DNA of 64,000 nt from the NCBI GenBank assembly GCA_964016885.1, contig OZ024745.1, positions 70,990,001 to 71,054,000 on the forward strand. Direction: 5' to 3'. The translations under genes were made by a program, and so were the position numbers. Below the pieces are notes generated by a model. That model searched no databases, was not told the DNA's origin, and saw only the letters and a list, made by a program, of their open reading frames with translations. Positions 1 through 64,000 of the stretch are shown piece after piece (within the stretch, counting starts at the first letter, position 1; every line of letters begins with the position of its first letter). The stretch is from Eledone cirrhosa. Taxonomy: Eukaryota.

Positions 1-163
1 CGGCTAATACTGGTCCAGAATTAGCCGTCGAAACGGTATATATATATATACACACACATGTATACACACACGGTATATATATATATACACACACATACAT
101 TTACATGTATTTATATATTTATGTATATGCATAAATATATATCTATATATATGTATATGTATA

Positions 164-227
<64 letters not shown>

Positions 228-387
228 CACACTCTTGTGTTGGCTCACCTGCCAACACAAGAGCAAGAATGAAGGGTCCATTCTACTGACATGGCTATAT
301 ATATATAGAATACTGTAAGAGCATAGAGTGCTCAACCTGCATACTGCCTATGGAAGCATCTTAGCTACCATCAGATACACACACACC

Positions 388-515
<128 letters not shown>

Positions 516-782
516 CACATATATATATATATACATATACATATATAGAGATATATATTTATGCATACACATAAATATACATGTAAATGTATGTGTGTGT
601 AAATACATGTAAATGTATGTGTGTGTATATATATATATAGGTATAGAGTCCAGAATTAGCCGTCGAAACGGCTTGAGCTCAGCCGTCGGGTTCCTACTCG
701 TTCCTATTACCCACTCTACTACCTAAGTATTGAGTACTTTGGTGCGTTATGGTCCATTTGGTTCCTTACCACATTTCCTTCG

Positions 783-854
<72 letters not shown>

Positions 855-938
855 TATAAACTTATAAACTTAGCAGCATGGCCCTCCCAAATGTAACAAT
901 ATAAACATATGCATATATAGATAGATATCTTATAGATA

Positions 939-1924
939 TGTTTCTTTTATTTGCCACAAGGGCATCAAAAGTGGGACAAGTACAATGGGGGGAGTTTACA
1001 AAACAAGGCGTCCTCAATAGGGAGGAGGCAATAACAATATATAAAAATAAAATAAAATATAACAAAAAATAGAATTATAACAAAATCCTCAATAGAGGAT
1101 TTTGTTATAAAATATAACAAAAAATAAAATTTATAACAAAATCCTCAATAGAGAGGAGGCGCCTTGGGGGGTCGCACACACCCCAGAAAAAAGTGTGCAA
1201 CCCTTTTCCTCAGGAGCACAGAGAGGGGGTGCTCCCTCGTTCCTTCCTTTTTTCCACCTACAGGCTCATGTAAAGAGAAGGCCCATTCACACGGGCCATT
1301 CTCGCCACTTTCACCCACCTTTCATAAAAACGACTGGGGTGCAGCACCTCTCTCTCCATCCTGATCCTTCTTCCGAAATGATATCGGAAGAAACGGACCA
1401 GTTGTTGGCCAGAGAGAAAGGTGCCTGACCTCAGTCCTTTCAGACGCGTCCACCATACAACCTCTTTCGCCATGGCTATTACGCACAGAAACACCGCCTC
1501 TGCTTCATCTTTGAAGGGGGGAGGCGGCTTGATCATTACAATAGACTCGGTGGTCAACCGGATCGGTCCCACCCTTGACAGCAGTTGTTCGACATAGCCC
1601 CACAGATCGGCTACGCCCGAGCAGTGTACCAATGCGTGTGCAACGGTTTCCTCGTCGCACACGCATCTGGGACAGATCTTTTTGGCGGGGTCCCTACCCG
1701 GGCGCCCATGTCTGTAGAGCCTTTCTCGAACGGGTAAGGCTCCTCGGTAGCACTGCCAGGCCAGGGACTTCTGGAAGTTGTCCATAGGTCCAGGGCTGAA
1801 TGTCCTACCGAACAGGCTGGACAGTTCGTCCTCCTCCATGTCTAGGGCTTCTCCGAGGGCGTCGTCGCACCTGCTGCGTACCAGCCCTCTATAGAATGTT
1901 GCGGTGGAGTCTCCACTGATAACC
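939..1924 (-). mobile_element. 5'-truncated Tx1-like LINE (ORF2 C-terminus and 3' UTR) with 16-bp TSD
   Basis: ORF 1258-1839(-) has the zf-RVT-type motif CPRCVCDEETVAHALVHC. AATAAA lies near the 3' end. The TSD agatatcttatagata is at 923-938 and 1925-1940. Homologous to 22036-23870. Confidence 0.9.
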
Positions 1925-2064
1925 AGATATCTTATAGATAGTTAGATAGATAGATATGATAATTTCCGTCGAATGAAAGAGTGGTATACCTGTAGAAGCC
2001 ATTTCTATATTAAAAATGTATACTTGCTATGTATGGTGGTTACTTCCGATTGAACCCGGGATAC

Positions 2065-2151
<87 letters not shown>

Positions 2152-2276
2152 ATTATCCCGGGTTCAATCAGGCGTAACCACAGCAAGTAAGGTACTCAAT
2201 ACAAAGCAGAGTATAGAGTATAAATACATGTATTTAATATAGAAAGGCTTCTACAAGACTAGAAGTCTTTCTATAT

Positions 2277-2364
<88 letters not shown>

Positions 2365-2366
<2 letters not shown>

Positions 2367-2554
2367 AAAGAGTAGGATCCCGACGGCTGAGCTCAAGCCG
2401 TTTCGACAGCTAATTATGGTCCAGAATTAGCCGTCGAAACGGCTTGAGCTCAGCCGTCGGGGTCCTACTCGTTCCTATTACCCACTCTACTACCCTAAGT
2501 ATTGAGTACTTTGGTGCGTTATGGTCCATCTGGTTCCTTACCACATTTCCTTCG

Positions 2555-2555
<1 letters not shown>
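2365..2555 (+). mobile_element. Fold-back repeat family A (Penelope-like relic, hammerhead 3' half)
   Basis: GAAA-cggc-ttgagctca-gccg-TC^ggggtcc, preceded by its own inverted copy. Family members at 1-37, 647-785, 9997-10115(-), 12087-12295, 28790-28825 and 31341-31505 all abut (TA)n. Confidence 0.7.
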
Positions 2556-2624
<69 letters not shown>

Positions 2625-2642
2625 AATGAATAATAACTATGC

Positions 2643-2722
<80 letters not shown>

Positions 2723-2812
2723 CGTGTGTGTAGTGAAAACGTGGACGGGAACAAAAACAGAGAGGCAGTACAAATAAAAGTTTATTAGGTTCACGCTCTT
2801 GAGAGTGGGGGG

Positions 2813-2852
<40 letters not shown>

Positions 2853-3175
2853 ATAATGTTATGTCTCCATTTCTATATCTTTTGCTATCTATAAATCTAG
2901 CTAGCCATTTATCTCTCGATTTACTATATCTGTTTGTATGTGTTTAGGCAAACTACAGAAAAGATACTTTCTCGGACAACATTGCAGATATTGAGTTATG
3001 CACCTTCACAGTCAAATTTCAAATACTCCTAGTCAGTCTGCCTATCATGTTTATTGTGTTACTCGAAAGTATCAAAATTATCAAAAGTACTTTGACATCG
3101 ATTTTATATAATTTACCAATTCCCAAAATATGTTGTATTATACCCTCATTAGGAATGCTTACTTACATAATAATA

Positions 3176-3465
3176 ATTGTTTCTAATTTTGGCACAAGGC
3201 CAGCAATTATTCCAGTGCATTACTGGTACTTTATTTTATCGACCCCGTAAGGATGAAAGGCAAAGTTAACAACGGCGGGATTTGAACCCAGAACGTAAAG
3301 GGCCATAATTCTATGCTGTAAAGCTCTACCGACACTGCCAATTCACTGCCCCTGACATAATAATAATGGTTTCTGATTTAGGCACAAGAACAACAATTTG
3401 GGGGAAGGAGAATATCGATTACATCGACCCCCAGTATTTAACTGGTACTTTATCTTATCAACTTT
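3176..3465 (-). mobile_element. Two SINE copies (60594 family)
   Basis: ctggtactttattttatcgaccccgtaaggatgaaaggcaaagtt, followed by a second 3' fragment. Confidence 0.8.
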
Positions 3466-3618
3466 GAAAGGGTTCCCTTATTCCTAAGAAAGAAATCACC
3501 TCCCAATGAAGGAACTGGAATTCTTCCAATATTGGTTATTCCAATGTCTTGGAATTGCCGATGATGTTTCTTGAGTTTCAGAAACCATGGTCGGGATATT
3601 ATATAAGTAAAAACCGAC

Positions 3619-3682
<64 letters not shown>

Positions 3683-3787
3683 AATGAGGAGTTACATGGT
3701 TTGTTTGGTAATTATTCAACAAAGCTAATTTTACAACAGATTAGAAGCACTCTACAATATTTATCTGTAGTATCATTAAATGGAGAA

Positions 3788-3952
3788 TACCATATTATTT
3801 TATTATACATATTTCAAGGATACTAACATTTTAGTACGCTTTCGTCAGATAAAATATAATATTTGGTGTTAAGATAGTGACATAACTTCGTGTGATCTTC
3901 AGCGTACTAATATGTTAGTACCCTTGAAATACGTATAATAAAATAATATGGT
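3788..3952. repeat. Fold-back family B inverted repeat
   Basis: accatattattttattatac...ttagtacgct / agcgtactaa...aaaataatatggt. Relatives at about 16830-16945 and 24180-24425. Confidence 0.75.
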
Positions 3953-3980
3953 TTCGTAAAGATATTTTCCATTTATTAAT

Positions 3981-4026
<46 letters not shown>

Positions 4027-4028
<2 letters not shown>

Positions 4029-4348
4029 TAAATATCATCTTGGTTAAGAGAGTGGGACTGGCTTTGTGCAGTGCCTTTGCTCACTATAAAAGCTTCACGG
4101 CACAGGCATTGCTTTATATCTGGAGATCTCTCTGCACTTGTCGTCACATGGTACCATGGGCCCAGCACTATGTGTCAATAATTGTCACAAGTGTAGTGTT
4201 TGTACCAGAGTTTTCAAGTCGCTGGCTGGACTAAAAAGTTACGCTCGTTCAGCGCATCGGTAGGGGTTCTCCTACATGGATATAAAGTAGTGGCCGTACT
4301 CGAAAACGAGTTGGCAGCCATCATGTATGTATGTATGTATGTATGTAT
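4027..4348 (+). mobile_element. 3' part of the (TATG)n-tailed element family
   Basis: Close reverse complement of about 8738-9036. Ends ttggcagccatc(atgt)n. Confidence 0.75.
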
Positions 4349-4397
4349 GCGAAGCACGTTAAAAAATTTAGTAGAACTCCCTTACTTAAATTATATA

Positions 4398-4428
<31 letters not shown>

Positions 4429-4795
4429 GCGAAACACGTGCAAACATTTCGTAAAACTCCCTTACTTAAATTTCTGACCAAAATAGAACCTCGACAAGGG
4501 CATCTTTGCTGTCTACATATACCTTTTCCCGTAATACCACCGATAGAGCAGCATTAGTTTATTGAAAAACGAGGTACTTTCAATAGGGAAATCTACTTGA
4601 TATGGTGGTGTTCGTGTCTTTCTCGGCATTATTACTAGAGTGTGAAAATTGGTAGGATGTTTATTGAGGTTGACATCCGGCCGAGGTCAACCTCAATAAA
4701 ATATACCCTCTCTGGAGTTGATTTAAACTTAGAACAACTTTATCTGCAGTAATGTCTGTAACTTCAACTCTCACACATATCATTTATATATATAT

Positions 4796-5431
4796 AGTAT
4801 AAAAGAGAAAACACAGGTAAGCATTAAGAGAAGGATTTTATCCAGGTATTTACGACCGTTCCATTGGTAAGTGCAGCCTTATCTTGCTATACTGCAAATA
4901 GCAGCCACTCAATTATAATTGTTGTTCACAGTTCAAATTTTCAAAATAGTGAGTAAGTTACTCTTGAAATAATTCTTAATATATATAGAAAAACATTTAT
5001 TTGGAATTGTATTTACTAGTATAGAGAGAGAGGAATCAGAATGTGAGGGGACAAACGGAATAGTATAGAGAGAGAGGAAGGGGGAAGAGTTAGGAAGTAG
5101 AGTGACAAACTGAGATGGAGGGAGGGGTAGAGGTGGAAGGATTCCTTGATCAGTTTTGATATGTAGACTTCATGTCGTGGAATGTAGTGAGTTAAAGAGA
5201 ATTAAATTGATCATAGTGGGAGGGATGGATAGAGAGAGAGAGGCGGGGGGATATAAAGAGATAAATATATATATAAAAAATCAAGATAAAGATAATAGTG
5301 AACAACAATTATAATTGAGTGGCTGCTATTTGCAGTATAGCAATATAAGGTTGCACTTACCAATGAAACGGTCGTAAATACCTGGATTAAATCCTTCCCT
5401 TAATGCTTACCTGTGTTTTCTCTTTTATACT
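4796..5431. repeat. Inverted repeat, ~134-bp arms, ~370-bp spacer
   Basis: 4796-4929 versus 5298-5431, with a few mismatches. Confidence 0.9.
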
Positions 5432-5910
5432 TTATACTCCAAGATTGAACGGAATTCTTACAAACTTATGGAGTTACCCTAACCGTACGTTGAAACCATC
5501 CATGAAACTGGCTTTCTTAACCACGAACTGGATCACAAAAAAAAAATGTTCTGCTTCCCTAACTATATATATATATATATATAATTTAGCGAGAATCGCA
5601 TTTCGGCGGGTAGAAATTAGCGAAACGCAACTTCCGTATTGTGCTGACAAGCGCTCCATGGATCTGAAGAAGATATCAGAGCTATAAACATAAGTTAAAA
5701 TGGTCATACACGCTGAGACGATGGTTAAGAAGCCATTAACCACCATAGCCAAAAAAGCGAACAAGCTAAACGGGTCGAACAAAATGAGATATGATTGAAA
5801 TATTTACCCGGACCCTTCATGGAAGATGGAAGGTATTAAGGTACAACTTAATTGCATCCATAATAAGTATGCCGAGTGAGCACTCGATGCTCTTGGGGAT
5901 CAGAGTATCA

Positions 5911-6254
5911 ATAATATTAATATGTAAGGGAACAAAGAATCAGTGTTGTATCATATAAATATTTAATTACATATTACATATGTTTCACTGTCGATCAGCT
6001 CGAGGAACGATCTATTAATGATCGAACCTGACTCTGGAATCGGAAGCTCCTCAGATAGGTTTTAACATGTAGACTCGCGTCTGAGAGTTAAAACACATGT
6101 TAAAACACATCTGAGGAGCTACCGATTCCAGAGCCAGGTTCGATCATTAATAGATCGTTCCTCGAGCTGATCGACAATGAAACATATGTAATATGTAATT
6201 AAATATGTATATGATGCAACACTGATTCTTCGTTCCCTTATATATTAATATTAT
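5911..6254. repeat. Imperfect inverted repeat, ~160-bp arms, ~24-bp spacer
   Basis: Arms 5911-6070 and 6095-6254. A single-arm relative is at about 20400-20512. Confidence 0.9.
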
Positions 6255-6594
6255 ATATATATATATATATATAGTAATAATAATAACAAAGACCAAATAG
6301 TTTAAGCAATTAATTTCTGCTTTCACCCTAAGCGGTATCATCTGAAAGTGAGAAGAATCAATCAGTAGATGCAATATTTCAAAACAATTACGACCAAATA
6401 CATGTGTATGTGTGCGTGTGATTGTGTGCGCGTGTACTGGGGATGAGTAAGTCTTTAGCTTAGATCTCTGGTCTTTTGCCTGTATAAGAGTTTATTATTA
6501 TTCAGTAGTCATGTTATTGAGTATTTTACTGCATTGCTACGTGAAGGACTTTGTGTCTTATTATTTGATTTTTATGTAGGAAAAGTTCCTACAT

Positions 6595-7720
6595 TAAAAT
6601 TTGGATTTGCTATTAGATAAATCTAGTGATATTATAGTGAACAAACTGCTGAGGACAGCTATAATATGTTTCAGTAACAATTACACACAAATGTACATGG
6701 GTATCTTGATTTGGTATTTTTTGAAAAACATGATACAGATGGCATTGTAGATGATTTGAAATTTAGATGAATAGAAAACGAAAATAAGCATTAAAAATCT
6801 AAACACCTTTGGAGCTAATAATGTCAGTGTCCTGGTATGTATTGATAACGGTATCTGTCAGAAATTTAAAGAAGTTCCATCATTACTTCTGATTCTATAT
6901 GAATGTTGTCTTTTGCCACTGGCAGTAACTCATACTTGTGTTAAACGTCTCTCTAGAAACTTTTAATAGCACAGACTTGTTGTTTTCTCACACTTAAACC
7001 AGACAAACTGCTTAGCACTAGTTGGAGCTCGCTATTATTGATAAAGAAACGGTGGTGTAAGTAGATGGTTATCAATTGAACCTGTGACTAATCAACGACT
7101 TGAAATACAAATTCACTTTAAAGTTATGAGTACATAAGATAAGTGGTTTACTGCTCAATTGTTAATGAAATTGTTAATGATTATAAGAATATGCTTATCT
7201 TTTTAATCGAATTTAAAAGCATGTTCAAGAGGTTAATAAATGTTTGGAATCAAAACCATTGCATAAGGTTAAGTTATTTACAGATCTTTTCCATTTGGAA
7301 ATATCTTAGCATTACCAACAAGAAGAGTAGAACTTCTTGGTTTCTAGTATTGAAGAATCTGAGGGTTAAACTCAAATCTTTACTACAGGTTTCGGAGAAA
7401 AATTCCAAGAATAATGCTCAGGAAAGGAAATAACACCAGATGATACCTTACATATGTTTCTCTCTGTTTCTACAAACAATTCAAACAATACTTAACAGAA
7501 AGGTTAGTCACATTGAAAAACATTAAATTTCTTTTATTGAAATTATTGGCTTGTCATCTCTTCAGTAATGTAGTGGGTTGTTATTATAGTTAATGGCTTT
7601 GGGCTTTCTTGGTAGTTATCTTAAAACCGCTTCTAAGGAAAATATATTTGAAACTGTTGGATATTATAGAACCATGTTTGTTCTTTAGGCTTCAATCGTA
7701 GATCAAAGTAATGGGAAATC
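6595..7720 (+). pseudogene. Decayed hAT-superfamily transposase
   Basis: Interrupted frames read LLLDKSSDI (DESTD-like), GANNVSVLVCIDNGICQKFKEVPSLLLILYECCLLPLAV (GTDNASVM...CxxH-like), RWLSIEP and VQEVNKCLES. Many stops and indels. Confidence 0.75.
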
Positions 7721-7892
7721 AAGAGGGTTATTTCTTTAGCTCTCGGCATCGCCCTCATGATGGAAACCTAAATACATGGCGCTCCAACGTTGTTGATGTT
7801 GTTGTTGTTATTGGAAAAGGCAGATTACCCAGTGTGTAATTTTTTTTAGGGTGGTGGTGGCGCAGCCACTCTTTAGTTCTCTCTCTCTTTCC

Positions 7893-7968
<76 letters not shown>

Positions 7969-8349
7969 GTTTGTATGTGTATGTGCGGGTGCTTGTATAT
8001 ATATATATATGTACATGGTCTCCCACAAAAATGTATACACACTTCAACAGCATTCTAATGAATATTGCCTGTACAGGTAATCAAAGTATTTATAATGTTG
8101 GCGGGGCACCCTGTATATCGTTCCCTTTCAATTAATCAAGTCACTTAAATCACTTAAATGTCTCCGAATCAAAGTTGTTAATGAATTATGTACCAGTAAT
8201 CTACTGGTATCATACCTGTCAATTGTAACCCCTCCCTACTTTGATATTTTACTTTTAATAAACCAGATATTATATGAATGTCAACAAGAAACCTATTTGA
8301 TGAAATGATGTCGTGACGGAATGGATTAATAGATTATACATATATACAT

Positions 8350-8650
8350 ACATGATGGCTGCCCCCTCGTTATCGAGTATGGCCATTGCACGATATACCA
8401 TTATTAATAATTATTAATTAATTCTATCGTGCAATGCCTGTGCGTGAAGATATGTTTTAAAGTGAGGAAAGACTGTGCACTGAGCCAATCCCACTCTCTG
8501 AGCGACAGTAGCTATAACCCGAAAAGAAGAAAAGATCAACATCATCGGTAACTACTGAGCCGCATGTTTTATATCGGAGTTATCCCAGTTTCCTGTGTTG
8601 CCTTCTCCTAGAAGAATGCCCTGACAAAGGCTAGGGGTCCTTCACTCCCA
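8350..8650 (-). mobile_element. Related (TATG)n-tailed element
   Basis: Shares atggctgcc...cgagta, gcaatgcctgtgcgtgaag and ccttctcctagaa...gacaaaggcta with 8738-9318. Flanked by (TACA)n. Confidence 0.65.
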
Positions 8651-8737
8651 TACATACATACATACATACATACATACATACATACATACATACATACATA
8701 CATACATACATACATACATACATACATACATACATAC

Positions 8738-9318
8738 ATGGTGGCTGCCAACTCGTATTCGAGTACGGCCACTACTTTATATCCATGTAGGAGAACTCCT
8801 ACTGATGCGCTGAACGAGTGTGACTTTTTAGTCCAGCCAGCGACTTGAAAACTTTGGTATAAACACTACACTTGTGACAATTACTGACACATAGTGCTGA
8901 GCCCATTGTACCATGTGATGACAAGTGCAGAGAGATCTCCAGATATAAAGCAATGCCGGTGCCGTGAAGCTTTTATAGTGAGCAAAGGCACTGCACAAAG
9001 CCAGTCCCACTGTCTTAACCAAGATGATATTTACCAAAAAGAAGAACACGTCAACATCATTGGATACCATCAGGGTTGCATGTGTTATATCAGAGTTTTC
9101 CTTCTCCTAGAATTCTGCCTTGACAAAGGCTAAAGGGTCATCTCTCCCGGTGATTTTGGATGGCCATTGACTCTTAAGAGCTCCTACGTCCTTTGAACTT
9201 TGACCTTTGACAGGTTTTGTTTTTAGTCCTGCAGGATGTCCAAAGTCACCCTCCTCACCAAGAAACCTTAGTGGGGTTGCCAGTTTAGTCGCCAACGACC
9301 CGACCATGAGACAGGTTG
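8738..9318 (-). mobile_element. Non-autonomous, probably RTE-related element with (TATG)n tail
   Basis: The minus strand has ctaggagaaggaaaactctga, a motif I associate with RTE 5' UTRs, and ends gagttggcagccacc(atgt)n. A close partial copy is at 4027-4348(+) and a relative at 8350-8650(-). Confidence 0.65.
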
Positions 9319-9376
9319 TACATACATACATACATACATACATACATACATACATACATACATACATACATACATA

Positions 9377-9800
9377 AAGCACAACCGGCCTGATATTGTT
9401 GTTTGGGACCACACATTGAAAACGTGTTCTGTTGTGGAGATCAGCTTCCCACTTGATGTAAACGTTGTCAGAAAAATACAGGAGAAGGAGGACATCTACG
9501 GACCATTGATGAGGAGTTTACAAATTCAGTATCCAAGATACACCTTTAGCTTCATACCCATCATTATTGGAGCTACGGGTTATATACCAACCCGTTTGGA
9601 CCAAAGTATGACTGAACTTGGATTTGCGGACAAAGAGCGCAGCTCCCTAATTCATAGTCTACAAATGGCTGCGATAGCTGGGACCTTCAAAATTTGCAAA
9701 ACATTCTTGCGATTCAAGGGATGACAATTTCTTTTCTTTTACTACCTTGCCACCAGGAAGGTGGCCGGTCAAAAAAATATACTCGAAATTAAGAGAAAGA
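9377..9800 (+). mobile_element. RLE-type non-LTR retrotransposon 3' end inside a (TACA)n tract
   Basis: KHNRPDIVVWD...VEISFP...IPIIIGATGYIP...KTFLRFKG*, followed by a short 3' UTR. (TACA)n lies on both sides. Confidence 0.85.
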
Positions 9801-9806
9801 GATAAC

Positions 9807-9873
<67 letters not shown>

Positions 9874-10190
9874 CAAACATACATACATATACATACAAAC
9901 ATACATATACATACAAACATACATACATACAGACGTGTGTGTGTGTATGTGTGTTTAAGTGTGTAAGTGAGTGTATTTATATATATTCATATATATAAGA
10001 AGGGAATCAGAACCACGGTAAGGTGCCAGGTGGACCATAGCACACCAGAGTACTCAATACTTAGGGTAGTAGCGTGGGTAATAGGATAAGAGTCATAACC
10101 CAATGATTCTGACTCCACACTCATGCGAGTTCGTGCGTATATATATATATATATATTTATACATATACGCGTGTTTGTGCATATATATGT

Positions 10191-10412
10191 GAAGGCGTGT
10201 GGCTGAGTGGTTAGAGAATTGGATTCGCAATCGTAAGGTTGTGAGTTCGATTCCTGGACCAGGTGATACGTTATGTCCTTGAGCAAGACACTTTATTTCA
10301 CGTTGCTCCTTCTACCTGGAGTTGCGACCGATAGATAGGATTAGCAATTGGAAAGACCAACGGAAACATTGTTCCCTCGGTCCGATTTGACGGAAGTCGA
10401 TCGTTCTTGTAT
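10191..10412 (+). mobile_element. tRNA-derived CORE-type SINE
   Basis: A box tggctgagtgg, B box gagttcgattcc and CORE-like tgtccttgagcaagacactt. Confidence 0.85.
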
Positions 10413-10424
10413 GTATATATATAT

Positions 10425-10856
10425 ATATTGTTATACTTTTGGAGGGTCATGTTGCCAATAAGAAACACACGCACCAGTTGCTTTCACTCCAATTTATTAT
10501 AAATTTAAAAAAATTTCAAAAAATGTATAAATTTCTGGTCACTGAAGAGGTCACAGAATGTGTGACGAAAGAACTTTGATAATATATGAAACCGATATTG
10601 TTATACTTTGAGAGGGTCATGTTGCCAATAAGAAACACACGCACCAGTTGCGTTCACTCCAATTTATTATAAATTAAAACATTTTTTCAAAAAATTTATA
10701 AATTTCCAGCTGGTTGTGGAACCAACCAATCAGCTGGAAATATATAAATTTTTGGAAAAAATGTTTTAATTTATAATAAATTGGAGTGAATGCAACTGGT
10801 GCGTGTGTTTCTTATTGGCAACATGACCCTCCCAAAGTATAACAATATCGGTTTCA
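10425..10856. repeat. Direct plus inverted triplication of a ~110-bp unit
   Basis: Units at 10425-10534(+), about 10595-10705(+) and about 10737-10848(-). Confidence 0.9.
10537..10580 (+). ncRNA. Minimal type-I hammerhead ribozyme motif
   Basis: ggtca-CTGAAGA-g-gtcaca-gaatg-tgtgac-GAAA-gaac-TT^tgat, with a 6-bp stem II. Confidence 0.62.
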
Positions 10857-11054
10857 ACACACATTTTCAGATAAAGAATTTTGCTAAACAAATTCAGAAA
10901 TGAAATATATATAATCAATTACAACTGTGAAGTTATGCCCGTTTCGCATGTCATTAAGTATGGATCATTATCGGACGCTGAGTCTTTAATATAGCTTTAC
11001 AAGTATAATAATAATATATATACCCATTATTCTCACGATTGTGCACCCAAACCT

Positions 11055-11132
<78 letters not shown>

Positions 11133-12015
11133 TTGTATATGTGTGTTTTGTGTGTGCATATGTGACTGTTACGTGTGTGAGATCATTGTGTATGTAGGAG
11201 GTGATATCTCATTCGTTTGATATATGATACTCTATTATAATCAAGTATCGATGAAATATGGTCCAATAAAACATTGAACCTTGCTTTTTTGGTTGATCTT
11301 TTCTATTGTAATCGATTATTATAGCTAAAACCTACATATAATTTCATATCCCTTTCATAGGGCTTCCTATATTCCAAGCTCAAACTACAAACAATTTTCT
11401 TTTGTGTGTGTATGTGTGTGTGCTATTTTTTTTTTATATTCTTCTCCAAAACCAAAACTAAACAGTTTGCTTTATAATGTTTGGTGGCGGCGGGGGTGTA
11501 TATGTGTGGGGGGTGAGTTATTGACCTCATCGTTTAAGCCAATGAATGTACCATTTGTTTGATGAACGGAACAAACTGCTCGTGAATGCTCGTGAAATTG
11601 CCACGCAAATGGCTAAGAATTATTGTGACATGAGTAGCATGAACGTATTTCTCCGGGAGATTCAGCATTACATGGTATATGGCATGGCTGGCCCTTTGTA
11701 TTACAGTTCCACAGGTCCAACTAATTTTTGCCAGTCGTGTAATCCAAAGCAATGTGAACTGAATTTTTTAAGACTGCGAGCCGAATACCGGAACTAATTA
11801 ACCAAGCGCCTTCGAGTTGAAGAGGTAATTGGAGATTTTTTAAATAAGAGTTATTCCCCTTTCATTCAGGTTCAGAGTTTATTACCTCCCGTCTCTGTTC
11901 GCTAATTCTTGATAATTGATTTTCGTGGGGTGGGGTGGTTAACAGTTTGTGAAATATAAATACCATTTAAGCTTGCTAGATTTTAAATAAAGATATAAAT
12001 ATCGCATACGACTCG

Positions 12016-12086
<71 letters not shown>

Positions 12087-12088
<2 letters not shown>

Positions 12089-12291
12089 AGAAAGTATGAC
12101 GTCGACGGCAGAGCTCAAGCCGTTTCGACGGCTATTTGCCTATTTTTGGACTCCAGTCCAGAAATAGCCGTCGAAACGGCTTCAGTTCTGCCGTCGGGGT
12201 CATACTTTCTCCTATTACCCACTCTACTACCCTAAGTATTGAGTACTCTGCTGCGTTATGGTCCATCTGGTTCCTTACCACATCTCCTTCG

Positions 12292-12295
<4 letters not shown>
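12087..12295 (+). mobile_element. Fold-back repeat family A copy
   Basis: Same inverted 5' arm plus body as 2365-2555, between two (TA)n tracts. Confidence 0.7.
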
Positions 12296-12324
<29 letters not shown>

Positions 12325-12336
12325 ATATATATTATG

Positions 12337-12422
<86 letters not shown>

Positions 12423-12479
12423 GTGTGCGTGCGTGTGTGCGTGCGTGTGTGTGTGCGAGAGAGAGAGAGAGAGAGAGAG

Positions 12480-12780
12480 GGGCGCAGGTATGGCTGTGTG
12501 GTTAAGGAGTTCGCTTCACAAACATGTAATTCTGTGTTCAGTCTTATTGTGCAAGTATCATCTGCTATACAAGCTTCGAGGGACCAATGCCTTGTCAGCG
12601 CAATTTGGTAGACAGAAGCTGTGGATGCCAATTGTGTATGTGCGTATGTGTGTTTCTTTGTCTAACTATATATCCTGTAACCTAGCAATTCGACAAAAGG
12701 GATCGATAAACTAAGTTCCAGACTTGAAACTTTTAAGCACTAGGTGCGATATGATCGACTAAATAAGGTGGTACCAGCAA
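12480..12780 (+). mobile_element. tRNA-derived SINE (diverged)
   Basis: Head ggcgcaggtatggctgtgtggttaag and body gaccaatgccttgt...atttggtagac. Diverged tRNA-SINEs also occur at about 15985-16183(-), 17612-17885(+) and 49485-49770(-). Confidence 0.7.
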
Positions 12781-13019
12781 AAGAATAAAAGAATATATAT
12801 ATATATATGTGTGTGTGTATACACTCATATATATATTGTGTGTGTATGCGGTTATTTTATATATATATGTCATTCGACTTTTAATTCAATGTTAATAAAT
12901 GCTCGGATTTATTACCTGGAATCTTTGAGCTTATTCCACAGGTGATATGGCTCATGTTTCTGACATTCTCAGACATGGCATCTTTAATCTAATGTTGGTA
13001 GTATATATTTATATATATA

Positions 13020-13061
<42 letters not shown>

Positions 13062-13063
<2 letters not shown>

Positions 13064-13278
13064 AAAAGGAACGATCGACTTTCGTCAAATCGGACCGAGC
13101 GAACAATGTTTCCGTTGGTCTTTCCAATTGCTAATACTATCTATCGGTCGCAACTCCAGGTAGAAGGAGCAACGTGAAATAAAGTGTCTTGCTCAAGGAC
13201 ATAACGCATCGCCTGGTCCAGGAATCGAACTCACAACCTTACGATTGCGAATCCAATTCTGTAACCACTCAGCCACAC
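13062..13278 (-). mobile_element. tRNA-derived CORE-type SINE, inverted close copy of 10191-10412
   Basis: Its reverse complement aligns over the full length with few mismatches. Confidence 0.85.
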
Positions 13279-13479
13279 ATATACATATATAGTACAATGG
13301 AAGAGAACTATAATTAAAGTACGCAACACATCAAGTAGAGATTTTATTTAATTTGTAATTGACTGTTACTAGATTAGAACTGTTTCATTCGCTGATGAAA
13401 GTATCAGAAGTCAACGGTACTAGTACTATAGAAGTAACGCTTAAATGTAATATGTGAGTGTGGATCTGCGTGCTTGTGT

Positions 13480-14720
13480 GTTTACTTAATTTTGAATTTA
13501 TTTTTGACCAGCCACTTACCGAGAGGTAAGATTATAAAAAATAAATTGTTACACATCATGCAATTGCCCATCTTTTGAATCTTAAGAACGCTTTTCAGAT
13601 TTTGAAGTCTCTAAATATCGAGGTCATTTTCACCTTATAAATTAAGGAGCTGCGTTCTTTCTCCAAGCATCCAAGTTTAGTCATAATTGGATAATAATGC
13701 ATATGATATTGAACGTATATTTTGGGTACTTAATCTACATTCTTCTATATCTTTATTATTGCATTAACACCGAGTAAGCAATTGAGTTCTACAATAGAGC
13801 ATTATTTTTAAATCTGTCGTCCCAAACAAAAATATCAGGTCGGTTGTGTTTAAATTTGAAGGCCAATATTCATTTAAGCTATCATTTTCAACATATGCAT
13901 CCTTATTTATTCTCATGCTGTGCATTAAAGATTTTTTCTGGCTGCCAATTCATGTCTCATGGGAAATTAGTAACGAGGTGAATTATTTTACAGTTAGCAA
14001 CAACATCGTTGGTCTTTATTTTGCACAACCTACATTTATTGTCAGCTGATAATTTTCTTCTCTTTATTTATGAGTCAATCATACCTGATATTCTCTTCCT
14101 TTCCAACATATCTGTATTTGTCACCTGAATGTAGAGGATGTGTCGACAAGCCGTTCATTTCTAGATTTTAGGAAGCGGGCACAACTTTTCCGTGTTTAAT
14201 CACCATATATGCACAATATAACTCACCACATTTCATTCCAATGTCTATAGCAAATTAGGTACTGGGGCTTAATTGCCTTTTGATATGGTTAATACAACTT
14301 TATGTTCTCTAGATTTATATTATAGTTTTTCAGCTGTGACTGTGAATTCTTATTTTAGCTGATGTAGGCTGGAGTTTAATCTTATATCACCAATTTACCT
14401 CTCTAGCGTTTCTCTTAGGTCTTCTGGCGTTGTATGAAATTGTTTTTCTGTGTTACATTTCATAATTACAAAAATCTCTGAGATATTTTGTCGCTGGAGT
14501 AAAATTGTATTTCAAGTTGAGTCCACGCTAATCAATCTTTTAGCTGGCATTCGCGACTATGTAGTTTTATGTCTATGCGATAAGCCAGTGATGTGACAGC
14601 CGACATGTATAGTAGGAGGATTAGTTTCAGATTGTATGTATCCTTCCTATGAATCTTTAAGGTGGTAGCTCCACAGTATACCAAGATTATAAACGAAGGA
14701 AACATGTGTTTAGCCATAAA
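13480..14720 (-). mobile_element. Older decayed copy of the RLE LINE family at 9377-9800
   Basis: Minus-strand relics NKCRLCK, FKHNRPDIFVWD, KERSSLI and AFLRFK. The 3' UTR gtggctggtcaaaaa...aaattaag matches gtggccggtcaaaaaaa...aaattaag at about 9760-9792. The 5' boundary is uncertain. Confidence 0.75.
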
Positions 14721-16291
14721 GATTTTGTCTCTTCACTAATACATATAGTAAATTTTAAAAATAGATCATATATTTCTGACTTTTTTTTTTTTTTTTTTAC
14801 AATTCAAAGCTTGGTTAATCTTTTAAATGAGCAATTATTTTTAAACATACATATTTAGCGTTATGTGGGGAAATGTTTTAAAGCGTTACTTGGCGTATCT
14901 TTCAAATGTGTAACGTTACAAGGCTGCGTTTGTTTATATACATATGCAATATTTGATTATAACACATTAAGTAGAAATAATTGTATGTAATTTACGGCAT
15001 TCTGTAGCTCATCTTTTCCTTAATGAATGCTACCTTCATATAAGCTGTAATTAGATAATTCCGATTATCGGACAGACCACAACGGTCATTATGTATGTAT
15101 GTATATATGTATATAGGCATTTATTTATGCGTGTATACTCGTATTCTAGTAGGAGTTCGCTGTAGTGATAAATTTCATCACGAGTAAATATATCACCTGA
15201 CATTTTCCTCACCTGGTAATTACATCGCGTGCCAATATATCCTTAGCAAACCTCCATGTCATGCCAAATACATGATCGATAATTTTATTGCCATGATTTT
15301 TATCCGCATAAATTAAGGTTTTTATTTGCATAGCATCATATCTGCGGTTATTTTTTCAGAATGTCTCATTCAGGCTCAAATCTGGTTTTATGGCAGCCGA
15401 CATATGGGCTGATTAACCGTGGGAGACAAACCACTATCTTTATTGACATACTTCAAAATGACACTGGTTTGAAGACTGTATAAGAAATACAGTGATGGTG
15501 GGGCGAGATGTTTGACGTGCGTATGTTTTCTTGGTTGAATCGGAAGATCGACTGAGATGAGATGAGATTTATCCGAATAAATTAAGATTTTTTATCCGTA
15601 GAGAAAATATGTCGACACGATTCATTAACAAAGGACAAGAATTTCAAAGACCAAAAAAACATCCATCCTTTCATCAAGAAATCTTAAGAAATCTTGAATA
15701 AAGGATCAATCACATGACGAAATTATAATGTTTTCTAATTTAAGTACAAGTCCAGTAATTTGGGGGATGATGGGGAATATAGTTAATTATATCCACCCCA
15801 GTACAGGACTAGAGCCGGGAAGGAAGGGTGAACAGTAAAGTTGACCTCGTTAAAAATACTTCTAAACTATATAGCGCTGATACTGAAAATTCCACATCGA
15901 AAAATGAAATAGATTGATAATTCTGGGAAAATTCAATGCAATCTCAGAAAATCTTATCCCGTTTTTTTTTTTTTTTTTGTTAAATGACTGTGAGTGCAAG
16001 ACTCCCACTTCGTCACAGGGGTAACCATCAGCTGGTACTCGTTTCTTTTCAGATGAGTAGAGTGCAGCAACGGGACATAAAGTTCTCTTGCTGAAGAACA
16101 CGACACACTGGTCAATCCAGGAATAGAACCCACGGCCAAATGATGATGACCCGAATACTCTAAACACAAGACCGCTCGTCTTCAGTATTTAAGAGGGATT
16201 AGTCATACTTAGTTTATTGTTTCTTCTAATTTAAGATACTGTTATCTTTATACTGCTTTATTTTGTAGATGTATTACATATATAGTAAAAA

Positions 16292-16510
16292 GGGTAGTGG
16301 ATTGGCAGAATCGATTGAGCTTTGGACAATATGCTGTGTGGCATATAGTTACGACCTTTTACGCACTGATTTCAAATCACACCGAGGTTAGCTTAACCTT
16401 TCATCCTTACGGGGGTCGATAAAATAAAGCACCAGTAATACACTAGAGTCAATTTCATAGATTTTTCCCTCTCCGCAAAATTGTTGGCCCTGTGCCTAAA
16501 TTAGAAACTA
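16292..16510 (+). mobile_element. SINE, same family as 60594
   Basis: gtggattggcagaatcg...cctttcatccttacgggggtcgataaaataaag...gtgcctaaattagaaac. Confidence 0.8.
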
Positions 16511-16564
16511 TTATATATATAAATATATATTGGATAATGCGTGAGATCCTTGGTACAGTTAGGT

Positions 16565-16728
16565 ATATTTGAAAAAAAGGAAAAGAATGACTTCGCTTGT
16601 AGTTCTAAATAATTTGATTTAATTTTATAATATTATGAGTTGGTAGATCTAGTCTCATAATATTATAATATCATAAAATTAAATCAAATTATTTAGAACT
16701 ACAAGCGAAGTCATTCTTTTCCTTTTTT

Positions 16729-16737
<9 letters not shown>
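16565..16737. repeat. Hairpin inverted repeat next to (TA)n
   Basis: gaaaaaaaggaaaagaatgacttcgcttgtagttc... versus ...gaactacaagcgaagtcattcttttcctttttttt. Confidence 0.88.
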
Positions 16738-16759
<22 letters not shown>

Positions 16760-16789
16760 AGCAAAGGGATATTTAATTTGTTGGTAATT

Positions 16790-16831
<42 letters not shown>

Positions 16832-16988
16832 CTGATTCGAAGCACTCGACAAGTTTTCTGGAGTATAATATCAATGATATTAATAAATGAAAACTATATT
16901 TATAAATATGGTTTTATAAATATAGTTTCCATTTATTAATAACATTTATCTATCTATCTATCTATCTATATATATCTAGCTCTCTCTC

Positions 16989-17043
<55 letters not shown>

Positions 17044-17075
17044 ATATACACGGGTGTGTATGATTGTGTATAGAT

Positions 17076-17466
17076 TATATTAATAAGAGGAATTCCAACT
17101 TTGTCTGATTTACTCGTTTTATTTACAATCCTTTAAAATTTATAATGGTATTATAATGAAATAGTATGATAGAATATTAAATTCTAAGTGTTAATTGAAC
17201 AAGTACTTTCATGCTTTCGCAATCTTCAGGTTCATAATATGTGGTGACAATCAAGTTTGCAATTTTCAACTGTTGAAAATTGCAAACTTGATTGTCACCA
17301 CATATTATGAACCTGAAGATTGCGAAAGCATGAAAGTACTTGTTCAATTAACACTTAGAATTTAATATTCTATCATACTATTTCATTATAATACCATTAT
17401 AAATTTTAAAGGATTGTAAATAAAACGAGTAAATCAGACAAAGTTGGAATTCCTCTTATTAATATA
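17076..17466. repeat. Apparently perfect palindrome, 195-bp arms, 1-nt spacer (17271)
   Basis: The arms read as exact reverse complements by eye. Confidence 0.92.
17308..17346 (+). ncRNA. Minimal type-I hammerhead ribozyme motif (mirrored at 17196-17234 on -)
   Basis: tgaac-CTGAAGA-ttgc-gaaa-gcat-GAAA-gtac-TT^gttca. Stem II has a GNRA loop. Stem III is the palindrome aagtactt. Confidence 0.7.
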
Positions 17467-17975
17467 TATATATATATATATATATATGTAAATGAAAAAT
17501 GGCGAGCTGTGTTGTTGTAAATAGGATATATATATATAGCGTAAATTTTATATTAATAATGTTTTGTTTTCGAATCTCTTTTCCATTGTTAATGAAATGG
17601 AAAGTATTTACTGTGTGGCCTAATGGTTAAGGCGTTTACTGTATAATCATAATCATAAAGATCCGGATTCGATCCCACAGCGTGGCGTCATTGGCAAGTG
17701 TTATTTACCCTAACCTCGGGTGGACTCATGCTTTGTGAGGGAAATTGGGGGGGGGGGTGGTAGACGGAACCTGATTAAAAGTTCATCGGGTGGACTGTAC
17801 GTCTACTTCAAAGGGCCAGCTTTGTTACACTCAGTAACACTCTAAAAATTATGTTAAAGGTGCAAATGTCTGTGAAATACCCAGCCCCATATATTATAAC
17901 TGAAAATGGACTGTACTTGTAATCGAAAGGAAATCAAATTCACAACTTTATGATCGTGAGCCGAACACCCTAGCC

Positions 17976-18126
17976 CAGGCATGGACAAACGTTTTCGACC
18001 AGTGGGCAGCATAGGATGTGGCTCATCATAAGGCCGGTCGCATTACTAAAAATTCAAGGCAATTTTGAAATTAGGCGTGCCAAACAGGTCACATGCGGCC
18101 CGCGAGCCGATATTTGTCCATGACTG
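17976..18126. mobile_element. hAT (Charlie-like) MITE nested in a tRNA-SINE
   Basis: TIRs caggcatggacaaa...tttgtccatgactg. Exact 8-bp TSD ccctagcc at 17968-17975 and 18127-18134. Internal gcggcccgcgagccg motif. Confidence 0.9.
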
Positions 18127-18356
18127 CCCTAGCCCCTAAGGCAGGCACATTATGAAAGTACCATAAAAGGCAAGATTTCCCATACTAAATACTGAGCCTT
18201 CATGCCTAATTACAAAGTCACTGATCTGGAACAAAAGAATATTTGGTGTATTCTATGTGTTTATGTATATTTTAATTAAATCCTACTCATTGTTACAAAA
18301 ATTACATATCAGTGTAAATATATTGATTGTCGGATTAGTTGTGTTGGACGTTGAAA

Positions 18357-18401
<45 letters not shown>

Positions 18402-18431
18402 AAATAAATATATTTTTTAAACATTACACAC

Positions 18432-18508
<77 letters not shown>

Positions 18509-19399
18509 TACATACATAATATAAATACTTCAGAATTTTTTGATATTAAACTTAAAAATAACAGAAATGCCAACTAGAATCGAACCACGTGTATGTGTGT
18601 ATGCGTTTGTATGTGTATGTGTGTGTGTGGGGGGGGGGTTATGAGAGTATGTCAGTGTGTGTGTGTCTGTTTGTGCGTATGTCTGTATGTGTGTGTGCGT
18701 GTGCGTAAGTGTGTGTGTTGTGTATGTGTGTGTGTGTGTGTAAACGGGAAATTTTATGAAGGGTTATTTCAGAATGCCAAAAATTAATAAGACATCTGGA
18801 TTTATGCAGTGAAGGATAAGAGAAGGAAATAATGTGACGCTAAGTTGTATATAAGCTGAATCTCTATGTAGGTCTAATTAAAAGACTAGTTGAAAGTACA
18901 CTTTACTAATCTTTAACAATTTCACTAATAGTGATTGGCTATCTGATTCAGTCAAGCAGCTTATGCCCTCGAAAAACTGGCGTCATTTTCGTACATGAAT
19001 CCTCTGACGTATACAGTGAGCTCACTACTGCTAAACTTTCGTGTTATTTTCTTAAACGTAAAAATTGTTTACATATACATTTGATTTAAATACCAGAAAA
19101 ATAAACGGAAGGAAAATAACAAAATTAAATGTTACAAAGAGAAGCTGGAAATTCTATTACTAGAGGGATGAATGAATAAACAGAGCTTTCGGAGTGCCTT
19201 TGAATTTTCGGAATACTATCAATGTAGATACAGTAGATCTATTGTGAATGATTAATGCATTAGAGATGTCACTGTAAAATGCTAATTGTCCACTGAGAAA
19301 TACTGACATTCTGACATTATTTGATGCAATAGATCGTTATTTCGAAGGAAGATCTTTTCTCAAACCCTTACTTCTGGGGTGTAGTTATGGAAAGGCCGA

Positions 19400-19536
19400 A
19401 TGAATTCTTTGATACCAAACGGGCGACAATGTGGTCCAAACAAAAGAACACAATGGCCAAATTTGTCGGCACTGAAGTCATTAAAAGAGCTTAACCTAAA
19501 ATTACCCTCACCAGAAGGGGATTCTGCTAAAAATGG
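19400..19536 (+). CDS. Candidate alternative first coding exon of the innexin
   Basis: ATG at 19400 opens MNSLIPNGRQCGPNKRTQWPNLSALKSLKELNLKLPSPEGDSAKN and ends GG|GTAGGT. The 137 nt give phase 2, matching the acceptor at 34990. The segment lies in a non-repetitive island. No transcript support is available. Confidence 0.3.
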
Positions 19537-19944
19537 GTAGGTATTTCGGCATCCTTTATTGCAACACAATTATGTCACGCATTTATAGTTCGGTCTGTTG
19601 GGCCCCTAAGGCAATACCTATCTTATATTTTGTAAAGGACATGAGTTATCGTTGTTATCAATGTTTTTTGTTTTTTTCATAGTTTGATTTAGGATGTAGT
19701 CATAAACGAATCTTTGGAATGTTATTTTCATTATTCCATCACTTCTATTTCGTGCTGTTTCAAACTTGACAAGAAAGATTAGGTTGTGTTTATAAGTTTT
19801 CTTTATCTTCTGTCGACTTGCATCAGGCATGAAGATAGACAAGCCAGATATACAGTTAATTGTAGAATTGGCGTAGCACTGTTCCATTCTTATGTTTATC
19901 AAAGCTAATAATTCTTGGAATCGCGAATTCTATCGACATTTAGC

Positions 19945-19958
19945 GTTGCCATAGTAAC
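19945..19958. promoter_or_regulatory. RFX X-box-like motif
   Basis: GTTGCCATAGTAAC fits the RFX consensus GTNRCC(N0-3)RGYAAC and lies in unique sequence. Confidence 0.4.
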
Positions 19959-20285
19959 ATATTTCCAATCATGAAATAATAAACACTTTACTATAGCTAA
20001 TAAATTCTCTGGTCCCTGAGACGACAGCGAATTAGACATTCCTATAGAAATATATTTTCAATTTTAATATTAGAAACACTTACAATCTTATCAAAAGATA
20101 TAAGGTACAAAATGTTTATCAGAAAGTGTTATCAGTGCTGTTTATATGAGGTACCTAATATTATTCACCTGAATACATCAAAATATTCTTTGAATGAAAA
20201 TTTTTGTTTTTAATAAATTACAGAACATTTCAATGACAGTACAAAAATACAGGCACGCATATATGATATATATATCATATATGCG

Positions 20286-20376
<91 letters not shown>

Positions 20377-20510
20377 AATGGCTTCTACAGGACTAGAACT
20401 GAGTCAGGATCGAACATTAATCGATCGCTCCTCGAGCTGATCGGCTGTGAAACATATGTAATATGTAATGATGTAATATGTATATGATGCAATACTGATT
20501 CTTTGTTCCC

Positions 20511-20512
<2 letters not shown>

Positions 20513-20562
<50 letters not shown>

Positions 20563-21190
20563 GTATTTATCTTACTTTACGTTCATACGAGTTATCACCA
20601 ACTCACAACCAGTGGCCTCAAGAGACAACAAGGTCCGCCATGTTCAAGAAAGAACATACATACACACATACATGCATCTTTAGGTATTTAGACTTGTGAT
20701 GTACTTATATTGACAGAATCTTCTTTAGTATATGGGCAGTTCCCATTAGTACTGTCTTTTGAATTTCTTCCATACGCAGGTTTCCTGGGATTTTGGATAA
20801 GTAATCATTAGACCCCTTAGGTATCATTCCTAGAGCGCCTACAACCACTGGTATTGTTTTAGTTCTCAACTTCCACATTTTTCAAATTTCTATCTCCAGG
20901 TCTTTATACTTGCTCAATTTTTCAAATGTTTTTATAGATACATTCTTGTCTATTGGAACGGACATATCAATTAGCAGGCATACCCTCTTTTTAAAGTCCT
21001 TCAATATTATATCAGGTCTATTTGCATCTATTTTTCGGTCTGTTTGGATGCTAAAGTTCCACAAGATTGAGATGTGATCTTTTTCAAGTACTGGGGGTGG
21101 TTGATGCTCCCACCAATTCTTTTGATGGGGCAGGTCAAAATGTTTACACATTACCCAATGTATGTATTGTGCAGCTCTGTCGTGCCTGCT
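20513..21190 (-). mobile_element. R4/Dong-like RLE non-LTR retrotransposon 3' fragment with (TAA)n tail
   Basis: RHDRAAQYIHW...NRPDIILKD...LIDMSVP...KLSKYKDL...IPVVVGALG, a restriction-like endonuclease domain. Stop at 20705-20707, one internal stop, then 3' UTR and (TAA)n at 20513-20562. Confidence 0.88.
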
Positions 21191-21806
21191 CCCAGCAAGC
21201 ATGCCTTTTGAAGTGTTCCAAAAAGCGGGGCGGGGCCAATTTTCTTTAACCATCCCTGGAAACTTTTTGAGATAGTACCTAGTGCGCTTATGAACTTCAT
21301 GGTAGTTCCAAATCCTTTTTACCTCCCACTTTAAGTCCTGGCATCGGTTAATTTTCTCCCTCTCCTTCTCTTACACTCTCGTGTCGAATGGGCAGGCCAC
21401 ATTCACAATCAGGCACGATCTTTTTTCCTTGTCCAAACCACCAGGTCAGGTCTATTGTGTTCCAGTTTCTTGTCTGTCTGTATCCTAAAATCCCACACCA
21501 CCTTCACCTGATCGTTTTCTATCACCGACTCTGGCTTATGCTCATACCACTTCTCATAATGTGGTAAATTGTTTACTTTGCATAGGTGCCAGTGGATCAC
21601 CCTGATCATCACATCATGTCTCCAGCCCTTATAGTGAGTCTGGGCTAGGTGTTTACACTCGGATACAATGTGAGCCACAGTCTCCTCTCTCTCTCCACAG
21701 ATCCTGCACAGTGGGCTAGCCTCCTCCTTGTAAATATGGTGTTTCAGCCACTTCGTTTTGAGGGCCTGCTCTTGCGGAGCCATTAGCATTCCTTCTGTAG
21801 CCTTTT
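21190..21806 (-). mobile_element. Second R4/Dong-like RLE fragment (different subfamily)
   Basis: QEQALKT, CCHC knuckle CRICGEREETVAHIVSEC, RHD and HNRPDLVV. Frameshifted downstream. Flanked 5' by (TAA)n at about 21815-21865. Confidence 0.85.
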
Positions 21807-21813
21807 TAAGGTC

Positions 21814-21865
<52 letters not shown>

Positions 21866-22035
21866 TCCTTTCATTATTGTTTCTGAGATATATGCCGAGT
21901 GTCTTGTCTTCCTGACACCTAGGGCAAATAAATTCACAGTGTGCATTGGTAAGCCAGTTAATACAGCACATAGATTATAATTTAAAAAAAACAGTATACA
22001 TATATACACATGTGTATATGCATATGTAAATACAA

Positions 22036-23870
22036 GATATCTGGCGGCAGTTCTGAGAGCAGCTCGCTTTGGGCCCGTCTTCAGAAGCTGGATCGCTGCC
22101 ATGCACAGCGACATCTGGTCTGTGGTGAGAGTGAACGGTCACGTTTCGGAACCGTTCAACATCATGCGCTCGGTCCGCTAAGGATGTCCCCTCTCGTCCC
22201 TCTTGTACGTATTGACTCTCGAGCCATAACTGCACAAACTGGAGACGTTGAGGGGGGGTCCCGCGCGAACTAGGATGCGGAAGATCCGTGTCAGCATATG
22301 CGGACGATGTCACCATAGTGGTGTCGAACGCCAAACACATCTAGGTGATCGGCACTACACTAAGAGAATACGAAGCGGTGACAGGAGCAATGATCAACCA
22401 GGAAAAGTCAGTGGGCCTGCAGCTCGGCACCTGGAGAGGCAGGTCCATGCCGTCCAACAGCGTCTTCGGGCGCTGGACGGACGGACCAGTTAAATTGCTC
22501 GGGGTCTGGTTCGGTCCGGATCTCCAGACGGACAAAAACTGGGACGAGGTGACGAGCAGGATGGCATCTCTCACCCAGAAATGGGCCGAGAGGAAGCTAT
22601 CCCTGAAAGGTCGAACGGAGGTGGTTAACGCGTATATCGCGTCCGTCATCTACTACCGCCTGACCGTCGTACCTTGTCCTAAGCCCCGCCTGACTGCGCT
22701 GGAGCGTTTGCTCTTTCGCTTTTTGTGGAAGGGACGCGCTCCGATGGTCAGGCGGTCCATCTGCTGTCAACACCCGCTACGTGGAGGGCTGGGAATGCCG
22801 TGGCTGATGATGCGCAGACATCTCCACCTCTTCCTTGACGGTGATCAGGTGTGGTCTCCGTTTGCTAGACGCGTCTTTCCCCAGCTCGTCTCCTTGACGG
22901 AGCTGCAGTCCTGGGTCAAGCGAAGACCGAGAGGGAGCGCTTGGAAACTGGAATGTCTTCAGGCGCTCACAGCCCTCGACCAATCGGGCAATGTGATCGG
23001 TGGAAACTCGACCTTGGCGTTCTATAGAGGATTAGTGGAGGGGAAGAGCGACGACGTGCTTGGGGAAACTCTAGGCGTCGACGAAAATCAACTAGCCAAT
23101 CTCTTCGGAAGAACTTTCGGGCCGGGGCCTATGGACAACTTCCAGAAATCCCTGGCCTGGCAGTGCTACCGAGGAGCTTTGCCAGTTAGGGATAAACTCT
23201 ACAGGCATGGAGGTGCTGTCAGCCGGGCATGTCCGAGATGCGCGCAGGGCGACGAAACCGTCCTGCACGCACTCGTCCAGTGTCCGAGTTTATGTCGAAC
23301 ACCTGCTGTCACGTGTAGGACGGATCCAGCTATCAGCTGAGTCCATCGTGAGGATTGCCCCACCCTCTTCCTTTAGCCGGGAAGGGCAGGCAGTTTTTAT
23401 CTGCCATGGCAAAAGAGATAATATGGTGGACACGTTTGAAAGGGCTGAAGACGAGCACTTACCTCTTCGGTGATGCCTTGATTAACTTTTTCAAATTTCA
23501 TTTGAAAAGGAAAATCAGGGTAGAGAGGGAAGTGCTCTCTTCCCAGCATTTTGTTGAAAGATGGGTGAGAGAGGCAAGAATGGCTCGAGTGAATGGGCCT
23601 ACTTTGAGTATGTGTCTGTAAATCAAAGGTGGAAAACTGGGAGAGGGCACTTACCCTGGTGGTTAGGGTCACTGTGGCTTTTAATGGGCTTTCTCCACAA
23701 ATGTCCCTCGGAAGTCTCCCTTCTATTGGGGAATTTTTCATTGTTATTTTTATTACATCCTCTGTTGTTTTACACGCAGAAATGCCCATTTGTACCGTCC
23801 TGTATTGTCCTGTACTGTCCTTAATGTCTACTTTATGTAGACCCTTGTGGTTAATAAAGAAAGCATTCTT
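22036..23870 (+). mobile_element. 5'-truncated, decayed Tx1-like LINE (RT and C-terminal zinc finger)
   Basis: RT motifs SVR*GCPLSPLLYVLTLEP, SAYADD, INQEKS and LLGVWFG, plus CPRCAQGDETVLHALVQC. Several stops and frameshifts. AATAAA at 23853-23858. Confidence 0.92.
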
Positions 23871-23887
23871 ATTATAATTATTATTAT

Positions 23888-24007
<120 letters not shown>

Positions 24008-24021
24008 TGTGCCTGTGTGCT

Positions 24022-24062
<41 letters not shown>

Positions 24063-24106
24063 GTAAATATATACATATTTGTCTGTGTCTGTGTATATTT
24101 ATGTAC

Positions 24107-24178
<72 letters not shown>

Positions 24179-24429
24179 AGAAGTTCTATTTAAATTGTTG
24201 GGATACAACAAGCAAATATTTTTATAACTGATATAAAGCACTCAACAAATTATTGGAGTAAAACGAAATGGTCGCATTCTTTAAGGGTATGTCAATATTT
24301 ATTTATAAAACTGATCTATATTATATTTTATCTGATGAAAGCACACCATAATTTAATTTGGTGTCCTTGAAATATGTATAATGAAATAAATATGGTTTTA
24401 TAAATATAGTTTCCATTTGTTAATATATC

Positions 24430-24494
<65 letters not shown>

Positions 24495-24776
24495 TAAATA
24501 TATATATATATTTATATATATATATATATATATATAGGCTATTACACTGCACATTTCTGTGGCGAAACGAACAAAATTCGTATCAGCAAGCTTATAGTTA
24601 TAAGGTTAGTAATTTAAAACTCTACTTCAGAGATTTGATTCTGACTTAGTTTTTTTTTCTATTTAATTGCTAACCTGTAGGTATTGTTCTCCATACAGTA
24701 ACGGTTAAAGTCACATGTAATAATTCTTTACACACATCTCACTGTGTAACACACTTCTCTCTGTGTAATATATTTG

Positions 24777-24849
<73 letters not shown>

Positions 24850-24851
<2 letters not shown>

Positions 24852-25049
24852 GTTATTCCGGGTTGAATCGGAGGTAACCACAGTAAGTAAGGTACTCAAT
24901 ACATTGCAGAGTATAAAAGTTTTAATATAGATGAGATTCTACAGGACTAGAACTGTTTCATTCTTTAGAAATCATCAGGAATCCCAGATTTCTTAGAGAT
25001 TCCTGATGATTTCTAAAGAATGAAACAGTTCTAGTCCTTTAGAATCTCA

Positions 25050-25058
<9 letters not shown>
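24850..25058 (-). mobile_element. Fold-back repeat family C (hammerhead-bearing, Penelope-like)
   Basis: Terminus gttgaatcggaggtaaccacagtaagtaaggtactcaatac. Relatives at about 1955-2065, 2150-2280, 20368-20400 and 63911-64000, each next to a dinucleotide or tetranucleotide tract. Confidence 0.7.
24933..24985 (-). ncRNA. Type-I hammerhead ribozyme motif
   Basis: Minus strand reads gggattc-CTGATGA-tttctaaagaat-GAAA-cag-ttctagtc-ctg-TA^gaatctc. Stems I, II and III and a GUA cleavage triplet are present. An inverted copy at 24996-25048(+) carries one stem III substitution. Confidence 0.75.
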
Positions 25059-25114
<56 letters not shown>

Positions 25115-25943
25115 TACATTATATACATATATATATATACATATATATACGTACATAAATATACACACACACACATTGTAAATATTAGTAATATATCAAT
25201 AATATATTAGTATCCGTGTCAATGTTAGCTTTAATACCTATCACATGAAATACTTAGCTGTTGACTTACTTCACCTCGGGAGAGTTGGATCTTGATTTAA
25301 ATATTCATAGATATATTTAGGCAAATATTTTTAATGAAAACATTATAAGTTTTGGAGATCTTTAAAGTTCAAATTTTGTTTGTTATATTTTAACTAGCTC
25401 ATCAAAATAAATATATTGTTTTCATTAAAACTGATTTTTGTTTTCAATTTAATCAACCGTCTATAATTAATCAATAGATCCTGTATGTGTAAACATGTAA
25501 AAAATATAAAACATCTAACTAATCTCTCTCATAAGAGGAAGCAGCTTTCGTTAAACCATCGGAGAAACTGAATTAATCTGTTGATGGGCGTCAACGTGTA
25601 ATTTAAACCAGATAGATGGACGGATGGAGAGAAATAGTGAGAAATAGAGAGGTTGAGAAAGAGAGAAAAATAGATCAGAGAGACATGGTGAAATGCACTT
25701 TTTGGCATGGTACTGATGCTTAGCGCCATGTTAATAACTCCCACCACATCCAGCAGCACCATTAGCATCGTTATCTTTGATTAGACACTTTACTTTGCTA
25801 CCTCTTTAGGTGAATATCCTCAAAGAAATCAATGATATCCAAAGCCAATGATATCAAACAATAAATAAACCGATATGTTTCTTTTCATGTGAGATGATCA
25901 ACATGACTCTGAAACCATATTTTACATATTAACTCTATATCAT

Positions 25944-26123
25944 AATTGTTTCTACTTTTGGCACAAGGCCAGCAATTACCCAGTAGATTACTGGTACTTT
26001 ATTTTATCGACCCCGTAAGGATGAAAGGCAAAGTTAACCTCGGCGGGATTTGAACTCAGACCGTAAAGGGACGTAACTATGCTGGAAAGCATGGCGTCCG
26101 ACTCTCTACTGATACTGCCAATC
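25944..26123 (-). mobile_element. SINE (60594 family, short young variant)
   Basis: Close match to 27170-27354 and 28075-28178. Confidence 0.85.
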
Positions 26124-26299
26124 CAAATAATTGTACGTCTGTCCGTCACACGAACGCTACGTTCTGTCAATTTAGAATTCATGGAATAAATGCGTATTTC
26201 AAAAGAGGGAAGGCAAATGTCTTAAAGTTTTAAAATGTATTCCTTGTCAATGATGATCTCCATCTTATTCCTCCCTCTGTCTATAAATCTCTATCTCTA

Positions 26300-26352
<53 letters not shown>

Positions 26353-26361
26353 GGGGGGGGG

Positions 26362-26461
26362 GTAGTTAAAATATGCTAAAATAATTTATATACTAGTACA
26401 TTACCCATTGTTTTATGGGTAATGTACTAGTATATAAATTATCTTAACATATTTTAACTAC
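26362..26461. repeat. Hairpin inverted repeat (~47-bp arms)
   Basis: gtagttaaaatatg...tacattacccat / atgggtaatgta...catattttaactac. Confidence 0.85.
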
Positions 26462-27169
26462 AACCACATAACGATAGAGAATGGTTGAGTGACTATATTC
26501 TATTACTTTACTAGTTCATCTTCAATGTCAGTACAACAGACATATATTTCAGCAAGATTTAATAATGAGCCTTTAGTTACGTCCTTCAGTCACTACAATT
26601 AACAGTGATGACTTTATTAAAGCTTTCATTGTTCAAAATAACCATAGCTTATATTTATAACACTGAGTCAGACTGGGAACTGAAATTTCAGACACTCGTT
26701 ACGGTCTTTCATATCCCTTCGTTAGAAAGCTTGATTTGGAGAGGGACAACTGACCCATTTTCCCCCACCTCACTGGTGGACACCTCTGATTACAACATAA
26801 ACATGGTGAGTGATATATGGCAAAGAGAAATAGTGTGACGTAGAGAGCTACACAATCACACAAGGAGTTACAGTATTAAATGGCGAGTCAAGGCATGACC
26901 CTGGAACCTATGATATGATATAATTAAGGTAAGCTGAAAATAGGGATGACATATGATTGTTTAGCTAGTTTCTATTGTTAGCTGAAATCCTACATAATAT
27001 ATTCTGTTGGAATACCACATCATTTCGAAGCGTTCAATAGTGTTCCAAAGACCAATTAGTTTACCACATATTAACTGTAGATCACGTACAGGAAAGGCTA
27101 TCATAGATTGACTTGTCTTTCATTCATGGGGAGAAGTAGACGGGTGGTTTTACTTTATTTCAATAAATA

Positions 27170-27354
27170 ATTGTTTCTACTTTTAGCACAAGGCCAGCAA
27201 TTACCCAGTACATTACTGGTACTTTATTTTATCGACCCCGTAAGGATGAAAGGCAAAGTTAACCTCGGCGGGATTTGAACTCAGAATGGCAAGGGCCGTA
27301 ACTCTATGCGTCAAAGCATGGCGTCCGACCCTCTGCCGATACTGCCAATTCACC
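27170..27354 (-). mobile_element. SINE (60594 family, short young variant)
   Basis: Close match to 25944-26123. Confidence 0.85.
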
Positions 27355-28074
27355 ATTTCAATAAATAATTGTTTCTTGCCAGCCAGAAACTGGTAACGTG
27401 TGGTTTTTCACTCAACTGATCAGGTGTCATTCATAATCTTCCTTCAACTATTATTTTCTACCAAAAACATCCCGCCTTATCTTTTGAATAACATCATAAA
27501 GCAGATACGTTACTGAAGCTTTAGTATTTAAAAGTTCATTGATTTTAGAACTGTTCGAATAAGGCTAGAAAGGAAAACTCGTGCTGTTGATGTTTTCTCT
27601 CTAATGGATGGCATATCTATTTTAGAGAACTTCCAGAATATTGCAATGTTTTAGTAAGAGAAATCAATTATTTCTCTTCTTGGTATCATAGTATATTTTA
27701 GGTTCTCTGCTTTAGTAAATATATTTGCACAGTCATAGTTTCTTGTTAGATCACTATATATAAATATAAATGCTTCAGACTTTCAGGCTTTCATTCAGAC
27801 TCGCCATCATATACGTACATGATTATAAATATGTATGTATGTATGTAGGTATGTATGTATGTATGTATGTGCATGAAAATGATAAAAGATATGTGCGTTT
27901 ATATGAGAATATAAAGTAATATTTTGTACGTGTATGTATATTGTATGTGATTTTGCTTGTGTTTACAAATATAACAATATTGTACAATATGAGTTTGTGT
28001 GTTTATTTGTTTGTGTGTGTGTGCGTGTATAATAATAGATATGTAAGTGTATGAGTAAGTGCATATATAGCAAT

Positions 28075-28178
28075 AATTGTTTCTACTTTTGGCACAAGGT
28101 CAGCAATTAACCAGTGTATTACTGGTACTTTATTTTATCGACCCCGTAAGGATGAAAGGCAAAGTTAACCTCGGCGGC
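28075..28178 (-). mobile_element. Truncated SINE (60594 family)
   Basis: 3' half only. Confidence 0.8.
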
Positions 28179-28316
28179 AATAATGTTTGTATATAGGTGT
28201 CGTGCAATGCGTTATGTGATGTGATGGATCCCTAGGAATTATCTTAAATTCCGCTTAACATTTATCACCATATCACCATATTAAAATACGTGACCATGTG
28301 TGTGTAATATATATAT

Positions 28317-28413
<97 letters not shown>

Positions 28414-28467
28414 CACAGTACAATGAAAACATATATTAGTTTAACGCTTGATATTGGTGGAAAAGAG

Positions 28468-28503
28468 TCTTTACGTTTTGGATACTAGTCCTTCGTCAGA
28501 AGA
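28468..28503 (-). ncRNA. Degenerate minimal hammerhead motif
   Basis: Minus strand reads tctt-CTGACGA-a-gga-ctagta-tcc-aAAA-cg-TA^aaga. The core G of GAAA is mutated. Confidence 0.5.
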
Positions 28504-28821
28504 TAAAATAGAAAGATACAGAACAAGATGAGGAAGGAACGGAAAATTATTTTTTATAAATGCACATTATATTCAGCCAGCCAATTGCATATATATCTGT
28601 GTGTATGTGTGTGTGTACAGAGAAAGAGGGGGGGACCTGACCGCGACTCCAAGCGTTCTAGGTTTTACCTTCCTCTGTACTCACCATGCTTCTTCACATG
28701 CATAGAGTACACCCCCGATTTGTCGTTTCCCCGGCCTGCCTCATCTCCGTAGACTTCATATATATGTGTGTGTGCGCGCGCTGCGTGTATATAGGTCCAT
28801 CTGGTTTCTTACCACACTTTG

Positions 28822-28864
<43 letters not shown>

Positions 28865-29273
28865 TACGGGGTAACAGATTATTGTATAGGTAGTCCACTT
28901 AGGTGTAGTCCAGTTAGGGTACTCCGAGTAGTGGATAGTATTAACGCTTGGCTAAGTTTGACTCAACAAGGCGTTTCCATAGTGATGCTGCGAGTACGCG
29001 GTGATTTCTATGTTGTTAACACTTGGAGTAATGATAAATCCGGAAAGAAGAGTGACACAGTTTGCTATACAAAAAAGGTTTTTAATCTCATTGCTGACCA
29101 TTATTTCTCTGAACTGGTAGGTCTAGAGATCGCTACCCGCTTGTTTTCACGTCATTCGATCACCAATACATAGCTGTAACCAGTCAATTCATCAGAGCTT
29201 GTGAGAATGAAATATATATATATGTATATATGTATATATATATGTTACAACAATATGAGCCTCCCCAATATAA

Positions 29274-29331
<58 letters not shown>

Positions 29332-29339
29332 CTGTGTGT

Positions 29340-29389
<50 letters not shown>

Positions 29390-31127
29390 TAAATAACCTT
29401 CGATCTACGTTTTCTGAATGAGAAAGGCAGGATGTCTTTATGCTTTCATCTTATCACCATATATTTTCTTTGTTTTTCTAAACATATTATTACAGTTATA
29501 GGAGTGACGATAGTGAAAGTTTGCATAAACATTAGTGTACGTGTTCTTTTCTGACATACATTGTTTTAGTTTTGTTTTTTATTCTGTTGTTTTCTTTTGT
29601 CTGTGCTGTTTGTCTATTCTCTGAATGTGTCAGTTACATATGACGTTATCCACCGATAGAATTAAGTACACGAAATCTACTTATACATTAATTATACGTG
29701 GTCGACTAATTATGACAGTGTATAATAAATATGTTTCTTCACTGGGTAGATAAATATATATACAAGGTAAATATATAAATAAATAAATTCTTTTCTTTAC
29801 TGCACTGCCATATTTCTATGTCATAGCATGACTTAAAGAAGTATGTCCAGTTAAGATGGCCGACAAAGTCGTCTGCTTTTATAGAGAGAGTGGGAAGTTT
29901 TAGATGTAATAATAGGAGTAACTTGAGGATTTTTTTCTGGGTGATATTTTTTTTTTTTTTTGCTGTTTACATCAGTCACTGGATGATTAAGTGATTAACT
30001 GATTACGTTATTTGAATTAATGTTACACATAGAATGATAAATAAGATGGCTGATATCACAAATCACATGCCAGAGAACAGTCAATCACAAGCTTATTTTG
30101 TTGCAGAACCCTTATACGCAAGGCCAGTGCCTGGATATTTAACAACCTAGGCTAGTTCAACAATATGTACCGCACTCTCGCAAATAAAACAATTTTGACT
30201 AATAATCTTTTGCTACTTCTTGCTCTATTAAGCCTGCATTTTCTATTAGACAGTCCACATACCCCCACGCCATATCATGTTACATATCATAACACCATAC
30301 GACCCTCTGCACCGCTTTGGATATTTCAACAATGCTACTGTGTGGCAAAGATGTTTAGTTATATATTTATTGATTGCAAGAAATGAATATATATTTAATT
30401 ATACACATTTCTATAAACTTATGGTCCATTAAAATTCAGGGACAATTCTCACGAATCCAATTTTAATAAGATATTTTATAAACAATAGTTATTTATGTAT
30501 TGATTATATTCATATGAAATAAAACGTCATAATCTTTTTATTAAATTACATTTGAAATCAACTTATCTCGCAGAACTCTAGAATTTGTTTACACATTTCT
30601 GGGGTTCCTCTGAACTCACTTTGAGAAGCATGCTTTATAAAAAATAGTTCATCATTTATTTTCGGGGTACTAACTATTATTTCAATATTTTACCATTTAG
30701 TTTAGATCGACAATTATTCATCGATTATATTCTACGTAAACGAACAATAAGTATGTGCGGAATGTTTTATAGTTTATGAAGGTATGAAATGATTGAATAT
30801 TCATCAGTATATTAATATAGAGCCGTTCCCAGGTAAAAATATGGAAGTTATGAACTTTGGGCATCAAGCCAGAAAACTTTAGAGTTATTAAAAATAAGTA
30901 GACAATGCTGGTGTTCTTGCTATTGTTGTTATTGTTTAAACCCAGCACAGTTGTAATCCTGTAGACATATGATCAACGGTGTACCAGTCAATGACAATCT
31001 AATCTTTTGTATATATATGTGTGTGTGTGTGTTCATAACCATTCCTGCAGCATGGCTACCGTGTTTCAGTAAAAGCTATGTTTGATAAGCTTCGCTATAT
31101 ATGTATACCTTTATATATATACACAGG

Positions 31128-31327
<200 letters not shown>

Positions 31328-31340
31328 AATACATATATAT

Positions 31341-31505
31341 AACGAAGGAAGTGTGGTAAGGAACCAGGTGTACCATAACGCACCAGAGTACTCGATACTT
31401 TGGGTAGTAGCGTGGGTAATAGGAAAAGAGTGATGACAACGACGCGTTCAGATCTAGCTGTCGAAACGGCCAGAGCTCAGCCGTCGGGGTCCTGACTCTT
31501 TTCAT
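31341..31505 (-). mobile_element. Fold-back repeat family A copy
   Basis: Minus-strand body plus a plus-strand arm gaaacggccagagctcagccgtcggggtcc. Confidence 0.7.
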
Positions 31506-33647
31506 ATATATATACATATATATAATCCAGCGTGTGCTTTGGTTTAAGGATATCATTTTATGAAAATTTAGGCAGGTTGGGGAAAACCACCTCGATGATA
31601 CCTCATTTGTTCATGTGTGTGGGGAAGATTTCTGTGTTAGAATATGCCATAATAATTTTGACTTTCAGTTAGCTTCAACTGAGACCCAGGTCTTTTAGGT
31701 AGCTAACGACACATTTGCATAACTCGGTTATTGGAATCAAGATATTGAGGTGTTTTTGTTTTTTTTTAATATAAACCTGTCTTCAATCCTGCCAAATATT
31801 GGTTATTTTATTATTTATTGTTATTATTTTTAGACATAAAACAGGTTATTTCAATCAGTATTTTTATCTCACCATTCATTGTATTGATTACAATAAATGC
31901 TACAATTATAGATTATATGTTATGGCTATTTAGCACCAAGCCAATCTTAATCTTTCACTTATGATCAAAGACCTTTTAACCGCCACCATCCCATATTTTT
32001 TCAGAGTTAGATTATTTAAGATGAATTTGATTTGGTAGAGTTATTAAGCCTTAGATATTTGCCAAGGTCCAATGAGCATTTTATCCGTTCAGAGTCGATA
32101 AAATACCCGTTCAATACTGGTGCAGCCCTCAGCTGTCACATGTTCAATGTTCGGCTGAATCAAGAGAGCATGAATGAGAGTTTGACTGTCTATTCATGAC
32201 TACATGGGTATCTAAACCCATTGAATAATGTAGCATGAGATTCACTGAATATAGTAAAAAGAAAGGGCACAGCTCGAGCATCTTTGATGATAGGTCTGCT
32301 CGGTAAAAGCTTAACTGGAGTAAACCATAAAGACACGTGAGAATCCTTACTTAGTCATTTTCTTTGAAATAGCAGCCAAACCTTCTTCGAATTTCACCAC
32401 ACCGCCATAAAAAAAGGAAAACACATGAGAAAGCTTTGGAATTGTACTAATGAGAAACTGTTGAAACCAAAGCAATTTACATCGTAGAAGAGTTATTTTA
32501 CGTATTGAAATAGCAAACAAAATGTTGAATTCACTTTACATTCATCCTTTATTTCTTGTTGTCAAACTCATTGTCATACTGTTTGCAACCTCGTCACTGA
32601 TAGTAGAATTGTGTCAGTAAAAATGTCAAAAACAGTACGACGTATATTTTAACCCAGAGAAATAAATGATAAATGTAAAATGAAATTGGCAGTTTGTGTG
32701 CGTTTTTGAATAGGTAAAATGACACTTCGATGACGAAATTGCATTAGATAATGCAGTTTTTGTATACCCTATTAAACCTTATGTATGACAAAAATATGGT
32801 TTGGTAGTAGTTTTGACCTGGTTTTGAGCTAAGCAATAACAACAACGTCTAAAATGTCGATTAAAAGATTTGTTGGTCGCCTAAACAAGAGTTGGCAGAG
32901 GGTACTCAAGAACAATAACAAAAGCAGCAGCAGCAGCAATCTTTAAAAAACGTTCTAGTTATATTTTATAGTCGTAAAGTGTTCCATATGTTAGTATCTA
33001 TCGAACCATTCTTGAAAACGTCTGTGAATGAATCAATCGGACAGCTAATTTTTTGTATGTTTGTTTTTTTCAAATTTCGTTTTGTCGTCCCATTTTGATT
33101 TTTATATGTATGGTTATATATTTGCTTATTGTTGCTGTTCATGTTGCTGATGCTGTTGTTGTGTTTCATTTTTATACTTATTATGTTTGTCTGGTTGAGC
33201 TAATGTAATTATGAGGCCTGAAAAAATAATGGGTGATGGGAAATGTGGAAACGTGATGGAAATGCAACTCAGACGTGAGCGATCAATTAAAAGAAAGCAA
33301 GATACTGAGAGAAGGAGACAGAAAAAAATATTTATAATATATGATATACATGTAACAAAATTATCAATGGAAAATAAAGTAAAAGGTGATAGAGAAAAAA
33401 GATGAATAAAACGAAGAATAAGATGAGATATTTAAATAGTCTGAAGGGTGATTCGGTTTCGATAAACGCTAGTTTATTTCTTATCAAATTTCTCATTTCT
33501 TTTAATAATCTTATCAAGACTAGCTGTAACATTCATATACATGTATATATATATATATATAATATTTCTAATAGCTTCAGTCATAGGACTGCGGCAGTGT
33601 TGGGCCACTGCTTTGATTTGGGTGATCATATATATATATATATATAT

Positions 33648-33685
<38 letters not shown>

Positions 33686-34989
33686 GCGTGTGTGCGTGTG
33701 TGTGTGTGTGTTAAAAATATATTCCAAGCGATTTAAACGCGACTCAATTATTCCTGTTGATAGTAAATTCGCACTCGTTGTGGTTTCAAATTTAGTTCCG
33801 AAAACAATTTTCCATAGATGTACAAAGAATATAATAGAATTGATCAAGACTATTACTCTTCTTTCTTTCCTTCCTTTCTTCGTATATATTTTTCTTGGTT
33901 TTTAATTTTTTTTTTTTTATTCGTCTTTCCTCAGCTCGTTTTTCTCAAACTCATTTTTTCCCGTTTTATATGTATTTTCCGTTTCTCTCATTCTCCTTTT
34001 CCTCAACCACCTTTTCTTTGCGGTTTATAAGACAATGAGTTCTTAGTAGTGGGGGATCAAAAATAGTGGTATTAGTTCGGCGAGAAACCGTGTTAGTCTT
34101 AAAACTACTTTCGTAAACAAAACAGATGCCAAAAACCAGGCCTAATCAATACATATACTGCTATCTTTCTGTAATTATTATACGTCGATAATTCTGTATG
34201 AATGTGTGTGAGAGAGTGTGTGTGTATAAGTATATATGTATGGGCACGTGTGTTTTTATTTTTATGTATTTATATTTATGTATTTGTATGTATATGTGTA
34301 TATTTATGTATATGTGTGTATATATATATATGTGTGCGTATGTGAGTATATTTGTGCACATGTACACGTATGCGTGTGAGTGTGCGTTTGCGTATAAATA
34401 AATGTGTATATGTGAGCAACATAGAAGGCACCTCATTATGTATAATCAGTTTGAAGCTGAGAAACTAAAATCAAAAATATAATATAAATTGCATTATCAT
34501 CTTGAATGTTAAGTCATATAATAAAAATGAAAACTTATGTAACTTATGCATTGCAGAAACCTATTTAATCCTATTTACGTAAACAAATGTTACAGACACT
34601 TCGGAAGAGTCTCTTCATGCCAGCATTATACATACATACATACATACATACATACATACATACATACATACATACATACATACATACATACATACATACA
34701 TGTATGTATGTGTATGTGTGTGTGTGTGTGTGTATATATTTCGTATTAATCGACACAAATACATCACTAATCCATATTATGTACGTTCTTGCATTATTCT
34801 AAACTAGTATGAGATTTCACCGAATTGCAGTTCTCTGTAGGGAAGTAAATTTAAAAGGTTAATGATATTTCGGATAAAATTAATTATACTAATCGAAATG
34901 AATTCAATAATTTTTTTCAATTATGTAATACATGTGGAAATTGTAATAACTACAGAAAATTAATTCTTTTCTATTTTCATCTTTTCCAG

Positions 34990-36193
34990 GCTGGACAGTG
35001 TGTTGGGAAGTTTTGCAACTTATGCTCGCTTGAAAGGGCGCTACGACGATGACTGGATCGACCGGTTAAATCACCTTTACACGACAATAATATTTATTAT
35101 TTTCACAATTGTTGTGAGCACCAAGCAGTATGTTGGGGAACCGATTCACTGCTGGTGCCCTGCACAGTTTACTTCCGGACACAGGGATTATGCCAATAAC
35201 GTGTGTTGGATATCAAACACGTACTACGTTCCTTTCGAGGAACGAATACCTTTGCACCGGGAGGGAAAACAGCAGAAGGAGATCGGATATTATCAATGGG
35301 TTCCCATGATCCTTCTCTTCCAAGCCTTGTTATTTAAAGTTCCTTGCATTTTGTGGAGGATCCTTGGTGCTTCCGGAGGCGTAAACCTGGATAAGATTGT
35401 TACGTTAGCAGCCGACACCCAATTTGTGGCTCCTGAAGATCGAGAGAGAACTATCAAACATATAGTCCGATATATGGACCGCTGGCTTGAAAACGCCAGG
35501 GAATATCGATCGGGCTGCCTCATACGAATGCGCCAGACTCTATCGAAATACTGTTGCATTGTGTGGGGGAAACGCTATGGAAATTACCTCTTTATTATCT
35601 ACATGGTTATCAAGATTTTTTACATGGGAAATGCTGTAGGACAGCTTTTCATTTTGAATGAATTTTTAGGCACAAACTATAATCTGTACGGATTCGAAGT
35701 TCTGAGTCACTTAGCCAATGGAGATGACTGGACGGAGTCTCCAAGATTCCCACGTGTGACGATGTGTGACTTTGAAATTCGCCAGATGCAAAATGTTCAT
35801 AAATACACTGTACAGTGTGTGCTACCCATCAACCTATTCAATGAGAAGATTTTTATTTTCATTTGGTTCTGGTTAGTGTTTGTTTCAACCTTTAGTGCCG
35901 GCAATTTTCTGATATGGTTTTATGCAATGGTATTCCGCCAACACCGTATTAGATACCTGAAAAAGTTCCTGAGAGTGAACGAATGTTACAAGACAGAACT
36001 GGATAAAAAAATGGCGGTGAAATTCGCGGATCAATACTTAAGGCATGATGGGATATTTGTTTTGAGACTTGTAGGCAAAAACGCCAATGACGTGCTGGTA
36101 TCCGAGCTTGTTCTTCAACTGTGGAACCATTACCGGAACAAGCCACTTTTTCGGCACGCCAACCCCATTAGCGACGACAACAGTAACGTCTGA
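34990..36193 (+). CDS. Innexin (invertebrate gap-junction protein, UNC-9/UNC-7-like), main coding exon
   Basis: About 400 aa with innexin signatures DDDWIDRLNH, QYVGEPIHCWCP, YYQWVP, FPRVTMCDF and QCVLPINLFNEKIF, four hydrophobic segments and paired extracellular Cys. A polypyrimidine tract plus CAG acceptor (ttttctattttcatcttttccag, AG 34988-34989) opens the exon in phase 2 (g|CTG GAC AGT GTG = xLDSV). The GTG start at 35000 in the ORF track is therefore probably not the true start. Confidence 0.96.
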
Positions 36194-36418
36194 CTAGCCG
36201 TCAGGCACCTTATCAAATTTCTTCAACTCAAACAACACTCACGTTTGTTACGCCTGCTATGGCCCGTGGAGGCCGAACACGGTGTCCTTCTATCAGGAAG
36301 GGCACTCAAAGGACAGCGACAACAACAGATATGTCGCGAGTCAAACGAAATTCGGCTGGGGTATTGCCAAGGCAACACAACTAGCTGCGGACAGCCCAAA
36401 AAAACTATACCAAAATAA
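36194..36418 (+). CDS. Putative stop-codon readthrough extension of the innexin (74 aa)
   Basis: TGA at 36191-36193 is followed by CTAG and an in-frame open stretch LAVRHLIKFLQLKQHSRLLRLLWPVEAEHG...GQPKKTIPK to TAA at 36416-36418. Composition switches to A/T-rich at about the second stop. Confidence 0.5.
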   Translation, partial: LAVRHLIKFLQLKQHSRLLRLLWPVEAEHGVLLSGRALKGQRQQQICRESNEIRLGYCQGNTTSCGQPKKTIPK

Positions 36419-37415
36419 ATTTTAAAAAAAAACAACATCCAAAGTGTTTTAAACTATCAGATTAATAGAATGAAATTTAATCTTTTTTTTTTTGTTTATT
36501 AATCAACCTTAGTCATAGGATTAAGTAACCATTTAAAATAAATAAGGCTGGGTGAGTCTTCATTCCATAAAGATACTGGCAACTGAAACTACGTAAACAG
36601 TAAACACTTTCTTCCCCTTAATATAAAATAATTAGCAAAATAAAATCTAGTGTTTGCTTCACTGAATTAATTAAACCATAAATGATAGAATATTATTCTT
36701 GTAAATATAAAACAAGTAAACATTTACCAAATATTTGGTTGGTTACTCAGGACAAGAACGTTAAGTTGTAGAGAAAAGAGAACACAAACTAGACAAGTGA
36801 AAAGGAAAGAAAGTTAATAAGCATCATATGAATGGTAAAAGTAATATTTATTAAATTAAATTAAATTATATTGAAAGATTAGTAACATTGAACTAGCGAG
36901 AAGACTAAAACATATATACACACAGTAACCTATACAGGGTAACACATACGTAGAACATTAAGTGTATAAGAAAAACTTCCTCGCTACAATGACACAGCTC
37001 TGTAGCTACATAATACTTGTCAACAAACATAATTATTGTAAATTATTTAAGACCAATCATAAGTGTTGAAGAGACGTCACAACAGTAAAGATCATGTTTC
37101 CTGATATGTTTCTAACTAAATTAACGGGGCAATATAGGAAAATTATACATAATAAAATTTACTACTGCTACCACTACCACTATTACTACTACTTACCAGC
37201 ACCACTACAACAACTACTACTACTACTGCTACTACTACTATTGCTGCTGCTGCTACTAACAAGAACACTATAGTTATTTTAATGGATATCTTAATAGCAA
37301 TTCCTGAAGTTAGTTTTATAATTTTTTCTTCACAATTCGTAATAAAAATTATAAATTTAGTTTCAACTGTCTCACTTCCAAATAAACTCATACACACGCA
37401 TACATATGTGTAAAT

Positions 37416-37501
<86 letters not shown>

Positions 37502-37735
37502 TTGTATTGTGTGTGGAAGGTATTTACATTTACATACAGATAGAGACATGGAACACGCATATACATATAAATAGTCATAGTAAACTACATAGTTCCTATT
37601 AATGTGAGTTTATAACATATGTTACTTAAAGCCATTTCAGTATACGCATATGTATGAATACCTACTTCAATTTCTTCAATTTACAAAAATTTGTTTCACT
37701 ATATTTTACAAAAAAAAACACACAAAAACCACATG

Positions 37736-37800
<65 letters not shown>

Positions 37801-39132
37801 CGGTTTTACGCAGACATGTCTAAGCTGGCTCACCAACTAACATACTACGAATTATATTGTGAGAATTAAAACTATGTTTAATTGACAAGAATATTTAAGT
37901 AATTTCAGAAATTATGTAACTATTAGTTATATATTTACATACTATATTCATATACTACCCATATATATCTTTATATATATGGGTGTGTGTAAATAAGTTA
38001 GATGTTAGTATATTATATAAAGGTTTGTGGCAGTGGCAGTATGTTAAACATTTTCAATAACAAATAATAATTCAGTCATTTAATATTTTCTTCATTTTTT
38101 CGTATTTTTTAATATAACAGAATGAAGCCAATTATTGTCACAATTGGTTGTTTTGTTATTGTTGTTGAATTTTGTTGATTTTTTTATAGTCTCTTCCCCA
38201 TCCACTCCACCACAATATAAAAATTAAAAGTGTTTTCCTCTCTTTGAAAAATTAGAACAGTATTGATTAAACTAAACATTTTACAATATGAAAATTTAGA
38301 AGAGAATGTATTTCTAGGCCGTCCATCTTCCAGCTCAGTGTGCTCATACATACATGCACAGACACAGCCACAAGCACAGGGATAATAATCACAAACTTAC
38401 ATAATCTCTCACATACACAGGCACACATTTTCAATGTGTGAAATGGCAGTAAATCTTTTGTATCATTTTTATACAGAACAGGCCTTAACTGAGCACCACG
38501 AAGTATACAGAAGCATCATCCCTTTTGTTTATATGTTTGGGGTTTTTTTTTTAATTTTATTTTCACTAGTGATACCCGATTGCCACACCTCACCTACAGT
38601 ACATCGTAGCAGCCCCCTCTAACTATTAAAGAAATTCTGCCATAAAAGTAAATCTCCTTATGATGTTTCCTTGATCCCCGACGAGAGTTCTTCATCGATC
38701 CACATTCTTTGAGACTCAATACGTCGGAATCATGGTGACACTATATAGGTGGAGTACTACTGTCGTACAACACTAATCTTTAAAATCCAGTAATACAAAT
38801 TTAGATAAACAAAACTTAATAATGAACAAATAAATAAATAATAAACCAAGCAGCAATAATTCTTATTATGATTAGCTATAGAATAAATTATTTATTATAA
38901 CTGAAATTATCATTATAATATGCTAACAAATATTAACTAATAATCCAAGCACAATTTATAGAGCACCAAAATTCAAATTTTCTTTTTCTTGACAAGCTGG
39001 CGTGATGTAATCTTAAAATATGAAAGTTCTCTATCTATATTCACACACATCACGTTCATGTAAATAAATTTAGATACACACACATACACATATATGCAAA
39101 CATACACACAGGCACACGTATATGGATATATA

Positions 39133-39180
<48 letters not shown>

Positions 39181-39899
39181 CAGTTATGCGTGCATATGTA
39201 AATATGAAATGATATATATACAAAGTTATATATAGTTATATGTATATAATGTATATGATTATAAAATCACTCATACATTACAAAAACAAGCATTTTACCT
39301 ATATCTACGAAGTATTATATTCCTGCATATATGTGTATATGTTCGTGTGTGTGTGTATGTACATATAAATGCTTAAATGTCTGTGTGAATGTGTGTGTGT
39401 ATGTGTAAGTGTATATTTGTATATAGGTGTATACATATATATATATATACACATATATATACACACATGTATACACACATACATACATGTACACACGCAA
39501 ATATATTTAGATTTAGAATATACCCTTTCAGTTATTTTTTTTTAATTACAACATTTTTAATTATATTATATATAACAATCTAAACATTTTTATAGAAAAA
39601 TTTAAACTTGCCCCTCTTTTGAATAATAATTCTTCGTTAAGTTGAACGATTCTTACCTGTTGTAATTACAATAAATTTATTTAAATATAAAATACATACA
39701 TACGCAATGGCATACACGTAAAATACTCAGACAGAAATATACATAGTTGTATACATACATGTTTACGTTTATATATAAATATATGTGTGTGTATTTGTGT
39801 ATATATGCATGTATGTGTATGTATATATATATACATAAATATATACATAAATAAATATACACATAATATACATAAACATATACATATAATATACATATA

Positions 39900-40052
<153 letters not shown>

Positions 40053-40759
40053 GTGTGTATGTGTGTATATATATATATATATGTATGTGTATAAACGTAA
40101 GTATGTGTGTATATATGTAGAGTAACATACATGTAAACTACAAAACGACACACTCAGTATAGAATCTATGTTTCCACGATCCTCGAAACTGTTGAAATTT
40201 TTTTTTTTGCCAGTGGAAGAAACAAAAGCCCAGAAAACATAAACATCTGTGTTATAATACAAGAAATATTTTTCTTTACATTGAAATTTATGTAAAAACA
40301 ACAATATGTTAATATGTTGATATATATTCTTCATTAATTGTTTACGTTTTTGCGTGGTGAAATTTGTTAACATTCTTTGTTGATGTTATGTTGACATTTA
40401 TGTTGTTACGATGTTCAGATATCATAATACAGATCTTCCTTGAGAAACCTTCATTTTATATAAACATACATATATTCATACATTCATATATGTGTGTATC
40501 TCTGTGTGTGTCATTGTGATAGGCGTGTTTCTGTGAAATGAGATGTATATATTAACTAAATTAGGTACGAGGTAGGTATATATGACATCAATACAATGTG
40601 GTATTGAAGTAACTGTGGTATAAGCTAGCTTTCGTATAAACTAGCTGTTATAAAATTATATTAATTACTAATCAAGATGTTTGTAAGTATGTATATATGT
40701 ATATAGCTTGAGCAGGATACATAAAAACTGAGTAGGGTGTAAAAATACATGCTATAGAT

Positions 40760-41215
40760 TAATGCCGTCACTGCTGATGGATAGGTTATATAGTACATGG
40801 TACAGTAGCAATGAGGCAAGAATAGGATATGAGGTACATGTTACACCAACATTGCTACTTAATAGTGACGCCACTACTGAATAGAGATGTACATATTGAC
40901 AGTGATGTTGCTACTGAATCGAGGTACAGTTTACCAGGTCGTTGCTACTGAATTGAGAGATATACGTTTTAGTGACGTTGGTAGTTAATAGAGGTAAACG
41001 TCTACTTAATAGAGGTACACTTTAGAATGACGTTGCTACTTAATAAAGTTAAACGTTACAGTGACGTTGCTACTTAATAGAGGTACACGTTAGAGTGACG
41101 TTGCTACTTAATAAAGGTAAACGTTACAGTGATGTTGCTACTTAATGGAGGTACACGTTAGAGTGACAGAAGTACGCGTTAGAGTGATGTTTCTGAGTAC
41201 AATACGTGTTATAGT
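40760..41215. repeat. 34-bp minisatellite (about a dozen diverged units)
   Basis: Unit gtgacgttgctacttaatagaggtacacgttaga, best conserved at 41030-41170. Confidence 0.85.
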
Positions 41216-41661
41216 AATATTGGTACCATGTAAAATAGGTGATGTTTGAAATATTAATAATTGTTATTATTATTATAATTACTGCCACTTTACAAGATCA
41301 TGTTACAATTGAAAAGTGGGGTTAAATTCAAGATCATAGATTAGTTCGACTGATAGAGAAAGGTATGGCATGTTATTATTTGAATATATTTGAATAGATG
41401 AGCAAGTGAAACCAAAGCGGAAAACATTTGACCAAAGAATTTTGAAACCAAATCCAAAAAAGACTGTGATAAGTGAAAACACCAACAAAATATAAAAGAA
41501 CTCACTGTAAAATACATTCCCTGGTTTGTCTCAAACTGCAAGAAATATTTGTGATATAACAAATATAAAGATAGAGCTTAGTAAGATCTTTCTAGTGTTT
41601 TACATACAACATAGGATATGGGGTGTTAATAATGATGCTGGTGATGTGATGTTGATGATGA

Positions 41662-41702
<41 letters not shown>

Positions 41703-42179
41703 GCTAAGATTTTAATGTACACATTTTTAGCACTATAAGTACACAAATTTGATACAGGGAGAGAAGAACAAGCCCCCACCCCCACTAATAATGTGACATA
41801 TACTTTTCAGCTTCAAATCAGGAAACAAAATGAGATAGGGTCCAGATGCTTGATACCAAAATAAGCTAAAAGTAGGCATTTGTTCACATATAGGACGAAA
41901 GTTTGACTGAATCTACGTTCCTAAATAGACATTCCCAAGTGAAAATATTTAACATTCCAGGAATATACTTACATAGTATAACTATCTGACTTCGAAGTGT
42001 ATTTAGAGAGAGAATTCTAAAAAATTATGGTTTCTAAGCCATTACTAAACACTCCTATATAGGTAATTTTTCTATACTTTAATCTTAGATGATTTAGTAA
42101 GGTTTACCATGGATGTGGAAGTGTGTGTGAAGTTTCAGAAAATACCTCCACTCGTCATATCTGTTACCACTGCCATTAT

Positions 42180-42280
<101 letters not shown>

Positions 42281-43181
42281 CGATACAGCAATGCATTTAG
42301 GAAGGCGAACTTACTGATTCAGGGAAAAATATGCCATCATAAAAACAACTGTAATTAGGATAAATTATAGAAATAATAATGATAATGATAATGTTTTCTT
42401 TATATTAAGAGGATAATAAGGACGGTACAGGACGATACAGTGTGTGTGTTTCATAAAGAAGATTAAAAAATATACATTTAATAATAACACATAATACATT
42501 CCCCGAGGGTCACTCATGGAGAAAGCCCACAAAAGGTGATAGAAGAGGTATGGTTGAAATAAAATTATGATATATGTATATGTATTTCCCACATATATTG
42601 CAATATAAACGAGGCATTAGATTTCCTAATTATTATTATTGTACATCTTTCAACCTTTGACATGTTATTATTACTATGACATAGTATAATGGTGCATAGT
42701 CATAGTAATACCATTAATGTCACAACTACTGCCACAAAAATTCCTTGTATGATTTTTTTCGGTGGGGGTGGGGGTGTTAAACTGTTGCCATTAGTAATAT
42801 TAAAATATGTTAGTGTCTCAATCGATAAACATTTACAAGCTTATATAAGAAGATGAGAGAAATTAGTTCCCCTGTATATATTTGAAAAAAAGTTACATAT
42901 ACATACATATATGTATATGTGTATATATATATATATATGGTATTTGTAATCCTACTAATGACTTGACTCGGTATGTCTATTTAAGTAACCAAACGATAGT
43001 CACTTCTAAGAAGTTCTCAGACAGGTTGATGTTGATGATGATATAATAATAACGATTAAATCACATGCCGCATATTCTATATAACAGACAGACAAAACAC
43101 TGAAGAATCAACAAAACAAACATGAAGATCTAAGTAAAACAAATTAACACACACACACACACACGCATATATGTATATGTA

Positions 43182-43244
<63 letters not shown>

Positions 43245-43594
43245 ATATACTTCTTCACAGACACATGGACATATATACACACACATGTGCAGACATACAC
43301 ACACATGTGCAGACATACACACACACACACACACACGACGACAGACACAAATATATATATATACACACTCACCGACACAGATACAGACACACAAAAAAGC
43401 ATATACACACACGCGGTGTTGCATACAGAGGTTCACATTAAACTGTTGGCAACTTCATTATTATGATGATGATGATGATGATGATGACCATGATCATGAT
43501 GATGATGATCATCATCATCATCATGATTATACACAACAGCCTCTGTAGTACCAAGAACATTTGTAACTACACCACTACCCTTCTATGGTAGTTA

Positions 43595-44090
43595 ATGACA
43601 ACTACAACAATATCACCTACCATAGCACCAACATCACCAACAATAGCAATAACACCTACAATGACAACAATAACTAACAACAATAAATACAACAACAATA
43701 CCAACAACAATATCATTGTCAACAAAACCAACATCACCAACAACAATAATACCAGCAACATCACCAACTACAACAATAACATCTACAACAACATCACTAA
43801 CAACAATAACACCAACAACATCACCAATAACATCAACTCCAACAACATCGCCAACAACAATAACAACATCACCAACAACAATAACACCAACAACATCACC
43901 AACAACATCAACTCCAACAATATTACCAACAACAATAACAAGATCGCCAACAACAATAACAACATCACCAACAACAACAATAACATCACCAATAAAAGTA
44001 GCATCAACAACAACAACAACACCCCTAAGAACAAAAGCAACCACATTAAAAACAACATCAACACCAACAACATCACCAATAGTAACAACC
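43595..44090. repeat. Degenerate (AAC)n-based higher-order tandem repeat
   Basis: Recurrent aacatcaccaacaacaataac units. Confidence 0.85.
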
Positions 44091-44305
44091 TGCTGATAAC
44101 TTCTAGCACCTCTATCAATCAGTCAAATCTTCCATTTAGTCCTTGATATTCATACAAAAGGACAATGAGATGATCAACGCTGAAGTGTATTTTATCATAA
44201 GTCTGTTCATTTAGGTCTAAGCTAGGGTTAAACAACAACAGTGTTATACCTAGAACAATATCACTAACAACCAGTCTTTTTCTATCGATCTGTACTATCC
44301 ACACG

Positions 44306-44370
<65 letters not shown>

Positions 44371-44959
44371 GCACTACTACTAATACTCAGTTAACCTTGC
44401 ATTGACAAAATGCCACCAATCTATCAGTTTTATGATGAAAGCTAAGGAAAACAACCCTCTGTGCTTCACATGGGGTGATCCGTATGCTCAGATTTAAAGC
44501 ATAACCATTCTTTAAACATACATTGTAATCAATTATTTGTTGAACACAGTTATTATAAGTTAACGGCTAATGCACTAAATGCCCTACACAAAAGAAATTT
44601 CCAATTAAAATTTCCCTTGATTAAAAAATTCCAATTCAGATTTTTTTCTCTTCTTTTAGCTTATAGCCTTCACTACAGCATCTCTCAACTTATTTATCCA
44701 AATTTATTTATTCTTACAATTGGCCCATTTCAATTACTTAATATGAACGTTTTGGGCACAACATGACTAAATGAAGTTTGCTTCGCAATCATAAAGTCCC
44801 ATATTAGTATTAAGGTAGCACAGAGATCTCCTTCTCTGGAAGAAATCTGCTGTATTCAGACCTGGAGAGGTTTACAAATGTCCTAGAAACAACGTCAATA
44901 CGGTGCCCCTACGACTCCTGCAGGAGTTACGGGACTAAAGGAAAAAAAGGTATACTGAT

Positions 44960-45525
44960 GCAATCGACTTCTTAGCAGCATTAAGTTACTTCTGTTTTAA
45001 GTTTGTGAGTTCAAATCCCACCGAGCTCACCTTTGCTTTTTATCCTTCTAGGGATCAATAAAATAAAGTATCAGTTTGACACTGAGATTAATTTCAGCAT
45101 CTGATTCTCCCCTAAGTTACACTCTGGACCTAACTTAGAAACCCTTATTAATATTATTAGTTTAAATCCTGCCAAGGTTAACTTTGCCTTTCATCATTCC
45201 TTAGTCGATAAAACAAAATACCAGTCAGGTGCTAGAGCTAATTCAATCGACTTTCTCCTCCCTCCAAGTTGCTGACCTTGTGCTTAAATTATCATTATTA
45301 TTATTATTACTTTTATTATTATTATTATTATGACAGAATCATTGAAGCAGATACAAAATTATTTGTGGCATTTAGTTATGAATTTCTAGATTCTGAGTTC
45401 AAATTCCGTCGAAGTCAACTTTCACTGTCATCCTTACCAAGATCAGTAAAATATAGTACCAGTTATGTAATCAAATTGCCCTTCCCTCAAATTGTTGGCC
45501 TTGCGTCAAAATTAGAAATTATTAT
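44960..45525 (+). mobile_element. Three tandem partial SINE copies (60594 family)
   Basis: Repeated aaatccc/t...ctttgc(c)ttt...taaaataaagta blocks separated by (TTA)-rich tails. Confidence 0.75.
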
Positions 45526-46439
45526 TAATATTATTATAGTTCTTATTATTAGAAGATGAAAAAGAACAGTGACCAAATGGGTAAGATTAACTTGCATAAA
45601 TGTTTGTAGTTTAACTGCAGATATAGTATCTTATATCCTAGAACAAGTCTCTTAGCGGTTTAGGATTTAGTAAGAAATCATCAACATCACAATCGGCATC
45701 ACAAGAATATTGTGGAAGATGGTATGGTGGTATAAAGTTAAATATTTGTTAGTAAACTGAAGTCAGTTTTGGGGTTACAATCTTTGAAGTCACTTTATTT
45801 TCAGTAATTTATTTAGAACAGAATGAACATCTCAACTTCTGATGTCTTGTAATGACTATGTATAAGAAACCATCACTAACACCTTCCACCTCTTCATCGA
45901 AAAATCATCATCATTGTTGTTGTCGTCATTATCTTCATCATTATTATCTTTTATTGTTATTGTTGTTGTTGTTGTTGTTGTTGCTATTGTTGGTTTTTCT
46001 TCAAACTACATTTTAGGATTTATTTAGCAAATATTTTAAAATAAATTACAGGAATTTTATCCAATAATAAATACAAACACCATCTTTTCTAATTAAAATA
46101 AGCTGCTGTGTTTGCTTACAAATATTTGTTTTCCATTACATAAAAGACTAGTAATGGAATAAATACTAATATAATCACAAAGTCTAGTCATAGAACATAA
46201 CCGTTTTCATAGATGACTATTTCTAGAACAAACACTAATATTGTAATACCTGGCATCGAAGGCTAATCCTTGATAAACACTAATACCGTAATATCTTACA
46301 CAAAAGTCTAATCATAGAACAGACATTAATTTCATAAAACCTTACATACAATACTATTGCCAGAGCCACCACTAACATCATATCTTACATACAAGATTAT
46401 TCCCAGAATAAACATTATTATTATGACATATTATTACAA

Positions 46440-46658
46440 GGCGGTAGATTGGCAGTATCGATAAAGCATCTGACAACATGCTTTGTGGCATATTGTTATG
46501 GCCCTTTATGTTCTGAGTTCAAATCCCGCCAAGGTTAGCTTTGCCTTTTATCCTTACAGAGTCGATAAAATAAAGTATCAGTAACACACTGAGATCGATT
46601 TAATCGACATTTCCCTTCCATTCAAATTTCTGGCCTTGTGCCAAAAGTAGAAACAATT
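46440..46658 (+). mobile_element. SINE, same family as 60594
   Basis: Full-length match, ending ggccttgtgccaaaagtagaaac. Confidence 0.85.
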
Positions 46659-47245
46659 ATTATAATACATTATATAGAAGACTAGCCATAGACCCAACAC
46701 TATTATATTTCAGATAGAAGTCTATCATAGAAGAAACACTAATATTATGATAACTTACGTGGAGGACTATTGCCAGAATAAACACAAATATCATTAAACC
46801 TTCCATAGAAGACTATTTAAATAAAAAAAGACATATATTTAGGACAAAGCGTAGCTTCATAATTCTTAAGTAACACTAAAGGAAAATAGTTCATTTACAT
46901 GAAGTGACTGCTTTTAATGAATAAATAAATAATACTAGAAAAACACAAAAATCAAAAGATCTATTTCAATATCAGCATGCAAACATTATAAAATATAATT
47001 TGATATATATAACACTGACCGTTACATGTATATTCATGTATATATAATAATTGTTATTTATACATATGCATGTATATATATATATATATAAATACATATA
47101 TATCAGTCAAAATGAATTTTTAATTAAACTTAAATTTACATACATTTACATCTTCCTTTTCCTTTGTTATTTTTTAAGGGAAACTGATAAATTCGTTTAC
47201 ATTATTAATCCATTTAATTTCAAACAGAACATTTTAGATCTTAAA

Positions 47246-47317
<72 letters not shown>

Positions 47318-47801
47318 CATGTAGTCTTAACCAGCTGAAATAAAGCTGACATTTACTTTTTGGTTTATAATCGGAAACATTTTTCAAATAAAAACTGCTA
47401 ATCAATTATTTGTATTATTATTATTTAAATGATATCTAAATATATAATTATTCGTGGAAGCATTAACTAATAAAGATATTTTCCATAAAGAAACAAATTA
47501 AATAAACGTACATTCACAAGTAAACTCCACAATTCAAGAAACCTGTATTTATTTAAAAGAGTCCCAAATAGATATTAAATGTTAATAGATATTATGTTTT
47601 TATACTAGTTAAAAATTATGAAATAAATTTAGTAGTTGAAAAACATATCTTTTTAAACTGTTACAAATAGTTTTAAATATATTGTAATTTTTTTTTAATA
47701 TAACACTTATTTTTAAATTTAAATTTAATTAAAATAAAATTATTAAAAGATTGATATATTAAGTGTAGATGTAATTTATATATAATTTATATATATATAT
47801 A

Positions 47802-47889
<88 letters not shown>

Positions 47890-47927
47890 TATATATATAT
47901 ATATATATGAACATATATATATATATG

Positions 47928-48003
<76 letters not shown>

Positions 48004-48017
48004 ATACATATATATTC

Positions 48018-48050
<33 letters not shown>

Positions 48051-48051
48051 C

Positions 48052-48099
<48 letters not shown>

Positions 48100-48532
48100 G
48101 ATGTTACTAGTTATAATCATTATTCAATTTATTAATAAATACTTTATTTAAATTAGCGTTTAGTTATCATTCAGTACATGTAAGCCATTTGGTCCAGCTT
48201 AAACTCTTCCAATGTAATATATAATTATTTCTAAGAATTTCTGATGGGACTCAATGTTAAAATAAAGGTTTCTTGAGTTAGAGCTCACCTAAAAAACAAG
48301 GGAAATAATATACAAATAATTTTTTTAATGATTATGTGAAATATTGCAAACACACAAGCTGGAATCATACAAATAAAGTGCTTCTGCACTGTTTACACGG
48401 GGTTTAATTTAGATAATAGCAATAGGACAAGCATCATATGCAGTTTATTGAGAAGTAGATAAAAACACAAAATATTTATATATACACCCACCCACACGCA
48501 CACACATATATATATATATATAGATATATATA

Positions 48533-48571
<39 letters not shown>

Positions 48572-48608
48572 TGTATATATATATACATATATACATATAT
48601 ATATTATG

Positions 48609-48653
<45 letters not shown>

Positions 48654-48795
48654 ATATGAATATATATATATACATATACGGCTACGCATGTGTATGTATA
48701 TATGGATATATATATATATGCATATATTTGCATGTGTATATATATATAAATGTATATATATGTATATATGTGTATGTATATATATATATATATAC

Positions 48796-48828
<33 letters not shown>

Positions 48829-49227
48829 GGGGGGGGGGGCAAGTTGCCGTGAAATAAATCTTCAAAAACTAATAAAGCCCAGTAATATCAGTAATATGTT
48901 TCTGAAAAAGAAAAGCTAGCTACAAAATTCCTTGCTCCCTTTCATTCAAAGTAACCGCTAGTCTCTGACAAATATGAATGTGTTGATATTAAGAAATAAA
49001 TTTATTACACTCACACAATAATGAAGTGTATTTAATGGCAATAGCAAAAGATCGAATAGTACTGTAATAACTATAATAATAATGATAATGATAATTATAA
49101 TAAAAGTGAAAAAATTATTCTTGACATAATTCTATTAAAATATACAAAAATTTAAAAAAATAATTACATATGAAACTAAATAGATAAAGTTATTTTTAAG
49201 CATCTATACATACATATACACACCCAC

Positions 49228-49284
<57 letters not shown>

Positions 49285-49336
49285 AATACGTAAATATATG
49301 TATACCTCCATATATATATATATATATATAAATATT

Positions 49337-49410
<74 letters not shown>

Positions 49411-49970
49411 AACATACACACTTACATACAGATGCATCTGAAGTAAAACACTTCCTCCGTTTCAATGATGAGTATTCCAACGGGCTACCTGATCATTGAA
49501 TTATACTGCAAGTGGCTGAATATTCCACAAACAGGTGTACCCATAACATAATTCTCAGGCAAAATCTACGTGACACAGTTTGTGACAATGCTGAACTCTT
49601 GAGTTACGGGAACAGCTCCCATATAATTTCCATCAAGCCAGTTTCACTCACAAAGTTTGAATGAACATAGGGCTATGGTGAAAAATACTAGTGTAAAGTG
49701 TCACACTCTGTGATCGATACCAGAACGTCATGAGTGTGAAGCAAGCCTCTTAACCACGGGACCATTCCTGCATCCATCATATACATGTATACCTTTATAC
49801 AATATACTCATACATATGTGATGTATGAGTATTTTACTCACTTATAGATGTAGATATAAGCAAAATCTGCAAAAATCATTCCATATATAATAACTATATA
49901 CGCATCATCAAATATGCATGCTTTAAATATACACACCTTTATAAGACAGACACATACATACAAACAATTA

Positions 49971-50001
<31 letters not shown>

Positions 50002-50643
50002 GTATATACATGTATGTATGTATTTCTGTATATGCGCATATATATGTATATATATGTGCATGTTCATATATGTATGTGTATATATATATATATAGATATA
50101 GATATATACACACACATGTATGCTAAAGAAAAAGACATACCTAATGGTATATGATAACTATATCTCAAAGGCCTTTATAAACAAATGTGTAAGTGTATAT
50201 GCACACCATATAATATCTACATATACACATGTATATACATGTATATATATATATGTATAATTTTATATGTGTCAATACACCGATATATTCATATACACAC
50301 ATAAATAGTCATATAAATACACACATCAATCCATCCATACTAATACACGTATATAAGTTGTGACATATAGGTATTTACAATCATATATACATGCGCATAT
50401 CAAAGTATATGCAGTGATATGTGTCATTATTTAAATACTCATTTTTATAAATACACATATATAATTATGTACCTATGCATCTACAAATATGTACATGTTT
50501 ATGTATATATATATGCATTTATAAATATATAAATATATGTATGCATATATATATAGATGCACATATATATATATATATAAGCACATATATATATATGCTT
50601 ATATATATATATGCATATATATATATATGCATATATATATATA

Positions 50644-50736
<93 letters not shown>

Positions 50737-51203
50737 ATATGCAGATGATTGTACATGTATGTGTCTGTTTATATGTATATATACAAATATATATATAGCA
50801 ACATGACATAACATATAGCTTAAATTTCTTTAACACACCAATGGAAAATACAGCAAAAAACATCATTTCATAATCCAATGCATATTTAATACAACAATAA
50901 ATTAAGTAATCGATTTTCTTTTTTCTCTTTTTTTCATCATCGTTTATTGATGATCAAATTATTATAGATTATCTCATGTATACCTTACTTTCAAGTTAGA
51001 GTTAGAGTTACTTTATGATAAAGTAGATAGAATCTACATACATTTCGCTCTATATACATTCCGCTACTGATACACTAACAGTAGGAATCTTAAGCATACC
51101 ACTTTGATTTTCATTAATTAAAATAATATATTATAAAATAATAGATAGATTTAAAATGAATTTTTTTTTCATTTGGATTTTTTTTATTCTTATACCTTAT
51201 GGG

Positions 51204-51396
51204 CAGGGCTTTTATCAGTATATCTGCCCTCGAGGACGGCCCAGAGAGTGAAAAAGAGGTCTGTGAATATCTGAAACCGTACCCCTCCAAAAATAAAACT
51301 GTCTGAGTTTTGTAAGGAGCTTCCACACCTGCCTCCACCCTCTGGGGCCCAAATGCAGTTATGTTCTGCCTTGGAAAATTTCTCTGGTAGGCCCTG
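51204..51396. mobile_element. hAT-type MITE
   Basis: Termini cagggc...gccctg. Exact 8-bp TSD cttatggg at 51196-51203 and 51397-51404. Confidence 0.8.
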
Positions 51397-51654
51397 CTTA
51401 TGGGTAACATAATAAAACTTTAGTTGATATCAAACAGCCTGATAATAAACAACCCTGACTATATAATATATTATATATTATAAGCTAAAACATTTACCAC
51501 ACAACAACCTGCTGTATAGCTTCTAATAAAAAATATTTCTTTTATATATATATCAGGGTCAATTAATAAAACAACATTTATGTGTAGATTTAATTATATT
51601 TTCTTCCTTTTTTTATTATCAAATGAATTATATTATTACCATTATTATTGTTAC

Positions 51655-51689
<35 letters not shown>

Positions 51690-51882
51690 CTTCTCTGGAA
51701 TTTTAATCTCTTTTATAGTCTTTCTTTCAATTCCATTCTTACATTCCTACTTTTTCTCGCAAAATTCTACATTCTCTTTCTCTTTCTCTTTCTCTTTCTC
51801 TTTTTCTCCTTCTCTCTCTGTCTATCTATCTATCTCTCTCTCTATCTCTCTATCTATCAATCTCTTCCTATCTAACTATCTC

Positions 51883-51959
<77 letters not shown>

Positions 51960-52981
51960 AAGGTTAGTCACCTTGAGCGTGTTTCAATTCTTTCAACACT
52001 TCAACCACAGTTACACATTAACATAGCTTTTATTTCTCTGTTTATTAAATTTCTCTTTTATTATTATTATCATTATTATCATTATTGTTGTTATTATTAT
52101 CATAATTATTATTATTTTTCTATTTTTCAATTTTTTCAAAATAACATTCCATGCAATATTTATTCTTTGTTTCTAATTGAAAAGCTTTCCCAATGATACT
52201 GTTATTAACCTTTTTTCTATTTCCCTTACATTGTAACTATGCTAGAGAAAAATGAAACAGAATTTGAAACAATTTAAAAGAATTTGTTATTTTTCTTTTT
52301 TGAATAGCAAAGCAAACCAAAGCCCCCTAAAAACAAAAAAAAAACAAGAACAACAAGAAAAAAATCATTAAAAAAAAACAAACAAAAATCTCCAAATTAT
52401 TTTTTTCTAAGAAACCAATTCTTTGTTTTCATAATTTTTTTTTTAAGAAAAAGGTCTAATATTTTCAATGATGCAAAATAAATTCCAAACCAATGTAAAC
52501 TTTCTTATTTAAAACATTATTGTTAATCATATGTACCAAAGTTCTACCAATTTTGTATTAGTTTATATATATATATATATAAATAAATATATATATAATT
52601 AATTATGCATAAACTTCTACCAGTAAGTGCCCTCAGAAACAGTAAACTAAAACCTTTATGGAAAAAAAGAATTTAAAAATGAAATGCAAGTGGATAGAGA
52701 AAAATATGATTACACACATTTGAAAAAAAATTGAAAAAATGAATTTGAAGTCTACAAAAATTCGTGAGATAATATTTATTTAGACTACTTCAGATAACGA
52801 CAGAAATTAAACAAAATTCTGTTGTTTTTTAAACCCATGTGAAAGCTAAAGAAATCAACGTATCTGGAAGTTGTCTAAAACAAAACTGTAGGTAAACACA
52901 AGTTGGTTGAAACGAAAGATCCTACTATTTGGTATATTATTGCAAAACATTCTTCATACATACTTATATATACACATACAT

Positions 52982-53062
<81 letters not shown>

Positions 53063-53065
53063 TAC

Positions 53066-53147
<82 letters not shown>

Positions 53148-53585
53148 TTATTTATATATATTGTGTATGTATATATATGTGTAAATTAATGTACAGTTAA
53201 AATATTATTTGAGAAGTATACCAATCAAATGAGCTGTGCATACACAGACATACAGATACATAAGAATGCTCACATATATATACATGCACATACAGAGAAA
53301 GCACATGTGTTTCTTATATGTACATGGAAATTAACGCATTCATGTACAGTTGCATATACAGGAAATAGAATATTCACAGAGTGATATATTTACAATTTGC
53401 ACACATACACACATACACACATAATCACACACACACCCAAAAACTCACACACATACATACATGCGCACACATACAACTTTTACAGTTCTTTTTCAGCAAA
53501 TAGATTTTATTAATTTTCAATATATACGATGATGACTTATTTCCAGTTATATATACACAACTGAGTGTCTATAAAGAAATGGAGT

Positions 53586-53640
<55 letters not shown>

Positions 53641-53940
53641 ACGCATATATATGCATGTGCATATATATATAATGTTTGCTGTTAAATCCTGAATGTTTAC
53701 TTCAAAGCTACCCGTTTCTGAAACAGATTGTTTTGAAAAGCTGGTAACTTGGACGACACTTTCAAGTAAATACACACTAATACAATTAATACAATTAATG
53801 ACAGATATTACATTGATTGGATAAACAGTATACAAACCCTTCATTCAGTGCATGTTTAATGTGTTTAAGATGCAAATATATTCTCACCTATATATATATA
53901 TATATATACACATGATATATATGTATATATATATGTGTGT

Positions 53941-54048
<108 letters not shown>

Positions 54049-54318
54049 GTGCGTATATGTATTCTGAAGCATTTATCTTCAGAAAGTGAAACTTCTCAAG
54101 ATAGATGATGAATGAGGCATGGATGTGCAAATGAAAATATGAGTGTGAGTGTGAAAGTGAGTATAAGTATAGTTATGAGTGTGAGTGTGAACATGAAATC
54201 TGAGTGATTAAATTTGTTTGTCTCCAGATGATTTCTTCTGTCAAATATTTCTGGTATAATGTCACTTGATGATAGAATCTGCTGGACAATAGACAATGGA
54301 CTGCCAAATTCCACTCTA

Positions 54319-54396
<78 letters not shown>

Positions 54397-54397
54397 T

Positions 54398-54440
<43 letters not shown>

Positions 54441-54441
54441 T

Positions 54442-54491
<50 letters not shown>

Positions 54492-54521
54492 GTGTGTGTG
54501 TGTGTGAGTGTGTGTGCGTGT

Positions 54522-54563
<42 letters not shown>

Positions 54564-54721
54564 ATATATACACGAATATATAGGCATGTATATAAGTGCA
54601 TATGTCTATATATATTTCCATGTGTGTCTATGTATGTAGCGTGTTGTGTTGCATGGGAGGACAAGTGGGGGAAAATAAATATTTAGACATTAGTCACCTA
54701 TAGCATACAAATGTATGCATG

Positions 54722-54848
<127 letters not shown>

Positions 54849-55288
54849 ATATACTCGGTAATATCCATAAATCACAGCTGGTTTATAAAACCATTATACA
54901 GTCAGTGTACAAGGCTGTCCACTCAAGAACTGATGTATGCAAATATACTGTTTAGTCATAAATATTTTGATGAAAAGTCCTTTATTGCTGGTTGACATTA
55001 AATAAAACCATGCTTCCATGGATAGTGATATGTACAAATATAAATAATAATATTGATGAAGATGATGAATTTGATGACCATAATGATGATGACGATGGTC
55101 AAGCCTATGATCGTGATGCTAATGATGATAATAAGGAAGGTGATGACCAATATTGATGAGGATGATAATGTTGATGATGATATTAATGATGATGAGGAAG
55201 GAGAGAGGGGGGAAATGAGGTGAAGGAAGATGAGGTTGATGATACATATATTTTATTATACACACATACACACACACTCAAACACACA

Positions 55289-57850
<2,562 letters not shown>

Positions 57851-60593
57851 TATACATAATACGTATATGAATATGCATATGTATGTATGTGTGTATGGAT
57901 GCATGTATGTAAGTACGTACGTATGTACGTATTTGTGTTGGCATGTATGTAACTCTATAAAAGTATATTGTAATTACAGGCTTACGTATGCCATCTCTCA
58001 CAGTTAATTTTGTTTCTATATCTGTATATCTTAACATATTAATGTATACGTGTCTAGGTTTGTATGGATGTATATGTTTTTTTGTATGCATGTTCACTTG
58101 GGCGCGGTTGAGCGAATGTTTATGTACCTTGAAAATAACCATGCATATTAATCGCATGATTATACGTTACTAATTTTTAATGTGTTGGAGAAAAACTAGA
58201 TCACTGAAGAAAAAAAATATGCAGTTGAATTTTCCCCACTTTTAATATATGAATACAATTTAAACCCTTGACTGTATAACAGCTGATCTAACTATGTTTT
58301 TCTTTGAGTTTCTTCTTTTTTCCATTTGAGAATCAAATGTCAGAAAAAAGAATAATATATATATATACATATATATAGACTGCTATTATTAAATAAAAAA
58401 AACCTTTTGGTCTATTATGGCTGATATTAGAAGCCTTTGTTTTACCACAACTTATTAACAAATTCCTTTATTCATACATATAGCTGATATTAAACTCTTT
58501 TGATCTATCACAAATTTTGCAGGGGCTGGTTTTACTCTTCCAAAACAAGTAAAACACAGTATAGTTGTTTACATACATACAGCACCTTGCTAGTACTCCT
58601 CAGATGGCTTTCGAAAATGGCCATTAAAAACAACAAGTACAAACAAACTTGGCTTGGCCATTGTTCGACTTCAATGATCTGAAGGAATGCAGTGTTTGCC
58701 CACTAGGCCAAGCTGAAGTTGGCATTAAGACCCTTTCTCCCACCATGACTAATATTATACCCATTCTGCCATGGCTTAAACAAACACTCGCCTTATTATA
58801 GTCGTGTTGATGGCGACTCAAATCCACAACTCACACATGCAATGGGAGTGTGTACAGATTTCTTTTTATAATCTAAGAGATGAAAAAATGGTCGAAAAGA
58901 AAGTTCTTTGTAAGAAAAAAATCATTTTCTCTTACTCAGAATAGTTTTTTTTTAATCCTACTTTTTTTAAAAGAAAAAATAAGAGACCTTTTTCTTAATT
59001 AAAAAAATATTATATAGAAAAAAAAAGAAACCGTTTGAAGAGTCTGTTTTTCTCATTGGACTTCTTACACTCTTTAAGCGGAAACTATCTTGTTTTTGTT
59101 GTTGTTTAAAACTTCATAACCACCAGCAATGGTCTAAATTGTTTCACCTATCATTATATGATTATTTCTAGAATAGCAATAGTGAAAAACAAGTGACAAC
59201 TATTCATTATAACAATGATAATGAAAAATGATAATCGTAATTTAGACAACAGGCAAACCAGTAATGACTGTTATCATCAATTAATTAATATTTTAATTAA
59301 CACTATTCTTTATTGTAAACCTTTGGAGACTTTCTCCGTTGAGACTCTTTAAAAACTTATGCTCTCTATTCACCGAAGGGATAATAAAGTGAAAAAGACT
59401 GCTTTCTATTCAATTGTTTTATCAATTATTTCCCACAGTCAAACAAACTAATTCTCTCAACAGATTGAATAATTAAATCTATTTGTATGTTTGTAAATAG
59501 ACACCAAAAAAGAAAAGCAACTAAACAAATTTCTTCAAAAAAGAAGGTTCTTTTTCAAAATGTGAAAATTTCAATATCTTACTCCTACAGCGAGATCTCA
59601 GGATAGGAATGACAACAGGTGTTATATGGATAAGATACAACACACAGGAGAAATCCTTTATTTATACATCACATACATAAGTCAAAATTACTTTTGTTTG
59701 CAGCCTATAGTACACATCTTACAGAATTTATATCACATAATATCTATTCCAGGAGGTCGTATGCAGCAACTATATTTTTACACTAAAAAATGCTACTATT
59801 AAAAGTGTTAACCACATTTTTCATGAAAGACGCTACCTATAATTTTCAAAATCATTTCGATAATAATCAAGTTTAGTAGGATTTAGTAATATAGCAGGCT
59901 TTCTCATTATTATATTAGAACAAATGTTCTCACATGAACTTATGATGGAAGGTTTTCAGATAAACACTTTGAAACAAACAGGTTTGTATCGTAGAACCAG
60001 GGGCAGCTTCAAGCAGTTTGGTATCAAAAGGTTTAAGATGATATGATGAATGTTATATGGGTTTTGGCTGCTGTTTCTAACAACCATGTCGAAGAATGTT
60101 CATTGGATCAAAGAGATTTCGTCATTGTCTTCTGGGGGCTACATTACTCATTTACCATAGGTAAGAAAGTAGTTTCCACACAAAGAAAGAGTTTATATAG
60201 AGAGATATTCAATTGTTCTGTTCAAATAACATTTCTATGAAGCTACAAAAAAGAATGTTTAAAACATTAGCAAGCATCTTAGAGAATTAAATAATTCATA
60301 ATATTCAATTTGGGACAGAATATTATGAATAAAACATGTGACATTTTGATTTAACCTTCTTTTAGTTAATGCACATTATAAATTCAGTTTGGCTTCCTTG
60401 CAATTTTACACCAAAGACATTTAATCAGAGATGGAGGAAGATTATAGGAGTTTTATACAAAATAATCTCTAAATCTATCCAAGAAAAATAGGTATATACT
60501 ATCATCTATAGATATGATCACACTCTGTTGCTTCATATATGTATTATAACACTAATGAAATATATATAATAATAATATTTTATCACACATCAG

Positions 60594-60790
60594 GGCGGTG
60601 GATTGGCAGTATCGGTAGAGCGTCAGGGTTACGGTCCTTTACGATCTGAGTTCAAATCCTGCCGAGGTTAGCTTTGCCTTTGGTCCTCCCGGTGTCGATA
60701 AAATGAAGTACCAGTAATGTACTGGAGTCTATTTAATCGACTTTCCACTCCCCAAAAAATTGTTGTCGTTGTGTCTAAATCAGAGACCCT
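60594..60790 (+). mobile_element. Abundant octopod-type tRNA SINE family (representative copy)
   Basis: ggcggtggattggcag...gagttcaaatcc...ctttgccttt...gtcgataaaat(a)aagtaccagt. At least 10 copies occur in the window. Confidence 0.85.
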
Positions 60791-61902
60791 TATTTTATCA
60801 CACAAACTTCAGGTTAATGCGTTTGCTCGTCTGCCTTCTGGAACCATGAAGTGACAACAATGAAATAGGTTATATACCTTCCCTCAAAGTAAATGTTTTT
60901 AAACATCTATATTAGGATTGAATAAATAGAAATGACCACAAAATTTATTTTGAAATGTTATTAATCAATTAAGTAGAAACGATTCTTGTAGGACCAGATG
61001 CCCTTCAATCAGCTTTTAATCAGCTTTTATGACATGGAATATACCTAATGTAAACTTGATATATTATCTTAATTAATGAATTAATTAGTTAAAGTAGTAG
61101 TCAAAATAAATTCTAATAGGGTTTTAGAAAAAAATGATATCATAATGTGATTCTTCTGGGTGGACAGAGAGTAATGCCACAGTTCCACCCATTGAGTCAG
61201 TATACATGTCTAGATGGGTTAGATTTGAAATAGAGCCAAATGAACTTAATACACCACCTGGTTTAGCACCACCTTCTGCTTTAACACCACCACTTAGTCA
61301 TTGCATACCTTTAGCACAAGTTACTCTGCTGCAGGTATTCAGGACACGAACACTATCTCGGAATAACTTCATCCTAACAGTCATTCAAGTCTTAAAAAGA
61401 CTCGTGGATATGGCCTTTATATTCAGGTCATTCATTTTTTCCCCACCAGGAAAGTGCCTCCATGAAAGTTTTAAATTCTTTTATTTTCAGGTCATGTGAA
61501 TTTACTCAGTTCTAAAAACATTTATTTATTTTATTGTTACTTTTTTTTTCTTCGCTCCTGAAATTTTAGATATTTTCATTTGAGTGGGACAGGAAAATAC
61601 CTCTAGTGCAGTGCCATGACAGACTGCAAGCAAATGAATTAAGTGACAAGCAAATAAATTAAGACGTTAAAGAGCCATGAGTAGGACAACATCATTAGTG
61701 CATATGCTATAACAAATTGCACTTGCTGCACTCGGCTAGGTGTTAACTTTAGGAAGAGCATCCAGCCATAGGAATCATGCTAGAAATAGAATGTTCAAGA
61801 TAGGTTATACATGAGTGAACCAATGCATTTATGGAGTGTACTATTCAACAGTTAAAGGTTAGAGTAAAAACATTATCAAAGTCATAAATAATAATAATTT
61901 TA

Positions 61903-61955
<53 letters not shown>

Positions 61956-62269
61956 ACTAGAGATTGATTAACATATAAATAAACATGAATAATCACAGGA
62001 GATATTTTTTTACAAGTGTGTAACCACACATAGCTAGGTAGGTAACTAAATAAAGTTGACCAGAACTTCAAAAATAGATACCTTATAATATGATTAATCT
62101 TCCCTGTATATATTCCATTAAAGAAATATATTTCACCAATTAATCAGATGGTAAACCACAGAAGTGGAGACTTGGATTTTCAACAAGGAAGAAGTTCCAG
62201 CAATCCGTGTTTACACTTCAAGTTCAAATCAGCGACTGGCCAGCACCACGTGTAGTATTTACTAGAAAT

Positions 62270-62329
<60 letters not shown>

Positions 62330-62334
62330 CAATG

Positions 62335-62665
62335 ATACATGACAGTGAAACAAGGGCCTTCGCCACAAAAGACATGAGAAGATTAGAAACAATTGAAGCC
62401 AACAGGTTCCGATAGATGTGTTAAGCTAGCGCGTATGAATGACGTAGCATAAGAGAACTGGGAGAAAAACCCGACATATTAAGAAATGGATGTAGTACGG
62501 AAAAGAGAAACTGCATAGGTTTAGACATGTCATGCATATGAAAGATGACAGCTGCGATAAGAAATATGGAGAAATCCCAGTGGCTGGGATCCGTGGAAGA
62601 GACAGACCCAGGAAGATTGGGATGTGGTCGTGAAGACCAATATTAAGAAGCATAAATGTGACCTG
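62335..62665 (+). mobile_element. Decayed RTE-clade LINE 3' fragment
   Basis: Relic of the RTE ORF C-terminus: DMRRLETIEA, FRHVMHMKDDSC and GIRGRDRPRK (GRGRPRK-like). Confidence 0.75.
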
Positions 62666-63782
62666 ACACATCATTGCCCTTCACCACCCGACCCCATTTA
62701 TGCCCTCCTCCCTTACTGTATCGCTTCTTAGCTAGTACTCTCTGTCCTCCTTCCCTCTACATACCTTCTCTATTACTCCCAAATAGCTACGCTACCAATT
62801 CTGTGCTCACACCCCGCCTCTGCCTCCTCCACTCTTTAGCCATCCCCCCTCTCTCAAGTCCTTAGAAATCCACTCTATCACACCCTTGCAGCTACACACG
62901 TGCCCCTCTGCACACCACTCTACCCTGCCCGTGCTCCCTCTACTACCACTTATTATATATTGTCTCTATCATTACACTGCTCATCACCATGCTAGCGACG
63001 ACGCCACCCACGCCTCCACCACCATCACTATTCAAGTATACTCACCATTACTACATGCCCTACGCTATCGGATATCTCTTCTTGGTCCTTACTCATCTCC
63101 CTGTCAAATTACACCCGACCATACATCCACAACTTCACACTTATCACCCTTCTCATCTCCTTCCTCCAACTTCGCAGAGCAGAGAAGGCCCTTCAATTGG
63201 GACATTAATCGACAACTTCTCTAGGGTTGGTGCCACAAAACTGCACCCGGTACACACTCTAAGGTGGTTAGCGATAGAAAGGATACCTTGTTATAGAAAT
63301 GATGTGAAAGGGGTTAGGAGGACATTTCAGTTGAGTCAAGGACCTAGCAATCTCCCTAGTGTTGGTAATCTGCTGTAAAGTGGTTGGCCATAGGAAGTGC
63401 AGCCAACCGTAGAAATAATGTCAATAATATAACTTCCCTTGTGATGGTAACACAGTAGAGTGTGGGGCCGGTCACAAACGAGTTACGGACTCCCAGCGTG
63501 TCGGTGGGTAAGTAGACTTCAATAATGACTCGGTCAAGATCCGTCAAACCCTTGCTAGCAAATAAAGCGGGCATTATATGATGATGATCATGATGATCAT
63601 GATATATATATACACATATATATATAAATACACATACAAACACATCGACACCCACACACACACGAAGATATATCTGTGTGTGTGAGAAAAAGAAAGAGGG
63701 GGCACAGAGATACAGAAGAAGAATAGACTATAGTACACTTTAATGGAACATTTTTACCGATCTATAACTGGTGAAAGGCAGA

Positions 63783-63913
<131 letters not shown>

Positions 63914-64000
63914 TTTATCCCGCCGAGTTCAATCGAGGGTAACCACAGTAAGTAAAGTACTCAATACAAAGCAGATCATAAATATTTCATATAGAAATGG

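Follow-up and report, generated by a model that had tools for sequence, protein, structure and literature searches.

The UGA stop codon of an innexin gene in the octopus Eledone cirrhosa probably undergoes programmed readthrough at a UGA-CUA signal common to two mollusc classes, which would yield a C-terminally extended innexin; decoding by a near-cognate tRNA is most likely. The DNA analysed, hereafter the window, is a stretch of 64,000 nucleotides ([GenBank:GCA_964016885.1], contig OZ024745.1, positions 70,990,001 to 71,054,000 of the forward strand), to which all coordinates below refer. The stop context, the open frame behind it, their conservation in clams and near relatives, and the presence of the extension in spliced contigs are established here. 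The readthrough interpretation draws on a TGA-CTA context that appears to be conserved where synonymous sites are free to change, and on a second open reading frame that seems to evolve as coding sequence and to keep its frame. The features discussed below are the following:

19400..19536 (+), alternative first coding exon of the innexin, with ATG at 19400 and GT donor at 19537, located by tblastn of the P0125 N-terminus (E 7e-32) and of P0001
34990..36190 (+), main coding exon of an unc-9-like innexin, 400 codons from 34991, acceptor TTTTCCAG, PF00876
36182..36190 (+), last three codons S-N-V, fitting the class I PDZ-ligand pattern S/T-x-V
36191..36201 (+), innexin stop and putative readthrough context TGA CTA GCC GT; clams have TGA CTA ACC GT, 10/11 nt identical
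36194..36259 (+), basic proximal part of the extension, with a predicted helix that runs on across the stop; its first 15 codons are common with bivalve extensions
36260..36415 (+), distal part of the extension, predicted to be disordered; it does not align to bivalve tails, hardly varies among near relatives and ends in KKTIPK
36281..36306 (+), predicted 11-bp RNA hairpin in the extension (z -2.6, window chosen after the fact), not in clams
36414..36419 (+), AATAAA hexamer containing the second stop TAA (36416-36418); the hexamer had gone unmentioned in the first-pass annotation
36419..36599 (+), start of the A/T-rich, freely evolving 3' UTR (GC 0.25; four runs together show 20 distinct substitutions and 8 rows of indels)

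The open reading frame upstream of the stop matches PF00876 with 352 bits against a cut-off of 25 (E 4e-105, Pfam) and is thus an innexin; its best solved relative is INX-6 (E 2e-51). The 400-aa core is 100% identical to P0001, whose 90% cluster includes named records from Octopus bimaculoides, O. sinensis, O. vulgaris and Argonauta, and it shares 78-83% identity with the 'unc-9-like' innexins of gastropods, bivalves and chiton. The exon at 19400-19536 lies 15.4 kb upstream of the main one. Isoforms of this innexin in the databases join at least 10 different first exons to the same acceptor, and the others were not found in the 64-kb window. Three contigs (X6, X14 and X17) are interrupted at the 34988-34990 acceptor; the letters upstream of it are foreign and, in X14, resemble by eye the first exon of P0128. 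Elsewhere in the window, four pieces of open reading frame look by eye like remnants of non-LTR retrotransposons: 1258-1941 (-), 9272-9724 (+), 20882-21870 (-) and 22345-23473 (+).

The C-terminal ends of the innexin orthogroup were counted over 139 proteins: 126 end in NSNV, 11 in ETEV, one in ETAV and one in DTIV. P0012, a Mya arenaria record, is a duplicate of the orthologue that has diverged; its end is now ENDTIV, still T-x-V. None of the 8 innexin paralogues in the animal's own genome has a TGA-CTA, and the frames downstream of their stops run for 2-26 codons (9/9 candidates scored). P0027, from another innexin clade with an EGEDV end, carries a W followed by a 20-aa tail; this tail starts with Asp and so does not fit a CUA context, and it is probably a gene-caller artefact.

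In the window, GTC TGA CTAG occupies 36188-36197, with the TGA at 36191-36193, and the frame then stays open for 74 codons (36194-36415) up to the TAA. The first-pass annotation had described this TGA-CTAG stop and 74-aa in-frame extension with coordinates and a translation that proved identical on re-checking. The drop in GC that it placed near the second stop is equally real, from about 50% to 16-22% (0.44, 0.56, 0.52 and 0.52 in successive 50-nt segments 3' of the stop, then 0.22 and 0.16). Third-position GC of the octopus extension is unremarkable (0.46). Judged on the window only, the open frame goes modestly beyond chance and is weak evidence: 74 open codons are kept in 2.8% of 100,000 mononucleotide shuffles of the extension, CTAG has a background of about 0.2-0.9% directly after a given stop, and the +1 frame is likewise open, for 75 codons (36198-36422, +). 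The comparison across near relatives and clams turns this into strong evidence. The extension DNA is single-copy in its own genome. Pfam gave no match above cut-off for three extensions, and a HMMER search of the 74 residues against 1.84 billion representatives returned a single match, P0212 (E 4e-4), which is repetitive and looks unrelated.

The stretch is present in 20 of the 24 listed sequencing runs, representing 9 coded organisms, and no run containing it is recorded as RNA; 7 runs of 7 other organisms were aligned. Substitutions were compared in organisms D, F, H and I, for which per-run totals exceed the listed changes by 1-2 letters. Three changes are listed there in the extension (C36280T, C36290T and A36292T), with no indels, and a fourth, A36292C, is among the changes listed for organism B. 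All four are synonymous in frame 0; three of four would be non-synonymous in the +1 frame and all four in the +2 frame. The chance of an all-synonymous outcome in frame 0 is 0.014-0.026 for three changes and 0.003-0.008 for four. As a candidate coding frame, the +1 frame was rejected on these non-synonymous changes and because it is shut by a TAG at 36195. In the same four organisms, 20 distinct substitutions and 8 rows of indels fall in the 181 nt that follow the extension, beginning at 36420; the excess over the extension has a Fisher p of 4e-5, or, conservatively, 6e-4 when the homopolymer-rich part is left out. Since the gap totals of B and G are fully covered by listed UTR indels, the extension is free of indels in six organisms. 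The frame-specific octopod signal consists of these 3-4 changes only: three of the four share one codon, and the last 126 nt (42 codons) have no change at all and are uninformative on frame.

Upstream of the stop, the four relatives, in which the UTR differs by 6-7%, show a single change over the last 80 codons of the CDS (35951-36190, 240 nt). This near-invariance suggests constraint at the nucleotide level around the stop too, and synonymous sites in this part of the CDS look constrained. Contig X14, spliced at 34988, continues unbroken to 36776 with no change listed at 36191-36197, and X6 spans 34990-36623, both recording the majority form only. Because these spliced contigs continue through the stop and the extension, the spliced mRNA includes the extension. 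Transcript-like contigs extend past the AATAAA at 36414-36419 to at least 36599-36776, so this hexamer is not the sole polyadenylation signal.

A metagenome scan yielded two orthologue loci, L011 and L012, both from clams, out of 440 pattern matches; viral contig and genome contig collections held no orthologue DNA. The comparison at the DNA level covers these two clam loci and the close relatives. Both clam loci read GT(C/T) TGA CTA ACC GT, against GTC TGA CTA GCC GT in the window, and stay open after the TGA for 51 (L011) and 49 (L012) codons, each tail ending in SETEV. Synonymous sites are saturated between them over the last 230 CDS codons (pS 0.95, pN 0.026), and TGA-CTA is kept at both. 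In the extension pS is about 0.70 and pN 0.15-0.18 (Fisher p 9e-9), giving a dN/dS of about 0.08-0.11, the range coming from gap placement, with one 6-nt indel that is in frame. By this substitution pattern, the clam extensions are under purifying selection. Past the second stop the two loci share only a 17-nt local match. This match (about 1460-1476 in L011, about 2430-2447 in L012) contains TATGACGTCA and may be due to chance.

The first-pass annotation had read the stop as a readthrough site and proposed looking in orthologues for a conserved TGACTAG, a maintained frame and synonymous-biased substitutions. The readthrough interpretation gains support from the TGA-CTA, the frame and the synonymous bias kept in clams (dN/dS about 0.09, in-frame indel) and from the synonymous-only changes in near relatives (3/3, or 4/4 with B). 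The heptamer itself holds in part: TGA-CTA is found at 2/2 clam loci, and the fourth base differs, the clams having TGA-CTAA.

Protein records extend the comparison to other bivalves. Twelve records of the orthogroup continue past NSNV through a W, as would be expected of gene callers reading TGA as Trp. Their tails start with W-Leu, are 48-72 aa long and end in ETEV or ETAV. In the oyster cluster (P0010, P0194-P0198 and P0201) the tail has 48 residues, starts LTAHKLLKLV and ends in ETEV, and other members of the cluster that share this core end at NSNV. In the clam type (P0175, P0219, P0222 and P0223) it has 49 residues. In P0248, which is probably bivalve, it has 72, starts LAVVKV and ends in ETAV. 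The tail of L012 is the same as that of P0175, so the W of P0175 is a TGA; in the oyster (P0010-type), P0223 and P0248 tails the W is the gene caller's reading, known from protein records alone, and that of P0248 may be a genuine TGG. In a quick tree of 46 rows, a clade of 21 rows (SH-aLRT 96) unites the window protein with P0010, P0175, P0223, P0248, L011 and L012; P0248 falls among the bivalves on 19% of the columns, and all extension-bearing records in the tree belong to one orthogroup. In the supplement of PMC8049302 (1 file, 1,945 characters), searched for gastropod 3' ends, the motifs sought did not occur.

The start of the octopus tail resembles the bivalve tails beyond chance. Residues 2-15 were compared with the clam, oyster and P0248 lineages, the first Leu being excluded since it is fixed by the CTA. 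Their summed score is 46.7 against a null mean of -35, a value that random peptides without stops attained 4 times in 100,000 for one composition and 2 times for another (P 2e-5 to 4e-5). Over the first 15 residues, 7 are identical between octopus and L012. Beyond residue 15 the octopus tail aligns to bivalve tails in no frame. Thus the first 15 or so of the 74 codons are recognisably shared with bivalves and the remainder, set against bivalve tails of 48-72 aa, is not; ET(E/A)V, with which the tails of bivalves consistently end, is missing in octopus. An old frameshift hiding a bivalve-like distal tail was considered and rejected, the best shuffle p values among 15 frame-by-record local alignments being 0.046 and 0.051, uncorrected. 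The string ESNEI was likewise rejected, by eye only, as a relic of SETEV.

Five other explanations were weighed against programmed readthrough. In the first, which we consider unlikely, functional readthrough is ancestral in bivalves, and the octopod 225 nt now serve mainly as an RNA element (hairpins, an editing substrate or a UTR motif), with the proximal peptide alone mattering, or none of it. Besides the hairpin at 36281-36306, a second is predicted at 36310-36390 (+, z -3.0), and the whole region has a z of -2.4. All four octopod changes fit the first hairpin, for they sit in its loop, make a G-U pair or fall just outside the stem. The invariant distal 126 nt, the loss of the ETEV end and the depletion of synonymous changes in the CDS near the stop would also be expected of such an element. 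However, the folding windows were chosen after the fact, and the first 140 nt show no more folding than shuffled sequence does (z -1.2). Moreover, constraint stops within 2 nt of the frame-0 stop, and the similarity of the proximal peptide to bivalves persists though synonymous positions have changed. The clam extensions give no fold signal (z -1.0 and -0.5), and we found no conserved stimulatory RNA structure common to octopus and clams.

It is still less probable that the long form arises not from ribosomal readthrough but from A-to-I editing, which would convert UGA into UGI, read as Trp. Coleoid cephalopods edit heavily, according to the available part of PMC5868278. The octopus stop also lies within a predicted hairpin with a 7-bp stem (36188-36206, +). 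However, this hairpin is not kept in L012, and among the changes listed for contigs X14, X18 and X20, which record the majority form only, there is no A>G at position 36193. The feature conserved across classes is the CUA 3' context, which is typical of ribosomal readthrough, and to our knowledge heavy recoding by editing is not known in bivalves.

Selenocysteine insertion at the UGA is highly improbable. A conserved in-frame UGA followed by coding-like sequence is what it would produce, but no SECIS family is among the 66 Rfam matches at E<=5 in 34900-41000 (the 3' end of the mRNA being uncertain), nor does Rfam find a SECIS in L011 or L012, of which L011 covers about 250 nt of UTR only. A crude scan for SECIS motifs gave 2 matches, neither of which folds stably. 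In addition, the 139 orthogroup proteins include no homologue with Cys at the UGA position, and the C-terminal motif of the short form is conserved. To alternative splicing around the stop we give an equally small probability. TGACTA(A/G)C is branch-point-like and CTAG acceptor-like, and CTGACTAAC in L011 matches a branch-point-like consensus. But the clams have CTAA, with no AG there, a GT 15 nt upstream would make an impossibly short intron, the aligned runs show no joint within 36194-36418, and peptide conservation begins at the first codon past the TGA. Finally, a chance open frame in a GC-rich start of the UTR, which the shuffles and the equally open +1 frame might suggest, conflicts with all the comparative results, the dN/dS of the clams and the similarity across classes already contradicting it, and its probability is close to negligible.

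Under programmed readthrough, a minority of ribosomes would insert an amino acid at the UGA and produce a C-terminally extended subunit. Near-cognate decoding of UGA gives Trp, Arg or Cys. By comparison with the mammalian UGA-CUAG genes, decoding may be expected at a few per cent. AlphaFold2 was given an alignment of 67 rows, of which 8 besides the query have a tail. It predicts, with low confidence (block pLDDT 50-66), that residues 397-423, which span the stop at 401, are helical, and that the sequence beyond is disordered. The first 15 residues of the tail carry a net charge of +2 to +3 in all lineages, and their hydrophobic moment is 0.43-0.63, not significant against shuffles. The first-pass annotation had the extension begin with a basic amphipathic segment; the octopus tail start is basic (net +3) and a helix is predicted, whereas amphipathicity is not borne out (moment 0.63, p 0.057 against shuffles).

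The new C-terminal end would change the anchoring of the channel. A class I PDZ ligand is a C-terminal S/T-x-V/I/L. This pattern fits the SNV of the short form as well as the ETEV (11 records) and ETAV (1 record) of the bivalve long forms; the octopus long form ends in TIPK, which is no PDZ-type end. The pattern also occurs in 11 of 104 other top-match innexins, and SNV and ET(E/A)V are candidate PDZ-type ligands by pattern match only. We put at slightly under even the chance that readthrough buries the SNV behind a basic helix, that ET(E/A)V replaces it in bivalves and a ligand-free tail in octopus, and that mixed hemichannels consequently differ in scaffold binding, location or turnover. The functional step would follow by analogy with the relocalisation of AQP4X and the binding of Connexin36 to ZO-1. 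The extension may also alter trafficking or gating, as the first-pass annotation proposed. The hemichannel of C. elegans INX-6 has 8 subunits. If the mollusc hemichannel is built likewise, 5% readthrough would place a long subunit in about a third of hemichannels.

More tentatively, the switch may be older than the split between cephalopods and bivalves, which dates back more than 500 My. One innexin gene would then have supplied two types of subunit, a short one ending in SNV and a long one with a basic helix and, in bivalves, ETEV; the long tail would have been rewired in octopods to carry no ligand, and regulated readthrough would tune the scaffold binding of electrical synapses.

The mechanism of readthrough is known; the host gene and the clade appear to be new. 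The first-pass annotation knew of no described readthrough isoform of a cephalopod innexin, and none was found in the literature covered on innexins, octopus or mollusc readthrough, a coverage outside which most subscription papers fall. In the available text of a paper on Lymnaea innexins (PMC7052179) neither 'readthrough' nor 'PDZ' occurs. If the readthrough interpretation is true, the database models of a highly conserved mollusc innexin, 79-83% identical between octopus and snails or clams, all lack an isoform, and C-terminal tags or antibodies on this protein would be misread. It would also make it possible to test directly how the subunits of electrical synapses become diverse in animals that have long served neurophysiology (Lymnaea, Aplysia, squid and octopus). 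Conservation across two mollusc classes would make innexin readthrough one of the older events on record, and a readthrough switch between two subunits, if true, would be the first such case for any gap-junction protein.

The mammalian UGA-CUAG genes include AQP4, OPRL1, OPRK1 and MAPK10 (PMC4132726) and VDR, MDH1 and LDHB (PMC5868278). As far as the available parts of these sources go, they resemble the innexin in a UGA-CUA(G) whose nucleotides are conserved across a deep clade, in a short in-frame extension of coding type and in not depending on a conserved 3' RNA structure. In mammals, UGA-CUA on its own supports about 1.5% readthrough, the first six nucleotides being universally conserved (PMC4132726, in part), and all human UGA-CUAG stops tested gave 1.3-6.7% (PMC5868278, in part). 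CUAA is the one variant that raises readthrough, in MAPK10, in the accessible portion of 10.64898/2026.07.14.738498, so the TGA-CTAA context of clams is compatible with readthrough. The innexin differs in belonging to another phylum and another family, in having G as fourth base in octopus and A in clams, in the length of its extension and its C-terminus, which vary between classes, and in that its readthrough is predicted.

Abundant readthrough in Drosophila and Anopheles, placed in Pancrustacea only by the part of 10.1101/051557 at hand, shares with the innexin a conserved stop and a second ORF of coding type that diverges faster than the first. None of 'mollus', 'Lophotrochozoa', 'innexin' and 'gap junction' appears in the main text of that source; an insect innexin could stand among the candidates in its supplements. 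Connexin36 is a gap-junction subunit anchored via a C-terminal PDZ-binding motif, SAYV, which binds PDZ1 of ZO-1 (PMC7179694, in part); the corresponding innexin motif is predicted. Connexins are unrelated in sequence to innexins, and the accessible text of PMC7179694 describes no readthrough.

AQP4X (AQP4ex) is, as the extended innexin would be, a variant subunit of an oligomeric membrane channel. AQP4 itself ends in SSV, a PDZ ligand. The last sense codon before the UGA is for Val in both (GTC/GTT in the innexin; GUA in AQP4, followed by UGA-CUAG, in the available part of PMC4132726). Readthrough of AQP4 reached 12.5% in a reporter and redirects the channel to perivascular endfeet (PMC6392083, in part). 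The two channels differ in their unrelated folds, and in that the innexin extension of bivalves brings a new class I PDZ-type motif at its own end.
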